DNA from: an uncultured Chloroflexia bacterium
GTDB taxonomy: Bacteria; Chloroflexota; Dehalococcoidia; DSTF01; JALHUB01
Length of the DNA: 64,000 bases
Assembly: GCA_963763495.1 (NCBI GenBank)
Contig: CAVXOY010000015.1
Coordinates: 38,574 to 102,573, forward strand
Direction of reading: 5' to 3'
Part shown: one piece after another, positions 1 to 64,000 of the stretch
How the letters are laid out: every line of letters begins with the position of its first letter
How positions within the stretch are numbered: position 1 is the stretch's first letter
Made by a program: the position numbers and the translations under genes
Notes under the pieces: generated by a model
What the model saw: the letters and a program-made list of their open reading frames with translations, nothing else
Databases searched by the model: none
Told to the model about the DNA's origin: nothing

Positions 1-125
1 ATGCGACGCCGCTACGAGCCGCCATCAACGAGGCGGTTGAACTGGCCAAAGTGTTCGGCAGCGACAACTCCGCCCGATTTGTCAACGGCGTTCTCGGCTC
101 CGTGAGCTTGATGGCGACGAGATGA
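1..125 (+). CDS. nusB: Transcription antitermination factor NusB, C-terminal part (truncated by window start)
   Basis: Frame 3 reads [34 protein letters not shown], the Nus[10 protein letters not shown]...FVNGVLG signature; TGA at 123-125. Confidence 0.9.
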
Positions 126-178
126 CCCACGCGAGTGGGACCATATTAGCTATAGATTCGGACAGAAAGGGGATTTAA

Positions 179-439
179 GTGGCAACAGTCTTCGAACGGG
201 TACAGAAGATCGTGGTTGAACAACTGGGTGTTGAAGAGGAACAGGTAGTGTCGAGCGCCTCCTTCGTAGACGACTTGAATGCCGACTCCCTGGACCTCGT
301 GGAACTCATCATGTCGATGGAGGAGGAGTTCAGCAAGGACGGCAAGGCCCTTGAGATCTCCGACGAAGACGCCGAGAAGATCGTTACTGTTCAGGATGCC
401 GTTGACTACCTGAAGGACCTTGGAATAGAGGACAAGTAA
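179..439 (+). CDS. acpP: Acyl carrier protein
   Basis: [14 protein letters not shown] phosphopantetheine motif; 86 aa, acidic. Confidence 0.95.
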
Positions 440-570
440 GCGAATCCTCGCCACTACGCGCCTGGAAGAACCCTCCCGATGGTGACCGCGGGTGGCATAT
501 TTCCCCCCAAAATAGCATAATTGGTAGAGAAGTGTGACCTTGCCGGTATAGGGTAAAGGTAATTATCGGT

Positions 571-1017
571 ATGGATTTTCTTGGGATTGGTCTGCCCGAA
601 CTGGCCGTCATACTGGCTCTCGCCCTAATAGTCGTGGGCCCCAAGCGTCTGCCGGAAGCAGCCGCGCAGATAGCGCGCGCCATCAAAGAGGTCCGCCGCT
701 ACAGCGCTGGCATGACCCGAGAACTCGGCGAGATGGTCAAGGATCTCGAGCAAGAGTACGAAGGTTTGAAGGGAGAACTGAAAGAGACGGGCGCAGAGAT
801 CAGTCGGCGCGCTGAGACGGTGACGGGAGAGCTTGCAGGTGCGGCAGAGGATGTCCACCAGAGGCTGCAAGAGGCCACGGGGCAGGAGAAGAAGGAGACC
901 GGCCAGCCGTCGTCCGAGCCTGTCGCCAGCGAGAGCACTCCCGTTCCTCCAGAACCACAGACTCGGGAGGAGAGCTATGTTGGTGCTCCGGGGCAATGCA
1001 GACTGTTATCTTCCTAA
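571..1017 (+). CDS. Twin-arginine translocase TatA/TatB family subunit
   Basis: N-terminal MDFLGIGLPELAVILALALIVVGPKRLPE, followed by an amphipathic helix and charged tail; lies upstream of tatC. Confidence 0.88.
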   Translation: MDFLGIGLPELAVILALALIVVGPKRLPEAAAQIARAIKEVRRYSAGMTRELGEMVKDLEQEYEGLKGELKETGAEISRRAETVTGELAGAAEDVHQRLQEATGQEKKETGQPSSEPVASESTPVPPEPQTREESYVGAPGQCRLLSS

Positions 1018-1047
1018 CTCACCTGCGCGGTCACGTTACCTCAACAG

Positions 1048-1828
1048 ATGAAGAGCGATCTCGACATAGCGCCTGTAACCTCTGGCGTAAGCTACTCACC
1101 GTGAGGAAGGCAAAGAACTCACGATTATCGAGCACCTCCAAGAGCTGCGCCGGCGTCTTGTCATCGCCGCCGGTGCGGTCATCATCGCTACCGTCGCATC
1201 CTTCGTACTGACCAACTGGCTCCTAGACTGGCTCACAGCACCCGCTCATGACTCGGTTGAGAACGTCAAGATCGTTTTCACCGATCCCGTGGGGTACTGG
1301 GGAGCCTACTTCCGGGTAGCGTTGCTGGCAGGGATCACCCTCTCCATGCCCGTACTGGTATACGAAGCGCTGGCGTTCGTGGGGCCCGGGCTTACCCGAG
1401 AGGAGAGGCGATGGGTCTACCCAGTAGCGGTGGGCGCATCGCTTGCGTTTGTGGGAGGCGCCGCCTTCGCCTACTACATCGAAATGCCCCCGGCACTTCG
1501 GTTCCTTCTTCATTCAGGGGGCGGCATCGAGCCTTTCATCAATATCACCAACTACATCGACTTCGTCACCCGCCTGATGCTTGTAACCGGGCTGGTCTTT
1601 GAGTTGCCGCTGCTGGTGATGGGATTAGCGAAGTTGCACATCGTGTCATCGCGAAAGCTGATCGGGTGGTGGCGCTATGCCATTGTTCTCGCTTTCGTCG
1701 CGGCTGCGGTCGTCACACCCTCCATCGACCCGATCACACAGGCTCTTGTAGCCGGCCCCATGATCGTCCTCTATTTCGCCGGGATCATACTTGCGCGAAT
1801 CGTCGAAGGATCGCGCAGAAACAGCTAA
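1048..1828 (+). CDS. tatC: Twin-arginine translocase TatC; apparent frameshift near 1100, start approximate
   Basis: Frame 2 from about 1103 reads ELTIIEHLQELRRRLVIA and continues into ORF 1289-1828 (FELPLL, TPSIDP). It has no in-frame start, so an indel near 1100 is inferred. Confidence 0.88.
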
Positions 1829-1848
1829 AAGGTCTTCTCCCTTTCTCA

Positions 1849-1877
1849 TTGACAGCGCTATTGCGCCGTGCTATCAT
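1849..1877 (+). promoter_or_regulatory. Sigma-70-type promoter
   Basis: TTGACA (1849-1854), 17 nt, TATCAT (1872-1877), with a TGn extended -10. Confidence 0.75.
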
Positions 1878-1881
1878 TCCC

Positions 1882-2040
1882 GCTGAAGTGGCGAGGTGGC
1901 AGTCTGAGGTCGCACGACTTGGCCGGAATCTGTAATGCAATAAGCTTGGGAGGCGACCTCGGGCTCGGCGGTTGGAGAAGTAAGCATCGGCCCTTTCTTG
2001 GTCGCTTGCTCCCAACACCGGGTCATGGACTTCCCTTCGC
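1882..2040 (+). ncRNA. Putative structured ncRNA, possibly 6S RNA
   Basis: Follows a near-consensus promoter. TTGGGAG/GCGACC (1946-1958) pairs with GGTCGC/CTCCCAA (2000-2015), the 5' and 3' ends pair, and an A/T-rich unpaired segment lies at 1927-1945. No covariance search was run. Confidence 0.4.
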
Positions 2041-2095
2041 TATTGTTCTATCTGGGCAGCAAGACGGTATTCGAGCTGGTCGGTGAGAAGATAGC

Positions 2096-2725
2096 TTGTC
2101 AGACAACTCAGACAACAAGGATGCCCTGGCGGAGTTGAACCAGCAGATAGCGGTCTGCCCGGACTGTGAGCTATCGGAGACCCGTACTCGTACTGTTCCC
2201 GGCGAAGGGAACCCGGACACCGACATACTTTTCATCGGTGAGGCTCCGGGCTACTACGAGGACCAGCAGGGACGGCCGTTCGTAGGCCCGGCCGGTCAGT
2301 TCCTCGAGCAACTGCTCGGCTCGATCGGCCTTCGTCGCATCGACGTCTATATCTGCAATGTCATCAAGTGCCGTCCGCCTCAGAACCAGGACCCGCTGCC
2401 TCATCAAATCAAGGCCTGCGACAAGTGGCTGCAAGAGCAGATGCGGATAATCGCGCCGAAGATGGTGGTAACCCTGGGACGTTATTCGCTCGCCAAGTTC
2501 ATGCCGGGCCAGTCGATCAGCCGTATCCATGGCCAGGCCCGCCGCATCGGCAGCCTGCTTGTGGTGCCCATGTACCATCCGGCGGCGGCGCTGCACCAAG
2601 GCGGGCTAAGGAAGACGATAGAGGAGGACTTCAGAAAGCTGCCGGCCTTCCTGAAAGAGGTGGTAAAGGAGAAGGAGCCCGATTCTACTGAGGAAATCCA
2701 ACAGATGCGTTTGTTCCAGTTGTAG
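2096..2725 (+). CDS. Uracil-DNA glycosylase, family 4 (Fe-S type)
   Basis: CxxC, GEG, FIGEAPG, PFVGPAG, NVIKCRPP and YHPAA motifs. Confidence 0.93.
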   Translation: MSDNSDNKDALAELNQQIAVCPDCELSETRTRTVPGEGNPDTDILFIGEAPGYYEDQQGRPFVGPAGQFLEQLLGSIGLRRIDVYICNVIKCRPPQNQDPLPHQIKACDKWLQEQMRIIAPKMVVTLGRYSLAKFMPGQSISRIHGQARRIGSLLVVPMYHPAAALHQGGLRKTIEEDFRKLPAFLKEVVKEKEPDSTEEIQQMRLFQL

Positions 2726-2788
2726 TTCGCGCCACTTTGAGGATGGCGCAACCGGTAGCGATGGCGTCGACTCGGAAGGATAAGGATT

Positions 2789-5242
2789 GTGGCTAAGGCG
2801 GGTACAAAGTCCAATCCCGGTCGCCTAGATGCGTTGGCGGGCGCGGCTCGAAAGGCCGGCCGGTCGACAGGGCGCCTGCGATCGGCGGGGCGGCGTCGCC
2901 ACCGCGCCTCCTTTCCCCGGACGGTTACAGGGCTTGTCTTCCGACGAGAGGCGATAGGCGTTGCTCTCGTTGTTGCTGCCGTCGTGGCTGTCCCCTGGCT
3001 AGTGCCGATCACCACCGGTTTGTCGGACATCCGTGACGGTGTAGTGCAGGCGCTCGGCCTCCATGTTTTCCTGCTCATTGCGCTAATTGCCCTCGTGGGA
3101 TGGCTAGTACTCCGGCGCAGCCTCGTGACCTCTTTCCAGTACTACTGGCGTGTCTGGTTGGCGTGCCTCCTACTCGCGGCTTTTGTCGGTGGCCTTCTCG
3201 GCTTGTTCCGTCCCGACTGGCGCCTCGGTGGGACGAAGCTCGCAGAGGTAACCGCGGGAGGCGATTGGGGACACGCGCTCGTGGGGAGCCCCATCGGCAT
3301 TCTTCTCTGGCTTGCTCTGGTGGTAGCGATCGCCTCCGTGATCTGGCCGCGCGAGGCGCTTGAGGCGGTCCGGCACAGTCCTCGACTGGCCGCCACTATC
3401 TGGCGCTGGCATCTACCGCAGCGGACCTGGCGGCTGGGACATGCCATCTTCGATACGCTTTTCCCGACGAAGGCGGAGCCGGAGCCACCGGCGCCCCTAT
3501 CTGTAGAGACTCTCATGTGGGCGCGTACGGCCAGCACCGCCACGGCAGAGGCGCCCGCGCCGCCGGCTGCCGGTATTGCTACCGGAGAGAGCGGGGAAGA
3601 GAAGGCCGCGACTGAGGAGCCCTGGCAACCCACACTACCACTGGAAATGGCGCCGGTCGCGGTGGAGGAAAAGCCATCCGAGAAGAAATCCAGCCCAGCC
3701 TGGGGCCCTTCAACCGAGGGCTGGCAGACGCCGAGTGTGGACATTCTGGCTGCAATGGGGCCGGAGACGAACGAGCGTCCAGATAACACTGCTCGGGCTC
3801 GCCTAATCGTCGATACGCTGGCCAGCTTTGGCGTCGACGCGGAGGTCGTGCAGATAAACGAAGGCCCCACCGTGACCCAATTCGGCGTCGAGCCGGGATG
3901 GGAGATCAAGACGCGTACAACCCAGGAGCGCGACGGCAGCGGGCGTCCCGTTTTCGACCGAAACGGCCATCCCAAGATGAAGACGGAGGAGGTCTCGCGC
4001 ACGCGTGTGCGGGTGAATCAGATCACCTCGCTCGCCAACGACCTCGCTCTAGCTTTGGCCACGCCGTCACTGCGCATCGAGGCGCCGGTGCCGGGCCAGC
4101 CGGTCGTCGGACTCGAAGTGCCCAACGTGACCACGTCGCTCGTGACGCTGCGCAGCGTTATTGAGAGTTCCGCTTTCCAGCGAGTAGGCGCACGCTCGAA
4201 GCTGGCGCTTGCTCTGGGAAAGAGCGTGTCGGGAGAGCCGGTGGTGGCAGACCTCGCCAAGATGCCCCACCTCCTGATCGCCGGCGCTACCGGCAGCGGC
4301 AAGAGCGTCTGCATAAACTCGATCATCAGTTGCCTGCTGATGCACGCCACGCCCGACCAGGTGCGCTTCGTGATGATCGACCCCAAGCGCGTGGAGTTGG
4401 CCGCTTTCGCGCCTGTCCCCCATCTGGCGTTCTCGTCCATCGTCATCGACGTGGACAAGGTTGTCGGGACGCTGCAGGCAGTGATTCATGAGATGGAGAG
4501 CCGTTACCGTCGCTTCGCATCGCTGGCGGTGCGCAACATCGAGGCGTACAACCGCCATCCCAAGACGGTCAACAAGCTGCCTTACTGGGTGGTGATCATC
4601 GACGAGCTGGCCGACCTGATGATGGCCGCCCCCTACGAGGTGGAACGCCAGGTCTGCCGTCTAGCGCAGTTGGCACGGGCGACGGGGATCCACCTTATCA
4701 TCGCTACGCAGCGGCCATCAGTGGACGTGGTCACGGGGCTCATCAAGGCCAACTTCCCGACGCGCATCGCCTTCGCCGTCACGTCGCAGGTGGACTCGCG
4801 CACGATCCTGGACGGCGGTGGCGCCGAGAAGCTGCTCGGACGGGGCGATATGCTCTACCAGCCGACCGACGCCGCCAAGCCGAAGCGGTTGCAGGGGGTG
4901 TACGTCTCGGATCAGGAGATAGAGAAGCTGGTCGGCTTCTGGACACAGGAGAACTTCCGGAACCTCCAGCGCGACGTGTATGACCACCTGGTGGACGAGG
5001 CGCGCTCCAAGATCGGTGAAGAGGAGGGGGAGGACCCGCTGTTCGAGAGGGCGAAGGAGCTGGCCCAGGAGCACAGCCGCGTCTCGACGTCGCTGCTGCA
5101 GCGGCGGCTGCGCATCGGCTACCCACGGGCGGCGCGGCTGATGGACGAACTCGAGAGCAAGGGCGTCGTGGGGGAGTCGGAGGGTGGCAGCTCGCGAAAG
5201 GTGCTGCTACAGGAGGAGGATGAGGAGGGGGAGGGGTTCTAG
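2789..5242 (+). CDS. ftsK: DNA translocase FtsK/SpoIIIE
   Basis: N-terminal TM segments, MPHLLIAGATGSGKS Walker A, IIDELADLM, QRPSVDV, and a C-terminal gamma domain (LQRRLRIGYPRAARL). Confidence 0.95.
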   Translation: MAKAGTKSNPGRLDALAGAARKAGRSTGRLRSAGRRRHRASFPRTVTGLVFRREAIGVALVVAAVVAVPWLVPITTGLSDIRDGVVQALGLHVFLLIALIALVGWLVLRRSLVTSFQYYWRVWLACLLLAAFVGGLLGLFRPDWRLGGTKLAEVTAGGDWGHALVGSPIGILLWLALVVAIASVIWPREALEAVRHSPRLAATIWRWHLPQRTWRLGHAIFDTLFPTKAEPEPPAPLSVETLMWARTASTATAEAPAPPAAGIATGESGEEKAATEEPWQPTLPLEMAPVAVEEKPSEKKSSPAWGPSTEGWQTPSVDILAAMGPETNERPDNTARARLIVDTLASFGVDAEVVQINEGPTVTQFGVEPGWEIKTRTTQERDGSGRPVFDRNGHPKMKTEEVSRTRVRVNQITSLANDLALALATPSLRIEAPVPGQPVVGLEVPNVTTSLVTLRSVIESSAFQRVGARSKLALALGKSVSGEPVVADLAKMPHLLIAGATGSGKSVCINSIISCLLMHATPDQVRFVMIDPKRVELAAFAPVPHLAFSSIVIDVDKVVGTLQAVIHEMESRYRRFASLAVRNIEAYNRHPKTVNKLPYWVVIIDELADLMMAAPYEVERQVCRLAQLARATGIHLIIATQRPSVDVVTGLIKANFPTRIAFAVTSQVDSRTILDGGGAEKLLGRGDMLYQPTDAAKPKRLQGVYVSDQEIEKLVGFWTQENFRNLQRDVYDHLVDEARSKIGEEEGEDPLFERAKELAQEHSRVSTSLLQRRLRIGYPRAARLMDELESKGVVGESEGGSSRKVLLQEEDEEGEGF

Positions 5243-5610
5243 CGGCCTGGTTGTCTTCCCTGCATTCTTCGCTGCTCCCTGAATAGATGTCTCCCGGACT
5301 GGCATCTCCAGCCGGACGGCTGATCATACTTCCATTAGTTGCTAGTTTTGTAAGATACTGGCGCAGGCGTCTCACTTGACAGGGCGCACTCGGGCATCGT
5401 AGGCTTACGCCAAGCGTGTGTCCGGTGGGGCAGGGAAGCAGGTTGCGGGCGGTCCGCATGCTGCGGGACACGGAAGATGGTGAAGCTGACGCTTACTGCG
5501 GCGGCAGTGTGGCCCGCCGACGCGGGCTTGACTTAGTGAGTATAATAGGCGCATAGATATCGGCCCGACTGTCCCCGCCGATCTTTTATCCCCGCTATTG
5601 GGCCCAGGAG

Positions 5611-7412
5611 ATGGGCCAGGGAAGAACTATGCGAACTGACCGTCGATGGGGTGCTCCTGCCTGCGGGCCGCGGTCACTGATCGCGTTTCTTGTCGGAGGG
5701 CTGGTCCTTTTCCTCTCGTTCGCCGACGAACCCCACAGAACGCTTGCCGATCCCGGCGCGCCCACCATCAATACGACGGCAGATGCCGTGCAAACCTTCT
5801 ATCAGAACGGCGTGCCCCATACCGATGCGTCGGGTAACGTGCGCACCGGTTATGACCCGGCTCAGTCGTTCCTCCCCAATGGGCTGTACAATCTCACCCC
5901 CTGCGTGGTGTCGCAGGAGCTCAGTTGGCCGGCGTTCAGCGGGGATGAGCCGGAAGGATGGGACGGGCGATACCGCTTGACGGTCAACTTAGGCTCTCAA
6001 CTCGATCTCTCAAACACAGGTGGCATAGTCTTTGATGAAGTCGTGAGCGGCACAGCAGAGACCGTTGACCTGCTGCCGGCTGCCACGAGCCTGTACTACG
6101 CCGTCGAGTTGGCGGAGACAGATGTGCGGGTAGCGGAGGGGGCTTTCACATCGGCGGACTGCCCTGATCCAGAGTACGCGGTGCCGGTCGCGACGGCAGC
6201 CGATGCAGGCTTCAACTTCGCTATCACGCGGACGGCGGCCGACACGCTGGTGCTGGCCGATCAGGCGGCCGGCTCGGACTTCAAGCTGGTCCCGTCGCTC
6301 GAGTCGAGCTGGATATCTATTCGACACTCTAAAGGATGACCCGGTGGTGTTCGGCTGGTATCTTGCCGATGAACCGCTGCTTTGGGCCCGCCTGACCGGC
6401 GCCGACCCGCAGGCCGTCTACGACAACATTAGCCTGGTCTGCTATGTTCTCTGCCCTCAGACAAGCCAGGTCTTCTTTCACACCGAGAGCGCCAGCAGCT
6501 ACGGCGACCCATTCTGGCCGCAGTTCATCAAGCTGGGCGATGCCGGTGTTCACTACAACTATCCAAAGTCCGGTCCCAACCCGCTGGTCGACGCTGAAGG
6601 ATATGGCCCACATCCTCCGCAACCAGGCTACGATCCTTGCCGGGACTGAAGCCGTCATGGTTCGTGGTGCAGAGCTTTGGGGCGGAGACAGCGAACACAT
6701 GGGAGTTTCCTCACGCCTCAGGAGATGAGGGCGATGATCTACACGGCCGTCATCCACGGCGCGACGGGGATCATCCACTTTGCCTGGGACAGCTACGTGA
6801 TGAGAGGAGTGCGGTTGATGGGTGTCGGTCCGAACCCGCCGGCGGCACCGTCGGGGGATAGAGCTGCGAAGAGCGCTGCCTTGTGGGAAGCGCTGGCGGC
6901 ACCGAGCGGCGGGATCAATCACGAGTTGCAGGTGCTGGAACCGATTATTCTCTCTCCCACGTCCCGAGAGCCCTACAATGTCTTCGTGAATCGGCAGTTG
7001 TTTTCAAAGGCACCCATACGGACGATGCTGAAGGAGTACGACGGTTCCTACTATCTGCTCGCGGTCAACATCGACAACGCCTCCGTCAGCGCGATGTTCA
7101 CGTTCAGCCTCCTCGTGAAGGACGTTGAGGCACTATTCGAGGAGTCGCCCACCTTCGCTAGCTCCGGTCCGTCGATCACCGACAGCTTCGAGCCGTTCGA
7201 TGTCCACGTCTACAAGCTGCGCATTACCTGCCCCGACGTCAATGGAGACAAGTTACATCACAGTCCTTGACATAAAGCAGATGGCGAATGTGCTTTGGAG
7301 CAAAGAAGGGGACAGCAAATACGAGCCTCGCTTCGATGTCAACGACGACGGCTCGATCAACATCCTCGATCTGTTCATCACCTGGCGCGCCTACGGTCGG
7401 GAGTGCTCCTGA
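5611..7412 (+). CDS. Secreted putative glycoside-hydrolase-like protein with C-terminal dockerin-like repeat; about three frameshifts
   Basis: Consecutive ORF pieces 5611-6339, 6203-6649, 6677-7270 and 7125-7412 join up. N-terminal hydrophobic segment, WYLADEP, FAWDSY, and two DVNxDxxI EF-hand-like repeats (CPDVNGD, FDVNDDGSINILD). Confidence 0.55.
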
Positions 7413-7484
7413 TCGAGAGCGCGCTGGCTTGCCCCGCATCAGCCGCACTGGACTAATCCTCCTTGATGGCCTAATCTGCTCTGT

Positions 7485-9029
7485 ATGAACGGGCACGGGA
7501 TCGACTGGCCGGACCTTCTTGCCGGAGCAAAGCTGATCGGTGCGCCGCCGGCTGAAGTTAGCAGCGTCTGCTACGACTCGCGGGCGGTTACGCCGGGCTC
7601 CGTCTTTGTGGCCATCCCCGGCGCTATGCCGCCGCTGAGCCGCGACGGGCATGATTTCATCCCCCAGGCGCTCGACAAGGGCGCCTCTGTCGTTGTCGTG
7701 CAGGCCGATCACCGGGAGAAGTGGGAGGCAGCAGCAAAGAATGGTCGGGCGGCATTTGTCATCGTCGAGGATACGGCGCAGGCGCTGGCGCTCATCGCGG
7801 CGGCGTTCTACGGCTTTCCGGCGCGGCGACTGAAGACAGTCGGCGTGACCGGCACCGACGGCAAGACAACGACCGTGCACCTCATCGACGCTGTGCTGGA
7901 GGCAGGCGGTCTCTCGACGGGGTTCCTGAGCAGCGTCGAGTTCAAGACGAGCGGCGAACCGCAGCTTAACGCTACCCATATGACGACACTGCAGTCCCCG
8001 GAGATACAGGCGCTACTGGCGGAAATGGTGGCTGCAGGCCGACAATGCGCGGTCGTTGAGGCGTCTTCGCACGGGCTGGCGCTGCACCGGGTCGACGAAT
8101 GCGAGTTCGACATTGCCGTCTTCACGACTCTGAGCCGCGACCACCTCGATTTTCACGGTACGCTGGAGGATTATCTGGCGGCGAAGGGTCGCCTCTTCTC
8201 GATGCTGGACGAGAGCGTGGACAAAGGAGTCGCCAAGACAGCGGTCCTCAACGCCGACGATCCTGCTTCTGAGTATCTGCGCTCCCGCACGCAATCGAGG
8301 GCGATCACATATGGCATCGAGGGGCGCGCGGACGTACGAGCGGAAGAGATACGATTCGACGGCCTACAATCATCCTTCACCATCGCCGGCCCCTTCGGTC
8401 GGATAGCAGCGCGGGTGCCCCTCAGCGGCCGTCACGGTGTCTATGACGCCCTGGCGGCGGTATCGGTAGGGATCTCCCTTGGCATAGCCCCAGAGGCGAT
8501 TGTGGAGGGACTGAGCGGCTTTCGAGGAGTGCCCGGCCGCATGGAAGTGATCGACTGCGGGCAGCCGTTTAGGGTCATCGTTGACATCGCATCCACGCCT
8601 GAGGCGCTGCGAAGGGCGCTGGAAGTGTTGCGGCCACTGACAGCGGGCCGCCTGTGGGTCGTGTTCGGCTGTGCGGGGGAGCGCGACACCTCCCGTCGCG
8701 ACGGGATGGGCAAAGCGGCGGGAGAGCTGGCGGATTTCACTGTGTTGACGAATGAGGACCCGCGGACGGAAGCCCCGGAAGCGATCATCGACGGCATAGT
8801 CGGGGGGCTGACAGAGGCAGGACGGCGGGAAGGAGAGGACTTCGTCCGTGTTCTCGACCGGCGGGAGGCGATCCGCTACGCTTTCGAGCGGGCGAAGGAG
8901 GGCGATACGGTGCTGCTGGCGGGCAAGGCTACTGAGCAGTCGATTGTCGTAGGACGGGAGCACATCCCCTGGGACGAGCGAAAGGTGGCGCGGGAGTTGC
9001 TGAGAGAGATACACCCGGAGGCGGTATGA
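7485..9029 (+). CDS. murE: MurE-family UDP-N-acetylmuramoyl-dipeptide amino acid ligase
   Basis: CYDSR, VGVTGTDGKTTT, EASSHGL, FTTLSRDHLDFHGT, VPGRME, VFGCAGERD and LLAGK motifs. Confidence 0.88.
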   Translation: MNGHGIDWPDLLAGAKLIGAPPAEVSSVCYDSRAVTPGSVFVAIPGAMPPLSRDGHDFIPQALDKGASVVVVQADHREKWEAAAKNGRAAFVIVEDTAQALALIAAAFYGFPARRLKTVGVTGTDGKTTTVHLIDAVLEAGGLSTGFLSSVEFKTSGEPQLNATHMTTLQSPEIQALLAEMVAAGRQCAVVEASSHGLALHRVDECEFDIAVFTTLSRDHLDFHGTLEDYLAAKGRLFSMLDESVDKGVAKTAVLNADDPASEYLRSRTQSRAITYGIEGRADVRAEEIRFDGLQSSFTIAGPFGRIAARVPLSGRHGVYDALAAVSVGISLGIAPEAIVEGLSGFRGVPGRMEVIDCGQPFRVIVDIASTPEALRRALEVLRPLTAGRLWVVFGCAGERDTSRRDGMGKAAGELADFTVLTNEDPRTEAPEAIIDGIVGGLTEAGRREGEDFVRVLDRREAIRYAFERAKEGDTVLLAGKATEQSIVVGREHIPWDERKVARELLREIHPEAV

Positions 9030-9805
9030 GCGCTGATTTCTCCTTGAACGCTCTACAACCCTGGCTGGACACGGAGTTCGTTGGAAGGTGCGCCATCTAT
9101 CAGGCATCCGTCTCCTCGACGATGGACGCTGCGCGTGAGGAGGCAGAGGGAGGCGCGCCGGACGGGATGATAGTGGTGGCCGATGAGCAAACGAGCGGCA
9201 AAGGGCGGAGAGGCCGCCGCTGGGTGTCGCCGCCTGGGGGTAACATCTACGTCACAATCATACTGCGGCCGGGCCTGTGGGACGTCCGCCATCTCGGCAT
9301 AGTGACGCCTCTGGCTGCCTGTGAGGCGATCGATGCGGTGGCAGAGATAAGCAGCGGCATCAAGTGGCCGAATGACATACTCATCGAGGGGCGCAAGGTC
9401 GGCGGCATACTCATCGATACCCAGTTCAGCGGCGACAAGGTTGACTTCGCGCTGGTGGGAGTGGGCATTAACGTGAACCTCGACCCGTCGCAGCACGAAG
9501 AGATCCGGCACCTGGCTACAAGCTTGGCGCTGGAGTTGGGGCGGGAGCTATCCCGAGAGGAGTTGCTCGCGGCTTTTCTGAATCGTTTTGAGAGGCTGTA
9601 CCGGGCGGCTCGCAGCGATGAGAGCGTATTTGAGGCATGGCGGGCTCGCCTGGAGACGTTGGGCCGGCAGGTCGAGGTGCAACTCGGCGACCACGCTGAG
9701 GAAGGGATAGCCGAGGATGTGGATGCCGAGGGTAACCTCCTACTGCGACGAGCGGATGGCAGTCTCGTCGTCTTGACAGCGGGCGACGTTGTTCTGCGAG
9801 CCTAA
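9026..9805 (+). CDS. birA: Biotin--[acetyl-CoA carboxylase] ligase (no HTH domain)
   Basis: QTSGKGRRGRRW, IKWPND, KVGGILI and GVGINV motifs; overlaps the murE stop. Confidence 0.93.
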   Translation: MSADFSLNALQPWLDTEFVGRCAIYQASVSSTMDAAREEAEGGAPDGMIVVADEQTSGKGRRGRRWVSPPGGNIYVTIILRPGLWDVRHLGIVTPLAACEAIDAVAEISSGIKWPNDILIEGRKVGGILIDTQFSGDKVDFALVGVGINVNLDPSQHEEIRHLATSLALELGRELSREELLAAFLNRFERLYRAARSDESVFEAWRARLETLGRQVEVQLGDHAEEGIAEDVDAEGNLLLRRADGSLVVLTAGDVVLRA

Positions 9806-10678
9806 GTCTGCTCTTTCTCCTCGGAATCGCCACTCAGGTCTGGCTCCGCCGACTCCAACTCCACTGGGCGTGACTCGCTGGAATGACCACCGGCACGCCC
9901 TTCTTTGTGAACGCCGTCAGGATGTCGATCGGGACCGGGAAGATGATGGTGCTGTTCTTCTCGGTTGCCACCTCCTGAGCGTTTGGAGGAACCGGAGCTG
10001 CAGCGTGGTAGGGGTACGCGCGATTATTCCCCCGGCCTGGGCGAGGCGTTCGGCGGCCTGGAACTCGCCCTCGGCGTTGATGATCTTGGCGCGGCGCTCT
10101 CTCTCCGCCTCCGCCTGACGGGCCATCGCGCGCTGCATCCCCTGCGGCAGCTCGACGTCCTTCACCTCCACCGTGCTCACCTTGACGCCCCAGGGCTCGG
10201 TCTGCTCGTCGATGATCTGCTGGAGGCGCTGGTTTATCTTCTCGCGCTCCGAGAGCAGTTCATCGAGGGAGGACTGGCCGAGGACGCTTCGCAGCGTCGT
10301 CTGGGCTATCTGGAAGGTGGCTCGGATGTGGTCCAGCACCTTCAGGACGGCATCCCAGGGCCGCACAATGCGGAAATAGACGACGGCGTTCACCTTCACG
10401 GTGACGTTGTCTTTGGTGATCGCCTCCTGGCTGGGCACGTCCATGGTAACGATGCGGAGGTCTGTCTTAACCAGCCGCTCGACGCCGGGGATGATGAGGA
10501 AGGGCCCCGGTGGGCAGACTCCCATGGCGCGGCCGAGACGGAAGAGGACGCCCCGCTCGTACTCCTGAACGATCCGCAGAGCGCCGAGGATCGCCAGCGG
10601 CAGGAGCAGCCAGCGGACCCACCAGTTGGTGACAACCCTCTCCGGCGCTGTCGTCGGGTTAATTGTTGGTGTCGACAT
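9802..10678 (-). CDS. SPFH/stomatin (slipin) family protein; frameshift near 9975, C-terminus approximate
   Basis: [43 protein letters not shown] and [12 protein letters not shown]; the tail [15 protein letters not shown] lies in another frame. Confidence 0.9.
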
Positions 10679-12045
10679 CTTGTACCTCCTTGCGTATGGG
10701 GCGCACCCTCAGCCTGATTCCTTCCAACTCGACAATCTCTACCGTCTCACCTTCTTCAATGCGGCCCTCGGTGCTGACCGCCGACCAGAGCTCGCCTTCA
10801 AGAAAGACCATACCCCCGGGATCCAGCGTCGAACGGGCTTCCCCTCGGCGACCCACAAGCAACTGAGTTCCCATAGCTGCCGGCTGACGGCGGGCGCGGA
10901 GAAGGGCGTTGACAGATGTAATGAAGAATACACCAATGATGGCGGCCAGGCCGAAGATCAGCCAGCGGGAAACCTGGAAATCGGGGTTGTTGGTGCTGGT
11001 CAAGAGCAGGCCGCCCATTATCAGTGACACTATCCCGCCCACGCCGAGGGCGCCGAAGCCGGAGACTACGATCTCGGCAAAGAACAGGACAAAGGCGAGG
11101 ATGATCAGGAATACGGCGGCCCAGTTCACGGGCAGCGTGCCCAGGGAGAAAAATCCCACGAGAAGGGCGATGGCGCCGAAGACGCCGGGGAAGAAGATAC
11201 CGGGGTGAATGAGCTCGATGAAAAGCCCCATCATCCCTAGACTGAGCAGCAAGAACGCGATGTTGGGGTCGGAGATGAATGTTCAGAAAGCGCTCGAACA
11301 GGCTCATGTCGTTGTAGACGACGGGTACGCCTGTGGTGCGGACGGCAACTGTCCCTGAGGGGAGGTCAACCGAGCGCCCATTTGCCTGTTCAAGCAGGTC
11401 ATCCAGACTAGATGCGACGAGGTCGATTACGTTTAGCTGCAGCGCTTCGTCTTGGTTGGTCGCGATGCTGCGGCGGACGGCGCTCTCCGCCCAGTCCTCG
11501 TTTCGACCGCGCAGCTTGGCGATTCCCTTGATGTACTCGGCCGCCTCATTGGTCGTCTTGTCTCCCAGGTTGCCTTCGATGTCTCCGCCTGTGCTGCTGA
11601 CAGGGTGAGCCGCGCCGATGGTGGTGTTGGGGGCCATCGCCGCCACATGCGCCGCCATGGTTATGAACGTACCGGCGGACGCGGCGCGCGCTCCTGCCGG
11701 CGAGACGTAGACGATGATGGGGACAGTCGCATCCTCGATCCGCTGGACGATGTCGCGCATGGACGTATCAAGGCCGCCCGGCGTGTCGAGGCGGATGACG
11801 ACGGCGGTCGCGTCGGCGTCTTCAGCAGCGTCGATGCCCCGGTCGAGGTAGCGGGCCATGACAGGGTTGACATCGCCGTCGGCAGTGAGAACGTTGACCG
11901 CCTCGCGGGTGTCGACTGAGGTCTGACAGGACAGGGCAATCGACGCCCCGAACACGGCTGCTGTGGCCAAGAGCAGACGCCGTATACGGGAGATGCATCG
12001 CTCGGACCGTAGGTTTCGTATGGGGATCGTTTTCACGCCCCACAT
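10659..12045 (-). CDS. NfeD-family membrane serine protease (stomatin partner); frameshift near 11280
   Basis: [21 protein letters not shown] and [15 protein letters not shown] in the N-terminal ORF; TM region and C-terminal OB fold ([12 protein letters not shown]) in ORF 10659-11252. Confidence 0.88.
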
Positions 12046-12173
12046 TATACACGTCTTGGATGCCGAATTCAGGACTTGGGTGATATGCAGCCGGAGATCG
12101 TTCGGTTGAATGGGCCCAAGCGCTATAGTAGAATGAGCCTGCCTGTTGACGACAACCTCAGTCGAGGGAGCGC

Positions 12174-13445
12174 TTGATGGCCGATGGAGACGAACCATTG
12201 CGTTGCCGGGGTATGCGAGACCTCCTGCCAGGAGAGATGGCAGGCTACCGGCAGGTTGAGGAGACCTTCGCCCGCACCTGCGGCGAGTGGGGGTACTCTG
12301 AGATCCGTACGCCCACGATTGAGTTCCTCCACCTGTTCACGGCCGCAGGTACCCTCTCGCCCCAGATGCTCGAACGTACCTACTCCTTTCTCGACTGGGA
12401 CGGCTGGAGCGGCGAGAGAGTAGTCCTTCGTCCCGACGCCACGATCCCTGCCGCCCGCCTGTACGTCGAGAACCTGCCCCCGGGTCAACTCGCTCGTTTC
12501 TTCTACACGCAAAACGTCTTCCGCTTCTCGACCGGCGAGGAATCGCGCGAGGACTGGCAGTGCGGCGTCGAGCTTATCGGCGAGACCGCGCTCGCGGGGG
12601 ACGTTGAGCTGATCCTTCTTGGTCGCGCCGTGCTGGAGAGGCTGGGCTTGACCGGCTTGAAGGTCGGGCTATCGCACGCGGGGTTGGTGCGAACGGTTCT
12701 CTCGGCGGCGGGACTCGACACGGCAGCGCAAGTGGCTGCCTATGACCGCATACTCGACAGCGACCTGACGGTGCTGGGAGAAATCGAGGCCAAACTACCC
12801 GATCTGAAGGCGCCGCTGCATCTCCTCTTCGATATGCAAGGGGGGAAGGCGTCCTATCTGGCGAACCTCAGAGCGGCATTTCTATCAGGAGTGCCGGGGA
12901 TGGCCGGGCCCCTTGACGACCTGATGAAGGTCGCTGCCACCCTTGATAGGGCGAGTTGCGATTATCAGGTCCAGACGACGCTTGTGCGGAGCTTCGAGTA
13001 CTATACCGGACCGGTGTTCGAGTTTCGGGCCAACGGACGGCGGGTGGGCGGTGGTGGCCGCTATGATGACCTGATCGGGCTTGTCGGCGGCGAGAATGTG
13101 CCGGCGTCGGGGTTTGCGCTGTCGGCGCGGGAGTTGGCGTCGCAGTTGAGACCGAGGCCCCATGCCGGCGACGGTGAGGAGAGTTGGGTGGTAAGACCGG
13201 TCGGTGATTCTCCAGAGGTACTGGCGGCATCATTTGCGGCGGTGGCGCATCTGCACGCGAGCGGCACGAGGGCATCAATCGGTTCTCTGGCGGGGGAGAG
13301 CACGGTCGGTCGCTGGGAGTTGACGGTCGATCAACGGCGGGGCCGCCTGACCTACCGGCTGCTGGACAAGCTGACCAGCAGGCAGACAAGCCACGCTGCT
13401 TTGGAGGAAGCCCTTAATGTCGCGGAGGCAGCCCCCGATGATTAG
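12174..13445 (+). CDS. hisZ: ATP phosphoribosyltransferase regulatory subunit (HisRS-like)
   Basis: RGMRDLLP, VVLRPDAT, QCGVELIG, FEYYTG, GGGRYD and GFALS; directly upstream of hisG. Confidence 0.85.
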   Translation: MMADGDEPLRCRGMRDLLPGEMAGYRQVEETFARTCGEWGYSEIRTPTIEFLHLFTAAGTLSPQMLERTYSFLDWDGWSGERVVLRPDATIPAARLYVENLPPGQLARFFYTQNVFRFSTGEESREDWQCGVELIGETALAGDVELILLGRAVLERLGLTGLKVGLSHAGLVRTVLSAAGLDTAAQVAAYDRILDSDLTVLGEIEAKLPDLKAPLHLLFDMQGGKASYLANLRAAFLSGVPGMAGPLDDLMKVAATLDRASCDYQVQTTLVRSFEYYTGPVFEFRANGRRVGGGGRYDDLIGLVGGENVPASGFALSARELASQLRPRPHAGDGEESWVVRPVGDSPEVLAASFAAVAHLHASGTRASIGSLAGESTVGRWELTVDQRRGRLTYRLLDKLTSRQTSHAALEEALNVAEAAPDD

Positions 13446-14859
13446 ACTCGCTCTGCCGGCCGGCGACCTCAGAGAGCCTCTGGGTGATCTACTCAGAGAA
13501 GCGGGCCTCCCGGTGGATGACTATGCCGGTGGGTCTCGTTCCTATGTAGCACGGGGCAGCCAAGAGAACGGCATCCAGATCCGCGTCTTTCGCGAGGCAG
13601 ACATCCCTATTCAGATAGCGATGGGGAACTATGACGTTGGTATCTGCAATCTGAGTTGGGTGGAAGACCTAATGCAGCGCTACCCCAGCGATGCTGTCGT
13701 GGCGGTGCGTGACCTGGGTCTCCAGCAGCGTTCTCTATATGTGGCGGGGGCAGGAAACGAGAGAGACTCTCTGCTGGACTGGAGTAGCTGGGGGGATCTC
13801 CGTATCGTCAGTGAGTTCCCCGACCTGGCGGAGGCATTTGCGCGGCATCTGCGGCTACCGTCATATCGAGTGTTCCCGGTCTGGGGCGCGGCCGAGAGCT
13901 ATCCGCCGGAAGATGCAGACCTAGCATTGATCTTGGCCGAAGATGAGGATGCGGTGCGAAGGCAAGGGTTGATGCCGGTGCACCGGCTCCTGGAATGCTC
14001 GGCTTGGCTGGTGGCAAATCGGGAAAGTATGGCGAAGAAGGACCTCAGCGCTGTGCTGGAGCCGCTGCTGGCGCCAAACGGAAGAGGCAACGGCAGACCG
14101 TCGCTCTCGTTGCCGACGGCTCGACCGATGGGCAGAGCGCGGTCGGGTAAGCGCTCCACCTCTCGGCGAGAGGACGTTCTGCGCTTGGCGCTGCCCGATG
14201 GGCACCAACAGAAACACACGGTTGCGGCTCTTGAGGCAGCGGGGCTGCGCATATCGGGTTATGACCAAGAGACGACGACGTCGCGTCCCCAAGCGGAGAT
14301 GCCCAACCTGGAGATAAAGGTGATCCGCCCACAGGATATGCCGCAGCAGGTGGCACTCGGACACTTCGACCTGGCAGTTACGGGACGCGACTGGCTTCTC
14401 GATCACCTCTATCGATTTCCGTCGAGCCCTGTAGAGGAGGCTGTCGACCTGGATATCGGACGCTACAGCATTGCCGGCGTCGTCAGCGAGGACTTGCCTG
14501 CGCAGAGCCTGACAGAGGCGATCAGCTCGTGGCAACGAGAAGGCAAGAATACGGTGCGGATCGCCTCTGAGTATGTGAACATCGCCGATCACTGGGCGCG
14601 GAGCTGTCACCTATCTCGCTACAAGGTGATACCGATCACTGGAGCGTCGGAGGGTTTCGTGCCCGACGACGCGGAGATGCTGGTCGAGGGAACGGAGACA
14701 GGAGCAACGCTGGCGGCGAACCGCCTTAAGATCGTCGAGAGGCTCTTTGAATCGACAACCTGCCTTATCGCTCATCAAGGGCCGGTCAGCGACAAGCGGC
14801 GGCGGCTGATGACAGAGGTGATAGGCATGTTCAAACGGTCCGCGGGAGCAGGCGCCTAG
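13438..14859 (+). CDS. hisG: ATP phosphoribosyltransferase with two tandem HisG-like domains
   Basis: Two RLALP-starting domains. The second has RPQDMPQQVALGHFDLAVTGRDW, RIASEY, GASE, ETGATLAANRL and ESTTCLI. Confidence 0.85.
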   Translation: MIRLALPAGDLREPLGDLLREAGLPVDDYAGGSRSYVARGSQENGIQIRVFREADIPIQIAMGNYDVGICNLSWVEDLMQRYPSDAVVAVRDLGLQQRSLYVAGAGNERDSLLDWSSWGDLRIVSEFPDLAEAFARHLRLPSYRVFPVWGAAESYPPEDADLALILAEDEDAVRRQGLMPVHRLLECSAWLVANRESMAKKDLSAVLEPLLAPNGRGNGRPSLSLPTARPMGRARSGKRSTSRREDVLRLALPDGHQQKHTVAALEAAGLRISGYDQETTTSRPQAEMPNLEIKVIRPQDMPQQVALGHFDLAVTGRDWLLDHLYRFPSSPVEEAVDLDIGRYSIAGVVSEDLPAQSLTEAISSWQREGKNTVRIASEYVNIADHWARSCHLSRYKVIPITGASEGFVPDDAEMLVEGTETGATLAANRLKIVERLFESTTCLIAHQGPVSDKRRRLMTEVIGMFKRSAGAGA

Positions 14860-14875
14860 CAACGGGAAGCTCGTC

Positions 14876-15628
14876 ATGCCACATCTGGTATTCCACATGA
14901 CTGTGGCCAGGGAGCTTGCGGGAGAGCTCAAGAGTCCTGTCATCGACAAGGACCGGGGCTCATACTACATGGGCGCCACGGGGCCGGATATGCACATCCT
15001 GAGCGGCACGAAGCGTCACTCCTCGCACTTCTTCGACCTCGACTGTGTGGAGGAACAGAACTGCGTGGGATCATTCTTCGACGCTTTCCCGGAACTGCGA
15101 GATTCACGGGAGCTATCCCCGGGGACAGCGGCATTTGTGGGGGGATATCTCACGCATCTGGTCATCGATGAGGTCTGGATTACCGACATATACCGTCCCT
15201 TCTTCGGGCCGGAGTCGCCGCTGAGAGGTGATGCCCAGGCCAACGTCATGGATCGTATCCTTCAGTACGACATGGACTTGCAGCGGCGGCAGGAGAGAGA
15301 GGTTACCGCTGAGATACGAGAGGAACTCCTGGCTACACCGCTCGACGTGCGGGTAGCTTTCGCAGATGGAGAGACCCTTCGCCGCTGGCGGGACGTAGCG
15401 GTCGAGATGCTATCGCGGTCGCCCAGTTGGGATCGCTTTCGTTATCTGGCGGGTCGCTTTCTGAGGAATATCGGCGTCGAAACCGAGGAGCAGTTGGAGG
15501 AGTTTCTAAAGACGGTGCCTAGTCTTCTGGAGAAGGCCAGGCAGCAAGTGGGCGAGAATCAGATAGAGGCATCCGTCGACAAGATGACTGCTCGCTCTCT
15601 CGGAACATTGAAGGAATACCTGGGATGA
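14876..15628 (+). CDS. Zinc-dependent phospholipase C family protein
   Basis: MPHLVFH N-terminus, GATGPD, HFF and GYLTHLVIDE, the Zn_dep_PLPC-type ligand pattern. Confidence 0.65.
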   Translation: MPHLVFHMTVARELAGELKSPVIDKDRGSYYMGATGPDMHILSGTKRHSSHFFDLDCVEEQNCVGSFFDAFPELRDSRELSPGTAAFVGGYLTHLVIDEVWITDIYRPFFGPESPLRGDAQANVMDRILQYDMDLQRRQEREVTAEIREELLATPLDVRVAFADGETLRRWRDVAVEMLSRSPSWDRFRYLAGRFLRNIGVETEEQLEEFLKTVPSLLEKARQQVGENQIEASVDKMTARSLGTLKEYLG

Positions 15629-16956
15629 GGATTATCGAAGGGGCCGAGGAAGCTCGGAGGACGCTGCTGCGGCGGCAGCCGCTGGGCGAGACGGCGGTGC
15701 CGATCGCTGTGCGCCAGAAGACGCGGGAGATGTTCGGCGCTGAGCTGTCGCCGGCAGAGGCGGTAGCGCGCATACTGGCGGACGTGCGGGCTGAGGGAGA
15801 CGCAGCCGTACTCCGGTACAGCGAAGCATTCGACGGCGTGTCTTACCCATCGCTCGTGGTCGCGAAAGAGGAGATGAAGGCCGCGTACGAGCAGGTGGAA
15901 CCGAAGATCGCGGCTGCTCTGCGCTTTGCCGCCGAACGCATCAGACTGTTCCACGAGATGCAACTCGAGCGCACGATGTCCAGCTTCTCGGTCGGAGGGT
16001 TAGGCCAGCAGGTACGCCCTCTGGAGAAGGTAGGTCTCTATGCGGCGGGGACGGTGGCTGTCTACCCCTCGTCGGTGCTCATGACAGCGATACCGGCGCG
16101 GGTGGCCGGCGTGGCCGAGATATGCATGATTACTCCGGTGGGAAGCGACGGTCGGGTCTCACCGCTGAAGCTGGTCGCCGCCGATATCGCCGGCATCACC
16201 AAGGTCTTTCGGGGCAGCGGCGCTCAGGCGGTTGCCGCCTTCGCTTTTGGAACGGAGAGCATACCGCGTGTGGACAAGATCTGCGGGCCGGGCAACCTCT
16301 TCGTCACGCTGGCCAAGCAGCAGGTGTACGGCTGGGTTGGCATCGATGCGATCTACGGGCCTACAGAGACGATAGTGGTGGCCGACGACAGCGCCGACCC
16401 CGCTCTCTGTGCCGCCGATCTGCTGGCCCAGGCAGAGCACGACGAGTTGGCGACGCCGATCCTGATCACACCATCGCTGGAGGTGGCACGGGCCGTCGAG
16501 CGGGAGATCGAGCGGCAACTGGCCGACCTGGAGCGCGCCGCTATCGCCCGCTCGTCGCTGGAGACGCGTGGGGGAGCTGTGGTAGCGAAAGACATGGAGG
16601 AGGCGATCGCTCTCGCCGATGAGTTCGCGCCGGAGCATCTGTGCCTGGCGGTGCGCGACGCTGCCGCATGGGCGGAGCAGGTGCGGAACGCAGGCGGGCT
16701 CTTCGTGGGAGAGTCGTCGCCGGAGGCGATGGGGGACTTCACGGCCGGGCCCAGTCACGTCATGCCGACCGCCGGCAGCGCCCGCTTCTCGTCGCCGTTG
16801 AACGTGCTGGACTTCCTGAAGATTACCAACGTGGTCGCGGTAGGTGAGGATGCCCTGCGTGAGTGGGGGCCGGCGGCCGCAGCCATCGCGCGCGTGGAGG
16901 GCCTGACGGCGCATGCGCGGGCGATAGAGATGCGGCTGGAGAATCAAAAGCGATAA
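15625..16956 (+). CDS. hisD: Histidinol dehydrogenase
   Basis: [40 protein letters not shown] and GPSHVMPT. Confidence 0.96.
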
Positions 16957-16974
16957 AGAAGAAGGACGCAAGTC

Positions 16975-18095
16975 TTGACGGACAAGGAAAGCCCGGGGAT
17001 TGATATCACGAGCCTGATGCGGCCGGAGCTGGCAGAACTAGAGGGCTATGAGCCGATCGAGCCCATAGACCAGCTTGCCCGGCGACTGGGTATCGAACCG
17101 GGACAGGTGATCAAGCTCGATGGCAACGAGAACCCGTACGGGCCGTCGCCCAAGGCGCTGGAGGCGATAGCGAGCTATCCCTACTATCACATCTACCCCG
17201 ACCCGGAGCAGCGAGAGGCGCGGGCAGCGCTGTCACGATTCCTGGGCGTGGGCGAGGAATACCTCATCGCCGGCAGCGGCAGCGATGAGGTCATGGATAT
17301 GGTGTTGCGGGTGTTCCTGGCGCCGGGCGAGGGCGTCATCAACTGCTCGCCCACATTTGGAATGTACCCTTTCCTAACGAAGGTCGCCGGCGGACGCGTG
17401 ATAGACGTGCCACGGCGGGAGGACTTCTCGCTGGACGTGCCCGCTATCGAGGCGGTGGCGAGAGATGCGAAGCTCGTCTTCATCGCTTCGCCCAACAACC
17501 CGTCGGGGAACGTCATCGCCCGCGACGAGCTTGATGCGTTGCTGGCGACGAAGCTCGTCGTCGTGCTGGACGAGGCGTACGGCGAGTTCGCCGGTGAGGA
17601 GCTCTACGTCGCAGGTACCGCGCCACGACAATCTGCTGGTGCTGCGGACGTTCAGCAAGTGGGCGGGACTGGCAGGGTTGCGGGTAGGGTATGGCATCTT
17701 CCCACCAGCGGTGGTACAGGCGGCGATGAAGATCAAGCAGCCGTATAATCTAAATGCGGCGGCGCAGGCGGCGCTCCTGGCGTCGCTGGCAGACGAAGGA
17801 GCTTCTGCGGGAGCGGGTACAGGCGCTGGTGGCGGAACGAGAGCAACTGGCAGTGGCGCTCGCCGGCATCGCGTTTCTGCGGCCGCTGCCGTCACAGGCG
17901 AACTTCATACTCTGTCGAGTAGTCGGCATCGAGGCGCGAGAGGTGTGGGGGAGGCTCAGGGAACGAGGTATAATGGTGCGCTACTTCGATTCGCCACGAG
18001 TGCGCGATTGTCTGCGGATCAGCGTCGGGCTGCCGGAGCACAGGGAGGCGCTGATCAAGGCGCTACAGGAGATAGGAGGCCAACTTGGCAGGTGA
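16975..18095 (+). CDS. hisC: Histidinol-phosphate aminotransferase; frameshifts near 17605 and 17800
   Basis: [52 protein letters not shown] and LRISVG, spread over three frames. Confidence 0.93.
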
Positions 18096-18681
18096 GCGGG
18101 TAGGCAAGGAAGAGCGGGAGACCAAAGAGACGAAGGTCTACGTCGAGGTGGACCTGGATGGTAGCGGGCAGGCCAGCATCGCCACCGGCGTGGGCATGCT
18201 CGATCACCTGCTGGAGCAGATAGCGCGGCATGGCCGTATTGACATAACTATCAAAGCGGAGGGTGACCTCCAGATAGACCCCCACCACACGGCAGAGGAC
18301 GTAGCGATCTGCCTGGGCCGGGCGCTTCGCAAGGCGCTGGGGAAGAAGGCGGGTATCGTCCGCTTCGGGCATGCAGTTGTGCCGCTGGATGAGGCGCTGG
18401 CACTGGTAGCGGTTGACGTGAGCGGGCGGGGATTTGCCGCCCTTGATCTGACGTGGACAGGGGAGCGGGTAGGAGAGCTGCCGACAGAACTGATCGGTCA
18501 CATGCTGTGGTCAATCGCCACTGAGGGTGAATTGACGTTGCACGCACAGGTGCTGGCGGGCGCGAGCGATCACCACAAGGCGGAGGCGGTGTTCAAGGCG
18601 CTGGCGCGGGCGCTGGGTGCGGCGACACGGCTGGACCCGCGCTTGGGAGGCGAGGTGCCGAGCACCAAGGGGCAGCTCTAG
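18085..18681 (+). CDS. hisB: Imidazoleglycerol-phosphate dehydratase (monofunctional)
   Basis: [42 protein letters not shown] and PSTKG. Confidence 0.95.
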
Positions 18682-18684
18682 GAG

Positions 18685-18939
18685 CTAGTCGCCGATCTCC
18701 TGCAGCTCGAAGCGGTAGTCCTCGATGATGGGGTTGGCCAGGAGATCGCGGCACATATCGTGCACCTTGGCTTCGGCCTGAGCCCTGTCAGCCTCGGCGA
18801 TGCGGACCTCCAGGTACTTGCCCACACGGACGCTCTCCACGCTTTCGAACCCCAGCGAGTGAAGGCCTCCCCTAACGGTGAGCCCCTGCGGGTCGTTGAC
18901 GGTGGGCTTCAGGGTTACGTATACCTTGGCAAGAAACAC
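18685..18939 (-). CDS. purS: Phosphoribosylformylglycinamidine synthase subunit PurS
   Basis: VTLKPTVNDPQG, VRVGK and LLANPIIEDY. Confidence 0.93.
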   Translation of the reverse strand: MFLAKVYVTLKPTVNDPQGLTVRGGLHSLGFESVESVRVGKYLEVRIAEADRAQAEAKVHDMCRDLLANPIIEDYRFELQEIGD

Positions 18940-18955
18940 GCTGCTTCGTCTCCTC

Positions 18956-19858
18956 TTATGATTTCGAACGGTGGCTGAGATCGTGACCCGTGAGCCGGCG
19001 GAACGCCTCGCGATAACGGGCGGAGGTTCCGGTTACTATCTCCGGCGGTAGCTTGGGCGCGGGCGGCTTCTTGTCCCAGCCGGAGTGCACAAGCCAGTCG
19101 CGGACGGGCTGCTTGTCGAAGCTGGGCTGCGCCTTTCCGGGCTGGTACGTGTCGAAAGACCAGAAGCGGCTGGAGTCAGGCGTCACAAGCTCGTCGATCA
19201 GAATGAGCTTGTCGTCACACCAGCCGAACTCGAACTTGGTGTCGGCGATTATGATCCCCCTCTGCCGGGCATAGTTGGCGGCATAGCGGTAGACGGCCAT
19301 CGTGCTGTCGCGCAGGAGAGCCGCAGTCTCCGCGCCCACCCTGTCCGCCACCTGCTCGAAGCTGATGTTGATGTCGTGGCCGGATTCCTCCTTCGAAGAG
19401 GGAGTGAAGATGGGTTCGGGCAACTCAGCGCTCTCCCGCAACCCCTTGGGCAGCGTAATGCCGCACACGGTACCGCCCTCCTGGTACTCGGCCCAGCCGG
19501 AGCCGGCGAGATAACCGCGAGCCACGCACTCGATGTCGAGCCGCCGCGCCTTGCGCACGATCATCGACCGCCCGGCCATCTCGTGCGAGCAGGGGAAGGG
19601 AAGGTCGGCGTTGTCGCAGTTGCTGAGGAGCCGCAGGAAGTGGTTGGGAATCACCCCCTTCGTCTTCTCAAACCAGAAGGCGGATAGCTGGGTCAGTACA
19701 GCGCCCTTGTCGGGGATGCCGTTGGGCAGGACGACGTCGAAGGCGGATATGCGGTCGGTGGCGACCATGAGCAGGCGGCCGTCGCCCAGGTCGTAGGTGT
19801 CGCGCACCTTGCCGCGGGCATAGAGATTGGGGAGGTTGGTCTCAAGCAACACTGACAT
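18956..19858 (-). CDS. purC: SAICAR synthase
   Basis: GKVRDTY, ATDRISAFD, ECVARGYLAGS, IADTKFEFG, TPDSSRFW and FDKQPVRDWL. Confidence 0.96.
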   Translation of the reverse strand: MSVLLETNLPNLYARGKVRDTYDLGDGRLLMVATDRISAFDVVLPNGIPDKGAVLTQLSAFWFEKTKGVIPNHFLRLLSNCDNADLPFPCSHEMAGRSMIVRKARRLDIECVARGYLAGSGWAEYQEGGTVCGITLPKGLRESAELPEPIFTPSSKEESGHDINISFEQVADRVGAETAALLRDSTMAVYRYAANYARQRGIIIADTKFEFGWCDDKLILIDELVTPDSSRFWSFDTYQPGKAQPSFDKQPVRDWLVHSGWDKKPPAPKLPPEIVTGTSARYREAFRRLTGHDLSHRSKS

Positions 19859-20564
19859 GCTGGCTCCTCCGGCTGGAAAGGTCGAAGAACATCAACGTGA
19901 ACGCTCCCGCCGTAAAGGGGAGGACTATCGTCGTTATGACGGCGCTGATCAAGGCGGAGGCTATGGGTGAAGTCCAGGCGAACAGCGCCGCGACTCCGTA
20001 GCTGGGGATGGCGGCAAGCAGCGATATGACGATCACGATGCCGAAGGTCCGCCACCACGATCCCTTGACGATGTCAGCGCTCAGCGAGAGAGCGTCGCCT
20101 GAGTCTGTTTGCTCGATAACCACTGCCTGAGGATAGAAAGCCCAGCGGATCCACAGGTAGATAGCGAACGGTATGCCGACGATCGTAATCCCGATGAGCA
20201 AGGTTATGCCCACGACGCGCAGGGCAGCGAGGAGTAGGACCCCCAACCGACTAAGCACCTGACGGTAGGAGCGGTTGAAGTCAGCGGGCAGCCCGTCGCT
20301 GATGTCGGCGATGGCGCGGATGAGCGCGGCGGTGACGGCGATGCTAAAGATGATGGCGGGAATAGGCAGCAGCAACGCAAGAAGTAGGCTGACGATCTCG
20401 TTGGGGACAACGACGGGGGCCACTGCGACCACGATGTCGATGGGGAGAGCGACAGCGGCGATGGCCACGAACTCGCCGAAGTTGTGGCGGTAGAGGGATA
20501 TGGCCCCATCTATGATCTGGCTCAGGTCTCGGGGCTTTCGTATCTGGTCAGGCGCAATTGTCAT
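19842..20564 (-). CDS. Hypothetical integral membrane protein
   Basis: About six hydrophobic segments; pattern of wide membrane families (ALSLSADIVKGSWWRTFG); overlaps purB and purC. Confidence 0.75.
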   Translation of the reverse strand: MTIAPDQIRKPRDLSQIIDGAISLYRHNFGEFVAIAAVALPIDIVVAVAPVVVPNEIVSLLLALLLPIPAIIFSIAVTAALIRAIADISDGLPADFNRSYRQVLSRLGVLLLAALRVVGITLLIGITIVGIPFAIYLWIRWAFYPQAVVIEQTDSGDALSLSADIVKGSWWRTFGIVIVISLLAAIPSYGVAALFAWTSPIASALISAVITTIVLPFTAGAFTLMFFDLSSRRSQHVSVA

Positions 20565-21856
20565 TACGATAAGTTGACTCTCTTGAAGGAGTGGTCGACG
20601 TACTTGGTGTAGATGCTGTAGTCGAATATGGCGTCCAGGTCGGCAGCGGAGAGAAGGCTGTTCACCTCCGGGTCAGCCTCCACGAGGCCGCGAAGAGCAC
20701 AGCGCTCCTTCCACGCCCGCATAGAGTTCGCCTGGACGATACCGTACGCCTTCTCGCGGCTCAGCCCCTTGTCGATCAGGGCAAGGAGCAGGCGCTGCGA
20801 GAACCCTAGTCCCTGCGTCAGCTCCATGTTCTCCCGCATCCGTTCCGGGTACACCTGGAGGCCCTTCATGACATAGGTGAAGAGGTCCAGCATATAGTCG
20901 ACGAGGAGGCAGGCGTCGGGCAGGATTATCCGCTCCGGCGCCGAGTCTGTGAGGTCGCGCTCGTGCCAGAGGGCGACGTTCTCCAGCCCCGTCAGAGCAT
21001 AGCCGCGGACGACACGGGCCAGTCCGCAGACGCGCTCGCATTTCTCCGGGTTGCGCTTGTGGGGCATCGCGCTGGAGCCCGCCTGTCCCTTCTCAAACGG
21101 CTCCTCAACCTCCAAGACCTCGGTGCGCTGGAGATGGCGGATCTCGGTCGCGAACCGGTCGAGAGAGGAGGCGAGGATCGCCAGGGTGGTCAGGAAACGG
21201 GCGTGGCGGTCGCGGTGGACGATCTGAGTGCTGACCGGCTCGACGCCCAGGCCCAGACGGGCGCACACCGCCTCTTCGATCTCAGGCGGGACGGTGGCGT
21301 GGCTGCCCACGGGGCCGCTGATCTTGCCGACTGCCACTTCCTCCCGCGCGTCCGCTAGGCGGCGCTGGTTGCGGCGTAGCTCGTCGACCCAGCTTGCCAG
21401 CTTCAGACCGAAGGTGATGGGTTCGGCATGGACGCCGTGTGTCCGCCCCATCATGAGCGTGTACTTGTGCTCGCGGGCGCGCTCCTCGACGGCGGCTGTG
21501 AGAGCGACGAGGTCACGCTGGATGACATCGCTGGCGTCGCGAAGCTGCATGCCGAGGGCGGTATCGACGACGTCGTAGGAGGTCAGCCCCATGTGGACGT
21601 AGCGGCCCTCCTCGCCCAGGCTGTCGGTGACGGTGCGCAGGAAGGAGATGACGTCGTGGTGGATCTCCTTGAGATAGCGCTCCATCTCCTCGAGGTTGTA
21701 GCGGGCGTGGCGTATCTTCTCCGCAGCCTCGCGGGGGATGTCGCCGCGCTCAGCCCAGGCGTCGCAGACAGCGATCTCGACCTGGAGCCAGCGGTCGTAC
21801 TTGCCCTGGTCGGACCAGATAGCGGCCATATCGGGGCGAGAGTATTTCGGGATCAT
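20564..21856 (-). CDS. purB: Adenylosuccinate lyase
   Basis: MIPKYSRP, VHMGLTSYD, GRTHGVHAEP and GSSAMPHKRNP signature. Confidence 0.97.
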   Translation of the reverse strand: MIPKYSRPDMAAIWSDQGKYDRWLQVEIAVCDAWAERGDIPREAAEKIRHARYNLEEMERYLKEIHHDVISFLRTVTDSLGEEGRYVHMGLTSYDVVDTALGMQLRDASDVIQRDLVALTAAVEERAREHKYTLMMGRTHGVHAEPITFGLKLASWVDELRRNQRRLADAREEVAVGKISGPVGSHATVPPEIEEAVCARLGLGVEPVSTQIVHRDRHARFLTTLAILASSLDRFATEIRHLQRTEVLEVEEPFEKGQAGSSAMPHKRNPEKCERVCGLARVVRGYALTGLENVALWHERDLTDSAPERIILPDACLLVDYMLDLFTYVMKGLQVYPERMRENMELTQGLGFSQRLLLALIDKGLSREKAYGIVQANSMRAWKERCALRGLVEADPEVNSLLSAADLDAIFDYSIYTKYVDHSFKRVNLS

Positions 21857-22179
21857 TTGTCCAGATACTCCGTGCGAACCGGCGCGAAGATGTCGATGGC
21901 GATGCTGTCCTCCAGCGCTGTCACCATATGGGGCTCGTTGCTGGCGGCGAGATAGCTGTCGCCGGCGTGCAGCTCGCGCGCCTCACCGCCGATTGTGAAG
22001 ACGACGCGGCCGCTGGCGACGTAGCCGACCTGCTCGTGCTCGTGGCTGTGCAGGGGTACGACAGAGCCCTTGGCCAGTGTGAACTCGCCGAGCGTCACGC
22101 GGTCGCCGCTGCACAAAGTGCGGCGGATGACACCGGGGAACATCTCAACGGGCGTAGCATCGCAATTGGGCTTGAACAT
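21853..22179 (-). CDS. Cupin domain protein
   Basis: PLHSHEHEQVGYVASG and GDSYLAASNEPH cupin motifs. Confidence 0.85.
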   Translation of the reverse strand: MFKPNCDATPVEMFPGVIRRTLCSGDRVTLGEFTLAKGSVVPLHSHEHEQVGYVASGRVVFTIGGEARELHAGDSYLAASNEPHMVTALEDSIAIDIFAPVRTEYLDK

Positions 22180-22221
22180 CCTTGTCTCCTCGAAGCGGTG
22201 GGCTCGGGCGCCGTCCCTAGT

Positions 22222-22686
22222 TTACCCCGATGCCAGCCCCTGGCGGTAGTCCTCGTACGCCTTCTTGACAGCGTCGTCACTGAGGGCGAGGATTTCGGCG
22301 GCGAGGAGGGCGGCGTTGCGGGCGCCCCATTTGCCGACGGCCACGGTCGCGACCGGTACCCCCGGCGGCATCTGGGCGATCGCCATGAGGGCGTCGACGC
22401 CCTTGAGGTCGCTGGAGGCGAGAGGGACGCCGATGACGGGCAGCGCCGTGTATGCCTTGAGAGCGCCGGGAAGGGCCGCCGAGCCGCCGGCGCCGGCGAT
22501 GATGACGCGGATGCCGCGTCCCGCCGCGCCTTGGGCGAACTCGCGCACCTTCTCCGGCGTGCGATGGGCGGACATGACGTGCGTCTCGTAGGGAATGGCG
22601 AGCTTGTCGAGGGTATCGAGGCACTCCTGCATGGTGGGGGCATCGGACTTCGAGCCCATAACAACGGCAACAAGTGGTTCAGTCAT
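22222..22686 (-). CDS. purE: N5-carboxyaminoimidazole ribonucleotide mutase
   Basis: VVMGSKSD, SAHRTP, IAGAGGSAALPG, PVIGVP and MPPGVPVATV; start placed at ATG 22686. Confidence 0.95.
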   Translation of the reverse strand: MTEPLVAVVMGSKSDAPTMQECLDTLDKLAIPYETHVMSAHRTPEKVREFAQGAAGRGIRVIIAGAGGSAALPGALKAYTALPVIGVPLASSDLKGVDALMAIAQMPPGVPVATVAVGKWGARNAALLAAEILALSDDAVKKAYEDYRQGLASG

Positions 22687-22699
22687 CGGTCCTGTCCTC

Positions 22700-22753
22700 G
22701 TAGGGCGGGCATCCTGCCCGCCATCTGCCGGTCGGGCGAGACGCCCGACCCAC
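22700..22753 (+). repeat. REP doublet (REPIN-like), copy 1
   Basis: GTAG-GGCGGGCATCCTGCCCGCC palindrome plus GGTCGGGCGAGACGCCCGACC palindrome; a near-identical inverted copy lies at 56550-56613. Confidence 0.7.
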
Positions 22754-22760
22754 GAATCAT

Positions 22761-24053
22761 CTATGGTATCTCCATCCATTCCGGGCGCGGGCGAATGCGC
22801 CTCCCGGCGATGTCCTTGCGGTAGTGCATCCCCTCGAAGCGGATGCGCTCGACGTTGGCGTATGCCTTCTGCCGCGCCTCCTGCAGATTCGCGCCCAACG
22901 CGGTGACGGCGAGAACGCGCCCGCCGGCCGTCACGAACCGCCCCTGGTCGTCGGCCTTGACGCCGGCGTGGAACAGTATGACATCGGAATCGAGATCGTC
23001 AAGCCCCTCGATGGGGAAGCCGGTCGGGTATTTGCCTGGATAGCCGCCGGAGGCCAGGACGACGGTGATGCAGGCTTCGTCGCGCCACTCGACGTTCACC
23101 TCGTGCAAGCGCTCGTTGACGACAGCCCAGAGTATCTCCAAGAGATCGCTCTTCAGACGGGGGAGGATCGCCTGCGTCTCGGGGTCACCGAAGCGGCAGT
23201 TGAACTCCAGCACGTTGGGCCCCTCCTCGGTGACGAGGATGCCCGGATAGAGGACGCCGCGGTAGGGCCGGCCCTCCGCCGCCATAGCGCGGACGGTGGC
23301 GCAGGTTACGTTCTCGTGTATCCAGTCGGCCATCTCCGGCTTGACCCAGCCGGGCGGGCTGTAGGCGCCCATGCCGCCGGTGTTGGGCCCCTCGTCGTAG
23401 TCGAAGACGGGCTTGTGGTCGCAGGAGAGGGGCATGGAGATGACGGTGCGGCCGTCGCTGAACGCCTGGGCGGAGGTCTCGCGGCCGCTGAGCCGCTCCT
23501 CGACGACGATGCGACGCCCCGCCTCGCCGAAGACGCCGTCACACATGAGGGCGTCGGCGGCCTCCAGCGCTTCGGCCGAGTCGCGGGTGACGATAGCGCC
23601 CTTGCCGAGAGCCAGGCCGTCGGCCTTGACGACCAGCGGCTCCTTGTGCTCAGCGATGTAGGTGGCGGCCGCCAGGAAGGAGTCGAAGCTGCCGTGCTTG
23701 GCGGTTGGTATGCCGTGGCGCACCATGAGGTCCTTGGCGAATATCTTGCTCGCCTCCAGCGCGGCGGCGGCCTTGGTGGGCCCGAAGGCGGCGATACCGG
23801 CGGCGTTCAGGCGGTCGACGATGCCGAGAGCGAGAGGGTCGTCAGGGCCGACGACGACGAGGTCGATGCGCTGCTCTTGGGCGATGCGGACGATGCCGTC
23901 GAGGTCAGTAGCTTTCACCGGGAGGTTATCGGCGATCTGGGCGGTGCCGGCGTTACCGGGGGAGACGTAGAGAGCGTCGAGCCGGGGAGACTGACGCAGC
24001 TTCCAGGCAAGGGCGTGTTCACGGCCGCCGGAGCCGACGATGAGAACTCGCAA
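22761..24053 (-). CDS. purD: Phosphoribosylamine--glycine ligase
   Basis: [40 protein letters not shown] and GGRVL. Confidence 0.97.
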
Positions 24054-24334
24054 ACGCTTCCTCTACGTTCGTGTGGGTGTGGCTGTCCGCCATCATGATG
24101 GTAACGGCTGGAAACGGCAGGGGCAAGACATCGGCTGAGCTAAAGAGGTGCCAAACGAGCTTGGACGCCTTGACATCTCAAGCTGGGCCATAGTAGCGTC
24201 GTTGAAGCCGGACAAAGTCTAGTGACCCGGTTGAGTGTACGAAGGGGAGGAGAGATTCGCCTTCCCCTACGATAGAGCTGCCCGATACGTTCGGCCGGTC
24301 TCGTCCACGATTCAGAGTTGAGGAGGTGGCATAG

Positions 24335-25594
24335 ATGAGTGACAACGGCGGAATGACATCTCGGCAGAGGGTCGTGGCTGCCCTAAATCACCAGGAGCCT
24401 GACCGCGTGCCGATCGACTTCGGCTCGAACTACAACACCAGTGTGAACGTTATCGCCTACAACCGGCTGAAGAAACATCTAGGCGTCGGAAGCCCAACAT
24501 ACATGCGTTACACGATCCCCATGCTGGCAGCGGTCGATCTGGATGAGGGCCTGGAGGTCATGAAGCTGATGGGCGGCGACGTTCTGCCGCTTCCCCGGTA
24601 TTTTGTCGATGGTGTGCTGACAAAGGACTGGAAAGAGTGGCGACTGAAGGACGGGTCAATCAGCGATGGTTCCCGGCCGTTTCAATCCCGTCGCCACCGA
24701 GAGCGGAAACCTGGAACTGACCTTTCGCGGCGTGACGCAGTTCCGCATGCCCAAGAATGGTTACTACTTCGACCGGGTCTACAATCCGCTGGCCGCCGTC
24801 GAGAGCTCTCAGCAGTTGGAGGCGTTCGCCGCCGCGTTTACGGCTGGGGGAGGCACTTCGCTCAGAGACGAAGAGGCGGAGGTCCTGAAGGGGCTGGGCC
24901 AAGAAGGCCTACGAGGAGACGGACTACGCGCTCCTGGGCGACACCTATGGGTTGTCGTTGTTCCACGTCGGCCTCGAGGCCTTCGGATATCACAAATACT
25001 TCACCATGATGGCCGCAGAGCCCGACATGGTTCACACGTGGATGTCAATTCTGACGCAGCAGTGGGAGTCCTTCCTGGCCAAGTATCTGGAGGCGGTGGG
25101 CCAGTACATCGTGGCGATCCTTATCGGCGATGACTACGGGAGCCAGCGGGCGCCGATGATCTCCGTGAAGATGTTCCGGGAGTTGTTCAAGCCCTACGTT
25201 GCCCGGATCTGCAAGTTTGTCCACGAGACGAACCCGAACGTGAAGGTGCTGCTGCATTCCTGCGGCTCGGTCGTCCCCCTGATCCCTGAGTTCATCGATG
25301 CGGGCATCGACGCCCTGAACCCCGTTCAAACGACGGCTGAGGGCATGGACCCGGCCGTGCTGAAGCGTGAGTTTGGGAAGGACATCGTCTTCTGGGGCGG
25401 CGGCGTCAGGTGTCAGAGCACCCTGGACAAGGGCACGGTGGATGACGTCAGGCGGGAGGTCAAGGAGCTGGTGGAAATCTGGAAACCGGGCGGCGGCTAC
25501 GTCTTCTGCCCCGATCACGACATCCAGGAGAACGTGTCCCCGGAGAAGATAGCCGCTGTCTACCAGACGCTGCCAGGAATACGGGCGATACTAG
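24335..25594 (+). CDS. Uroporphyrinogen decarboxylase/MtaA-CmuA methyltransferase family protein; frameshifts near 24660, 24900 and 25570
   Basis: MTSRQRVVAALNHQEPDRVPID, GDDYGSQ, LLHSCGS, DALNPVQ, FWGGGV and PGGGYVFCPDHDIQ. Confidence 0.85.
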
Positions 25595-25638
25595 GGCGCG
25601 TTCGGCCTGATTCGCCGGCGCTACCGCAAGAGTGCCTC

Positions 25639-27308
25639 TTACTCCCACTCAATCGTGCCCGGCGGCTTCGACGTGATGTCGTAGACCACGCGGTTGACGC
25701 CGGGGACCTCGTTCACTATGCGGTTGGCGATGCGGGACAGGAGGTCGTAGGGCAGGCGGGCCCAGTCGGCGGTCATGGCGTCCTCGGCGGTGACGATGCG
25801 CAGGGCGACGACGTGGCCGTAGGTGCGGAAGTCGCCCATAACGCCGACGCTGCGGCTGTCGGTGAGCACGGCAAAGGCCTGCCACAGCTCGCGGTAGAGC
25901 TTCGCCTTCTTGATCTCGTCCATCACTACCCAGTCGCAGCCCCGCAGGGTGTCCAGCTTCTCCGGCGTCACCTCGCCGATGATGCGGATGGACAGCCCAG
26001 GGCCGGGGAAGGGCTGGCGGAAGACCATCTCCTCGGGCAGGCCGACGGCGAGGCCGACCTGGCGCACCTCGTCCTTGAAGAGGTAGCGCAGGGGCTCGAT
26101 GAGCTTGAGGGTCATCTGGCTGGGCAGACCGCCGACGTTGTGGTGGGTCTTGATCTTGGCGGCAGCGCCGTCACCGGTAGGTGAGGACGCGCTCTCGATG
26201 ACGTCGGGGTAGGTGGTGCCCTGAACGATGAAGTCGACGCGGCCCAGCTTGTCCGCCTCCTCCTCGAAGACGTGGATGAACTCCTCACCGACGCGATGGC
26301 GCTTCTCCTCAGGGTCGATGACGCCGGAGAGTATCTTGAGGAAACGGTCGGTCGCATCGACGTAGATCAGGTTCATTTCCAGGTTACGGCTGAAGGTGTC
26401 GAGGACGCGCTCCGGCTCTTCGCGGCGGAGGAGGCCGTTGTTGACGAAGATGCAGGTCAACTGGTCGCCCACGGCACGGTGGACGATAGTGGCGGCGACA
26501 GCAGAGTCGACACCGCCGGAGAGGGCGCAGATGGCGCGGCCGTCGCCGATCTGGGCGCGGATGCCGTCGATGCTGTCGGCCACGAAGTTCGAGGGGGTCC
26601 AGTCGCCGCGGCAGCCGCAGACCCGATAGAGGAAGTTCTCCATGATCTGCTTGCCCTGAGGAGTATGGACAACCTCAGGGTGGAACTGGAGACCGAGCAT
26701 GCCGTGGTCGTTGCCCATTACGGCGACCGGCGAGTTGTCGGAGTAGGCGAGGGAGCGGAAGCCGACCGGCATCTGGACGATGTGGTCGCCGTGGCTCATC
26801 CAGACGGGGATGGCCGGTGGCAGGTCGGCGAATAGTTCCGAGTGTTCCGCCTGGTGGATTACGGCGTGACCGTATTCGTGCCTTTCGCTGGGGGAAACGC
26901 GCCCGCCCAGTTGGTGGGCGAGTAGCTGCATGCCATAGCAGATACCGAGGACGGGGAGCCCCTTCTCGAAGACGTAGGCAGGGGCCTGAGGAGCGCCCTC
27001 CGCATAGACGCTGGCCGGCCCACCGGAAAGAACAAAGCCTTTGAGGTTGAAGTGGGCGATCTTCTCCCAGGGGGTATTGAAGGGCACAAGCTCGCAGTAG
27101 ACGTGGCACTCGCGGATACGGCGGGCGATGAGCATGCTGTTTGGGAGCCGAAGTCGAGGACGATGACAGTCTCCGGTCCTATCCCACGGGCAGGCTCGCT
27201 GACCACCGGTTGCTCGCCGCCCTTTTCGCGCGCAATCTCAAGGTAGGTCGAGACCTCGATGTCGTCGGTCGTGGGTACGCGGTGTCCGGCTGGATCAGCG
27301 TCGGTCAT
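25639..27308 (-). CDS. guaA: GMP synthase (glutamine-hydrolysing); frameshift near 27135
   Basis: [52 protein letters not shown] and [10 protein letters not shown]. Confidence 0.96.
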
Positions 27309-27480
27309 GAGGCACTCTCACTTGGAGACTGAGGGCGATGAGGTCTGCCACTAAGCAGGGAAGCCCAGGCTCACTAGCCCAGGCCCCGTTCGATCCTCCC
27401 CCAGTCGATGTCGATTGGAGAATAGCATCCATGCTATACTGGCGTCAAGCAGAGAACGACTGGATGTCGACTGTGCGACA

Positions 27481-28128
27481 ATGCGTATGATCTCCGCCCC
27501 CTCTATCGTGGACGCTGCACCCATTGAGGCTGTCGATTGCCTGCGGCAGGGTGGCCTCGTGGCTTATCCCACAGATACCCTCTACGGCCTGGGGGCGGTG
27601 GCAACTAATGACGGCGCGGTAAGGAGGCTATTCCAAGCAAAAAACCGGACGATGCAGAAGCCCCTGCCTATACTGGTCGGCTCGCTTGAGGATGCGCGCT
27701 GGGTAGCGGACATGGAGATGGCTTTAGCGTTAAGGTTAGCATCCCGCTTCTGGCCTGGCCCTCTGACGCTGGTATTGCCACGGGCAGTTGGCTTCCATTC
27801 TCTGGCGTTGGCCGGTGGTGAGACGGTAGCGATAAGGGTCCCGAATCACGCTGTGCCCCTGGGACTTATTCGAGCTGTGGGGCAGCCATTGACGGGGACG
27901 AGCGCCAATATCTCTGGTGGAGCGGCGCCGTTGACCGCCCAAGCGGTGGCGGACCAGTTGGGAGACCGCATCGACATCATCATCGATGGCGGGCGATGTC
28001 CCGGTGGAATCGAGTCGACAGTGGTAGACTTGACAAGCGATGTCCCCCAGCTAGTACGGGAGGGGGCAATTTCAAGGGCGGAAATCGAGTCGATTACCGG
28101 CTCGCAGTTGTCAAATGCTGAGGAGTGA
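27481..28128 (+). CDS. tsaC: L-threonylcarbamoyladenylate synthase (TsaC/Sua5 family)
   Basis: YPTDTLYGL, KNR..KPL, RFWPGPLTLVL, AIRVPNH and TSANISG. Confidence 0.93.
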   Translation: MRMISAPSIVDAAPIEAVDCLRQGGLVAYPTDTLYGLGAVATNDGAVRRLFQAKNRTMQKPLPILVGSLEDARWVADMEMALALRLASRFWPGPLTLVLPRAVGFHSLALAGGETVAIRVPNHAVPLGLIRAVGQPLTGTSANISGGAAPLTAQAVADQLGDRIDIIIDGGRCPGGIESTVVDLTSDVPQLVREGAISRAEIESITGSQLSNAEE

Positions 28129-28131
28129 GCC

Positions 28132-28569
28132 ATGCGCGTTGCGATAGGAAGCGATCACGCCGGATTCCGGCTGAAGGAGATTCTGCGGGAACACGTCGCG
28201 TCTTTGGGACATGAGAGTTCTGACTTCGGCTGCCCTGATGAGACGTCGATCGACTACACCGATGTTGCCATACCGCTGGCGCGGGCAGTAGTCTCGGGCG
28301 AGCAGGAACTGGGCATCCTTATCTGCAGCAACGGCGTGGGAATGAGCATCGTCGCCAACAAGGTGAAGGGAATCCGAGCCGCGCTTTGCCACGACACCTT
28401 CAGCGCCTGCCGCGCCCGCCAGCATACAAACGCCAACGTTCTGTGCCTCGGCTCGTGGTGCATCGGTGAGGGGGTAGCGCGCGAGATAGTGGAAGCGTTC
28501 CTCGCCAATCACTTCCAGGGTGGGCGCCATATCCGACGGTTGGAGAAGGTAAGAGAGCTGGAGTCGTAG
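28132..28569 (+). CDS. rpiB: Ribose-5-phosphate isomerase B family
   Basis: IGSDHAG, GILICSNGVGMSIVANKVKGIRAA, HTNANVLCLG and FQGGRH. Confidence 0.92.
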   Translation: MRVAIGSDHAGFRLKEILREHVASLGHESSDFGCPDETSIDYTDVAIPLARAVVSGEQELGILICSNGVGMSIVANKVKGIRAALCHDTFSACRARQHTNANVLCLGSWCIGEGVAREIVEAFLANHFQGGRHIRRLEKVRELES

Positions 28570-28627
28570 AAAGCGAGACTGAGTGACCAGACCGCTGGTA
28601 GCTGCAAGGAGAGAAGGCCGTCTCACA

Positions 28628-29643
28628 ATGCTTCAAGAGAAATACGGCCCCCTGATTGAGGCGGAGATGAAGCGGGCCCTCATGGGAAGGGATCTCGTTC
28701 ACTATAGCCTCATGCGCTATCACCTGGGATGGGAGGACCGCGGAGGCAAGCGCCATCAGACGTTCCGGGGAAAGATGCTGCGGCCTCTCCTGTGCCTGGC
28801 CAGTTGCGAAGCAGTAGGCGGTGACGGGGAGCGCGCCCTTCCGGCGGCAGCGGCCCTCGAACTCCTTCACAATTTCAGCCTCATCCATGACGACATTGAG
28901 GACGGAAGCCCTCAGCGTCACGGTCGCGACACTGTCTGGCGGGTATGGGGCGTGGCTCAGGCTGTGAATGCCGGCGACGGCATGTTCGCGCTCGCCCACG
29001 TTACCCTCCACCGCTTGAGCGAGGTCGGCGTGGCGGCCGATCAGGTACTTGGCAGTGGCCCGTCTCCTGGATGAGGCATCGTTGAGACTCTGCGAGGGGC
29101 AATACCGCGACCTGAGCTACGAGGAGAGACTGGACGTGCGTTGCGACGACTATCTGGAGATGGTGGCGGGTAAGACAGCAGCCCTTATGGCGGCTTCCGC
29201 TGCCAGCGGCGCACTCATCGGCAACGCCTCCCCCGATGTCGTATCCCTCTTCGAGGAGTTTGGCAGGAACCTGGGGTTCGCTTTCCAGATCCGAGATGAT
29301 ATTCTGGGCATCTGGGGTGAGGCAGAAGAGACAGGGAAGCCGACGGGCGAGGACATTTGGACACGCAAGAAGTCTTTCCCCATTGTCTACGCCCTCGAGC
29401 GGGCTGCAGAGCAAGACCGAGAGATATTGCAGGCGGTCTACAGAAAACAAGGATTGGATGACGAAGACGTGGCGGCGGTGTCTGCGGTGCTACAAAGGGC
29501 AGGCGCTCGCGCCGGCAGCCAGCAGGTGGCCGCTGAATACGCATCCAAGGCGTTGCGGGGACTAGAGAAGCTTGACCTTGTGCCTGAGCGACACCGGGAC
29601 CTCGAGAGCTCTGGCTGACTACTTCGTCAGTCGCGAGGCCTGA
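28628..29643 (+). CDS. Polyprenyl diphosphate synthase (GGPP synthase type); frameshifts near 29050 and 29610
   Basis: GKMLRP, LIHDDIED (FARM), AVNAGD, GKTA and FQIRDDILG (SARM). Confidence 0.9.
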
Positions 29644-29705
29644 GTCGCTTGGCCGGTACTGCAGACAACTCGGTCTGCTGATCACCCAACCCTGGGAGGG
29701 AACCT

Positions 29706-30917
29706 ATGAACAAGATGACGGTACGTGACATCGATGTGAAGGGAAAACGGGTGCTCGTGCGGGTAGACTTCAACGTGCCGTTCGACAAGGAGACGGGGAA
29801 GATACTCGACGATAGCCGGTTGCGGGCGGCCCTGCCCACGATCCAATACCTGCGCGAACAGGGCGCGCGAGTAGTGCTTTGTTCTCACCTGGGACGTCCG
29901 AAGGGGAAGGTAGTGGAAGAGCTACGCATGTCGCGGGTAGGCGTCGGAGACCGGCTGAGCGAGCTACTGGGGGTACCCGTACACACGCTGTACCATGTCA
30001 TCGGCCCCAAGGCGGAGGACGCTACGAAGGCCCTGAAGCCGGGCGAGGTCATCCTGCTGGAGAACGTGCGCTTCTTCCCTGAGGAGGAGGCGAACGACCC
30101 CAAGATGTCGACGGCGCTTGCCGCCCTGGCCGATGTCTACGTCAATGACGCCTTCGGCACGGCCCATCGCGCCCATGCGTCGACGGTCGGCATAACGTCC
30201 TACCTGCCCGCTGTCGCCGGCTTCTTGATGGAGAAGGAGATTGACTACCTGAGCAAGGCGCTCAGCAATCCGGCGCGGCCCTTCGCAGCCATCATCGGTG
30301 GAGCGAAGATCAGCACAAAGATCGCCGTTCTGCGCAACCTGCTTCAGCATCTGGACTGCCTTATAGTGGGCGGCGGCATGGCCTCGACGCTTCTCAAAGC
30401 GAACGGGGTCAGCATCGGACAGTCGCTGGTCGAAGATGACCAACTAGACACGGCCCGCGACATCATGCAGCAGGCCGACGAAATCGGCGTGCCGCTTCTT
30501 CTGCCGTCGGACGTGGTGGTGGCAGACCGCTTTGCCGCTGACGCCGCCGCAGAGACGGTGCCTGTGCAACAGATACCGCCCAGCATGCGCATAATGGACA
30601 TCGGCCCCGACAGCCTGGATACGTTCCGGGAAGCGGTCGAGGACTGCAAGACGGTGATCTGGAACGGCCCTCTGGGAGTAGCCGAGTACCCGCGTTTCGC
30701 CGAGGGCTCGTTGGGGATGGCACAAGCCCTGGCCGCTCTCGATGCCACCACGATCATCGGCGGGGGAGAGACGGTAGCCCTCATCAAGGAATCAGGGCTA
30801 GAGGATCGCTTTACCCACATATCGACGGGCGGTGGCGCATCGCTTGAGTTCTTGGAGGGGAAGGTGCTGCCGGGAGTGGCGGCACTCTTGGACAAGCCCG
30901 GCGGACGCAAGGGCTAA
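29706..30917 (+). CDS. pgk: Phosphoglycerate kinase
   Basis: RVDFNVP, SHLGRPKG, LENVRF, NDAFGTAHRAH, WNGPLG and STGGGASLEFLEG. Confidence 0.97.
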   Translation: MNKMTVRDIDVKGKRVLVRVDFNVPFDKETGKILDDSRLRAALPTIQYLREQGARVVLCSHLGRPKGKVVEELRMSRVGVGDRLSELLGVPVHTLYHVIGPKAEDATKALKPGEVILLENVRFFPEEEANDPKMSTALAALADVYVNDAFGTAHRAHASTVGITSYLPAVAGFLMEKEIDYLSKALSNPARPFAAIIGGAKISTKIAVLRNLLQHLDCLIVGGGMASTLLKANGVSIGQSLVEDDQLDTARDIMQQADEIGVPLLLPSDVVVADRFAADAAAETVPVQQIPPSMRIMDIGPDSLDTFREAVEDCKTVIWNGPLGVAEYPRFAEGSLGMAQALAALDATTIIGGGETVALIKESGLEDRFTHISTGGGASLEFLEGKVLPGVAALLDKPGGRKG

Positions 30918-30990
30918 CCGGAAGCCAGTTCCATCTGTAGGTATGATTCTCCGCTGTGGCCTTCGGCCGCAAGCAGCTTGGGGTAGGAGC

Positions 30991-32193
30991 ATGGATTTAG
31001 ACCTGATTCGTGATCTGGTAGTGAAGAACGACACCAAGATCGTCCTCCTTGTGATCGATGGGTTGGGCGGTCTGCCTCACCCGGAGACAGGGCGGACGGA
31101 GCTCGAGGCCGCGAATACGATCCACCTCGACCGCCTTGCCGCCGACGGCATCTGCGGACTCACGGTGCCGGTAGGAATGGGGATCACCCCCGGCAGCGGT
31201 CCCGGCCATCTCGCCTTGTTTGGCTATGACCCGATCAAGTACCAGGTAGGGCGAGGCGTCTTGGAGGCACTGGGGATTGATTTCGATCTGCGGCGCGACG
31301 ATCTGGCGGCGCGAGGCAACTTCTGCACGGTGGACAAGAATGGACTGGTGACTGACCGAAGGGCCGGTCGCATCAGCACGGAAGCAAGCGCCGCCCTCTG
31401 TCAGGCCCTGCGCGGCATCTCGCTGCCGGGTGTGGAGGTCTTCGTCGAGCCGGTCAGAGAGCATCGCTTCCTCGTCGTATTGCGAGGCAAAGGACTGGCC
31501 GAGGGAATCTCCGACACCGACCCGCAGCGGCTGGGTGTGCCGGCGTTGGCGGCCGAGCCGGAGCGACCGGAGGCCGAGGAGACCGCCCGCCTGATCAACG
31601 ACTTCATCGGGCAGGCGCGGACGGTGCTTGCCGACAAGCATCCCGCCAACATGCTCCTCCTGCGGGGGATGTCGAAGTGGCCGCAACTGCCCCAGATGCC
31701 GGATGTGTTCGGCCTGCGGGCGGCGGCGATCGCGGTCTATCCGATGTACCGAGGCCTGGCAAAGCTGGTGGGGATGACTGTCCTACCCACCGGTACCCGT
31801 CCCGAAGACCAGATTGCCACGCTGAGAGAGAACTGGGCGAAGTTCGACTTCTTCTTCGTCCACTACAAGGCAACCGACTCGCGCGGCGAGGACGGCAACT
31901 TCGACGCCAAGGTGGCTGCCCTTGAGGACGTGGACACGATCATACCGGCCATTCGCAGCCTCAAACCCGACGTCTTCATGGTCGGCGGCGACCACTCGAC
32001 ACCGGCGCTGCTGGCGGGGCATAGCTGGCATCCCGTGCCGTTCGCGCTCTGGTCTCCCTGGTGCCGGCGTGACAAGTCTGAGATGTTTGATGAAAACCAG
32101 TGCGCGCTGGGAGGGCTGGGCGTCTTCCCAGCGACTGGAGCGCTGCCGCTGGCCCTGGCTAATGCCCGTCGCTTAACGAAGTTTGGAGCGTAA
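30991..32193 (+). CDS. apgM: 2,3-bisphosphoglycerate-independent phosphoglycerate mutase, archaeal type
   Basis: VIDGLGG, TPGSGPGHLALFGYDP, ARGNF, DRRAGRI, D..GED and GDHSTP. Confidence 0.9.
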   Translation: MDLDLIRDLVVKNDTKIVLLVIDGLGGLPHPETGRTELEAANTIHLDRLAADGICGLTVPVGMGITPGSGPGHLALFGYDPIKYQVGRGVLEALGIDFDLRRDDLAARGNFCTVDKNGLVTDRRAGRISTEASAALCQALRGISLPGVEVFVEPVREHRFLVVLRGKGLAEGISDTDPQRLGVPALAAEPERPEAEETARLINDFIGQARTVLADKHPANMLLLRGMSKWPQLPQMPDVFGLRAAAIAVYPMYRGLAKLVGMTVLPTGTRPEDQIATLRENWAKFDFFFVHYKATDSRGEDGNFDAKVAALEDVDTIIPAIRSLKPDVFMVGGDHSTPALLAGHSWHPVPFALWSPWCRRDKSEMFDENQCALGGLGVFPATGALPLALANARRLTKFGA

Positions 32194-32198
32194 CACGA

Positions 32199-32968
32199 AT
32201 GAAAAGAACCCCTATCATCGCCGGCAACTGGAAGATGCACACGACGTTCGAGAGCGCCGCGGAGCTGTGCCGCGGTGTCCAGGAACGAGCAGACGGCTGT
32301 CCAGGGCGTCGAAAAGGTGGTATGTCCACCGTTTCCTTTTCTGGCCCTGGCGTCGGACTTGCTGAAAGGCAGCTCTATCAAGGTGGGCGCGCAGAACGTG
32401 TACTGGGAGGAGAAAGGCGCCTTCACCGGCGAGGTGAGCACGCCGATGCTGAAGGGACTCGTAGATTTCGTCATTATCGGTCACTCCGAGCGGCGCGCCT
32501 ACTTCGGCGAGACGGATGAGACGGTCAGCAAGAAGGTCAAGGCCGTCCTCGCCGCCGGTCTGCGGCCGATCATGTGCGTCGGCGAGACGGAGGCTCGAGC
32601 GAGAGAGCGGCCAGACCGACGCGGTGCTGATCCGGCAGGTACGGGATGGGCTGCGCGACGTCGACATGCCCCTGGGCTTCGCCATTGCCTACGAGCCGGT
32701 CTGGGCGATCGGCACCGGCAAGGCGGCGAGCGGCCCTATGGCGAACGAGGCGATCGGGCTCATCCGCTCGCAGGTGACGGCGCTTTTCGGCGATGAGAAA
32801 GGCCAATCGCTCCGCATCCTCTACGGCGGCAGCGTGACGGCGGAGAACATCGCCGAGTTCATCGCCGAGTCGGAGATCGACGGCGCGCTTGTCGGCGGCG
32901 CTTGTCTCAAGGCCGATTCCTTCGCCAGCATCATCGAGCAGTCCGCTCGCATCTCCGCCACTAAGTGA
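32199..32968 (+). CDS. tpiA: Triosephosphate isomerase; frameshifts near 32300 and 32600
   Basis: [39 protein letters not shown] and DGALVGGA. Confidence 0.95.
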
Positions 32969-32971
32969 CCT

Positions 32972-33920
32972 ATGAAGCAGACGGGCCTACCGTCGAGCCC
33001 TCTGATCGCCGTTGTCGGCGCTACGGCGACAGGGAAGAGCGCCCTCGCCTTGAAGCTGGCCCAGGCGTTCGACGGCGAGATCATCAGCGCTGACTCCCGC
33101 CAGGTCTATCGCTATATGGACATCGGCACGGCGAAGCCCACGGCGGCGGAGCGGGCGCAGGTCCGCCACTGGCTGATCGACGTGGTGGACCCCGATGAGG
33201 AGTTCAGCCTGGGACGCTATCTCGATCTGGCCCAGGAGGCGCTTAAGGACATCTGGTCGCGGGGCAAGACGGCGTTTCTCGTCGGCGGGACGGGGCAGTA
33301 CGTCTGGAGCCTCCTGGAGGGCTGGCAGGTGCCGCGGGTGGAACCGGATTGGGAGCTCAGGCGCTCGCTCGAGGAGCGGGCCCGCCGAGAGGGCATCGAG
33401 AGCTCTGCACAGCGAGCTAGCGACGGTAGACCCCGAAGCCGCCTCTCGCATCGACGCTCGCAACGTGCGGCGGGTCATTCGGGCGCTGGAGGTGTACAAG
33501 CTGACCGGCCGCCCGATATCATCATGGCAGGAGAAGTTGCAGCCGGAGTTCGCGGCGCTTATCCTGGGGATTGAATTGCCGCGGCCGGAGCTCCATCGTC
33601 GAATCGACGAGAGAGCGGATGATATGCTGGCGCGCGGGCTGGTGGATGAGGTGCGGGGACTGCTGGCGCGCGGCTACAAGCCTGAACTGCCGCCGATGTC
33701 GGGGATCGGCTACCGCCAGGTCTGCCAGCATCTAGCCGGCGAGTGCTCGCTGGCTGAGGCGGCAGAAAAGATGAAGACGGAGACCCACCGGCTGGCGCGG
33801 ATGCAGTCGACCTGGTTCCGCCGCGACGACCAGCGCATCCACTGGCTGACTTGTGATGGTGACGTCTACGACGAGGCTCACCGCTTGGTAATGCAGACTG
33901 TTGGGGAAGAGGGATCATGA
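32972..33920 (+). CDS. miaA: tRNA dimethylallyltransferase; frameshift near 33410
   Basis: GATATGKS, SADSRQVY..MDIGTAKP, VGGTGQY, RRVIRALEV, IGYRQ and ARMQSTWFR. Confidence 0.95.
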
Positions 33921-34792
33921 AGTTCGTCAAGATGCACGGTGCGGGAAATGATTTCGCCGTGATCGAAGCCACGGGCGACGAGCACGACTGGCCGCGGCTG
34001 GCGATAGCGATGTGCGACCGTCACTTCGGCGTTGGCGCCGACGGTATCTTGCTGGCGCTGCCATCGGAGCGAGCGGCGATACGCATGCGCGTGTTCAATC
34101 CGGACGGCTCCGAGGCGGAGATGTGCGGCAACGGCGTCCGCTGCCTGGCGAAATACGCCGTCGAGAAGGGACTGGTCAAGCCGGCGGACAATCGCTTCTC
34201 CCTCGAGACGACGGCCGGCGTCGTGTCTATCGAAGTGAACACGACGGGTGGCAAAGTGGATAGGGTGCGGGTAGGTATGGGAGCGCCACGTCTGACCGCG
34301 GAGGAGATACCGGTGCTTGCGGACAGAGAGCCGCCGCTCGTCAACCTGCCCCTGGAGATCGAAAGAGGAGCGACGCGAGAGATACTGGCCGTCACCTGCG
34401 TGTCGATGGGAAATCCTCACGCCGTCCAGTTCATCAGCCAGCCGGTCGCCGGCTACCCCCTGGAGGAGGTCGGCCCGATCGTAGCGACGCACCCGTTGTT
34501 CCCACGCGGGACGAACTTCGAGGTGGCGCGGGTAATCGACAAGAAGCGCATCGAGGCGCGGGTCTGGGAGCGGGGAGCGGGGCTCACGCTGGCCTGCGGC
34601 TCAGGCGCCTGCGCGATCATGACGGCGGCGCGGCTGCAAGGGCTGGTGGATGATATAGTAGACATAACGTTACCGGGCGGAACGCTGAGATTGGAGTGGG
34701 ACGGAACAGGGGATATCTACCTCAGCGGTCCGGCGGTGACAGTATTCAGCGGTGAATGGTTGATAGACGAGGAGGCTGAGCGAGACGCATGA
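33917..34792 (+). CDS. dapF: Diaminopimelate epimerase
   Basis: KMHGAGNDF, GVGADG, NPDGSEAEMCGNG, SMGNPH, WERGAGLTLACGSG. Confidence 0.96.
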   Translation: MKFVKMHGAGNDFAVIEATGDEHDWPRLAIAMCDRHFGVGADGILLALPSERAAIRMRVFNPDGSEAEMCGNGVRCLAKYAVEKGLVKPADNRFSLETTAGVVSIEVNTTGGKVDRVRVGMGAPRLTAEEIPVLADREPPLVNLPLEIERGATREILAVTCVSMGNPHAVQFISQPVAGYPLEEVGPIVATHPLFPRGTNFEVARVIDKKRIEARVWERGAGLTLACGSGACAIMTAARLQGLVDDIVDITLPGGTLRLEWDGTGDIYLSGPAVTVFSGEWLIDEEAERDA

Positions 34793-35714
34793 AGGAGATG
34801 CGACGTCTGGATGTACCCGCCAAGAAGGACCTGTTCGAACGAGGCCGGACGAGCGTCGTGCGCAGCTTCGAGGTATCACGAGAGGACGGGGAACGCCTGC
34901 AGAAGGAAAGGCCGGAGCTGATAGCGGCGAAAGAGGCGGGCGTCATGCTCCTCCAGCCTCAGGGCGGCCGCGTCTGGCTGTCTTACGGCTTCGCCAGCAT
35001 CGATGCCCTGCGGCGTGAGTTCCGTCCGATGCTGGAGGGGCTTGCCGACTCGCTGAAGGCAAGCGAGGCGAAGGGCGGCATCTACCTGCGCTTCACCGAC
35101 CAGCCGAACCGTCCCTACATCGAGCCGGTGCTGGACCGAGTGCTTCTTCGACGCTCAGGCACGAGTGGATGGAGATGACCCTCGCTGAGCTGCCGGAGGA
35201 ACGTCTGCCCGGCGACGAGATCGCACCGGGCTTTCTCCTCCGGGTTGCTGTGCCTACCGAGTATGAGGCCATCGCCGCCCTCGACGGAGCCGCCTTCGGC
35301 GATGACGCCTGCGCCGGGACTACGTCGCCGAATTCGCCCAGCGGGCCACCGAGCTGAGGGTACTGGAGGAGCGTGCGAGCGATCGGCTGGTAGGCTTCAT
35401 CGGCCTGTTCTCCGAGGAGGAGCGCGTGCCGGCAAGATCAACCCCATCAGCCGTCCACCCGGACTTCCAGCGTCGCGGCCTCGGCGAGGCGATGCTGCGC
35501 TGGAGCCTCGCCTGGTTCCGCCGGGAGGGCATGCGACGGGCAAGGCTGTTCGTGCACGGCCGACAATGTCGCCGCCATCGCCCTGTATCGCAAGCTCGGC
35601 TTCGTGCCCGGACAGCGCGGACTCACCTATCGCCGTCCCGCCGACAAGAAGGAACTGGCTGAGATGGCGAAGAAACGCACAGGGACGTTCGTGAAGTTCG
35701 GGGGATGGCGCTAA
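34789..35714 (+). CDS. GNAT-family acetyltransferase; several frameshifts
   Basis: A C-terminal fragment carries the acetyl-CoA motif [15 protein letters not shown]; it joins the 34789, 35169 and 35426 ORF pieces. Confidence 0.65.
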
Positions 35715-35724
35715 GGGAGAGCAT

Positions 35725-36896
35725 ATGAGGCTGGCACGACGCATTGAGGACTTGCCACCGTACCTATTCGCTGAGATCTCGCGGAAGATAGCGGCGAAGC
35801 GGGCGCAGGGCGTAGACGTCATCACCTTCGCCATCGGCGACCCCGACATACCAACGCCACCCCACATCATCGATGCGCTGGTCGACGCGGCGCACGACCC
35901 CGCCAATCACCGCTATCCCGAGTCGGAAGGGATGCCGGAGCTGCGGCAGGCGGTCGCCACGTGGTACGAGCAGCGCTTCGGCCTGTCGTTCGACCCCGAC
36001 AAAGAGGTGCTGCCGCTCATCGGGTCGAAGGAAGGGATCGCCCACGTGCCGCTGTGCTTCATCGACCCCGGCGACGTGGCGCTGGTTCCCGACCCGGGCT
36101 ATCCCGGTGTACTCCATCGGCACGCTGCTTCGCCGGCGGCGAATGCCACTTCCTGCCGCTGCGAGAGGAGAACGACTTCCTGCCCGATTTCGGCGCCGTA
36201 CCGGCGGATGTCGCCCAGCGGGCGAAGATGCTCTGGCTCAACTACCCCAACAACCCAACGGGCGCGGTGGCGGGCCTCGACTTCTTCGCGGAAGCGGTGG
36301 CGTTCGCCAAGCGCTATGACATCGCCGTCTGCCACGACGGCCCCTACAGCGAGGTCGCGTTCGACGGCTACCGGCCGGTCAGCTTCCTCGAAGCGCCGGG
36401 CGCCCGCGACGTGGGGATCGAGTTCCACTCCCTCTCCAAGACCTACAACATGACCGGCTGGCGCATCGGCATGGCGGTCGGGAACGCGCGGATGATCGAC
36501 GCCCTGCGGCGTCTGAAGTCGAACATGGACTCGGGGATACCGCAGGCGATCCAGCGCATGGCAATCGCGGCGCTAAACGGGCCGCAGGAGTGCATCGCCG
36601 AGCACAACGCCGTCTACCAGCGGCGGCGCGACAGGGTGGTGGAGGTCCTGCGGTCGATGGGGCTGCGGGTGCGGACGCCCAAGGCCAGCCTCTACGTCTG
36701 GGCGCGGGTGCCGGAGGGCTTCACGTCGGCATCGTTCGCCGAGCGTCTGCTGGACGACCTGGCGGTCGTGGTGACGCCGGGCTCCGGCTACGGGCAGCAG
36801 GGCGAGGGGTACGTGCGGCTGTCGCTGACGGTGGCGGACGAGCGACTGGAGGAGGGGCTGCGCCGGCTGGCAGGGGTGGGCGCACAGAGTCAGTAG
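35725..36896 (+). CDS. dapL: LL-diaminopimelate aminotransferase; frameshift near 36110
   Basis: [44 protein letters not shown] and [17 protein letters not shown]; next to dapF. Confidence 0.85.
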
Positions 36897-37877
36897 GAGA
36901 CGCGGAGATCACTGTGATCTCACTGCGTCGATCGGAGCATCGACGGCCCGAAGCGTTCCAGCGACGTGGCTATCTCAAATGCCAGCATTCGATCAGGCGC
37001 CAGCATTTCCGCAGCGACAGCTGTCGCCTTGGCGCCAGGCTCTGGATGCAAGAACTGCATAGCCAGCTTCGAGGATCAGACGTGTCTAGGCTCGGCACTG
37101 GTCTGATTGCTGCCAGAGTGCGGCGCGAGATCCCACATACCGGGTTACGCTCGCAACTCAGCATGTGTGCTCAGCTACTTCGAGATGATGGCGCTAAGGT
37201 CTCGATGACGGATACCACTGAGGAGCGGAGAGGTCGAGCACTGCTTCAAGGAAGCGTGTCAGGGCCCGCATTCCGCGATCGTCCCCGAGTGACGGTGATG
37301 ACGGCTGCTGCAGAAGATTCTGTTGAAACTGCTATGGCGACTCGTCACGTTGCGGCATGCACGATTATCGGGCTCACGCTGCCCGACGTGGAACTGACGG
37401 GCTGAGCCAGTCACATCGGCTGCATCGAGCTCACTAGTGGAAGGCGAAATCTTGCACATTCATCCGGGCATCTGCGCGTCCAGATGGCGATGAAGAACCA
37501 CTTCCAGCGCATATCTTGGCATCGCTGCGGCAGTGGCTTTCCCAGTGCAGAAACGTAGCGCTCCTGTAGGTGTGACTTCGACTCGAAGGGTGCCGAGCTC
37601 AACCGATGCGTAGAACGGCGTCTGCGCTGACGTACCGGCATCACTGGCATGGACATTCCGCACGGCACCGATTCGCCTAGGGGCGCTATTGGTCACCGCG
37701 AGTGGGCGTGTCAGCCGTGCCTGCCGAAGCCCCATGACATAGGATGCAAGGCCGCTCGTCGAACGTGAACAGCACCTGGGCGCGATTGTCCGACGCCATC
37801 AGTCATGCTAGAGCGACGGCGTAAGCACTGCCTAGCAGCACTTCCGCGTATAATGGTCGCTAAGGAGGAGCAGGAAG

Positions 37878-39104
37878 ACGGCGAGAACTTATCCCACCGC
37901 AGAGCCCGTCGAGCGGGCGTATCTGGTCGCTGTCGAGCTGAAGGGCGCGACGGCGAACGGGCGGTCGTTCAGCAGCCAAAGCTCGCTCGATGAGCTGGCG
38001 CTCCTGGCGGATACGGCGGGCGCCCGCGTCGTCGGCCGCACCGTCCAGAAGCTGGAGACGCCGCATCCCGCCCACTACGTCGGCAAGGGCAAGCTGGCGG
38101 AGATCAAGGCGGAGCGCTCCCACATCGACTACTCGCTCGTCATCCTCGACGACGAGCTCAGCCCCTCGCAGCAGCGCCACTTGGAGGACGCCCTTCAGGT
38201 CAAGGTCCTCGACCGCACGGCGCTCATCCTCGACATCTTCGCCCGGCGGGCCCAGACGCGGGAGGGCCGCCTGCAGGTGGAGCTGGCGCAATCGGAGTAC
38301 CTGCTGCCGCGCCTCGCCGGCCAGTGGAGCCACCTGGAGCGGCTGGAAGGCGCTATCGGCACGCGCGGCCCCGGTGAGACGCAGTTGGAGACTGACCGGC
38401 GGCTGGTGCGCACGAAGATCGGCCGCCTGAAGAAGCAGATCGAGGCGGTGCGAAGGCAGCGGGCCCTTCATCGACGGCGGCGGGCGCGACAGGGTGTGCC
38501 GGTGGTGGCGCTGGTCGGCTACACGAACGCCGGCAAGAGCACCCTCATGCGGACGCTCTCGGGGGCGGACGTCTTCACGGAGGACAAGCTCTTCGCCACG
38601 CTGGACCCGCTCACGCGGCGCATATCGCTTCCCGGCAGGCAGACCGTCCTCCTGTCCGACACCGTGGGCTTCATCCAGAAGCTGCCGACGCAACTGGTGG
38701 CGGCGTTCCGGGCGACGCTGGAGGAGCTGGAGGCGGCGGATGTCCTGGTGCACGTAGTAGACATAACACATCCGGACGCGGCGCTGCAGAGTCAGACGGT
38801 GCAGGACACGCTGGCCGACCTCGGCCTGGCGGAGAAGCCCTGCATCAGCGTGCTGAACAAGGTGGACCTGCTGACGCGACGCGACGGCTCGCCCGTCGAG
38901 GGGCTGGAAGAGCTGCGGGAGCAAGCGCTCGCTCTGAACGATGACCGGCCGGACGCGCTGCTGATCTCCGCCGAGCAGGGCTGGGGACTGGCAGAGCTTC
39001 TAGGGCGGATAGAAGCCGTCCTTCAGATGGGGGCAGGAGTGCTGGCAGCGCCGGAGTCGCGCTGGACGCAGCCGGAGCCGAAAGCGCTGGAGCCGCACGG
39101 CTAG
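37878..39104 (+). CDS. hflX: GTPase HflX; N-terminal half missed by the ORF track, apparent ACG start
   Basis: The frame is open from 37854 (SLDELALLADTAGA, YVGKGK, DDELSPSQQRHLE) into DRTALILDIFA, GPGETQLE, VGYTNAGKS, LFATLDP and DTVGFI. Confidence 0.93.
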   Translation, partial: TARTYPTAEPVERAYLVAVELKGATANGRSFSSQSSLDELALLADTAGARVVGRTVQKLETPHPAHYVGKGKLAEIKAERSHIDYSLVILDDELSPSQQRHLEDALQVKVLDRTALILDIFARRAQTREGRLQVELAQSEYLLPRLAGQWSHLERLEGAIGTRGPGETQLETDRRLVRTKIGRLKKQIEAVRRQRALHRRRRARQGVPVVALVGYTNAGKSTLMRTLSGADVFTEDKLFATLDPLTRRISLPGRQTVLLSDTVGFIQKLPTQLVAAFRATLEELEAADVLVHVVDITHPDAALQSQTVQDTLADLGLAEKPCISVLNKVDLLTRRDGSPVEGLEELREQALALNDDRPDALLISAEQGWGLAELLGRIEAVLQMGAGVLAAPESRWTQPEPKALEPHG

Positions 39105-40682
39105 CCGCTGGTATCCCTTATCCCCCGGCCTCTTCCTTTTGCCGGTCCCGCTGAATCAGTTCGCGCCTGCAGTATCTTGCCGGCCAGGCTCTTCGGAATC
39201 ACGTCGAGGAACTCCAGGTCGCGTATCTTCTTGAATGGCGCGACTTTCTCCTCTGCCCACGCCTGTATCTCCTCGGCGGTTGCCGACGCCCCCGGCCGGA
39301 GGACGACGAACGCCTTGGGGGTCTCGCCGCCGTCGGGCTGGCGCTTGGGGACAACGGCGACATCGAGGACAGCGGGGTGTTCCAGCAGCAGCGCCTCGAG
39401 CTCGGCGGGGGCGATCTGGTGCCCCTTGTATTTGATCATCTCCTTCTTGCGGTCGACGAGGTGAACGTATCCCTCCTCATCGACGAAGGCGATGTCGCCG
39501 GTACGCAGCCAGCCGTCGCGGGTAAATGCCTCGGCTGTCTCAATGCGCTGGCTCCAATAGCCCTTCATCACTTGGGGGCCTTTGACGAAAAGCTCGCCTG
39601 CCTCTCCCGTCGGCAACTCCTGCTCGTTGCTGAGATCAACCACCTTCTCAATCGTATCCGCTATCGGCGGCCCCACGGATCCGGCCCTTATCCTGGGGAC
39701 AGGATGGGTATTGACGAGGGGGCTGGTCTCACTCAGACCATACGCCTCGACAATCGGGCATTTGAAGCCGCGGCGCGCCTGGTCAGCCAGTTCGGCCGGT
39801 AACGGCGCGGCGCCGGAATAGATATAAGCGAAGCGAAGACATGTCGTAGGACGAGAAGCTGGGGTGGTTCAGCATGATAAGCAGGGCTGGGGGGACTGCA
39901 AACATGTCCGTCGCCTTGTGCTTCTCGATGAGAGCCATTATCTGCTCCGGGTTGAAAGAGGGCACCACGATCTGGGTAGAACCGCTGGAAAGGCCGCAGT
40001 TCATAAGGATGGTGAGGCCGTAGATGTGATAGAAGGGGAGGAACTCGACGGAGATGGTATAGGCATTCGTATAGCCGATAGTCAGGGCCTGCCGGATGTT
40101 GGCGGCAAGGTTGTAGTGGGTGAGCATCACCCCTTTGGGAAGGCCGGTCGTTCCGCCTGAGTAGGGCAGAGCCGCAAGGTCCTCCTCGGGGTTGATGTTG
40201 ACGGGCCGGGGCTCCGGCGGCGTGTCGGCGGCCCATTCCCAGAGATCTTCCAGACAGTGTACCGCCTTTAGGTTGGGGAGCTGTGGCGCAGATGCTTCGG
40301 CCACGGGCATCATGGGGCGTCCGGCCAGAAGAACAACGGCGCCGGCGTCTTCGAGCTGCTGGCAAACCTCGCGTTCTTTGTACATGGAGTTGACAGGGCT
40401 GGCAACGGCGCCGGCGTGGAGGATCCCCAGGAAGGCGACCATGTACTCGGGCGAGTTTTGGGAAAAGATAGCCACGCGGTCACCTTTGCCCACACCCTCG
40501 TTCTGGAGAAAGCGGCCGACTTTCTTGGCCCACTCATGTATCTGCCGGAATGAGTACGAGGGGCCATCAGGTGAGATGACAGCCGCCCTGTCACCGAAGC
40601 GGCCACCGCAGGCTTCGATGTAGTGGGCGAGGTTCATCTTGGGGTAGGGCTCCAGGGTCAGCCAGGGACTCGTGATAGGCAT
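39101..40682 (-). CDS. AMP-dependent acyl-CoA synthetase (4-coumarate--CoA ligase-like); frameshifts near 39790 and 39170
   Basis: YSGGTTGLPKG, LPFYHIYG, YGLSE, GPQVMKGYW, WLRTGD and DRKKEMIKYKG. Confidence 0.9.
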
Positions 40683-40852
40683 TCTTCTCCCCCTTCTAAC
40701 AACTCATTCCAGATGGAGGGACGGTTCGCCGTTCTTCCCGCCGGTTGCGACACCGGTATCCGGCATGATACCTCTAATATCCCGAAAGGGCCATAGCGGG
40801 GCGATTCGGCGGGGTAGGGGGAGTGCTGAGTCTCAGTGACAGCAGAAGAAGG

Positions 40853-41398
40853 CTAGTCTCCCAGCAATGTGGTGTAGCCCAGATCGATGATCTCCTCCAC
40901 ATACTCAGAACGCCAGTGAGCATTGGGGACGCGCAGGCCATTCTCACGGAACCACCGGTGGTAGGACAGGTACTCTTCTTCGAGATGGCATCGCCAGGCA
41001 TCTTCCTCGGCGAACACGTCGGGGGCCACCCCTTCAAGACCTTCACCGGCATCTTCCGGGGCGATATCCAGGTCTTCCTGCCAGTAGTCGGCGAGATAGT
41101 CCAGGCAGTCTTCAAGGTCCTTGCGGCAGTCGTTCATGAGCAGGGCCATCATCCGCTCCTGATCGACAGGGGTCGCCCGGACCCGCAGTTCTTTGGCGCA
41201 AGACTCACAGAGTACCACCAGTTTGCGGGCGTCGCAGCCATCTTTGCGACTGCAATTCAGGCAGCGCGGCGCATACTCCGACGCGGTCGCCGCCCGCGAG
41301 TAGCCTACACAAGCGAGGGGTTCCAGCCGGCCGCAACGAAGGCAGGAGATGCTGGCGGCCAGCAGGTCGTTGATCGTCCTTCCCCAGTCTATCTGCAT
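40853..41398 (-). CDS. Hypothetical Cys-rich, acidic protein
   Basis: GAGG RBS before ATG 41398; CLRC, CLNC and CESC pairs; acidic C-terminal half. Confidence 0.7.
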   Translation of the reverse strand: MQIDWGRTINDLLAASISCLRCGRLEPLACVGYSRAATASEYAPRCLNCSRKDGCDARKLVVLCESCAKELRVRATPVDQERMMALLMNDCRKDLEDCLDYLADYWQEDLDIAPEDAGEGLEGVAPDVFAEEDAWRCHLEEEYLSYHRWFRENGLRVPNAHWRSEYVEEIIDLGYTTLLGD

Positions 41399-41543
41399 GT
41401 CTGCCTCAAACGGGTAGTATGGTGGTCTTGGCTCCAATGATACTATTCCCACCCAGTGTGTCAACGGCAGAGAGCGCTTGCCGGTCAGCACCGGACTGTT
41501 CCCCTAAGATTCGAAAAAACGCACTGCTGGAGCCTCGTAGGCT

Positions 41544-41572
41544 CTAATAACGGGACGCGTGTCATCCGATAA
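41544..41572 (+). promoter_or_regulatory. Putative sigma-28-type promoter of the GGDEF gene
   Basis: CTAAT-N16-TCCGATAA, 30 nt before the TTG start. Confidence 0.45.
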
Positions 41573-41601
41573 TTATGCTGACAGGGCTAGAGGAGTGATA
41601 C

Positions 41602-42489
41602 TTGGAAGCAGACAAGCTGCCGCCACGCGAAGATGACGTGTCCCCTGATGTCGGCGTTCCTGTTCCTCATGGATCGACGATCGCGGAGGACGGGCACTGG
41701 CGGGAGGCGCGAGAAGCCGCGTTGCGCAAAGTCGCCCCGGTGACAGCAACATCGAGGCAGCCTGTGGAATTGCGTGTGCTCAAGCGCTACTTGCTGGCAG
41801 CACTCGGTCTGGTCAGTATCGGCCTCTTGCTGGTAATCCTCGATGAGAGATCGCATGTCTCCCATCTAACTTCCGCCTCCGTTGTCTTGATGTTGGGCAT
41901 CATCGGCATCAGCTTTGTCGCCGTCTACCGGGCGCGCGAGGTAATGGAAGGGCTGATCCGAACGACAACCCCCACGGTCAGAGACACCGTGACCGGACTG
42001 CCGGACGAACAGTACTTCCGGCTGCGCCTGCGGGAGGAGTGCAAAAGGGTCGGCCGCTATGGGATCCCGGTATCTCTGGCGGTCATCGACGTCAATAATC
42101 TGGCATCGGTTAACGAGGCTTACGGCGATAGCTGCGGAGACGCTGTGCTGAGCCATATCGCCAGTGTGCTCGAGGCCACCAAGCGGGCATCGGACATCGC
42201 CGTCCGTCTAAGCGGAGACGAGTTCGCGCTGATCCTGCTGGAGTGCGGGAGAGATGACGCCGCTCAGTTCGTGCACCGACTGGAGCACTACGTGGCCCGC
42301 AAGCCGGCGACGGTGAGCGTCGAGACACAACCGATAACTCTGTGGATAGGCGTTACTATCGGCCTGGCGTCGGCCGCCAATGAAGACACGAGCCCGGATG
42401 AACTGCTGGCACGGGCCCGCCAGGACCTGCAGGCCGCCAAAGCCGAACGGGACGGGCGGCGGGAGCGCTGGACAAAGGCTTCCTCTTAG
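41602..42489 (+). CDS. Membrane-anchored GGDEF-domain protein (degenerate SGDEF, RxxD I-site)
   Basis: Two TM helices, then DTVTGL, VNEAYGDSCGDAVL and RASDIAVRLSGDEFALIL. Confidence 0.88.
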   Translation: MEADKLPPREDDVSPDVGVPVPHGSTIAEDGHWREAREAALRKVAPVTATSRQPVELRVLKRYLLAALGLVSIGLLLVILDERSHVSHLTSASVVLMLGIIGISFVAVYRAREVMEGLIRTTTPTVRDTVTGLPDEQYFRLRLREECKRVGRYGIPVSLAVIDVNNLASVNEAYGDSCGDAVLSHIASVLEATKRASDIAVRLSGDEFALILLECGRDDAAQFVHRLEHYVARKPATVSVETQPITLWIGVTIGLASAANEDTSPDELLARARQDLQAAKAERDGRRERWTKASS

Positions 42490-42526
42490 ACATCACTGCT
42501 CTCGAGACATCCCAATGACTAATCGG

Positions 42527-42560
42527 GGCCCCATCCATGAGATGGGGCCAGTTCTTTTCT
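42527..42560 (+). terminator. Hairpin terminator between the convergent GGDEF and oppC genes
   Basis: GGCCCCATC-CATGA-GATGGGGCC followed by AGTTCTTTTCT. Confidence 0.6.
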
Positions 42561-42624
42561 GTCCGCCGGCAAATATGCAGGGTGCGGGTCGCGCGGTGCT
42601 TAGCGCAGAATCTCGTCCGAGTGG

Positions 42625-43530
42625 CTAATGACGGATGCGCGGGTCGAGGGCGTCGCGCAAGCCGTCGCTGAGGAAGGTGAAGCTAAGCATCACCACCGCG
42701 ATGGCAATCGTCGGCGCTAGCACAACGTGGGGATAGGCGAATATCGCCTGATAACCGTCCTGGACCATTGAGCCCCAACTCGGCAGCGGCGGCGTTACGC
42801 CGATGCCGATGAAGCTGAGAGACGCCTCAGCGAAGATCGCCTGCGGCACCCCAAATGCTACGGCGACGATGACCGGCCCCAGGCAGTTTGGCAGAAGATG
42901 ACGCAAAGCGATCCGCACGTCGTTGGCGCCAAGGGAACGCGCCGCTAGGGCAAAGTCATGCTCCTTGAGAGAGAGGAGCTGGGCTCGCACGAGGCGGGCG
43001 ACTGTCGTCCACTGCACGAGGGCTATGGCGAATATGATCATCAGCAGGCTGCCGCCAAAGACAGCCCGCAAGAGGATGATGAACAGAAGGTCGGGGAAGG
43101 CGTAGGCAACGTCTGTAAGGCGCATGAGGAGGTTGTCCAGCAGCCGGCCTCCCAGCGCCGCGACTGTCCCCACAGTGAGTCCCAAGGCAAGCACGATTAC
43201 CTGAGTCACCACTCCCACAGACAGGGATACGCGAGCCCCCTGGAGGAGACGGCTCAGGATGTCACGGCCGAGAGCATCCGTCCCCAACCAGTGAGCGCTG
43301 CTTGGCCCCTGATAGATAACATCGTAGTCCTGGTGCGCGTAGTGATGGGGAACAAAGAACGGCCCAATAAGCGCCGCCCCGGCGAAGAGAAGAATGACGA
43401 AAGCCCCCGCTGCCGCCAGTCTGTTGTTCCGGAGCAGACGCCGCCATAGATCCGTGCGCGGCGATTGCCGGTCGGTTACAGGCGCAAGGTCTTCTGTCTC
43501 GACCGCCGGGATAAGCGGTCCGCCTCTCAT
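42625..43530 (-). CDS. Peptide ABC transporter permease (OppC/DppC)
   Basis: HWLGTDALGRD, ARVSLSVG, ARSLGA..RIALRHLLPN, EASLSFIG and DGLRDALDPR. Confidence 0.93.
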   Translation of the reverse strand: MRGGPLIPAVETEDLAPVTDRQSPRTDLWRRLLRNNRLAAAGAFVILLFAGAALIGPFFVPHHYAHQDYDVIYQGPSSAHWLGTDALGRDILSRLLQGARVSLSVGVVTQVIVLALGLTVGTVAALGGRLLDNLLMRLTDVAYAFPDLLFIILLRAVFGGSLLMIIFAIALVQWTTVARLVRAQLLSLKEHDFALAARSLGANDVRIALRHLLPNCLGPVIVAVAFGVPQAIFAEASLSFIGIGVTPPLPSWGSMVQDGYQAIFAYPHVVLAPTIAIAVVMLSFTFLSDGLRDALDPRIRH

Positions 43531-43539
43531 GGCGTCCTC

Positions 43540-44457
43540 CTAGCCGTAGCGGATGCGGGGGTCAACCACCGCATAGAGCATATCAACGGCCAGATTCACA
43601 ACGGCGACGATGAAGGCATAGAAAATCGTCGCGCCCATGATCAGGCCGTAGTCTCGGGCGAACACGCCTTGGACAAAGAGCCGGCCGGTCCCCGGTATCG
43701 AAAAGAAGCTCTCGACGATGAACGATCCAGTCACCAGACTGACGGCTATCGGGCCGGCGACGGTGAGAATAGGAATGAGGGCGTTTTTCGTCGCGTGACG
43801 CAGGAGTACCACCTGCTCCCGCAAGCCCTTCGATCTCGCGGTGAGGATGTACTCCTGGCCCAGCACCTCAAGCATGCTGGCGCGGGTGATGCGAGCTATG
43901 TAGGCGACCGGTAGCGTAGCCAATGCTATGGCCGGCATGATCGCCTGCTTCGGGCTTCCCCAACCCCCAGTGGGCAGCCAGTGGAGGTGGACGGAGAAGA
44001 TAACTACCAGAAGCACTCCCAGGACGAATGTAGGTGTACTAGCGGCGCTGGCGGAGATGATTGAGCTTGCGCGATCGAGAACGCTGTTCTGCCGCAGAGC
44101 AGCAACCATACCCAAGGTGAGCCCCAGACACATGGCAACAGTAAAGGCCAGCAGTCCCAGAGTGGCTGTAGTCGAAAACCCACTCCGCAGGAGATCGGTA
44201 ACAGGGCGGCCCTGATTGGTGTAGGAGATGCCTAGGTCGCCGCGGAGAGCGTTCCCGATGAAGGTCAGGAATTGCTGCCACAGGGGCTGGTCCAGGCCGT
44301 ACTTGTGATTGAGATTGGCGACAGTTACCGGATCGAGAGGCTTATCACTGTCCCACGGTCCACCCGAGACAGCGTGCATGAGCAAGAAGGTGACAAGGGC
44401 GACGGCGAAGAGAACCGGCCCCATGTAGAGGATGCGTCTGAGAAGATAGCCAGCCAT
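43540..44457 (-). CDS. Peptide ABC transporter permease (OppB/DppB)
   Basis: KYGLDQPLWQQF, GDLGIS, EYILTARSKGL, HATKNA, VESFFSIPG.G and DPRIRY. Confidence 0.93.
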   Translation of the reverse strand: MAGYLLRRILYMGPVLFAVALVTFLLMHAVSGGPWDSDKPLDPVTVANLNHKYGLDQPLWQQFLTFIGNALRGDLGISYTNQGRPVTDLLRSGFSTTATLGLLAFTVAMCLGLTLGMVAALRQNSVLDRASSIISASAASTPTFVLGVLLVVIFSVHLHWLPTGGWGSPKQAIMPAIALATLPVAYIARITRASMLEVLGQEYILTARSKGLREQVVLLRHATKNALIPILTVAGPIAVSLVTGSFIVESFFSIPGTGRLFVQGVFARDYGLIMGATIFYAFIVAVVNLAVDMLYAVVDPRIRYG

Positions 44458-44481
44458 CGCTAGTCGTCACCATTGGAGGAG

Positions 44482-44516
44482 AGGCCGGCCCGGAGGCTAG
44501 TCCACCGGGCCGGCCT
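44482..44516 (-). other. GC-rich hairpin between oppA and oppB (mRNA-stabilising or attenuating)
   Basis: AGGCCGGCCCGG / CCGGGCCGGCCT 12-bp stem with no U tract. Confidence 0.55.
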
Positions 44517-44524
44517 AGAAGTGT

Positions 44525-46236
44525 CTAGTGTTGGACGATGTAGGTCTGCGTCAAGAACAGTTCACCGTCAAGCCCCGCATCCATCCCTGTCAGGATGAGG
44601 CTCTTGACGTACGGCTTGACAAGGCGGACCCGCTCGCGATAACTGACGAATATCGCCGCAGCGTCGCTTAATCAGCACTTGCTGGGCCTGACTCCACAGC
44701 GCCAAACGCTTTTCAGGGTCAGGTTCAGCGATTGCCTGCTGCACGAGAGTGTCGAACTCGGCATTGCTGTAGCCGGAGAGGTTGCTGCCACCGGTGCTCC
44801 CGAAGTTCTGGGGGAGCAGACTGTCGGGGTCAGGATAGTCAGCACCAAGCCCTATCGGTACGATCATGAACTGACCCTGCATGATCGTGGCAGAGAACGC
44901 CCGCGGCTCCAGTGGCTGGAGTTCTACTTTGACACCGAGGTTCTCCTCAAACTGTCCCTGCGCGAACTCAGCTCGCAGCCGGTTGGCGCCGACATCGGGG
45001 AATTCAATCGTCACGCTGGGCATTGCGTCGGCACTGTAGCCTGCCTCTTCAAGAAGCTGCTTCGCCCCTTCAGGATTGTAGGCCATCTCCTCGCCCAGGT
45101 CGGGGTCGTAGCCCGCCGTCCCGGGCGGAATCAGGCTGTAGGCAACCTCGCCGACGCCAAACTGCACCTTGTCGACGAAAGCCTCTCTGTCCATAGCCAT
45201 GGCGAACGCCTGGCGAACCTTCGGATCGTCGAACGGCGGCGCATTGACGTTGAACTCGTAGGCAAAGGTGCCCATGTCGACAGACCGCACTAGCTGCTGG
45301 CTCAGTTCGGAATCGCCTTCGGCAGCACCGATGTTGGGAGGCGGCACCATTACCACGTCAAGCTCGTTGTTCAGGTAGGCGGCGTAGGCGGCATTGGGGT
45401 CGCCGATCATCTTGAGTACAAGCTTCTGCAGCTTGGGTTGATCCCCGTACCAGTAAGGGTTGGGCGTAAGGGTCATGTGGTCGTTGTGGGCCCACTCGCT
45501 CAGCACAAAGGGGCCGCTGCTGACGAGCTTCCCCGGCTCTGTCCAGCTATCTCCGAGTCCTTCCACGATGTCCTGGCGGAGAGGGTACATAGGCCAAATA
45601 GCAGCGACATAGACGAATGTGTAGCGCGGCTGGACGAGAGTCACTTTGAGGGTGTAGTCATCCACCGCTTCGACTCCGACAGCGTCTCTGAGTTGAGAGA
45701 GCGTAGCTTCGTCGACCGGCTGAGGGTCTGCCGGGTTGCCCATCGCCATGGTGTATTCCGCGGCACCCTGAATGTCGAAGTACATTGGAGCATAGGGAGA
45801 GCCGGTCATGAGGATCGAGTAGGCGCTTCACGCTGTACTCGATATCGGCGGCGGTAATGGGCTGGCCGTCGCTCCATTTGGCGTCCTCACGCAGCTTGAA
45901 AGTGTAGGTGAGGCCGTCATCGGAGATGCCGCCGTTGGTGTGCGACGGAACCTCACTGGCGAGCGCCGGCACAAGGCTCAGATTCTGGTCAAAGCTGAGT
46001 AGGCCGCTGTAGAGCTGTCGAATGACGCCGATAGAGACGCCATCCATCGCGAGATTGGGGTCGATGGTCTCCGGTTCGTTGCCAAGGTTGAGCCGGAGTT
46101 CCTGGACAGGAGCCAGTTCCTCGGCGGAGGGCTTCGTCTTCCCGTCGTCACCGCAAGCGGATGAGAAGACTGCGGCCAAGATCGCAGCTGTCCCCGCCAC
46201 CAGCAACCAGAGCTTCGATTTCGATGGTATGTTCAT
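44525..46236 (-). CDS. Peptide ABC transporter substrate-binding lipoprotein (OppA family 5); frameshifts near 45810 and 44670
   Basis: Lipobox AVFSSAC, EPETIDP, DGLTYTFKLR..AKWSDG, SSGPFVL and DPKVRQAFAMAMDR. Confidence 0.9.
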
Positions 46237-46280
46237 GATCCTACCTTTCCCCTAGGTAAGCGGAAGCGGAAAGAGCTTGC

Positions 46281-46823
46281 TTACCGACTGGCAAGAGCGC
46301 TATCGGCCGTCGAAGGTGCCAAAAGCGCTCCCAACGCTTTCTCTGCCCGGTGGCGACCAACGCTGGCAGGCGCGACCCAGTGCTGGATCTGCAGGCCGTT
46401 TTCGAGGGCCAACAGCAAATCGGCTGTTATTCCCGGAGCAGCCGCCACGCCTCTTATCTTTCCTGCGATCTCCCGCAGTGCCTCGCGGCGAGCCGCATAG
46501 TACTCGGACAAACGCTCCCTGATTAGCTGTTTGCGGCCGGCTTGTTCCCAGAGCTCCATCAGGAGGCCGCCCCAGCCTTCACTACGAATGGTTCCATTCC
46601 CGTGGCTGCTACCCACCGTCTCTTCGACCACTTGGAGAAGCAACGACTCTTTGCCGCGAAAGTGGAAATAGAAGCCCCCTTTGGAGTAGCCGGCCACCCG
46701 ACAAATATCATCCACGCTGGCGCCCTCGAACCCCTTGCGGGTAAGGACCTGCAGCGCCGCCTTTAGCAGCTTTGTTCGGCCCTCCTCATGCATCCGACGT
46801 TTGGAGACACGTTGGGTTACCAT
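46281..46823 (-). CDS. TetR/AcrR-family regulator
   Basis: LLKAALQVLTRKGFEGASVDDICRVAGYSKGGFYFHF HTH. Confidence 0.92.
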   Translation of the reverse strand: MVTQRVSKRRMHEEGRTKLLKAALQVLTRKGFEGASVDDICRVAGYSKGGFYFHFRGKESLLLQVVEETVGSSHGNGTIRSEGWGGLLMELWEQAGRKQLIRERLSEYYAARREALREIAGKIRGVAAAPGITADLLLALENGLQIQHWVAPASVGRHRAEKALGALLAPSTADSALASR

Positions 46824-46845
46824 CGCGAACTACCGCCTATGATTG

Positions 46846-46874
46846 TTATCGACTCCTGAGGAGGCTGACTTTAG
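46846..46874 (-). promoter_or_regulatory. Putative sigma-28-type promoter of the tetR-oppABC unit
   Basis: Minus strand CTAAAGT..., CTAAA-N16-GTCGATAA, 22 nt before the ATG. Confidence 0.55.
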
Positions 46875-46963
46875 CGCCGCGGCTATCTGGCTGTCCCTGC
46901 GAACGCTAGAGGGGCGAAATGCCCGGATCGCAGGGTCAGATGCGATGCCCAGCAGTGCAGGGC

Positions 46964-46991
46964 TTGACACAGGCTGATTTGATGCGATAAT
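46964..46991 (+). promoter_or_regulatory. Putative sigma-70-type promoter of the small W4 ORF
   Basis: TTGACA (46964-46969), 16 nt, GATAAT (46986-46991), with TGn. Confidence 0.45.
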
Positions 46992-47085
46992 ACATACCGA
47001 CGGGTCGGTATCTCAGCGAGGCAAGCAGAGAGGAACACCAATCCCTGACCCTGACCCCGAATCGGATATTGCATGGAGGCGAAGC

Positions 47086-47184
47086 ATGAAGAAACTGCTG
47101 GCTATTGCACCGGCTGCCCTGGTTGTAGCGGCTCTGGCCGCTACCCAGGCCCTACCACTCCTCAGAATCTGGTGGTGGTGGTAG
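47086..47184 (+). CDS. Small 32-aa peptide MKKLLAIAPAALVVAALAATQALPLLRIWWWW (not in the ORF track)
   Basis: GGAGG RBS at 47075-47079, 6 nt before ATG; signal-peptide-like N-terminus; four consecutive TGG codons then TAG. Confidence 0.65.
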   Translation: MKKLLAIAPAALVVAALAATQALPLLRIWWWW

Positions 47185-47461
47185 GAGCAAGTCACAATAG
47201 GAGATCCAGTGTCTACCCGCTGTCCAGGGGTCTCTGTTGCTTCGGTGAGAGAGACCTCATGGTGGCGGGCAAGAGCGAAGATACCGGCTCGTCAAGACGT
47301 CCCACCAAGTAGCTAGCGTCGACCCGCTCGACGGTGGTTACATTCGGGGACGTTTCGTCTCCTCTCTGCTCTGCCTCGTTGCCCTTACTTGGGCATCATG
47401 CCGACATCAATCGCCGTAGTGGCATACCGTTTGAGACCGGGCTGGTCGATTTAGCCCTAAC

Positions 47462-48955
47462 CTATGCCGCTACTCTCTCCTCCAGGCCTTCCGCCCAGCC
47501 ACCTACGCACTCCAAGAATGCCTCCACCACCTGAGGATCAAACTGAATACCGTTGTTGTTTATGATCTCATCACGCGCCTGCTGCCAGTCGAGGGCGCGC
47601 CGGTAAGGCCGGTTAGAGGTCATCGCATCGAAGGCGTCAGCGACGGCGAATACGCGAGAACCGAGAGGTATCTCCTTGCCCTTAAGCCCTAGGGGGTAAC
47701 CCTTCCCGTCATACCGTTCGTGGTGAGAGTAGACGATGTCGGCGGCTTTCTCCAAGAACTTGACGTCCTTCAGCATCTCATAGCCGATGGCGGGGTGCTT
47801 CCGCATCTCCTGCCATTCTTCAGCGGTTAGAGGTCCCGCTTTGTTCAGGATGGAGTCGGCAACGCCGATCTTGCCAACGTCGTGTAGCAGCGAGGCCCGC
47901 TCGATGTCCAGCCATTCGTCGCTACCATCCTTTATCCCAAGGCGAAGCGCCATGTCCATTGTGTAGACGGAGACGCGGCTGGAGTGACCGCCGGTTTCGC
48001 TATCCCGGGCATCGAGCGCGGCAGCGAGTGCCTCCAAGGTAGCATCATACGTTTCCTTCAAACGTGAGGTCATGGCGAGGATCTCGCGGTTAGCTCGTTC
48101 TAGCTGATCGTTCTTCCTCTTCAAGACAGCGACATTGCGGGCCGTCTTGTCCACGTACTGCTTGATCGCGAGGCGCATCATGAAAGGCGGGGCCACGAAC
48201 GCCAGTAGGCCGGTCGCGCCCAGCGCCCGATAGGAAAGAGCACAGGCCAAACCGAGCAATCCGAAGACCATGTAATGGGGGAAGAGCCACTGGAACTTCT
48301 CCTGCCAAATGGCCCAAGGCCTCTGTCGCGTGGCCAAGCTGGCGACACCGGTCACCAAGAAGCTGCTGACGCCGTAGCTGACGGTCGCCGCGACGAGAGA
48401 AGCGACGACCACCTGCGGCGACACCTTGATGGCGTTGTTATCGATCAGTCCCCAAAGCACAGCAGCGGCAAGGCCATCGGCGAGGATGGCGCTGCCGACG
48501 TTGAACAGGAAGCGGTAGGAAATGACGTTTCGGGGCAAATGTAAGCTGAGGGCGGTGATCGGAGCAGCAACAACCACGCCCGATGGCCCGTAGAGAACGG
48601 CGATGGCAAAGAGGCAGATGAAACTGACGGAGACTTTGCTGTCGCTGTAGACAAGTATGCTCAGGCGATCAGCGATGGCAGCAAGCGTCGTCAGCAGGAG
48701 CAAGCCGACAAGACCAGAGTGAGGGAGGCGGGGCGCGTAGACTAGCACCACCGCCATTCCCGCCAGAAATGCCGTGACGGACAGCAGCGAGGCCTGCCAG
48801 GGTAATGTGGGCGGCGCCATTCCCTCAGCGCGAGGCTCGCGCTCAGGCATGTGCGTACCTGCGCCTATGTCAGGGCGCACGGCGACGGACAGCGGTCGTT
48901 CAATACTGAGGCCGTTGTGGTTTTCGATCGGCTCTGCCCTGTCCTGCATAGGCAT
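47462..48955 (-). CDS. HD-GYP c-di-GMP phosphodiesterase with multi-TM (MASE-like) sensor domain
   Basis: About 7-8 TM segments, a coiled coil, ALDARD, LLHDVGK, HPAIG, HHERYDGKGYPLGLKG and ADAFDAMTSNRPYR. Confidence 0.93.
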   Translation of the reverse strand: MPMQDRAEPIENHNGLSIERPLSVAVRPDIGAGTHMPEREPRAEGMAPPTLPWQASLLSVTAFLAGMAVVLVYAPRLPHSGLVGLLLLTTLAAIADRLSILVYSDSKVSVSFICLFAIAVLYGPSGVVVAAPITALSLHLPRNVISYRFLFNVGSAILADGLAAAVLWGLIDNNAIKVSPQVVVASLVAATVSYGVSSFLVTGVASLATRQRPWAIWQEKFQWLFPHYMVFGLLGLACALSYRALGATGLLAFVAPPFMMRLAIKQYVDKTARNVAVLKRKNDQLERANREILAMTSRLKETYDATLEALAAALDARDSETGGHSSRVSVYTMDMALRLGIKDGSDEWLDIERASLLHDVGKIGVADSILNKAGPLTAEEWQEMRKHPAIGYEMLKDVKFLEKAADIVYSHHERYDGKGYPLGLKGKEIPLGSRVFAVADAFDAMTSNRPYRRALDWQQARDEIINNNGIQFDPQVVEAFLECVGGWAEGLEERVAA

Positions 48956-49090
48956 TTCCGGTGCCGCTCAGTTACTTCTTCGGGCTGACGTATTCACCTT
49001 TAGTGCAACATTCGGCGCCCGCCGATAGGCATGCGCGTCGAACGGAACATCCTAACGTCATCTCAACTGCGAACTCCGCTCTCAGGGGTA

Positions 49091-49118
49091 TTATCGGCAG
49101 ATGCCGGAGGTCAAGTAG
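49091..49118 (-). promoter_or_regulatory. Putative sigma-28-type promoter of the HD-GYP gene
   Basis: Exact GCCGATAA -10 at 49098-49091; weak -35 (CTACT) 15 nt upstream. Confidence 0.4.
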
Positions 49119-49190
49119 GGTACCCCTTTTCGGGACCGGAGGCAGGTCAGTGATATGCTTCGCACATCGTCGCGAGCCAATCTCCCAAGA

Positions 49191-49916
49191 CTAGGCGGCC
49201 TCTTCAAGCTGCGGTTGAAGCTCTCGGCGGAGCAGGCAGAGGATCCGCTTGTGGAGCTGGCAGACTCGCGACTCGGAGAGTCCGAGAAGCTCGCCGATCT
49301 CATGAAACGGCCGTGACTCCCCATAGCGCAGTTGAATGATCGCCTTGTCCCGCTCGCTAAGAGATGAGACAGCGTCGACCAAGAAACCGAGGGCTACCTT
49401 GTGTTCGGTGGCCTGGGCGGGGTCTGTCAGGGCATCCTCATCGGCCAGATCCCAGCCGTAGTTGCCACCGTGACTGGGCCGGCACTCTAGAGAATACTCA
49501 AGGGATACGAGCCGGGAGTTGGTGCGCCACTTGAGCTGCTGCAGCCGGGCAGAGCTGATACCCATCCGAAAAGCGATCTCTTTGTGGGTAGGCCAGCGGC
49601 CGAGCTGGACAGCCAGCTCCTGTGAGGCCTGTTCGATCTCCTTTGCGCTTCGCCGCAGTGAGCGAGAGAGCGGGTCCTGCTTGCGCACGGCATCGAGTAT
49701 GGAGCCCCGAATGCGGCGAATGGCGAAGCTGGCAAAAGTCGTGCCCCGATCAGGGTCGTAGGCATCGACCGCCTGGATCAGTCCTTCCATACCGTAGCCA
49801 ATCGCGTCGTCCTTTTCCACGCCGGCGGCACCACCGCCATCAGCGGACATGCGGTTGACCACGAAAGCTACCAGCGGTAGATGCTTGGTTATCAATTGTT
49901 CTCGGTTCTTTGCCAT
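49191..49916 (-). CDS. RNA polymerase sigma factor, FliA/WhiG (sigma-28) family
   Basis: LITKHLPLV, GLIQAVDAYDPDRG..F..FA..RIRGSILDAVR, LVSLE, and region 4 EIGELLGLSESRVCQLH. Confidence 0.92.
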   Translation of the reverse strand: MAKNREQLITKHLPLVAFVVNRMSADGGGAAGVEKDDAIGYGMEGLIQAVDAYDPDRGTTFASFAIRRIRGSILDAVRKQDPLSRSLRRSAKEIEQASQELAVQLGRWPTHKEIAFRMGISSARLQQLKWRTNSRLVSLEYSLECRPSHGGNYGWDLADEDALTDPAQATEHKVALGFLVDAVSSLSERDKAIIQLRYGESRPFHEIGELLGLSESRVCQLHKRILCLLRRELQPQLEEAA

Positions 49917-49955
49917 GTTATGCCCCCCAGGGTTGGCGAACACTCGCCGGAGTAC

Positions 49956-49990
49956 AAAAAAGCCGTCGTCGGTAGGTCACCGACGACGGC
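49956..49990 (-). terminator. Intrinsic terminator in the sigma-28 gene leader (riboswitch expression platform)
   Basis: Minus strand GCCGTCGTCGGT-GACCT-ACCGACGACGGC-TTTTTT. Confidence 0.88.
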
Positions 49991-50047
49991 AAGTGGTCGA
50001 GAAGGTTCTTGATAATGAACTGCGAGCGCTTTTTCGCTCCAGCAGAG

Positions 50048-50142
50048 GCCTTCGGTAGCCCAGCAACCCTATCCTTCCACGGAAGGACTATAGGTCGGAG
50101 GCTTTGCGTCCCCCTCTTTCGAAGGGTTTGCCTTTGTCGGTG
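50048..50142 (-). ncRNA. c-di-GMP-I (GEMM) riboswitch aptamer
   Basis: Minus strand AAGGCAAACCCTTC-GAAA-GAGGGGGACGCAAAGCCTCCGACCTA...ATAGGGTTGCTGGGCTACCGAA matches the class I consensus (GGCAAAC, GAAA tetraloop, GGACGCAAAGCC, ACCGA). Confidence 0.92.
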
Positions 50143-50562
50143 CCCGTCTTTACTGGTTAAGGTACTCACCGGCACCCTGGCCGGTGGGTGAACCCAACTG
50201 GATCACCAAAGCAATAACGAGGAAATGCGAAGAACATATCAGCGCCCGGCAAAGATCTTCAGAACAATTTGCGGAGCCTGGGCAAGTGCTATCACAAACA
50301 CAAAGGGGTGTTGGTTCCTACTTGGCGATAAGCGGAGGTATCTGCTATTCTTTGGCAGCGGAGGTGGGGGCTTGACGCTTTGGCTAGGATTGCAGGGCTA
50401 GCTCCAGTTGTCTGACAGTCCCCTTGCACAGAGCCGCAGTTGTCCATACCTCGGCGGCGGGCCAACCGCGCGTGCTACTTGAACCGTCGGGCAGTCGGAA
50501 AACCCTGAGAGAGGGCTGGCGCAGCGCCTTTTCCGGCCGACAATTACTTGGAGTATCTATCG

Positions 50563-51240
50563 TTGAACAGAACGATTCCCGCAAAGCGCCAGCAGAAGGA
50601 GCAGACACGAGCTCGCCTAGTGGAGGCCGCTCTCCGTGTCTTTGCCCTTCAGGGATACGACCACGCCACAGTAGATGAGATATCTCTGGCAGCCGGACAC
50701 TCTAAGGGCGCCTACTACTTCCATTTCGATTCCAAAGAGGGGATATTCCTAGAACTGCTGTCGACCTGGACAGCGGAGCAGACGCGACGGCTGCACACAT
50801 TTGAGGATGCCTCGGTCCCTCCGGCCATTGCCCTGCTCGAAACCCTTCAGTCTCTTCTTCGGTACGACGATAGGGACCCCCACTGGCTGTCGTTACTCCC
50901 CGAGTTCTGGGCTCAGGGTCACCGAAACGACAAGGTTCACCAGTTGCTGCAAAAAGCCTATGATCAATGGCTGAAGCTTCTCACAGACGCGTTCGAGAAG
51001 GCTGAGTCGGCCCGCCTTATCTCCTTGGCCGTACGTCCGGAGGCGGCGGCCAGTCTCGTCCTCGCCCTGCACGATGGCCTGGTAGTGCACCGTCGCCTGC
51101 GCCTGGCGGCCAACAGACCACCAGCTTTGCCCCAGACGCTCGGCGTCCTCATCTCTATGCTGACCACGTCAGCGGAACAGCGGCCAACCACGGAGATTTC
51201 TCCGCCGGTGGCACGGCGCACAGTCAGACGCACGCACTAG
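50563..51240 (+). CDS. TetR/AcrR-family regulator
   Basis: TRARLVEAALRVFALQGYDHATVDEISLAAGHSKGAYYFHF; TTG 50563 follows GGAG (the track start 50548 is also possible). Confidence 0.92.
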   Translation: MNRTIPAKRQQKEQTRARLVEAALRVFALQGYDHATVDEISLAAGHSKGAYYFHFDSKEGIFLELLSTWTAEQTRRLHTFEDASVPPAIALLETLQSLLRYDDRDPHWLSLLPEFWAQGHRNDKVHQLLQKAYDQWLKLLTDAFEKAESARLISLAVRPEAAASLVLALHDGLVVHRRLRLAANRPPALPQTLGVLISMLTTSAEQRPTTEISPPVARRTVRRTH

Positions 51241-51421
51241 GTCCCCTCGCACGGCTAACTCCCGAAGCGTTCCGTCCACTCCAGATAGACTGAGGCCAAA
51301 ACCCATTCTATGATTAGAGCTTGGCCGTCGTTCGTCGTATCCGGGCGAGCGCGAGCTAGACCAAAACAGGGCAGAACAGATATCTTGCTTCGTGGCAAGA
51401 AGATACGGAATCGAGAGACAA

Positions 51422-52400
51422 ATGTTTAACAGAATTGTAGTTACTGGGTCCCTAGCCTATGACCACATAATGTCGATGCCGGGTAGTTTTAGCGACCACA
51501 TAATGCCGGACAAGATCCACATCCTGAATGTCAGCTTCATAATGCAGACTTACAGGACGGAATTTGGTGGCACAGCCGGCAACATTTCCTATTCCTTAGG
51601 ATTACTGGGTGTCCCCACACTGATAGTTGCATCCGCCGGAGACGATTTTCAGGACTACCTAAGACATCTGAAGATGGATCAAGAATTTGGATGTCACGGG
51701 AATCAAACTCTTCAAAGATATCCCTACCGCCCAAGGATTTGTAACAACCGACAAAAATGATAACCAGATTTGGGGATTCTACGAAGGTGCTATGAAGAAG
51801 AACAGGGCTATTTCCCTCAAGAAATTCCTAAAGGACGGGGATTTTGTAGTTATCTCTCCAAACGATCCGGTGGCTACAGTCAAATTTGTAGGACAGGCTG
51901 TTCAACGTAACATACCGTATCTTTTTGATCCGGCCTTTAATATCCCCCATCTTACAAAAGAGGATCTTGGGTTCTCGGTAGAAAACGCCTCAATCGTCAT
52001 CGGTAACGATTACGAAATTGAGCTTATCAAAAGGAGGCTAGGTCTCAGAAACCTACCGCAAACAAGCCAGATTTGGATAACGACCTTAGGTTCTCGTGGA
52101 TCAACGATCAAGATGGGCAAAAAGGAATGGAAGATACCGCCAGCTAAGCCCAAAAGTGTTGTCGATCCAACCGGCGCCGGAGATGCGTACCGGGCAGGTT
52201 TCTTATCGGGTTTTGTTAGAGACTTACCGCTTGAGGCTTGTGGGCGTTTAGGTTCTCTCGCGGCCGCTTACACTGTTGAAAAACACGGAACGCAAACTCA
52301 TAGATTTGGCGTGAAGGAATTCAAGGACAGGTTCAAAGTAAACTTCGGGGCAGAACCTGCGGAGCAGATCGAGCGGGTGCGGAAGCGGGTCAGCCCGTAG
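51422..52400 (+). CDS. PfkB-family carbohydrate/adenosine kinase; frameshift near 51690; low GC
   Basis: VVTGSLAYDHIM, FGGTAGNI, FDPA, GNDYE, ITTLGSRGS and VVDPTGAGDAYRAGF. Confidence 0.92.
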
Positions 52401-52412
52401 CGGGGTGTCTCG

Positions 52413-53726
52413 CTAATCCTCGTCCAGATTGCGGTAGGCCTCGTCCAGAAGCTCGACCACGTGAGCGACCTGCCCGAGATTGGGCCCGAACTGGCGCAGG
52501 CCGGCCTCCAGTTGCATCATGCAGCCGGTATTCGCCGCAGCAACGATTGTCGCCTTAGTGGCCGCCACGTCCTCCATCTTCTCCTTCAGAAGCCGCCCCG
52601 ACATCTCAGGCTGGGTCATGTTGTAGACGCCGCCGCTGCCGCAACAGTGGTCGGCGTGGGCCATCTCGACGAACTGCAGGCCGGGGATCGCTTGGAGGAT
52701 GGCGCGCGGTTGCTGCTTGACCCCCTGGGCATGAGCGAGATGGCAGGAGTCCTGGTAGGTCACACGCCCGTTGACCCGCCCCATCTCAGGGTCGAAGGGC
52801 AGATCGACAAGGAACTCGTTGATGTCCTTGACGAGGAGAGAGAAAGCCGCCGCCTTCTCGGCGTACTTGGGGTCGTCTTTCAGAAGCTGACCGTACTCCT
52901 TGAGTATGGCGCCGCAGCCGCCGGCATTCGACAGAACGGCCTCGACGCCCAGCGACAGGAAGACGTCGATGTTGCGCCGGGCAAGACGGCGCGCTGCCTC
53001 CAGATCGCCGGCGTGGATGTGGAGGGCACCGCAGCAGGTCTGCTCCGGCGGCACCAGCACCTGACAGCCGTTGCGGGCCAGCACACGCACCGTCGCCTCG
53101 TGGAGGTTGGGATAGAGCACCGGCGTCACGCACCCCAGGAGCAGGGCGACGCGCCGTGGCTGATCGGTGTGGTGGGTGGGCTCGACGACGGGCGCGACTT
53201 TGAGCGTTCCCGCAGGCAGGGGCGGCAGAAGCTGCTCCATGTCGTGCAGATGCCAGGGGAAGCGCCTGAGAAGATGAGTGCTACGTACCAGCTTCTGCAT
53301 CCCCGAGAGCTGATAGATCCGCAGCAGGCGGGCGACAAACCGCAGACGGCCCGGATGAGGCAGGAGCAGGCTCGCCAGGCGCGCCCGCAACCGCCAGCTC
53401 CTCGGCGTCGATTCGGTCTGCTGCATCACCAGAGCGCGTCCCCGCTCCATGATCCGGCCGAACGGCACGCCCGACGGACAGGCGGGCTCACAGGCGCGGC
53501 ACTGCACACAGAGGTCGAGGTGGGCGAGCAGCGTTGCGCTGGCCGGCAGCCGTCCCTCGGTCAGCGACCGTATTAGGTGGATGCGGCCGCGGGGCGACTC
53601 CGTCTCCAGGCCCAGTTCCAGGTACGTCGGGCACTCGCAGAGGCAGTAGCCGCAGCGCACGCAGCGATTCAGGTCCGCGAAATCGGGTGCGTCGGCGAAA
53701 CCCTTTGACTGCACCTCTACGCTCAC
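52413..53726 (-). CDS. glcF: Glycolate oxidase-type Fe-S subunit
   Basis: Two CxxCxxCxxxCP clusters, ESPRGRI, CCGALH, TYQDSCHLAH and CCGSGG. Confidence 0.88.
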   Translation of the reverse strand: MSVEVQSKGFADAPDFADLNRCVRCGYCLCECPTYLELGLETESPRGRIHLIRSLTEGRLPASATLLAHLDLCVQCRACEPACPSGVPFGRIMERGRALVMQQTESTPRSWRLRARLASLLLPHPGRLRFVARLLRIYQLSGMQKLVRSTHLLRRFPWHLHDMEQLLPPLPAGTLKVAPVVEPTHHTDQPRRVALLLGCVTPVLYPNLHEATVRVLARNGCQVLVPPEQTCCGALHIHAGDLEAARRLARRNIDVFLSLGVEAVLSNAGGCGAILKEYGQLLKDDPKYAEKAAAFSLLVKDINEFLVDLPFDPEMGRVNGRVTYQDSCHLAHAQGVKQQPRAILQAIPGLQFVEMAHADHCCGSGGVYNMTQPEMSGRLLKEKMEDVAATKATIVAAANTGCMMQLEAGLRQFGPNLGQVAHVVELLDEAYRNLDED

Positions 53727-53729
53727 TCT

Positions 53730-55073
53730 CTATATCCTCCCCACGAAGCGGCCGGGGCTCAGCGTTCCCTTGGGGTCTAGCTGCTCCTTGATGCGCCGCA
53801 TCAACGGCAGGCCCCCTTTGGGCTCGCCCCAGACGTCGATTTGCGATTTGAGCGCCGCCGGACAGCCTTCGATGATGGCAGCGCCGCCGTGACTCGCCGC
53901 CGCGCTGCGCAACGACGCCACCAGCTTGGCGCCCTCCCCATCGAGGTCCCGCTTGTCGCTCTGCCAGAGGCTGTACACAGTCCCCAAGCCGATGTGCGAG
54001 ACCACCTGCACGCCCAGACCGTGCTGCCGCGCCACCGACTCGATAGCGTTCAGGAATGCGGCGACCTGCGAGGGCACGACGCCTGTCCGCGCCAGGAGAT
54101 GCTCGCCGTCTTTGGGGGGCAGCAGGAGACCCCGCAGGCGCTCCCACAGGGCGGAACCGGCGTCCTCCGGCAGACGCTGGAGCGGGGCGTCCGCCTCTTT
54201 GCAGAGCGCTTCCGCCTCCGCCAGCGAGCGTTCGACGGCGGCTGATACACCGGCCGCAGCCAGGACCAGCGCCCAGGCGCCCGCCGGTGGCTCGATACCG
54301 ACGGAGACAAAGAGATGGCCGGCGCTGGGGCTTGCCAGCGTCAGCGAGCGGATGCCCAGGTTGCGCTTGTGGATTACCAGGCCGGCCGCAGCGGCGGCAT
54401 CGGCGGAGTCAAAGAAGGCGACGGCCGTTGCGCTCGCTTCGGGGAGAGGCGTCACCTTGAACGCCGCCTCGACGATGACGCCGAGCGTCCCGAACGAGCC
54501 CAGGTAGAGCTTCGTCATATCATAGCCGGCGACGTTCTTGACGACGCGCCCGCCGGCCTTGGTGACGCTGCCATCGGCGAGAGCGACCTTGAGGCCCAGC
54601 GTCCAGTCGCGCGGCCAGCCGTAGGCGTGACGCCAGGGCCCACCGGCGTTGGCGGCGAGCATACCGCCGACGGTCGTCGTCTGCGGCGAAGGCGGATCGA
54701 GGGGGAGATACTGACCGCTGCGGGCGAGATGGTCCTGCAGCTCCTGGAGGCTGATGCCCCCCTGGACGGCGATGGTGAGATCGGCAGGCTCATGCTGGAC
54801 GACCTGGTTGAGGCGGGTCACGTCGAGGGCGACGTCGTAGCGCTTGGGGGAGTTGCCGGTCGCCATGTTGGCGCCGCCGCCCCAGGGTATGACCGCCGCA
54901 TCCTGCCGTGCCGCCGCCGCGAGGACGGCCGCTACCTCCTCCGCCGTGGCCGGGGCGACCGCGATCCGCGGCGTCAGGCCGTCGACGGCGTAGTCCGCCA
55001 CTCGCTCCGCCGGGGCGATGGCCTCGGCGGCGACGAGGGAGCGTATCGATTCCAGGAGTTGCGATTCGTCCAT
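53730..55073 (-). CDS. glcE: Glycolate oxidase-type FAD-binding subunit
   Basis: PWGGG, TVGGMLA, GGRVVKNVAGYDMTKLYLGSFGTLG and LDPKGTLSPGRF. Confidence 0.85.
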   Translation of the reverse strand: MDESQLLESIRSLVAAEAIAPAERVADYAVDGLTPRIAVAPATAEEVAAVLAAAARQDAAVIPWGGGANMATGNSPKRYDVALDVTRLNQVVQHEPADLTIAVQGGISLQELQDHLARSGQYLPLDPPSPQTTTVGGMLAANAGGPWRHAYGWPRDWTLGLKVALADGSVTKAGGRVVKNVAGYDMTKLYLGSFGTLGVIVEAAFKVTPLPEASATAVAFFDSADAAAAAGLVIHKRNLGIRSLTLASPSAGHLFVSVGIEPPAGAWALVLAAAGVSAAVERSLAEAEALCKEADAPLQRLPEDAGSALWERLRGLLLPPKDGEHLLARTGVVPSQVAAFLNAIESVARQHGLGVQVVSHIGLGTVYSLWQSDKRDLDGEGAKLVASLRSAAASHGGAAIIEGCPAALKSQIDVWGEPKGGLPLMRRIKEQLDPKGTLSPGRFVGRI

Positions 55074-55077
55074 CAGG

Positions 55078-56457
55078 TCAGATGCTCGCCATGTCTGTGG
55101 GGAAGACCTTCCCCGGGTTGAACTTCTGGGAGCCGAAGGCCGCCCGCACCTTCGCCATGGCGGCCAGATCGTCGTCGCTGAACATGAGACGCATGTGCTC
55201 GCGCTTCTCCAGGCCGACGCCGTGCTCGCCGGTGATGCTGCCGCCCGCCTCGACGCAAAGCCGCAGGATCTCCGCGCCGGCGGCCATCACGCGGTCGATG
55301 ATGCCGGGCTGAGTGCCGTCGAAGACGAAGTTCGGGTGAAGGTTGCCGTCGCCGGCGTGGAACGCGGCGAAGTGCAGCAGCTCGTACTTCTTGGCTATCT
55401 CCGTCGACTGCTTCAGCAGCTCCGGCAGCTTCGTGCGCGGGCACACGCCGTCGAGGATGTACTGGCTGGGGGCGATGCGTCCCACCGTTCCCGCCGCCGC
55501 TCGACGCGCCGCCCACACCTGCGCCCTCTCCGCCTCCTCCGTGGCGATCGTGATGCTCGCCGAGCCGCTCGCCTCGATGATCTGCCGTATCGCCGGGGTC
55601 AGCGCCGTCACGTTCTCCTGCGAGCCTTCGACTTCGACGATGAGGGTCGACGTAACCGCGGGCTCTTCGCCGCCGGCCATCATTCTCGCCAGCGCTTCGA
55701 AGTAGCTTATCTCCATGCACTGGGGCACGATGCCGTTGCCGATCATCTGCGAGACGGCGTTCCCCGCGTCCTCAACGTGCTTGAACTGGGCGACGAGGGT
55801 GTAGCCGGTCTCCGGCTCCGGCATCAGCTTGACGATGGCCTTCGTGACCAGCGCCAGCGTGCCCTCAGAGCCGGTGACGAGCCCCGTCAGATCGTAGCCC
55901 GGGAGGTCGCGCGTCGGGCCGCCGACCTCGACGATGCTGCCGTCGGCGGTCACGAACTCCAGCCCGAGGACGTGGTTTGTCGTGACGCCGTAGGCCAGAC
56001 AGTGGGGCCCGCCGGCGTTCTCGGCGATGTTGCCGCCGATGGTGCAGACGCGCTGGCTTGCCGGGTCGGGCGCGAAGAAGAGGCCGTGCTTGCGGGCGGC
56101 GCGGTCGAGCTCGAGGTTGACGACGCCGGGCTCGACGATGGCCAGCCGGTCGACGGGATCGAGCTTCAAAATGTGGTTCATGCGGGTGAAAGCGACGACG
56201 ATACCGCCCTCTACGGGCACGGAGCCGCCGCTCAGCCCCGTTCCAGCGCCGCGGCCTACTATCGGTATGCCCAAGCGCCCAGCGAGCCGTACGACGCGCG
56301 ATACCTGCTGCGCCGTCGTGGGAAAGACGACGGCGTCGGGCAGGGCGCGGTCGATTGTCGTGTCGAACTCGAACGTGACGAGGTCTTCCGGCGCGTCGAG
56401 GACGCCGTCGGCGCCGACGATCTGCCGAAGCTCGGCTACGGTCTGCTCATTCAGCAT
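55078..56457 (-). CDS. glcD: Glycolate oxidase-type FAD-linked subunit
   Basis: RGAGTGLSGG, APDPAS..CTIGGN, NAGGPHC, GSEGTL, HAGDGNLHP and GEHGVG.EK. Confidence 0.88.
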   Translation of the reverse strand: MLNEQTVAELRQIVGADGVLDAPEDLVTFEFDTTIDRALPDAVVFPTTAQQVSRVVRLAGRLGIPIVGRGAGTGLSGGSVPVEGGIVVAFTRMNHILKLDPVDRLAIVEPGVVNLELDRAARKHGLFFAPDPASQRVCTIGGNIAENAGGPHCLAYGVTTNHVLGLEFVTADGSIVEVGGPTRDLPGYDLTGLVTGSEGTLALVTKAIVKLMPEPETGYTLVAQFKHVEDAGNAVSQMIGNGIVPQCMEISYFEALARMMAGGEEPAVTSTLIVEVEGSQENVTALTPAIRQIIEASGSASITIATEEAERAQVWAARRAAAGTVGRIAPSQYILDGVCPRTKLPELLKQSTEIAKKYELLHFAAFHAGDGNLHPNFVFDGTQPGIIDRVMAAGAEILRLCVEAGGSITGEHGVGLEKREHMRLMFSDDDLAAMAKVRAAFGSQKFNPGKVFPTDMASI

Positions 56458-56464
56458 CGTGGAT

Positions 56465-56872
56465 TCAGTGTAGCACGGAGAAACGCGACGCTCTACAGCC
56501 TGGACGGTATTCGCACGTAGGTAGGGTTAGGGCTCCGACTATTCTGTGCGTAGGTCGGGCGTCTCGCCCGACCGAGGCGCCGCCGCGACAGGTGGGCAAG
56601 ATGCCCGCCCTACGAAGGGGTGCTCCGGTGGGTATCTCCAGGCCGCAGTAGGGACAGTAGCGGGCGCCGGAGGGCGGGAGAGGATGGCCGCAGCCGGGGC
56701 ACTGCGTGGAGAGGCGGCTGCCGCAGTGGGCGCAGAACTGCCAGTGGGCGGGCGCCTCCGTCTGGCAGACCTGACACTCCTGCATGAAGCTGTGCAACGA
56801 CTCCAGATGCTCCCGGAGGCGCTTCTCGACGGACTTCTCCGATGGCTGCTTGGGTTCACGTGGTTTGGGCAT
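56465..56872 (-). CDS. Double zinc-ribbon protein (C-terminus uncertain, runs into the REP element)
   Basis: GGAGG RBS before ATG 56872; CQVC..FCAHCG..CPGC..YCPYCG. Confidence 0.75.
   Translation of the reverse strand: MPKPREPKQPSEKSVEKRLREHLESLHSFMQECQVCQTEAPAHWQFCAHCGSRLSTQCPGCGHPLPPSGARYCPYCGLEIPTGAPLRRAGILPTCRGGASVGRDARPTHRIVGALTLPTCEYRPGCRASRFSVLH
56550..56613 (-). repeat. REP doublet (REPIN-like), copy 2
   Basis: Reverse complement GTAGGGCGGGCATCTTGCCCACC...GGTCGGGCGAGACGCCCGACCTAC, matching 22700-22753. Confidence 0.7.
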
Positions 56873-57179
56873 CTCGCGCCTCCCGGCGGGTGTTAGGGTT
56901 TGCGTAGGCGAATACCGCCCAACTCCATTGTAGAGCGTGGTAGGCAACGCAACCGAAGACGCAACGGATAGGTCGCGAAGGCCTCTGTAGAGCTCAAGCG
57001 CAGCGGATACTAGAATAATACGATGAACAATGAGGCTAAGCTTATCTTCCGCGTCATCCTGACACGTACACCGTCGAGAACCGTCGAGTCGTGGATTCGT
57101 CATCTGGTGGTACTGATCAGGTCCAAGAATGACCACGCCTAGACGACAGACAACCGTGAGTCAACCTCTCGTCCGAGAG

Positions 57180-57635
57180 GGGGAGACGAAGGCCGCTCAA
57201 GCGATATAGCATCCTTCGCTAACGAGTTGGCGGGTGCATCCTCTACGGCATTCCGAAACACGAACCGAAGACAAGAGGCCCATACCTGACCGACCTACGG
57301 GATGAGCCCTTTGCGCGCGTCCGAGCGCAGATTGAGAACCCATCTATGTGGAGGCCGAATTCGAGCCGATATCTGTCAGAGTGGACGAACGCCTTCGCAT
57401 TCCCCTGTCAGCATTCCCCGACAAGGTTGTGTACTCTGGTGTGGACACCCGAGTCGTCTGGCATAGGGCCCTCACATGGTGGAGACACAGTGCGACATAC
57501 CATAGGACGTGGGCAGCTGGCTCGCGGCAGTGGCCTGCTCATGCGCCGAGCATTCCGACAGTAAGAGACAGATATGAGCGGAGCCAGCGGACGCGGGATC
57601 CGCGATCTGAAGACGAGTATCCGAAGGGAGTTTGA
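57180..57635 (+). pseudogene. Possible decayed Schlafen/AlbA_2-domain gene fragment
   Basis: Joining frames gives SSDIASFANE-[shift]-GGCILYGI, resembling the AlbA_2 motif; further shifts follow downstream. Confidence 0.35.
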
Positions 57636-58159
57636 CTTGACGCCGATCGGCCGAGTTGATTCCCGCCATGTGGAGCGCAGAGTAACAGTAACACCTGTAC
57701 TCAGCGCTCTCTGCGCAGGAGTACGACTTTGCTAGCCCAGCGCAGTGCTGTCAGTCGACTCGAACGCCTGCTCGGCGCCAGAGCTTCGACGCCTCGCTGA
57801 CCGGCAAGCAATGGCCGCACAGCTTTAGGCGAAGACGTCTCGACAGCGCAACGTTCTACCGCTCGAGGCGTGACAGGTGACTGAGATTCTTCGGAGGTGC
57901 CGAGTTGGGAAGCTAGGGAATGACCATCGCTGTTCTCGATCGTGAGCCTACTGACGGCGGTCCTCTGGCAGGGTCGCACGGCCAATCTACGGCGGCTACC
58001 ATCGATCAGAGACCTGGAGTCGTACAAGCAGCCGTGGCGTCGGACGCGGCTTCGATCCTCATCGCGAGTTCCATGAGATCATCCAATGTCGTGCTGAGAC
58101 TCGACGGACGTTGCTCTTGACGCGATTCCGGTGGCAGCGATGGCTTGCGGCTGCCAGCG

Positions 58160-59518
58160 CTAGAGGATGCCCTCGCGCTGCATATCCGACAGCGTCGCCT
58201 CTAGCGCCGCTAGCGTCTCGTCCACGTCGCGCTCCGTGTGGACGGCGGACATCATACCCCCCGTCCGCATGAAGTCGGCGCCGCGGTTGATCATCCCCTG
58301 CCTGAAGGCGGTCACCACCGGGCCGGACGTCTCCGGCACCTCCGGGCCCGGCTTGCCGTGCCATTCCCACGCGTGGCCGTCGATGGGCGGCGGGCACCCC
58401 ACGCCCAAGACCATGTGGAACATCGACGATACGGTGTAGGCGCAGCCCTTGATGTCCATCTGCCGCAGCAACTGGTTCACCCCCTGACAGAGCCGCTTCG
58501 CCAGGGCGTCGGCGTGCTTCTGGGGCTTGCCGTCGGCGATGGTGGAGAGGGCGGCGATGCCGGCGGCGGCCGATAGGGGGTTGGCGTTGAAGGTGCCGGG
58601 ATGGGAGATGCGGCGGCGCAGGTTCCACTCGACGTCGGCCCGGAACTCGATGCCGGCGAGGATGTCGCTGCGGCCGGTGACCGCCGCGCCGGGCAGACCG
58701 CCGGCGACGATCTTGGCCAGGGTCGTCAGGTCGGGCAGGACGCCGCAGAAGCCCTGCATGCCGCCGGGGGAGACGCGGAAGCCGGTCACCACCTCGTCGA
58801 AGATGAGGACGGCGCCGCTCCGCTTCGTCTCCTCGCGCAGGAACGACAGGAAGGGCACGTCGATGGGTATCGTGCTGGCGTGGGCGCCCGTCGGCTCGAT
58901 GATGACGGCGGCGACGTCGGGGTCGTCGGCGAGGACGCGCGCCAGCTCCTCGCGGCCGTGCTGGGGGACGACGATCTGCTGGCCGAGGAAGCTGTCGGGA
59001 ACGCCGGGCGACCAGGGGACGCTCTCTTCCGGCGAGGTCAGGCCGGTCACGCTGTCGTTCCAGCCGTGGAAGTTGTGGGCGAAGCGGACGAGCTTGTTGC
59101 GGCCCGTGAAGGCGCGGGCGAGGCGGACGGCCATCATCGTCGCCTCCGTGCCGGAGGAGGTGAAGCGCACCACCTCCGCCGAGGGGACGAGCCGCCGTAT
59201 CCAGCCCGCCCATTCGACCTCCAGCTCGCTGCAGCCGCCGTAGTGGGTGCCCCGCCGTATCTGCTCGGTGACGGCGTTGACGAGCGCCGGGTGGGCGTGG
59301 CCGAGGAGGAGGGCGCCGTGGCCCATCATGTAGTCGATCATCTCGTTGCCGTCGACGTCCCACTTGCGGGCGCCGGCGGCGTGGTCGACGTAGATGGGGA
59401 ACGGCTTGAAGTAGCGGATGTCGTGGGTGACGCCGTCGGGGAAGCTGGCGGCGGCCTGGGCGTGCAGCGCGGCCGAGCGGGGGTGCAACTCCTGGTAACG
59501 CTCAAGGATGGTGGTCAT
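58160..59518 (-). CDS. Class III PLP aminotransferase (glutamate-1-semialdehyde aminomutase-like)
   Basis: DVDGNEMIDYMMGHG, FTSSGTEATM, FHGWND, IFDEVVTGFR, LAKIVAGGLP and GTFNANP. Confidence 0.9.
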   Translation of the reverse strand: MTTILERYQELHPRSAALHAQAAASFPDGVTHDIRYFKPFPIYVDHAAGARKWDVDGNEMIDYMMGHGALLLGHAHPALVNAVTEQIRRGTHYGGCSELEVEWAGWIRRLVPSAEVVRFTSSGTEATMMAVRLARAFTGRNKLVRFAHNFHGWNDSVTGLTSPEESVPWSPGVPDSFLGQQIVVPQHGREELARVLADDPDVAAVIIEPTGAHASTIPIDVPFLSFLREETKRSGAVLIFDEVVTGFRVSPGGMQGFCGVLPDLTTLAKIVAGGLPGAAVTGRSDILAGIEFRADVEWNLRRRISHPGTFNANPLSAAAGIAALSTIADGKPQKHADALAKRLCQGVNQLLRQMDIKGCAYTVSSMFHMVLGVGCPPPIDGHAWEWHGKPGPEVPETSGPVVTAFRQGMINRGADFMRTGGMMSAVHTERDVDETLAALEATLSDMQREGIL

Positions 59519-59654
59519 CGAACCTCTCCGATCACTGACACAAATACGAAGGCAGACGCGTTAGGCTTGGGACGTTGGGGCGGTAGCGTCGAGAGGGGGT
59601 CCGGCCGCGATGGCGCGGGCCTCGTCTGGGAGAGACGGCGCTGCCCTCAAAGGG

Positions 59655-59682
59655 ATCGTATCACGGGAGGCGTAAGGGTCAA
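59655..59682 (-). promoter_or_regulatory. Putative sigma-70-type promoter of the aminotransferase
   Basis: Minus strand TTGACC-N16-TACGAT. Confidence 0.4.
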
Positions 59683-59777
59683 TGTCTGAGGGCGGCAGCG
59701 GCGGCGACAGGGCAGGGGAGAGGCCATGTACTTAACATAACACGTTATCAAGCGCACCGTGGCGGAAGCAGCGCCGG

Positions 59778-59996
59778 TCAGCTCGCGGCGCGGGCGACGT
59801 GCGTGCAGTCGTAGTGGGCCAGCCCGTCGATCAGCTCGGCGTCCAGGTACTCGCCGGCCGTCTCGTCGGGGTCGGGCAGGCGCAGGCGGAGCTGGGCGAA
59901 GTCGGCGGTCGTGAGAGGGCCGTGGCAGACGGCGCAGAGGAAGAGCGGCTGGCCCCGCCGGTCGAGAAGGACTCCCTGGGCTTTGAAGTCGGGCAT
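59778..59996 (-). CDS. Small hypothetical protein, possible metal binder
   Basis: GGAGG RBS; 72 aa with CAVC and HYDC. Confidence 0.65.
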   Translation of the reverse strand: MPDFKAQGVLLDRRGQPLFLCAVCHGPLTTADFAQLRLRLPDPDETAGEYLDAELIDGLAHYDCTHVARAAS

Positions 59997-60080
59997 GGCG
60001 GACCTCCTTGCGAGAAGGGTGGACTGCCCTTACCAAACATAAAACGCGAGAGCGGCGAAAACCTTGCAGGGGGAAGGCGT

Positions 60081-61836
60081 CTAGTTCTTGGTCGCTCCCG
60101 GCGCGCCGACGCGGAAGAAGGTGCGCTCCGTCGAGGAGATGAAGGTGAAGTTCTCCTCGTACGCCCCCTCGTTGCCGGTCGCCGGGTCCTTGGCGCGGAC
60201 GTGGAAGGTGTAGCGGGCGGGCTGGTTGAGACTGAAGCTGGCGGCCGTGTCGCCGGAGAAGGACGACCAGGCGGGGCGCTTGTCGTCGGTGAAGCCGGTG
60301 ACGTAGTAGACCGAATCGTTGTCCAGGTCGGGTATCCAGCCCTCCAGGTAGTAGGAGAAGAGGGCGTCGGCGCTGTCGGGCGACTTCCAGGTGAAGGTGA
60401 CATAACCCCTGGCGATGTCGGCGTCGCTCGGGGTCTGCGTGATCTGGACCGACGGCTTGACGCGGGCCGTCGCGCGCTATCTGGTCGGAGACGTCGTGCT
60501 CGCCACTGAGGGAGAAGAGCATAGACATAGCGGCCGGGGCAGGCGGTGTAGTTGCAGTCGCGGTGGCCGGCGATGTCCGGCAGGCCCAGGACGCGGCCGT
60601 AGTCGACCATCAGGAAGTCGGAGGAGTCGGTAGGCGAGATGTAGAAGCGGCGGCAGGACCAGGTGAGGAAGTCGAACAGCGTCTCTTTCATATCCGCCAG
60701 CTTTGTAGCGTCGAACTGGTTGACCTCGAAGTTGCCGATGAGGGAAACGCCGGTCGACCCTTCGTTGCAGGTAAGCGCGTGCCCGCCAACGACGTCGGGG
60801 CTGATGATCTCGCGCCCGCCGTCGAGACCCTCGTCGCGGCCGCGGCGACCCTCATAGATGCGGCCGAAGCGATCGATGAGAGCGTTGTAGCCGATGTCGC
60901 CCCAGCCCTTGTTGATGGCGTGGTAGTAGTAGACGGCGCGCACGTCCTGCACGGCCTGATCGGCGGTGTAGTTGGGATCAGGGTAGTCGGGGGACGTAGT
61001 ATCGGAGTTATCGAGGGTGGCCGTGTGGTGGATGACGATCTTCTTCGTCGGGACGTACATGCGCGGCCAGACCTCGACGCCGTTGCTGTAGAAGCGATAG
61101 CTGTCGGGGGCGCCCCAGTCCTCGCGCGTCAGGAGCTGGTCGTCGTCGAACGGCGGCGGCAGGCTGCCGGCGTCGGAGACCGGACTCGGCGTGCGCGTAG
61201 CCTTGGGCGTAGGAGTCCTCCTCACCGCTGCCGCCTCCATACCGGGGGTGTACGGCGGCGAGTTCAGAGCGGTGACGACGACCCGGGCAGAGCAGCGCCG
61301 AGTCCTGGGCGTCTGCCGTCGAAGCGGGCGCTGTACTGGACATAACGGCTCTGATCCGCCGCCCAGACAAGGGCGGCGAAGCTCTCGCCGCGCGGGTTCT
61401 CGTCGGGGTAGGTCTCGACCGTCGCGGCACGCCAGGGCGACCAGGTGCGGCCGTCGGCGGAGGTGCGCACCTCGAAGCGGATGCCGGCGCTCTGAGAGCC
61501 CTCGCTGCGCCAGTGGAGGCCGACATGGGTGAAAGGATTGTTCGTCCTGACAACCGGCGACGTGTAGAGCCCCTCCGAGGTGGCGGCCGCCCGAAGGCCG
61601 GTCGTGCCATCGAGAGTATCCCACTTCAGGGCGCGGAGATCGCCGCCGGCAAGCTGAGCGGGATTGTGGATGATATCTTCGGCGGTGACGGAGAAGTCTT
61701 GAGGAGCGCGGGGAGCGCCGGCGGTGAAACGGCGCGGCAGGAGGATGCTCGCCCCGCCGCCGATAATCGCAAACGACGTCGCACCCGCCAACAAGCGACG
61801 CCGGGAGACCCTCCTCTGCCAGAACCCCTCAGGCAC
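60081..61836 (-). CDS. Tat-exported N-acetylmuramoyl-L-alanine amidase (Amidase_2/PGRP-like) with C-terminal beta domain; multiple frameshifts
   Basis: SRRRLL twin-arginine signal; TREDWGA, IVIHHTA, YHAINKGWGDIGYNALIDRFGRIYEGR, GHA..N, GVSLIGNF and GHRD. Confidence 0.85.
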
Positions 61837-61930
61837 CCTCTATAGCCCCCAACCCATATCTCACCCCGCGCGTTTCACAGATATCTACCTTAAGTCGTTT
61901 CGACGGGGAAGTCAACCGATAGGGGGCGAT

Positions 61931-62713
61931 CTAGCGCTTATAAGCAGCGATCAGCAGGTCAGCCATTAGCTGGTAGCCGGCGTCGTTGGGGTGAAAGTCC
62001 TCTTCCGGCTCCATCACGTGCGTGAGGTCGGGCGCGCGGCCCCGGAAGTCGTCGAACAAGTGGACGACCTCGGCATCCGTGCCGGACGCTAGGGCCGCCT
62101 TCTCGATAGTATCGTTGAGGGCAGGCAGCGCCAGGTCGCCCGCTTCGTCGAGGGGCTTACCGCTGCCGGAATAGGGGTTGAAGTAGTCGAGAACGAGGAT
62201 CCGGGTGTCGGGCCCGGCGGCGACGCGGAGAGCCCGCAGGATGACGGGCAGGTTCTTCGCTGCCTCGTCGATGGCGTTGCCCACGGCCGCGGCGCAGCCC
62301 GAATCGTCGAGGCCCTTCGGTGGCGCGCACGGCCGGCCCTCTGCCGTCAGCCCTATGAGGTCGTTCCCGCCGATGTCTATCGTAATAACGACCACGTCGT
62401 CCCGCGGGTTGTCGTCCGCCTGGTTGCGGAATCTCAGCTCGGCGAGGGCCTTGGCGAGCTGCCCCTCGGCGATCATCGAGGTCGTGGTCTCGCCGCCGAC
62501 AGCCAGGTTCCGCAGAGCGACCTCTTTCCCCATATCTCCCTCGAGAAACTGGTGGAAAAGGGGTACATAGGCGTCCTTCGTCCGGGCCGACGCGCCCTCA
62601 CCGTAGGCATAGGAGTCGCCGAGGGCCAGATAGCAGGGGCGGTCCGCGCTCGCGCAGGCCAGAAGTGAAGGGAGGCAAACCACAACCGCAAGAACAGCGA
62701 TGCAGCGCTTCAA
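61931..62713 (-). CDS. SGNH/GDSL hydrolase, probable lipoprotein
   Basis: GGAGG RBS before TTG 62713; LLAC lipobox; LALGDS, NLAVGG, IGGND and DFHPND. Confidence 0.88.
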   Translation of the reverse strand: MKRCIAVLAVVVCLPSLLACASADRPCYLALGDSYAYGEGASARTKDAYVPLFHQFLEGDMGKEVALRNLAVGGETTTSMIAEGQLAKALAELRFRNQADDNPRDDVVVITIDIGGNDLIGLTAEGRPCAPPKGLDDSGCAAAVGNAIDEAAKNLPVILRALRVAAGPDTRILVLDYFNPYSGSGKPLDEAGDLALPALNDTIEKAALASGTDAEVVHLFDDFRGRAPDLTHVMEPEEDFHPNDAGYQLMADLLIAAYKR

Positions 62714-62789
62714 GGTTCCCTCCTCCGCCGGTGTGCGGGTTCCATCACCGTCTGTCTCTTGACAACGGTACGCGACCCGTCGCAACACC

Positions 62790-62817
62790 TTGACATACGC
62801 GTCGCGGAGCCTATCAT
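62790..62817 (+). promoter_or_regulatory. Sigma-70-type promoter of the Rdx gene
   Basis: TTGACA-N16-TATCAT. Confidence 0.55.
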
Positions 62818-62867
62818 CGAAACCAGCGAGAGAACTATTGCATATAGAGGAGGTTAATTTCAAGACG

Positions 62868-63119
62868 ATGACCGCCAACGATAAGCTGACGATAGAGATC
62901 GAGTACTGCGCAATTTGAAACTACTTGCCCAAGGCCGCCGGTACGGCGACCGAGATACTGCAAGCTATGAGCGACCGGATAGAGTCCCTGCGGCTTATAC
63001 CAGCGGGAGGAGGCCGGTTTGAGGTACGGGCCAATGGTCAACTGGTGTATTCCAAGGCCGCTACCGGCAGCTTTCCTGAGCCCGGGGAGGTCCTGCAGAA
63101 GCTAGCACAATTGACATAA
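62868..63119 (+). CDS. Rdx (SelW/SelT/SelH) family selenoprotein, CxxU with in-frame TGA at 62916-62918
   Basis: MTANDKLTIEIEYCAI-U-NYLPKA...GGGRFEV....LVYSK...FPE; the ORF track has only the part after the TGA. Confidence 0.88.
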
Positions 63120-63247
63120 CACATCCAACTTCGCCTTCTTACCCGCATCGAACCGTCGAGCCGGCAGGGGATAGGTGAAACTTTCCGTCCGTAGACGCGT
63201 TATTACTTCCGGAACGCGCTTATTGATCTCATTCTACGGCGGGAAGT

Positions 63248-63908
63248 ATGAGAGAACGAGACTATTACGAAGTCCTGCAACTTCACCCCAAAGCTGATCA
63301 CGAAATAGTAGCGCAGGCGTACTGGCATCTGGCCCGGAAGTACAACTTGGCCGGCGCTTTCGATGTGACCGCCAAGAAGAGGCTAGAGTATCTCAACGAG
63401 GCCTTTGCGGTCATAGGATCGCCGGAGCGGCGCGTCGAGTACGATCGGTGGCGGACAGAGAGACTGGCCGCAACGGGACAACTGGCGAAAGACGGGAGCT
63501 CCTCTTCAGAAGCGCGTCACCATCGAGGTCTCCTTCTGGAGGCTGCCGGCCTGGCAAGGGACCATAGCGGCAATCGGGACACTGGCACTGGCGGTCGTAG
63601 CCCTGTTGGCCGGCGCGTCCCCAATCATCGCCTTGGTCTTGGCAGCCATAGCCATCACGGCCGCCCTCGCGCCCACTCAGGAGGAATGGAAGCCCTTACT
63701 CTCAAACATAGGCGACTGGGACGTGCGAGGGGAACGGGAGTTGAGGGCGCACGAGCTGCAGCAGTCTACCTCGGCCATTCTCGCCCGCTGGCGCGAACAG
63801 ACGCCGAATCAGGCCAGACCGCGCTCACTCGCCCAGATCCTCGCCGGAACTGATCAGCGCTTCAATAGACGGCAGCCCACGCCTCCAAACGATACAGCGG
63901 ATCACTAG
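63248..63908 (+). CDS. DnaJ-domain membrane protein; frameshift near 63560
   Basis: DYYEVLQLHPKA, LNEAFAVIGSPERRVEYD; a TM-containing C-terminal part lies in ORF 63606-63908. Confidence 0.7.
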
Positions 63909-64000
63909 AACCAAGCATCCTCCGCGAATCTGCTGGCACTCACGTCTCTTTCGACTGCTATCTCCTTGGGCCAGGCCCCGACCAGGGGATTGACTCGTCC

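Follow-up and report, generated by a model that had tools for sequence, protein, structure and literature searches.

A putative c-di-GMP feedback cassette with a riboswitch-gated sigma-28-type factor in flagella-less Dehalococcoidia-type bacteria

A group of genes in the stretch of DNA analysed here (the window, 64,000 nucleotides, to which all positions refer) appears to form a c-di-GMP feedback cassette, in which a riboswitch gates a sigma-28-type sigma factor and a TetR-family regulator, TetR2, represses a micropeptide gene. Taken as a whole, we consider this explanation rather likely, and comparison of related loci leaves the feedback circuit well supported, if unproven. The parts and their co-conservation are established. 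The gene order TetR2, c-di-GMP-I riboswitch, FliA/WhiG-type sigma gene, MASE9-type HD-GYP gene and convergent micro-ORF is kept in five families of one order, whose members are uncultured Dehalococcoidia-type bacteria without flagella, and in many loci of the order TetR1 and a GGDEF gene come next after this core. All items listed in a sequence-only reading of the window could be located, at or close to the positions it gave, and a synteny search showed the riboswitch, sigma gene, HD-GYP gene and upstream TetR gene to be co-conserved throughout the order. The interpretation offered there stood with regard to co-conservation, the OFF switch, the promoters and translation of the peptide; its inclusion of Opp in the system and its secreted four-tryptophan (W4) peptide as a general feature did not.

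The sigma gene and its riboswitch leader

The sigma gene (49191-49916, minus strand) is of the FliA/WhiG family. Its best NCBIfam model is FliA_WhiG (TIGR02479), on which it scored 184.6 bits, 5 bits under the cut-off of 189.6, and its nearest solved structures in the PDB are Streptomyces WhiG (6PFV) and E. coli FliA (6PMI). Orthologues were present in 61 of 61 relatives. Among the genomes of the order examined, FlhA was absent from all 31 and FlgM from all 21, which indicates that the sigma factor is not flagellar.

Upstream lies the aptamer of a c-di-GMP-I riboswitch (50050-50141, minus strand; RF01051, 71.6 bits; RF03167, 66.6 bits) of the canonical G20/A47 type. In 28 of 28 relatives, drawn from five families, an aptamer precedes the sigma orthologue; 0 of 18 genomes from other orders, where only a 40% homologue exists, have one at this place. 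The "GGC" variant label returned by cmscan was rejected, as the ligand-contact bases are canonical and the diagnostic position of all 29 orthologous aptamers, which read GCAAAGC there, is the canonical A.

The expression platform contains an intrinsic terminator (49962-49990, minus strand) with a 13-bp stem and six T residues. Families f1, f3 and f4 have equivalent terminators behind the aptamer; none was detected in f5 by the criteria applied, so the mechanism may differ in that family. Complementarity between the terminator's 5' arm and the 5' portion of the aptamer yields pairing energies of -18 to -28 kcal/mol, with z from -2 to -6 versus shuffled sequences. In f3 the pairing sequences differ yet remain complementary, with one U-A for C-G exchange; within f1, true covariation of the antiterminator is scarce because both strands are conserved. 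With its terminator and competing antiterminator the leader has the appearance of an OFF switch, in keeping with the original proposal that low c-di-GMP permits sigma expression, and it is from this architecture that we infer the direction of switching. Ligand binding would lock the aptamer's 5' half, upon which the 13-bp terminator would form and transcription would stop. Without ligand, the aptamer 5' segment CACCGAC-AAA-GGCAA would pair with TTGCC-GTC-GTCGGTG in the terminator 5' arm, allowing read-through into the sigma gene.

A candidate promoter for the riboswitch-sigma transcript was located at 50215-50240 (minus strand; ECF-like, GATATG-N15-CGTTA). The bipartite motif, about 70 nt 5' of the aptamer, is kept in all families and reads TGTAAC-N~16-CGTTA in the others. 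From known ECF consensus sequences, we infer that this promoter is served by an ECF sigma factor.

Sigma-28-type promoters and the c-di-GMP enzymes

The gene directly downstream of the sigma gene in 37 of 40 loci encodes a membrane HD-GYP protein, a putative c-di-GMP phosphodiesterase (47462-48955, minus strand; HD_5, 3.5e-37) with HD, HHE and GYP motifs and about 6-7 transmembrane helices at its N-terminus. This N-terminus had no Pfam match in the genome's own protein; orthologues matched MASE9 (PF20972) at 26-29 bits (cut-off 24.3), and we assign the sensor domain to a divergent MASE9 type. A second membrane protein, a putative diguanylate cyclase (41602-42489, plus strand; Pfam GGDEF, 1.7e-31), is encoded beside the cassette at the majority of f1 and f4 loci. 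It has two transmembrane helices and an RxxD I-site five residues upstream of its active site, which reads SGDEF in place of GGDEF and leaves its cyclase activity uncertain.

Sigma-28-type promoters were found before the GGDEF gene (41544-41572, plus strand; pattern match CTAATA-N15-TCCGATAA), TetR1 (46846-46874, minus strand; pattern match CTAAAG-N15-GTCGATAA) and the HD-GYP gene (49091-49118, minus strand; CTAC-N16-GCCGATAA), the last with an exact GCCGATAA and a -35 element that is weak in this genome (CTAC). The general motif before the three genes is CTAAA-N15-16-GCCGATAA. Relatives keep these boxes in the same places: CTAAA(t/c)-N14-15-G(C/T)CGATAA before the orthologous GGDEF gene in f1, G(A/T/C)CGATA(A/C) before TetR1, with CTAAA in close relatives, and (G/T)(C/T)CGATA(A/C/T) in 21 of 21 aligned sigma-HD-GYP spacers. 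The promoter footprints are thus established, with boxes that stay conserved while the rest of the spacer is saturated. In 15 genomes of the order, the strict motif occurred 39 times versus 2 for a reversed control, an excess of about 20-fold, and the earlier claim of sigma-28-like promoters before the GGDEF, TetR-Opp and HD-GYP genes is more than a chance resemblance.

The enrichment was seen in this order only; outside it, the counts were 23 versus 16 (ten genomes of other orders with a single 40% homologue each) and 69 versus 32, the reversed pattern being an imperfect control as judged from the AT-richer out-group genomes. In the genome studied, 10 of 14 matches are intergenic, and three of these roughly ten copies are grouped around the gated sigma gene. 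Downstream genes that recur across relatives encode an ECF sigma factor (in two genera), TadE, GGDEF, GGDEF-EAL and HD-GYP proteins and an S8 protease. It is conceivable that the neighbourhood was kept by descent alone, the motif matches being non-functional promoters and the genes independent of one another, and the evidence is indeed entirely comparative and drawn from lineages known only from MAGs. The conservation of boxes within saturated spacers, the 20-fold excess, and the joint loss of HD-GYP and micro-ORF and co-occurrence of TetR2 with its operator described below make this highly improbable.

The promoter consensus of the cassette equals the one published for WhiG, T(A/C)AA-N16-GCCGATAA (bioRxiv 10.64898/2026.01.14.699351). 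A second FliA/WhiG paralogue is, however, present in all 61 genomes, and the copy in this genome (C22:28455-29162) scored 191.1 bits on the family model, above the cut-off, versus 184.6 for the gated sigma factor. Were this paralogue to read the GCCGATAA-type promoters, the riboswitch would control only the sigma-HD-GYP read-through, the regulon of the gated factor would be a different one and no sigma-mediated loop would exist. Besides the scores, the fact that Actinomycetota have two WhiG clades whose consensus sequences resemble each other speaks for such an arrangement, which we nevertheless regard as unlikely, given the clustering of motif copies at the gated sigma gene and their enrichment only in the order that has this gene. 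We favour the gated sigma factor as the probable reader of these promoters.

The micro-ORF, its operator and the Opp genes

The micro-ORF (47086-47184, plus strand; 32 codons; 47075-47184 with its Shine-Dalgarno sequence) reads MKKLLAIAPAALVVAALAATQALPLLRIWWWW and is preceded at 6 nt by GGAGG, a Shine-Dalgarno sequence present in all copies. Positional homologues, convergent on the HD-GYP gene in every locus, occur in 35 of 37 loci and encode peptides of either roughly 27-34 or 6-8 residues. In the long forms, which are membrane-type, a basic N-terminus is combined with a hydrophobic core and an AxA-like motif. It is difficult to see how such peptides and the short, cytoplasmic ones could share one target site. 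Purifying selection on the peptide is established, with pN/pS of 0.23-0.51 in seven groups and saturated flanks; together with the universal Shine-Dalgarno sequence, this bears out the suggestion that the peptide is translated, which we consider very probable. One genome shows a change from TGG to TAG.

A sigma-70-type promoter precedes the micro-ORF (46964-46991, plus strand; TTGACA-16-TG-GATAAT), with 11 of 12 consensus matches and an extended TG, and relatives keep TTGACA and ATAAT at the same place. Directly 3' of the -10 box is a perfect 18-bp palindrome, ATACCGAC-GG-GTCGGTAT (46994-47011), the only copy in the 2.17-Mb genome at up to two mismatches. TetR2 (50548-51240, plus strand; Pfam TetR_N and TetR_C_6) is divergent from the riboswitch-sigma unit, and an orthologue lies 5' of the riboswitch in all families but f2 and some f5. 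The palindrome was present in 25 of 25 loci with TetR2, ten of which lack TetR1, versus 0-1 of 8 without TetR2. This footprint suggests that the palindrome is likely the operator of TetR2 and that TetR2 likely represses the micro-ORF. TetR1 (46281-46823, minus strand; TetR_N, 7.5e-15), which opens the TetR1(-opp) unit, occurs in 19 of 37 loci.

Downstream of TetR1 are oppA, oppB and oppC (42625-46236, minus strand; Pfam SBP_bac_5, BPD_transp_1 and OppC_N). Comparison with its intact counterpart in a same-genus relative places a +1 frameshift in OppA near 45808, and no OppD/F gene is adjacent, such ATPases being encoded elsewhere in the genome. Opp genes adjoin the cassette in only 4 of 37 loci. 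From this distribution we place Opp outside the conserved system, as a lineage-specific insert, and the counts and the frameshift argue against the idea that the importer is part of the circuit. Nor does the peptide gene belong with Opp signalling, as had been supposed: it has its own sigma-70 promoter and a putative operator whose occurrence follows that of TetR2, and the gene itself goes with HD-GYP, not with Opp. Micro-ORF and HD-GYP were both lost in three genomes that have no full-length HD-GYP orthologue elsewhere, and the micro-ORF is absent where HD-GYP is disrupted.

The small ORF could still encode a secreted signalling peptide that is re-imported by Opp and bound by an intracellular TetR, in place of receptors of the Rgg or PlcR type, tuning the loop in a quorum-sensing-like manner. 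The features of the long forms fit this, as do the sigma-28 promoter of TetR1-opp and the Trp-rich C-termini, a feature of streptococcal XIP peptides. In all four Opp loci the micro-ORF is of the long kind (4 of 14 long versus 0 of 20 short), but three of the four are close relatives and the association is confounded by relatedness. Moreover, 33 of 37 loci lack Opp, the peptide persists in six loci without any TetR, and 20 of 35 intact micro-ORFs encode only 6-8 residues without a signal peptide. In most long forms Pro directly follows the AxA-like motif, and Pro at +1 of a cleavage site should hinder signal peptidase I. We judge this explanation improbable; what remains of the proposed secreted W4 peptide is a real micro-ORF under selection, its four-tryptophan tail being peculiar to this genome.

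The micro-ORF might also work as an RNA or through its translation, either as a dual-function sRNA or as an element that senses translation and affects the convergent HD-GYP mRNA, with a peptide that has no target. Its invariable convergence with HD-GYP is compatible with this, as are a purine-rich stretch conserved in the 5' UTR, a conserved 3' region in genus g2 with alternative pairings (GGAGGGA / TCCCTCC / GGGGAG) overlapping the stop codon, and the 6-codon length typical of leader peptides. Yet the 6-7-codon forms are constrained at the amino-acid level (FRVxW kept, pN/pS 0.31-0.51) while using the Arg codons CGT, CGG, CGC and CGA and all four Val codons, and no gene follows on the same strand. 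A terminator right after the ORF in many loci keeps antisense overlap small, and the C-terminal Trp is not universal (GVRLR, GIRVR), which argues against Trp-sensing attenuation. A role as RNA is thus quite unlikely, and we prefer a functional peptide.

The proposed circuit

In the proposed circuit, T(A/C)AA-N16-GCCGATAA-type promoters would be recognised by RNA polymerase carrying the sigma factor. Within the cassette, three such promoters would serve the genes of the MASE9-HD-GYP phosphodiesterase, of TetR1 (together with opp in loci that have it) and of the membrane cyclase with its I-site. The few targets elsewhere would include an ECF sigma/anti-sigma pair, further GGDEF and EAL proteins, TadE pilus genes and secreted proteases. 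Given an OFF switch and sigma-driven promoters, low c-di-GMP would raise sigma; sigma would raise the phosphodiesterase and c-di-GMP would fall still lower, a positive feedback that is potentially switch-like. As the same type of sigma factor would drive the sensor-controlled cyclase, the circuit would have a negative arm besides the positive one, acting as a brake or reset. Co-conservation, the OFF-type leader and the conserved promoters make the loop from low c-di-GMP through sigma and phosphodiesterase to lower c-di-GMP reasonable. Of the earlier model, in which sigma induces phosphodiesterase and importer, the positive feedback is retained, the cyclase arm is added and the importer, not being conserved, drops out. 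The micro-ORF would be a separate, strongly expressed and translated gene with a sigma-70 promoter, a consensus Shine-Dalgarno sequence and, in many relatives, its own terminator; TetR2 would repress it through the genome-unique palindrome, and the peptide would most likely act on, or with, the HD-GYP membrane sensor domain.

The components are known individually, and their arrangement has not previously been described. A reasonable reading of these comparisons is that the cassette represents an order-specific form of regulation, in which the c-di-GMP level would be coupled to a non-flagellar sigma factor of the sigma-28/WhiG type that acts back on c-di-GMP.

Gene content and conservation of the cassette

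A sequence-only reading of this locus had proposed a circuit of peptide signalling, c-di-GMP and a sigma-28 factor, and every gene that it named was found in the window sequence. The source metagenome-assembled genome (2.17 Mb, 23 contigs, 84% complete), of which the window is C15:38574–102573, has relatives from peat and soil. An orthologue of the sigma gene, 53–78% identical, was present in 61 of 61 relatives (five families, one order), with a c-di-GMP-I riboswitch 100–240 nt upstream in all 28 loci for which upstream DNA was available. Comparison of the 40 longer loci by tblastn revealed a shared gene order: a divergent TetR regulator gene (TetR2), the riboswitch and sigma gene, an HD-GYP gene, a convergent small ORF, an optional second TetR gene (TetR1) with a GGDEF gene, and a zinc-ribbon-like gene. 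The HD-GYP gene directly follows the sigma gene in 37 of these loci. Outside the order, the best sigma homologues reached at most 42% identity, and a riboswitch adjoined the homologue in none of 18 genomes from other orders of the class, which makes the cassette an order-level invention. The proposed co-conservation was therefore borne out, within one order, for the riboswitch, sigma, HD-GYP and small ORF, but not for the Opp permease, which was found in only four loci (this genome, two relatives, G001 and G006, and one genome of family f3).

The zinc-ribbon-like protein (212 residues, 40853–41491(−), starting MQIDWDK...CxRCG) has no Pfam family, is 53–81% identical across the order and always flanks the cassette; its gene has a near-consensus sigma-70 promoter at 41437–41464. 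Farther out, an AMP-binding enzyme at 39101–40682(−) is divided into two ORFs (299 and 191 residues), which may reflect a frameshift or misdrawn ORF boundaries. As seen from relatives, the long minus-strand ORF at 37860–38924 (region 37860–39104) is the shadow of a plus-strand HflX-type GTPase gene.

The HD-GYP protein (497 residues, 47462–48955(−)) matched HD_5 at 3.5e-37, with LLHDVGK and SHHERYDGKGYP supplying the HD, HHE and GYP motifs, and is a predicted c-di-GMP phosphodiesterase. Its N-terminal membrane module matched neither MASE9 (PF20972) nor any other Pfam family, even at E=10; the MASE9 assignment was recovered only via orthologues, which are 41–62% identical to the window protein over this region and match PF20972 at 26–29 bits (cut-off 24.3). 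The GGDEF protein (two TM segments, 41602–42489(+)) has a Pfam GGDEF domain (1.7e-31) with the active-site motif SGDEF, not GG(D/E)EF, and an RxxD I-site. Enzymes with an SGDEF motif have been reported to be active.

The putatively riboswitch-gated sigma factor and its predicted promoters

The sigma factor (241 residues, 49191–49916(−)) has regions 2, 3 and 4 in Pfam and scored 184.6 bits on the FliA_WhiG model TIGR02479, 5 bits under the NCBIfam trusted cut-off of 189.6; this was by far its best family, the runner-up being SigBFG at 106.8. Its closest solved relatives in the PDB are Streptomyces WhiG (6PFV, 128 bits) and Escherichia coli FliA (6PMI, 120 bits). A flagellar role of the FliA kind was rejected, because FlhA was absent from all 31 and FlgM from all 21 genomes of the order searched, and the protein is predicted to be functionally WhiG-like, not FliA-like. 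A second FliA/WhiG paralogue is encoded on another contig of the same genome (C22:28455–29162(−)); it scored 191.1 bits, above the TIGR02479 cut-off, is 39% identical to the gated sigma and is present in all 61 relatives.

The riboswitch upstream (50050–50141(−)) scored 71.6 bits on the RF01051 (GEMM-I) covariance model (threshold 35) and 66.6 bits on RF03167 (threshold 59); the name c-di-GMP-I-GGC that cmscan assigned to it is a product of clan competition by E-value. The aptamer has, in CAAAGGCAAACC and GACGCAAAGCC, what we take to be the canonical c-di-GMP-I ligand contacts, a G at the G20 position (AAAGGCAAAC) and an A at the A47 position (GCAAAGCC; numbering after the Vc2 structure). A GGC variant (RF03167) with altered ligand was rejected: the diagnostic G (ACGCGAAGCC) is absent, and at the column where the GGC-model consensus has G, and where the window mismatches that model, all 29 orthologous aptamers have A. 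Given this A and the RF01051 score, we treat the riboswitch as a predicted ordinary c-di-GMP-I sensor.

A terminator with a 13-bp stem and T6 (49962–49990(−)) lies between aptamer and sigma gene. Terminators were found downstream of the aptamer in families f1, f3 and f4, and none was detected in f5 by the criteria used. The terminator's 5' arm and its flank (TTGCC-GTC-GTCGGTG) form the complement of the 5' part of the aptamer (CACCGAC-AAA-GGCAA), with duplex energies of −18 to −28 kcal/mol (z of −2 to −6 against shuffled arms); in f3 the pairing sequences have changed and are still complementary, including one exchange of U-A for C-G. Since this aptamer segment holds nucleotides of the ligand-binding core, ligand binding should free the terminator, and the riboswitch should act as an OFF switch.

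About 70 nt upstream of the aptamer, a bipartite motif resembling ECF-sigma promoters occurs in all families (TGTAAC or GTTATG, ~16 nt, CGTTA; here GATATG...CGTTATTG; window 50160–50240(−), and the same place in loci L012–L040 of relatives). It is followed by a hairpin with compensatory changes (CACCGGC...GCCGGTG here; CCAGC...GCTGG and CCGGCC...GGCCGG in relatives). A genome scan for GT(T/A)A(T/C)(G/A)-N14–18-CGTTA gave eight matches, none ahead of a sigma gene.

Four further c-di-GMP-I riboswitches are present in the source genome, which is a small one: at C15:102694–102785(+), ~120 nt past the window end, at C15:124443–124541(+) and 124691–124810(+), and at C13:67546–67635(+). One heads a membrane GGDEF cyclase gene, whose orthologue in the relative G009 carries a sigma-28-type promoter in its place; two in tandem lie ahead of a secreted repeat protein gene, and one precedes an S8 (fervidolysin-like) protease gene.

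The sigma-28-like promoters that had been noticed before the GGDEF, TetR1 and HD-GYP genes were confirmed as boxes conserved in relatives. In the spacer between the sigma and HD-GYP genes, a (G/T)(C/T)CGATA(A/C/T) box is present in 21 of 21 aligned loci, surrounded by diverged sequence, with a CTA-type element 16–17 nt upstream. The GGDEF gene in f1 has CTAAA(t/c)-N14–15-G(C/T)CGATAA, and TetR1 here has CTAAAG-N15-GTCGATAA, with related boxes in other loci. The cassette motif equals the WhiG promoter consensus T(A/C)AA-N16-GCCGATAA (bioRxiv 10.64898/2026.01.14.699351).

TAAA-N15/16-GCCGATAA promoters are conserved around the gated sigma gene and enriched in the order, and either of the two paralogues could use them. 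Across 15 genomes of the order, the strict pattern TMAA-N15–17-GCCGATAW was matched 39 times and its reversed control twice. The corresponding counts were 23 and 16 in ten genomes from other orders whose only homologue is 40% identical, and 69 and 32 in ten genomes without any homologue. Enrichment confined to this order favours the gated sigma, rather than the C22 paralogue, as the reader of these promoters; it is no proof, as the second paralogue is present in each genome.

With a looser pattern, 10 of 14 matches in the source genome are intergenic, three of them inside the cassette. Predicted targets in this genome and its relatives include TadE pilus genes, GGDEF, GAF-degenerate GGDEF and GGDEF-EAL genes, and genes for a LuxR-type regulator, an S8 protease, a CAP-domain protein and a glycosyltransferase-20 enzyme. 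An ECF sigma/anti-sigma pair is a predicted target in this genome and in the relative G005; with a sigma-28-type promoter ahead of that ECF sigma gene, a cascade or loop between the two kinds of sigma factor is possible. In two genera, a strict sigma-28-type promoter is immediately followed by a gene for a protein of ~65 residues without a Pfam family (L103 on G005:C14 and L093 on G008:C118), and the two proteins are homologous. One region comprising a sigma-28-type promoter, a glycosyltransferase-20 (trehalose-6-phosphate-synthase-like) gene and a pyrophosphate-energised pump recurs with small differences on three contigs of the source genome (C9:~14876, C11:~2969 and C12:~2957), which probably means that the bin mixes strains or that the region is truly triplicated.

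The small ORF and its predicted control by TetR2

A strongly signalled ORF recurs with unchanged position and orientation in 35 of the 37 loci with HD-GYP (here 32 codons, 47086–47184(+)). Its presence tracks HD-GYP. The three genomes without an HD-GYP gene beside the sigma gene lack the small ORF as well as any full-length HD-GYP orthologue elsewhere, and the ORF is also absent from one genome with a disrupted HD-GYP gene; in one further genome it contains a single TGG-to-TAG change. GGAGG stands 6–9 nt ahead of the start in every copy. The pN/pS ratio is 0.23–0.51 in seven groups, with flanking DNA near saturation, and FRVxW is kept while its codons vary (Arg CGT/CGG/CGC/CGA, Val GTG/GTC/GTA/GTT).

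The ORF has a long form (27–34 residues) and a short form (6–8 residues). Long forms, some of them annotated automatically as 'hypothetical protein', consist of a basic N-terminus, one hydrophobic helix and a short basic, aromatic tail (...QAPALLFWWWG, ...YAPTILGVRRWW, ...QAPIILGIRWGWW); the window's own peptide was not in the protein collection searched. Short forms read MKK(Y/M/F)HW(F/W) in genus g2 of f1, M(T/V)FR(V/I)xW in f4 and xxDWGxx in f2, have no membrane segment and make up more than half of the loci that bear the ORF. What had been taken for a secreted-looking peptide ending in four tryptophans is thus a conserved ORF, but the WWWW tail was found in this genome alone, the closest relative ending ITWRW, and many forms have only 6–8 residues. 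Proline directly after an AxA-like motif hinders signal peptidase I. Most long forms have a proline at this place and may therefore remain membrane-bound instead of being released.

In many loci a hairpin terminator stands directly behind the ORF, which suggests that the gene yields a short dedicated mRNA. A leader peptide for Trp attenuation was rejected: no same-strand gene lies downstream, the terminator follows the ORF immediately in many loci, and the number of C-terminal Trp codons ranges from 0 to 4 (GVRLR and GIRVR). In genus g2 (L044–L048, L067, L068), a GGAGGGA box overlapped by the ORF's stop codon can pair with TCCCTCC ~35 nt downstream, and TCCCTCC has GGGGAG as an alternative partner; ~100 nt downstream there is also a conserved GCCGACCGTCT box. 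This 3' structure may be a translation-sensitive element or a bidirectional terminator shared with the HD-GYP gene.

The small-ORF promoter is a near-consensus sigma-70 type (TTGACA-16-TG-GATAAT), and a perfect 18-bp palindrome, ATACCGAC-GG-GTCGGTAT, abuts its −10 box. At up to two mismatches the palindrome has a single copy in the genome, and a wider TetR regulon was rejected on this ground. Both TetR1 (46281–46823(−)) and TetR2 (50548–51240(+)) have a TetR_N domain. A palindrome of the same type was found in 25 of 25 loci with an upstream TetR2, against 0–1 of 8 without, and it occurs in ten loci without TetR1; TetR2 is therefore the likely repressor of the small ORF, through this predicted operator. 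The structural matches of TetR2, confined to generic TetR and gamma-butyrolactone-receptor proteins, give no clue to a ligand. Since the ORF persists in six loci without any TetR, its function is independent of such a regulator.

The opp genes here (oppC, oppB and oppA, 42625–46236(−)) form an incomplete set. No OppD/F ATPase genes adjoin them, oligo_HPY ATPases being encoded only elsewhere in the genome, and compared with the intact gene of a same-genus relative, oppA is interrupted near 45808 (45800–45815(−)) by a +1 frameshift. The frameshift lies outside any homopolymer run and may mark a real pseudogene or an assembly error. Peptide secretion followed by Opp import, as first imagined, fits only the four loci with Opp, all with long forms; three of these come from closely related genomes, and the OppA of the present genome is broken.

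Comparison with known systems and a working model

The best-supported reading, built from sequence comparison, is a WhiG-like sigma factor repressed by c-di-GMP that would drive a phosphodiesterase (positive feedback), a product-inhibited cyclase (a negative arm) and a small regulon of envelope, pilus and signalling genes. The small ORF would be gated by TetR2, translated, and accessory to the MASE9-HD-GYP enzyme. The most economical idea is that its peptide acts on the HD-GYP membrane sensor, an idea that must account for one job being done both by forms that have a membrane segment and by forms that lack it. We consider it rather doubtful that the ORF encodes a dedicated MASE9 partner, that is, a basic, aromatic peptide of 6–34 residues binding the membrane module and setting phosphodiesterase activity, with a timing given by TetR2.

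Two other arrangements of a small protein or peptide invite comparison. MgrB, acting on PhoQ, is a small membrane protein that modulates a membrane sensor, and in streptococci Rgg/ComR-SHP/XIP signalling depends on import by Opp/Ami. The streptococcal systems share with the cassette a short ORF beside a regulator gene, an aromatic or Trp-rich C-terminus and, in some genomes, a nearby permease; here, however, the regulator is a TetR and not an RRNPP protein, Opp is missing from most loci, neither a PptAB-type exporter nor evidence of processing was found, and many peptides are too short for processing. In Clostridioides difficile, small membrane proteins are encoded behind c-di-GMP riboswitches (PMC13724677). 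Common to these, MgrB and the cassette is a tiny, hydrophobic, separately transcribed protein in a signalling circuit, and the cassette shares with MgrB-type proteins a genetic tie to a polytopic membrane sensor, here MASE9-HD-GYP. In contrast, there is no sequence relationship, a predicted TetR operator and not a riboswitch controls the peptide gene, and over half of the loci carrying it have the 6–8-residue form.

The logic of high c-di-GMP turning a sigma-28-type factor off is shared with two known systems, as is the promoter consensus with one. In C. difficile, the c-di-GMP-I riboswitch Cd1 on the flgB operon, which contains sigD, causes early termination at high c-di-GMP and thereby lowers the sigma-28-family factor SigD and its regulon (PMC6366702, PMC5386303). 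Both cases involve a class-I riboswitch by which high c-di-GMP turns such a sigma factor off (here, as predicted). There, sigD is one of many genes in a long flagellar operon, with motility and toxins as output; here, in bacteria without flagella, a monocistronic-type sigma gene has the riboswitch immediately in front of it, and the predicted regulon includes the c-di-GMP enzymes themselves, which would close a feedback loop.

The RsiG-(c-di-GMP)-sigma WhiG switch of Streptomyces and Rubrobacter turns off a non-flagellar sigma at high c-di-GMP (PMC7005675, PMC8325347; bioRxiv 10.64898/2026.01.14.699351). It has the same logic and the same T(A/C)AA-N16-GCCGATAA consensus, its WhiG (6PFV/6PFJ) is the closest solved relative, and the Rubrobacter regulon includes pilus genes, as TadE genes are predicted targets here. 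There, in Actinomycetota, the sigma is controlled post-translationally by an anti-sigma factor that c-di-GMP arms; here, control would act on RNA through a riboswitch, in Chloroflexota, and no anti-sigma gene adjoins the gated sigma gene at the locus. Our literature search found nothing relevant on sigma factors of Chloroflexota preceded by a c-di-GMP riboswitch, and no paper describing the whole cassette arrangement. The cassette is therefore predicted to differ from known systems in a riboswitch directly on the sigma gene, in non-flagellate Chloroflexota, with a regulon that includes c-di-GMP enzymes.

Besides the flagellar-operon riboswitch of C. difficile and the armed anti-sigma factor of Streptomyces, the cassette would be a third solution to c-di-GMP control of sigma-28-type factors, in which the riboswitch sits right on the sigma gene and the sigma in turn would drive the enzymes that set c-di-GMP. 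Such a decision module would be compact and self-contained, and could be reconstructed in a laboratory host. The small ORF draws attention to a family of very small, mostly unannotated proteins that have no functional name and are genetically tied to MASE9. If the MASE9-partner reading is true, the peptide would be the first ligand or modulator of any MASE9 domain, and a peptide-gated c-di-GMP phosphodiesterase within a riboswitch-sigma loop would have no described counterpart. With pilus, envelope and secreted-protease genes as its predicted outputs, the cassette gives a starting point for understanding how lifestyle is controlled in an abundant, uncultured lineage of soil and peat Chloroflexota.

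Follow-up and report, generated by a model that had tools for sequence, protein, structure and literature searches.

A conserved family of tryptophan-terminated micropeptide genes beside a TetR regulator and a c-di-GMP module in uncultured Chloroflexota

In a 64,000-nucleotide stretch of DNA from an uncultured Chloroflexia bacterium (GenBank assembly GCA_963763495.1, contig CAVXOY010000015.1; here called the window), comparative sequence analysis led us to conclude that a 32-codon open reading frame (sORF) is a translated member of an undescribed family of stand-alone micropeptide genes. We propose, with a probability of roughly 0.45, that the product of this sORF is a peptide signal gated by TetR; the long forms of the family would export it and, where an Opp importer is linked, re-import it. 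To our knowledge, stand-alone bacterial genes of 6 to 34 codons have almost never been annotated, and evidence of selection on them is rare. The gene described here could be traced through three families of an uncultured order, together with its promoter, operator, ribosome-binding site, and terminator.

The sORF and its family

The sORF occupies positions 47086 to 47184 of the plus strand (MKKLLAIAPAALVVAALAATQALPLLRIWWWW), with its Trp codons at 47170 to 47181 and the stop codon TAG at 47182 to 47184. This translation is exactly the one given in a first-pass annotation of the same DNA, which had reported a 32-residue frame ending in four tryptophans. The promoter-like element and GGAGG ribosome-binding site described there could also be confirmed. 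The former is a sigma-70-type promoter (46964 to 46991, plus strand) composed of TTGACA (46964 to 46969), a 16-nt spacer, and TGcGATAAT, a TG-extended −10 box at 46986 to 46991. It matched at 11 of 12 positions in a promoter scan, with 0.5 such sites expected in shuffled sequences, and both TTGACA and the −10 box are kept in all loci related to the window's sORF. The Shine-Dalgarno sequence GGAGG (47075 to 47079, plus strand), read directly 6 nt before the ATG, is likewise kept in all loci. Since Trp makes up only 1.07% of the residues encoded by the window's long ORFs, four consecutive Trp residues are very unlikely to have arisen by chance.

The exact peptide is absent from a collection of 15 billion proteins, and the sORF is thus truly unannotated, as had been claimed. 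Two relatives of the peptide do occur in that collection, only as unnamed or "hypothetical protein" entries. L180, an independent metagenome contig, encodes an identical peptide between proteins that are 96 to 99% identical to those of the window. The presence of the same ORF in independent assemblies rules out an assembly artefact, although the metagenome-assembled genome contains split genes (the SBP gene, trpB). An overlapping 79-residue Cys-rich frame (47073 to 47312) was rejected, being not conserved and interrupted by stops in a relative of the same genus. More than 100 related loci have an ORF at the equivalent place; the sORF is a real and conserved small gene. Conservation among these relatives spans the region from the promoter to the stop codon of the sORF and falls beyond it.

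The gene is present in single copy in 52 of the 56 genomes of families f1, f3, and f4, all of one uncultured Dehalococcoidia order, and on about 70 metagenome contigs that add further sORF variants. Constant throughout the family are the TTGACA/−10 promoter, a strong Shine-Dalgarno sequence, an invariant 18-bp palindrome at the transcription start with a divergent TetR gene alongside, and the tail-to-tail arrangement of the sORF with a membrane HD-GYP/FliA-WhiG operon that bears a c-di-GMP riboswitch. The module is missing from families f2 and f5, where sixteen regions downstream of the HD-GYP gene contained no TetR gene, palindrome, or sORF.

The length of the sORF varies from 6 codons (MFRVSW) through 7 or 8 (MKKYHWF) up to 30 to 34. 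Most members, namely, those of f4 plus genera g2 and g7 of f1, have 6 to 9 residues and no hydrophobic segment, and these short forms keep the promoter, the operator, the synteny, and the same HD-GYP architecture; the sORFs of genus f4-g29 encode 19 to 23 residues. All members carry one to four Trp codons within the last five codons, many of them only a single one, and Trp, usually preceded directly by a basic residue, is either the last residue or at most two residues away from the end. The C-terminal cores read FR[VI]xW, KxHW[WF], LLFWWWG, and RIWWWW. From this comparison, we conclude that the common, essential part of the family is the C-terminal stretch of five or six residues bearing Trp. 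Within the long forms, the C-terminal tail is hypervariable between lineages and the leader is conserved. The sORFs end in TAA or TAG, with TGA used once (in L128) among about 100 distinct sORFs; TGA is the commonest stop codon of the window's long ORFs (27 of 60).

In the long forms, pN/pS was 0.55 in frame versus 1.08 and 1.16 in the shifted frames, and entropy by codon position was 0.71, 0.62, and 1.08, the third position being the most variable. The check for purifying selection that the first-pass annotation had called for thus came out in favor of a coding gene, with the Trp-rich C terminus as the conserved and presumably functional end. Among 26 distinct f4 loci, Trp was invariant, Arg was invariant through the use of CGC, CGA, CGG, and CGT, and a Val or Ile (Ala in two loci) was maintained through seven codons. 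The short f1 forms use AAG, AAA, AGA, and CGA for Lys or Arg, and both CAC and CAT for His. These patterns indicate that selection acts on the encoded amino acids of the sORF family.

Palindrome, TetR and Opp genes, and c-di-GMP module

The 18-bp operator-like palindrome, the links to TetR and Opp genes, and the structured RNA around the ORF had not been mentioned in the first-pass annotation. The palindrome, which is perfect in the window (ATACCGACGGGTCGGTAT, 46994 to 47011), covers the predicted start of transcription and sits 3 nt past the −10 box, and its right arm is also the 5′ end of the RNA. Its consensus is ATACCGACG[G/A]GTCGGTAT, with arms identical across the order. It was found in 52 of the 56 genomes of f1, f3, and f4, mostly once per genome, and is missing from f2 and f5 save for chance-level hits with one mismatch; both of the latter families also have no TetR gene beside the HD-GYP gene. 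Wherever a TetR gene does lie beside HD-GYP, the palindrome accompanies it. We presume this palindrome, from its position and distribution, to be the operator of the adjacent TetR.

The gene for this TetR-family regulator (46281 to 46823, minus strand) is divergent from the sORF, and its product matches TetR_N (7.5e-15) and TetR_C_6 in Pfam; no TPR regulator is present in the locus. The gene occurs at the same position in about 100 loci and heads a TetR-SBP-OppB-OppC operon in the window's clade. Both TetRs encoded at the locus had the ScbR autoregulator-receptor family as their best NCBIfam model, with scores below the cut-off, and the match of the sORF-adjacent TetR covers the DNA-binding domain only. 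Downstream of the TetR gene (42625 to 46236, minus strand) follow genes for an Opp-type peptide importer, identified by Pfam as an SBP_bac_5 lipoprotein, OppB, and OppC. The SBP gene is split in the window's assembly, and its product has a lipobox and OppA as its best NCBIfam match.

Orthologues of these Opp genes at at least 70% identity were found only in long-form lineages. Clade A, f3, and L207 have the TetR-SBP-OppBC operon, and clade B has another Opp paralogue near the sORF. For about 45 short-form loci, the inspected upstream sequence (1 to 5 kb) contained no Opp genes, and none lay nearby in the long-form genus g5 or in f4-g29 with its 19- to 23-residue forms. The latter two cases rule out a universal Opp linkage, and the correlation of Opp with long forms involves only a few independent evolutionary events.

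The gene on the other side of the sORF (47462 to 48955, minus strand) encodes a membrane-bound HD-GYP phosphodiesterase with roughly six hydrophobic helices, as judged from its hydropathy profile, followed by an HD_5 domain (Pfam, 3.5e-37). The convergence of the sORF on this gene, already pointed out for the window, was found in every locus examined (more than 100), with a gap of only 25 to 100 nt between the two gene ends. The conserved neighborhood also contains a membrane GGDEF protein, and a c-di-GMP riboswitch at 50050 to 50141 is the only Rfam hit in the window that reaches the gathering score. A CTTGAC...CGATAATAC motif, reported earlier as shared by the upstream regions of the sORF and of the HD-GYP gene, is indeed present in both, but the spacing is 16 nt (sigma-70-like) in the former versus 13 nt (sigma-28-like) in the latter. 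Given this difference in spacing, they are probably read by different sigma factors.

The transcript as a structured RNA

In the window's family, the predicted transcript is a structured RNA of 300 to 450 nt, the 5′ and 3′ ends of which form a co-evolving helix. In the window, the 5′ strand of this closing helix P1 (CAGCGAGGCAAGCAGAGAGGA, 47014 to 47034, plus strand) pairs with the 3′ strand (TCCTCTCTGCTCTGCCTCGTTG, 47360 to 47381, plus strand) at −40.7 kcal/mol. P1 is kept in six clades with quite different sequences and is 98.9% paired in the short clade. For the f1 fold as a whole, 94% of cells were paired versus about 53% in slid controls, and 16 pairs had changed on both sides. Of the hairpins that had been placed after the ORF, the one at 47229 to 47251 is part of the minimum-free-energy fold, where it appears as an internal hairpin with a UUCG loop (GGUCUCU...UUCG...AGAGACC, 47228 to 47257, plus strand) in the structured 3′ domain, whereas the one at 47346 to 47362 overlaps the 3′ strand of the long-range helix. 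A "mid box" (GATACCGGCTCGTC, 47280 to 47293, plus strand), read by eye as complementary to the RNA's own 5′ end (GACGGGUCGGUAUC), is conserved in clades A and B and in the short clade and may serve either in a long-range helix of the RNA or, at the DNA level, as a second half-operator.

Further downstream, a hairpin read from the sequence (GGCATA...TATGCC, 47421 to 47468) spans the HD-GYP stop codon and is a candidate for the shared end of the two convergent transcripts. Our scan detected no canonical U-tract terminator at this site; clear intrinsic terminators are present at the equivalent place in relatives from clade B and family f4. Rfam gave no relevant match for the window region at E values up to 10 or for five relatives at E values up to 1.

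The f4 transcript is about 170 to 200 nt long and consists of a 5′ UTR, AAGGAGGA, 6 to 8 codons, about 20 to 45 nt, and a covarying terminator hairpin. The f4 consensus fold contains only a 5′ hairpin and the terminator, with no conserved alternative pairing that touches the ORF. In the short clade, the stop codon region UAG-GAGGG can pair with a CCCUCCU loop, for which the Shine-Dalgarno sequence of the sORF is a possible alternative partner; the possible pseudoknot of UAGGAGGG with the CCCUCCU loop is conserved without covariation, and the alternative partners of CCCUCCU in f1 likewise show no covariation. In the window, the Trp codons and the stop codon fold onto the preceding Leu and Pro codons. 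That f1 and f3 have an elaborate, co-evolving structure in which the stop codon is part of a helix suggests a further role for the RNA or for its translation.

Possible functions of the peptide and its RNA

The window's peptide and about 45 other long forms share a basic N terminus, a hydrophobic middle, and a C-terminal end that would be the active part. In the window, MKK is followed by a 16-residue hydrophobic region and then by small residues. The N-terminal extensions of clades A and B, g5, f3, and f4-g29 show about 40% identity and the same basic-hydrophobic-small pattern, and they are under purifying selection across divergent long forms. We regard the hydrophobic N-terminal part of the window's peptide as a lineage-specific extension that resembles a Sec signal peptide. 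Putative cleavage sites, read by eye, fall after A19 or A22 in the window and after A20 in clade B, where a Pro at +1 blocks a later site.

The first-pass annotation had taken the product to be a secreted or membrane signaling peptide, possibly Trp modified, that acts on the sensor part of the HD-GYP protein. The selected basic-hydrophobic-small N terminus is in line with the secreted or membrane character, but because most relatives have only 6 to 9 residues without a hydrophobic segment, secretion or membrane insertion cannot be the core property of the family, nor can the outer face of the HD-GYP membrane sensor be its common target. Modification of Trp finds no support, since no modifying enzyme accompanies the sORF.

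According to the mechanism that we propose, TetR would repress the sORF through the palindrome, and the product that matters would be the peptide, acting as a small signal. After export, the long forms would be cut down to a Trp-rich peptide of about 8 to 13 residues, which would re-enter the cell via the Opp importer where this is co-transcribed with the TetR gene, as in the window. Since the forms of 6 to 8 residues would stay inside the cell, we place the receptor in the cytoplasm; TetR would be the foremost candidate, and an auto-induction loop would result. Either the peptide or transcription running convergently into the HD-GYP operon would carry the output to the neighboring c-di-GMP module. 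With TetR in the double role of repressor and receptor, it is hard to see what the loop would put out apart from the peptide or the RNA. Putative ligand peptides are LPLLRIWWWW and TQALPLLRIWWWW in the window and MFRVSW, MKKYHWF, and QQAPALLFWWWG in relatives.

It would go considerably further, and we consider it unlikely, to suppose that the Trp-terminated micropeptide, down to MFRVSW, is the cognate inducer of the divergent TetR and that, in lineages that added the leader and Opp, this cell-autonomous switch became a quorum-sensing circuit of Chloroflexota with connections to c-di-GMP turnover and to a FliA/WhiG sigma factor. For the proposed signal as for this extension of it, we know of no natural peptide-induced TetR and of no clear precedent for a directly translated 6- or 7-mer as a ligand. 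A short peptide can nevertheless act as an inducer of a TetR-type repressor: the artificial oligopeptide Tip can induce the Tet repressor, and its induction is improved by an aromatic residue added before residue 1 (PMC1919500), although Tip, unlike the natural peptide proposed here, was selected in the laboratory and works fused to a carrier protein.

The long forms resemble the ComS/XIP-ComR, SHP-Rgg, and PrgQ/iCF10-PrgX systems of Firmicutes, in which an ORF of 17 to 35 codons with a basic N terminus, a hydrophobic middle, and an active C terminus lies beside the gene for a DNA-binding regulator; there, the regulator is the cytoplasmic receptor, whereas here TetR is only a candidate. ComS/XIP pheromones carry a C-terminal WW motif, comparable in the type II XIPs to the Trp-rich end found here, and enter via Opp to bind a regulator in the cytoplasm, which then drives a positive loop (PMC5131902). 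Uptake via Opp with a positive loop is common to the XIP, SHP, and PrgQ systems (PMC5131902), while Opp is linked to the sORF only in some long-form lineages. Our family further differs in that the adjacent regulator belongs to the TetR rather than the RRNPP/TPR family, most homologues have 6 to 9 codons without a leader, no target operon follows the sORF, the host belongs to Chloroflexota, and the mRNA is large and structured (in f1 and f3). The divergent orientation of a TetR-family repressor gene and a signal gene, with a palindromic operator in between, also recalls ScbR/ScbA and ArpA/AfsA of Streptomyces. Unlike in these gamma-butyrolactone systems, the signal would be a directly encoded peptide and no butyrolactone synthase is present, and the locus TetRs resemble ScbR at scores below the threshold, with the match of the sORF-adjacent one limited to the DNA-binding domain.

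If the peptide is a signal, peptide-based communication would reach into Chloroflexota, tied to c-di-GMP signaling, and TetR-type receptors would be added to the known peptide receptors. If it is moreover the inducer of TetR, this would be the first peptide-sensing receptor of the TetR family, and the six-codon form would rank among the smallest stand-alone bacterial genes. The lineages provide natural "experiments," with the leader present or absent, the Opp importer present or absent, and the RNA minimal or elaborately folded, and the cassette is compact (less than 700 bp with the repressor) and directly testable in laboratory hosts.

The main rival, rather unlikely in itself, is that translation of the Trp-terminal codons itself matters, as in a leader or arrest peptide of a riboregulator. 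A ribosome that stalls on Trp codons for want of charged tRNA-Trp, or is held at the stop codon by small-molecule-dependent nascent-peptide arrest, would remodel the RNA. The RNA could then change in stability or activity, or transcription could run on through the terminal hairpin, antisense into the HD-GYP/sigma operon. The constant placement of Trp as the last sense codon or its neighbor, with TAA or TAG behind it, would suit such a pause, as would the amino-acid-level conservation of a 6- to 7-residue peptide, which is the pattern of arrest peptides. The RNA offers matching features: in f1, the ORF sits inside a structure with a co-evolving closing helix; the UAG-GAGGG/CCCUCCU pairing of the short clade could alternate with pairing to the Shine-Dalgarno sequence; the window's Trp and stop codons are folded onto the Leu/Pro codons; and convergence with HD-GYP, with ends 25 to 100 nt apart, is invariant. 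Very short ORFs with Trp codons near the end in a structured, leader-like RNA are also typical of the trpL attenuator and TnaC. Unlike these, the sORF forms a discrete transcript unit with its own repressor-type operator, and the next gene in more than 100 loci is the convergent HD-GYP gene, so that a classical Trp attenuator is unlikely. The earlier judgment that a Trp-sensing leader is less likely is thereby supported, the more so as the minimal relatives show no terminator/antiterminator alternative; the consensus fold of the f4 RNAs speaks against an attenuator there. The f4 terminator lies about 20 to 45 nt after the stop codon, beyond the footprint of a terminating ribosome, and no antiterminator was found. 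Spacing and downstream structure differ between families while the peptide core is kept, many members have a single Trp codon, and purifying selection on the 25-residue hydrophobic N-terminal extension would be left unexplained. Since the organisms encode trpB, they are not obvious Trp auxotrophs, and auxotrophy provides no argument for an attenuator. If the gene is a nascent-peptide sensor, its RNA would represent a new, translation-gated type with no downstream gene to regulate.

The remaining explanations fare less well than the peptide signal that we favor. A small membrane protein, spanning the membrane as one helix with KK inside and its Trp-rich tail at the outer interface, might attach to the multi-helix membrane part of the HD-GYP protein, or to the GGDEF protein, and thereby tune c-di-GMP turnover, which comes close to the first-pass idea. 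A basic N terminus followed by 16 hydrophobic residues and an aromatic tail is what one would expect of a small membrane protein, and the invariant neighbor, with its roughly six predicted membrane helices, and the membrane GGDEF protein nearby would be plausible partners. Yet most members, at 6 to 9 residues, keep the cassette and the HD-GYP architecture without any hydrophobic segment, the long forms would have the Trp core on one side of the membrane and the short forms on the other, and 16 residues including a Pro are short for a stable span, which makes this role improbable. Membrane damage by a type I toxin, the mRNA of which is kept inert by 5′-3′ pairing as in hok and aapA1 and controlled by an antisense RNA, is harder still to credit. 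The 32-residue hydrophobic peptide, the long 5′ UTR, the strong co-evolving 5′-3′ closing helix, and the single copy absent from annotation would fit, and RNAIII/delta-haemolysin, hok, and aapA1 are likewise RNAs of several hundred nucleotides with paired ends and a very small ORF. Here, however, the ORF shrinks to 6 codons and the structure is missing in f4 relatives; the majority of homologues, with 6 to 9 polar or aromatic residues and the whole cassette kept, cannot be membrane toxins. As for the antisense partner of type I toxin mRNAs, the promoter scan gave only one minus-strand candidate, facing TetR, and no antisense promoter in the transcribed region. A repressor-type operator at the promoter is not the usual type I arrangement, and the locus is a chromosomal one with kept synteny that has been passed on vertically in three families. 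A purely noncoding structured RNA with an incidental ORF, serving as a small regulatory RNA or as a TetR decoy through its 5′ end and mid box, appears just as improbable. Its attractions are the well-supported f1 structure (94% versus about 53% paired, 16 two-sided pair changes) and the complementarity of the mid box to the operator-derived 5′ end, and a synthetic RNA aptamer is reported to mimic tet operator DNA (PMC7102968). Against it stand the missing Rfam match, the clear coding signature, the conserved start codon, Shine-Dalgarno sequence, and stop position, and the f4 RNAs, which keep the ORF with almost no conserved structure except the terminator.

The small ORF and its homologues

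The small open reading frame (sORF) at 47086-47184 (+) translates to MKKLLAIAPAALVVAALAATQALPLLRIWWWW, followed by a TAG stop, with GGAGG 6 nt 5' of its ATG. Its promoter (46964-46991, +) consists of TTGACA, 16 nt and a TG-extended GATAAT, matching at 11/12 positions where shuffles expect 0.5 such sites. The first-pass annotation had described the 32-residue ORF with these signals, and both translation and promoter match bear it out; absent from that account was a perfect 18-bp palindrome, ATACCGACGGGTCGGTAT (46994-47011), which starts 3 bases past the -10 box. Since Trp makes up only 1.07% of residues across the long ORFs in the window, we conclude that the WWWW run is not due to chance. An assembly artefact as the source of the frame was ruled out, because the identical 32-residue peptide is encoded on another contig, which shares 96-99% identity with the window in its flanking proteins. 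An overlapping 79-codon frame was checked in relatives and showed no conservation.

DNA similarity to relatives spans exactly the region from promoter to stop codon and falls off thereafter. The homologous small ORFs that had been proposed as a check were found in other genera, in two further families (f3 and f4) of the same uncultured Dehalococcoidia order and on metagenome contigs. Products in three other genera are MKKLLAIAPAALVMAAVAATQALPLLRITWRW, MKKLLSITSAALVVAAAAASQAPALLHIRWW and MKKLAGIASAALVVAAVAATQTPVLLWISWWWR, and f3 carries a 34-residue form (MRRLAGMALAALLVAAVSVAYQAPIILGIRWGWW). Scanning metagenomes for the palindrome yielded 115 stretches, 72 of which had the promoter, nearly all of these with a Shine-Dalgarno-linked sORF. 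A second large long-form clade (clade B; MKKRLGLAIVALVALAIGAAQQAPALLFWWWG) combines a conserved leader with a hypervariable tail (FWWWG, VWWWG, FRAWG, FYKWG, IWHWG, FWWT and others). At three metagenome loci (L133, L156 and L162) the ORF end reads ...W TAG TGG TAG GAG; one TGG-to-TAG change has removed two codons from the Trp tail, an illustration of drift in tail length.

In g2 and g7, two genera of the window's family f1, the promoter, the palindrome, the boxes of the 5' UTR and the downstream RNA are all retained, around an ORF of only 6-8 codons (MKKYHWF, MKKMHWW, MRKYHWY, MKKHVWWW). Behind the HD-GYP gene of f4 we observed the same palindrome, along with a TTGACA-17 nt-TATAAA promoter, AAGGAGGA and a 5' UTR some 50-100 nt long. 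The f4 ORFs likewise have 6-8 codons (MFRVSW, MYRVSW, MFRVMW, MFRINW, MFRIQW, MTFRVTW, MTFRITW, MVQRATWG), apart from one genus with intermediate forms of 19-23 residues (MKKLLLAVVAVASVLGFRW), and a strong covarying terminator hairpin about 20-45 nt past the ORF closes a transcript of about 170-200 nt. Among the 93 genomes of the order, most have full-length HD-GYP orthologues (89/93 match at E <= 1e-40). The palindrome, allowing one mismatch, is present in 17/18 genomes of f1, 2/2 of f3 and 33/36 of f4, nearly always in one copy; in f2 and f5 it occurs in only 5/37 genomes, each time with a mismatch, and none of 16 inspected regions downstream of HD-GYP in these two families contained a TetR gene, the palindrome or the ORF.

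Selection was evident at the amino acid level. In 43 distinct long forms, pN/pS was 0.55 in frame but 1.08 and 1.16 when the frame was shifted, and entropy by codon position was 0.71, 0.62 and 1.08, the third position being most variable. Across 26 distinct f4 loci, Trp is invariant, as is Arg despite use of all four CGN codons; Arg is followed by Val or Ile, written with seven codons and replaced by Ala at two loci, and the residue next to this one varies freely. Short f1 forms encode their basic second residue as AAG, AAA, AGA or CGA and His as CAC or CAT. It follows from these codon-usage and pN/pS patterns that the common core is a short peptide at the C-terminus, with Trp as the last residue or at most 2 residues from the end. 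The MKK-plus-hydrophobic segment is optional, yet under purifying selection where present.

Conserved neighbours

Divergent from the sORF, on its left, a TetR gene heads an operon with genes for an OppA-like substrate-binding (SBP) lipoprotein, OppB and OppC; convergent, on its right, lies the gene for an HD-GYP phosphodiesterase, a protein with about six membrane helices. Ahead of the HD-GYP gene in the same operon and orientation is a FliA/WhiG-type sigma factor gene (49191-49943, -), directly upstream of which is a c-di-GMP-I-GGC riboswitch aptamer (50050-50141, -; 66.6 bits versus a gathering score of 59). Past the sigma gene, and kept in most loci, is a second TetR-family gene (50548-51240, +), whose product matches the ScbR autoregulator-receptor model along its entire length, at 80 bits and so below the cut-off of 150. 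Beyond the TetR-Opp operon, on the left, a membrane GGDEF protein is encoded (41602-42489, +), with a hydrophobic N-terminus and a degenerate motif, GDDEF/ADDEF. It lies on the far side of TetR in most inspected f1 loci (e.g., L121, L129, L153 and L220), with the Opp genes in between in the window's own long-form clade (clade A). The entire gene island is c-di-GMP related.

Upstream of the HD-GYP gene, 49088-49118 (-) reads CTTGAC, 13 nt and then CGATAATAC. The first-pass annotation correctly noted that this word pair recurs upstream of the sORF, but the spacing differs (16 nt versus 13 nt), and that of the HD-GYP gene would fit a sigma-28-type (GCCGATAA) better than a sigma-70-type promoter.

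Opp shares an operon with TetR in clade A, in f3 and at one further metagenome locus (L207), and clade B has a different Opp paralogue nearby. None of about 45 short-form loci had an Opp importer within the 1-5 kb examined; exceptions among the long forms, with no linked Opp, are genus g5 and one f4 genus (g29). The SBP gene of the window (44568-46236, -) is broken up into a pair of overlapping frames, 45658-46236 and 44568-45809, and trpB of the same genome is also split (G000:C21:82780-83929). Because the orthologues of relatives are intact, both splits probably reflect indels introduced in assembly and not pseudogenes.

The transcript as a structured RNA

Transcripts in f1 and f3 measure 300-450 nt, and neither this region of the window nor five relatives matched any Rfam family. 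A closing helix pairs a purine-rich segment just past the start (47014-47034) with a pyrimidine-rich one near the 3' end (47360-47381) at -40.7 kcal/mol, and is preserved in six clades despite quite different sequences (e.g., GCCCUAGGCAAAGCGAACGAACC with GGUUCGUUCGUUUGUCCUGGGGC). Boxes of the same clade pair much more stably (-35 to -41 kcal/mol) than boxes from different clades (-20 to -34 kcal/mol) in all of these but clade B, whose short helix shows a negligible difference. The tested structure of the short f1 forms is 94% paired, versus about 53% with partners slid, and has 16 pairs changed on both sides, a result reached by 0/500 shuffles; two internal hairpins covary throughout. Conserved, without covariation, is a possible pairing of the stop codon and GAGGG with a CCCUCCU hairpin loop. 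Of two hairpins predicted previously, the first is part of the minimum-free-energy fold and the second overlaps the 3' strand of the long-range helix. Clear intrinsic terminators close the clade B and f4 transcripts; the window shows just a hairpin across the HD-GYP stop codon.

The 5' end of the RNA is itself complementary to a "mid box" (47280-47293), which may either form a helix within the RNA or be a second half-site in the DNA. Here and at L241-L297 we observed an extra copy of the operator half-site, (U)ACCG(A/G)C, able to base-pair with the palindrome's right arm. In f1 RNAs this copy is found far downstream, whereas in f4 RNAs (L241-L297) only 3-6 nt separate it from the palindrome; A-to-G changes preserve G.U pairing.

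Candidate mechanisms

We rank highest, at a probability of roughly 0.45, a peptide signal gated by TetR, whose gene co-occurs with the palindrome. TetR would bind the palindrome and repress the sORF; long forms would be exported, cleaved and then re-imported, and c-di-GMP signaling would be affected. Since short forms have no signal-sequence exit, the shared receptor, for which TetR is a candidate, should be cytoplasmic. A more radical reading, that TetR naturally senses the peptide, is doubtful. The conserved helices bring up a riboregulator that senses translation and may control antisense read-through into HD-GYP; we consider it unlikely, if the more serious rival. In f4 the minimal unit resembles an ordinary gene encoding a hexa- or heptapeptide: in the consensus fold its Shine-Dalgarno sequence is open and no conserved pairing touches the ORF, and its terminator is too far away for a terminating ribosome to reach. 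With no same-strand gene downstream of the sORF, a classical attenuator can be excluded, which upholds the earlier judgment that a Trp-sensing leader was less likely. A membrane microprotein is improbable and a type I toxin far more so, as neither role can hold for homologues of 6-9 residues that keep the entire cassette of promoter, palindrome, Shine-Dalgarno sequence and flanking genes. Set beside the selection on the peptide, a purely noncoding RNA is hardly credible.

In ComS/XIP, SHP and PrgQ, a leader precedes a C-terminal active peptide, which is taken up by Opp and bound by a cytoplasmic DNA-binding receptor in a positive loop, and type II XIP carries a WW motif (PMC5131902). By analogy, the cassette resembles such systems in several respects, its long forms having a leader, a C-terminal Trp core and, often, linked Opp. 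Unlike in those systems, a TetR-family protein takes the place of the RRNPP protein, their defining receptor. To our knowledge, the smallest sORF members are far below any known pheromone precursor in size, and a short peptide inducing a Tet repressor is known from artificial Tip alone. Tip does act in this way (PMC1919500). We found no description of the cassette, and a full-text literature search on this combination of features listed no paper on Dehalococcoidia or on such a small ORF. The few database entries for peptides of the family are all unnamed or "hypothetical protein."

Follow-up and report, generated by a model that had tools for sequence, protein, structure and literature searches.

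A canonical c-di-GMP-I riboswitch directly before a WhiG-like sigma factor gene in uncultured Dehalococcoidia, predicted to act as a transcriptional OFF switch

In Clostridioides difficile, the c-di-GMP-I riboswitch Cd1 is located in the 5' untranslated region of the flgB operon, which contains the sigma factor gene sigD (PMC9262584, PMC6200980), and its antiterminator, described as P[AT], is formed from the 3' strand of the aptamer (PMC9262584). In Streptomyces and other Actinobacteria, c-di-GMP acts post-translationally on a sigma factor of the same family through the RsiG-(c-di-GMP)-WhiG anti-sigma switch, which depends on a c-di-GMP-binding protein (PMC7005675). The locus described here lies within a window of 64,000 nucleotides (the whole stretch of DNA that was analysed, to which all positions refer unless another contig is named) from the metagenome-assembled genome of an uncultured member of the Dehalococcoidia (Chloroflexota), the relatives of which were recovered from peat and soil metagenomes. 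It resembles Cd1 in combining a class-I aptamer with a transcriptional OFF switch in which, as predicted for the window, aptamer and terminator coexist and compete with an antiterminator, and in both systems high c-di-GMP would lower the expression of a sigma-28-family factor. It differs in that Cd1 stands at the head of a long flagellar operon in which sigD comes much later, whereas the riboswitch in the window stands directly before the sigma factor gene; in that the C. difficile operon is flagellar, whereas no flagellar genes were found in the Chloroflexota lineage; and in that the antiterminator of the window is predicted to pair the 5' rather than the 3' aptamer strand with the terminator arm. 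The likeness to the RsiG-WhiG system is that in each a bacterium lacking flagella would have this sigma family restrained by the same messenger, by way of a protein anti-sigma factor in Streptomyces and, as the leader suggests, by way of RNA-level control over transcription of the sigma factor gene in the window. The class of RNA, OFF switching by means of a terminator and the restraint of sigma-28-family factors by c-di-GMP are all already known, and the riboswitch-sigma pair is neither a new RNA class nor a new mechanism; a full-text literature search of incomplete coverage returned no report of a GEMM-I element directly before a sigma factor gene, or of the circuit considered below.

The c-di-GMP-I (GEMM-I) aptamer occupies positions 50046-50145 on the reverse strand. 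It matches the parent covariance model RF01051 with 71.6 bits (gathering score 35), model positions 1-87 being fully covered. This comparison, which had been proposed in a preliminary description of the locus, bears out the consensus aptamer recognised there as being of the c-di-GMP rather than the cGAMP type from a G at the position equivalent to G20, read here as G50132. The predicted fold contains three helices, namely P1, with an outer part pairing GGGC (50145-50142) with GCCU (50049-46) and an inner part pairing CG (50139-38) with CG (50054-53), P2, capped by a GAAA tetraloop of the GNRA type, and P3. Outer P1 co-varies among the orthologues, in which it reads GGC/GCC, GGCG/CGCC or GAGGT/ACCTC. 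The remaining ligand-contact equivalents are the A following GACGC, corresponding to A47, and the C within CUACCGAAG, corresponding to C92, in the numbering of Vc2. All three equivalents, together with the GAAA-loop fold, are common to all 31 unique orthologous leaders. The Vibrio cholerae riboswitch Vc2, the type member of RF01051, has the same architecture, with a GNRA tetraloop capping P2 and ligand contacts at G20/A47/C92, and differs in the gene it regulates and in its expression platform.

The aptamer also passes the gathering score of the c-di-GMP-I-GGC variant model RF03167 (66.6 bits against 59, E 1.5e-13, at 50141-50050), and clan competition in cmscan reports this variant as the top match at the locus, which favours a reading in which the RNA senses 3'3'-cGAMP or another dinucleotide, as do GEMM-Ib and the named variant classes. 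RF01051 nevertheless scores higher than RF03167, and in the cmscan alignment the aptamer has A opposite both upper-case consensus Gs of the variant, at model positions 37 (the A47-equivalent) and 74, as in canonical class I; with the conserved Gs of the variant absent, a GGC identity was rejected. An identity as cGAMP-type GEMM-Ib, which carries A at position 20, does not fit the G found in the aptamer and in 31 of 31 orthologous leaders. Since the canonical contact residues occur in all 31 leaders, neither the cGAMP-type nor the GGC-type reading is supported, and with GGDEF and HD-GYP genes present, a ligand other than c-di-GMP is regarded as very improbable. Judged by its sequence, the RNA at 50145-50046 is a genuine canonical c-di-GMP-I class aptamer, which would be expected to bind c-di-GMP.

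Downstream of the aptamer, the leader contains a 26-nt linker hairpin (CUGC-UG-GAGCG-AAAAAG-CGCUC-GCAG, 50020-50045, reverse strand) that is present in every predicted fold, and at the same position most same-family orthologues carry a hairpin of other sequence (GCCGAAG...CTTCGGC). An intrinsic terminator was identified by terminator scan at 49956-49990 on the reverse strand, 56-60 nt past the aptamer. Its hairpin (49990-49962, GCCGTCGTCGGTG-ACC-TACCGACGACGGC) has a 13-bp stem of 12 Watson-Crick pairs and one G-U pair, nine of the pairs being G-C, with a 3-nt loop and a folding energy of -23.7 kcal/mol, and is followed directly by a U6 tract (49961-49956), the arrangement of a G+C-rich hairpin and U tract that defines Rho-independent terminators. 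The end of the U tract lies 39 nt from the ATG of the sigma factor gene (49916), the ribosome-binding site of which, GGGGGG, is at 49927-49922; the terminator of 12 bp and U6 placed about 40 nt before the start in the preliminary description was thus recovered with one additional G-U pair. The terminator is kept with compensatory changes in family f1, and the leaders of family f4 have different terminators in place of the f1 type.

The terminator 5' arm is also complementary to the 5' half of the aptamer. The switching strand, P (GGGCACCGACAAAGGCAA, 50128-50145, reverse strand), forms the 5' half of the aptamer and consists of the segments GGG-CACCGAC-AAA-GGCAA, and its antiterminator partner, strand T (UUGCC-GUC-GUCGGUG-A-CCU, 49974-49992, reverse strand), consists of the terminator 5' arm and loop. 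The complementarity noticed previously between CACCGAC (50142-50136) and GTCGGTG (49984-49978) is exact, the one being the reverse complement of the other, and forms part of this longer pairing, for which RNAduplex gives an energy of -24.5 kcal/mol. Dinucleotide-shuffled terminator arms paired with P at -14.1 +/- 2.9 kcal/mol, with one of 300 shuffles reaching -24.5. In the 177-nt nascent RNA, extending to the terminator loop, the P-T pairing is the minimum-energy fold at -74.0 kcal/mol, as compared with -54.5 kcal/mol when the aptamer is enforced, and the full leader folds into an aptamer-like structure plus the terminator at -79.9 kcal/mol. Because the predicted P-T pairing takes away P1 together with the G21-C22 pairs framing the ligand pocket, and engages the terminator 5' arm, it would exclude both ligand binding and the terminator, as expected for the antiterminator of a transcriptional OFF riboswitch.

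Co-variation of this pairing was assessed by comparing cognate with swapped P-T partners among nine clade representatives over 7389 rearrangements. The cognate energies summed to -177.3 and those of swapped partners to -143.5 +/- 6.6, and no rearrangement (0/7389) was as good as the cognate set. In the f4 leaders the P strands and the terminators both differ, and yet each terminator arm fits its own P strand: in locus L039, GUCAC/GACAG/GGC pairs with GCC/CUGUC/GUGAC, and in loci L038 and L041, CAGAGG pairs with CCUCUG. Co-variation within f1 is sparse because P and T hardly vary in sequence there, and the changes read directly from the f1 alignments comprised two compensatory changes, three wobble changes and four mismatches at helix ends. 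A Cd1-like antiterminator formed from the 3' P1 strand was also considered and rejected, as the P-T pairing is stronger than that of the 3' aptamer strand (A) with T in 15 of 16 loci. The co-variation across clades is the strongest support for the proposed mechanism and, together with the nascent fold, supports the earlier suggestion that an antiterminator would form without ligand.

The reading preferred here, to which a probability of roughly three in four is assigned, is that the riboswitch acts as a transcriptional OFF switch on the FliA/WhiG-type sigma factor gene. At low c-di-GMP the weak P1 helix would open and the 5' half of the aptamer (GGGCACCGAC..GGCAA) would pair with the freshly transcribed terminator 5' arm (UUGCC..GUCGGUG.CCU), blocking the terminator, such that RNA polymerase would read through and the sigma factor would be made. 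At high c-di-GMP the ligand would lock the 5' half inside the aptamer, the terminator would form, and transcription would end at the U6 tract ahead of the start codon. This logic follows from the compatibility of aptamer and terminator and from the only conserved competitor of the terminator being the strand that the ligand would withdraw, and the OFF direction already predicted in the preliminary description is made more plausible by the longer P-T pairing, the clade-level co-variation and the conserved arrangement of the locus. At the decision point the equilibrium energies favour the antiterminator over the enforced aptamer by approximately 19 kcal/mol, an advantage greater than a plausible ligand binding energy; for the OFF model to hold, the ligand must trap the aptamer kinetically, and tertiary contacts, which lie outside the energy model, must contribute. 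The opposite direction would make the element an ON switch for homeostasis, with c-di-GMP promoting read-through and raising the levels of the sigma factor and an HD-GYP phosphodiesterase, which would in turn lower c-di-GMP by negative feedback; the phosphodiesterase gene directly downstream would be a sensible target for such feedback, and ON and OFF switches are not separable by gene context alone. The terminator, however, is self-contained at its distance from the aptamer, and since the full-length fold contains both structures, a folded aptamer could not stop the terminator from forming. With the sole conserved, co-varying alternative pairing tying the terminator 5' arm to the strand withdrawn by the ligand, the ON direction is considered quite improbable.

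Orthologues of the sigma factor, with 53-78% identity, were found across the Dehalococcoidia order, and among 300 evenly sampled Chloroflexota genomes such orthologues (at least 53% identity) were confined to this order. When the sigma gene coordinates were cross-matched with the RF01051 matches, and with the aptamer core in fetched loci, all 44 assessable genomes of families f1, f3, f4 and f5 proved to carry a riboswitch at a distance of 90-250 nt before the sigma orthologue and on its strand, which extends to four families the position directly before the sigma gene that had been described initially. Among the matches listed, the 14 family f2 genomes show no riboswitch upstream of the sigma orthologue, and most of these 14 are without any GEMM-I element. 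Such a sigma factor gene was also found after none of the 29 best-scoring GEMM-I loci of other families. A decaying relic without regulatory role would not be expected to show the high covariance-model score, the compensatory changes in helices, or the retention of an aptamer before the same gene in four families with otherwise diverged leaders, and this explanation is given next to no weight.

Not all of these leaders appear to share the same expression platform. In seven f5 loci (L024, L025, L031, L032, L034, L035 and L037), the riboswitch-sigma pair has no intrinsic terminator and the linkers are C-rich. In five of the seven f5 leaders, the predicted accessibility of the ribosome-binding site falls once the aptamer becomes sequestered, and the f5 version seems, on these predicted folds, to be a translational switch, as compared with a transcriptional one in the window. 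The lack of a terminator together with the drop in accessibility indicates that the expression platform is evolutionarily flexible. The same observations give some weight to the possibility that the riboswitch of the window is real but works mainly through translation or Rho, with the hairpin and U tract serving as a constitutive attenuator or pause site; in the window, however, the predicted accessibility of the ribosome-binding site is alike in both states (0.21 vs 0.19), and the terminator arm bears conserved complementarity to the aptamer, such that this possibility is considered improbable and termination-based OFF switching is retained as the preferred reading.

The gene under predicted control (P0001, 49191-49916, reverse strand) encodes a sigma factor of 241 aa with sigma-70 regions 2, 3 and 4 in Pfam. 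Its score of 184.8 bits against TIGR02479 (FliA_WhiG, NCBIfam) is just below the cut-off of 189.6; matches to other families are much weaker, with only 107 bits against the SigB/F/G family. Among solved structures, its best relatives are those of Streptomyces WhiG (6PFV and 6PFJ, RsiG-c-di-GMP complexes; 3.8e-36), followed by E. coli FliA (1e-33). The genome encodes a second FliA/WhiG paralogue (C22:28455-29162, reverse strand) that is 39% identical to P0001, passes the TIGR02479 cut-off with 198.8 bits, is conserved across the order and has no riboswitch. Searches for flagellin and FlhA in 61 genomes of the order, and for FlgM in 31 genomes of the order, returned no matches, with control genomes positive in each case, and a flagellar role for the sigma factor (FliA in the narrow sense) was rejected on this basis. 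The absence of flagellar genes from the searched genomes indicates a WhiG-like, non-flagellar sigma factor, and the 'sigma-28' designation given in the preliminary description is to be understood as a family name without implication of flagellar function; the riboswitch directly before the gene, as described there, is upheld. In L011 (4001-4676), G014:C1:19485-20205 and G029:C1:1474488-1475196, the alignment of the sigma orthologue is spread over two frames, and these copies may be frameshifted or misassembled.

The riboswitch-sigma pair is embedded in a conserved cassette, the order of which is a divergent TetR gene, the riboswitch-sigma pair and a candidate HD-GYP phosphodiesterase gene behind a putative, conserved sigma-28-type promoter. 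The TetR-family regulator (50548-51240, forward strand; Pfam TetR_N and TetR_C_6) is upstream and divergent in f1, f3, f4 and f5 loci. The HD-GYP candidate (47462-48955, reverse strand, 497 aa), a putative membrane-anchored c-di-GMP phosphodiesterase, has several hydrophobic segments at its N-terminus, matches PF13487 (HD_5) with 128 bits and retains the motifs HD358, HHE411 and GYP419 intact; its gene is directly downstream of the sigma factor gene in nearly all orthologous loci. As the terminator scan detected no terminator between the two genes, the riboswitch probably also controls the HD-GYP gene. A diguanylate cyclase gene of the GGDEF type (41602-42489, forward strand; PF00990, 109.6 bits) is located 8 kb away within the window and, with the intact HD-GYP motifs, indicates that c-di-GMP signalling is present.

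The spacer between the sigma and HD-GYP genes contains, by sequence reading, a putative sigma-28/sigma-D-type promoter, CTACT-N16-CCGATAA (49091-49118, reverse strand). Promoters of this type are defined by a -35 element (C)TAAA, a 15-16 nt spacer and a -10 element (G)CCGATAA/T. The -10 element GCCGATAA is an exact match to the consensus, and the -35 element reads CTACT where the consensus is CTAAA. All 31 unique orthologous loci have CGATA[A/T/C] in the sigma-to-HD-GYP spacer, in most cases preceded by CTAC at a distance of 17-18 nt, and the spacers have diverged apart from this motif. The strict sigma-28 motif has 11 matches genome-wide against approximately 8 expected from base composition and is not enriched, such that its count is no evidence and only its position and conservation carry weight. 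A further motif of sigma-28 type, CTAAT-N16-TCCGATAA, was observed at 41544-41572 on the forward strand, 29 nt before the GGDEF gene. A sigma-28-type promoter that would allow autoregulation was not found before the riboswitch itself; the window has ACCAGTAAAG, and relatives carry a ACCGAATAG-like element just upstream of P1. Candidates before the other GEMM-I leaders of the genome were also rejected, as they only loosely resemble a -10 element (GCCGATTG, GCCGATTA) and lack a corresponding -35 element.

Several further features of the window and genome were recorded. A conserved block at 50240-50153 on the reverse strand, which separates the aptamer from the divergent TetR gene, consists of GATATGTT-N13-CGTTATTGCTTTGGTGA, then a hairpin (50186-50167, CACCGGC/GCCGGTG), the pairing of which is kept in relatives with a different sequence, and then GAG(C/T)A(C/G)CTTAACC; this block could represent the promoter or TetR operator, or an additional structure of the 5' leader. 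The 2.17-Mb genome contains five GEMM-I elements in all, four besides that of the sigma leader, located on forward strands at G000 C13:67545-67634, at G000 C15:102693-102784 (approximately 120 nt past the end of the window) and at G000 C15:124406-124540 and 124690-124809. One of the four precedes a gene for a secreted subtilisin-like protease, and two are arranged in tandem, approximately 150 nt apart, ahead of one gene. An OppA-like substrate-binding protein gene (44568-46236, reverse strand) is split into two overlapping frames, of which one of 192 aa corresponds to the N-terminal part of the profile and one of 413 aa to the rest, the result of either a frameshift or an assembly error. A PfkB-family kinase frame (51687-52400, forward strand) matches profile positions 81-297 only, and its N-terminal part may be encoded in an adjacent frame (51392-51760), pointing to a possible frameshift.

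A possible circuit can be proposed from the composition of the cassette, in which the conserved promoter before the HD-GYP gene would be driven by the sigma factor or its paralogue. Synthesis of the sigma factor at low c-di-GMP would raise phosphodiesterase expression, making the low c-di-GMP state self-reinforcing through positive feedback. On a tentative reading, held with less than even confidence, this non-flagellated Dehalococcoidia order may possess a self-contained c-di-GMP lifestyle or developmental switch, in which a riboswitch-gated, lineage-specific WhiG-like sigma factor would transcribe the adjacent HD-GYP gene, and possibly the nearby GGDEF gene, in a bistable positive-feedback loop that would constitute an independent RNA counterpart of the RsiG-WhiG system. 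The known restraint of FliA/WhiG sigma factors by c-di-GMP is indirect in C. difficile, through Cd1, and is exerted via RsiG in Streptomyces, whereas here it apparently acts directly on the mRNA of the sigma factor. The locus further suggests that one aptamer is served by different expression platforms within a single order, with a terminator in some families and, in one other, what looks like masking of the ribosome-binding site. The conserved three-gene cassette offers a compact and testable model for c-di-GMP-dependent decisions of uncultured soil and peat Chloroflexota.
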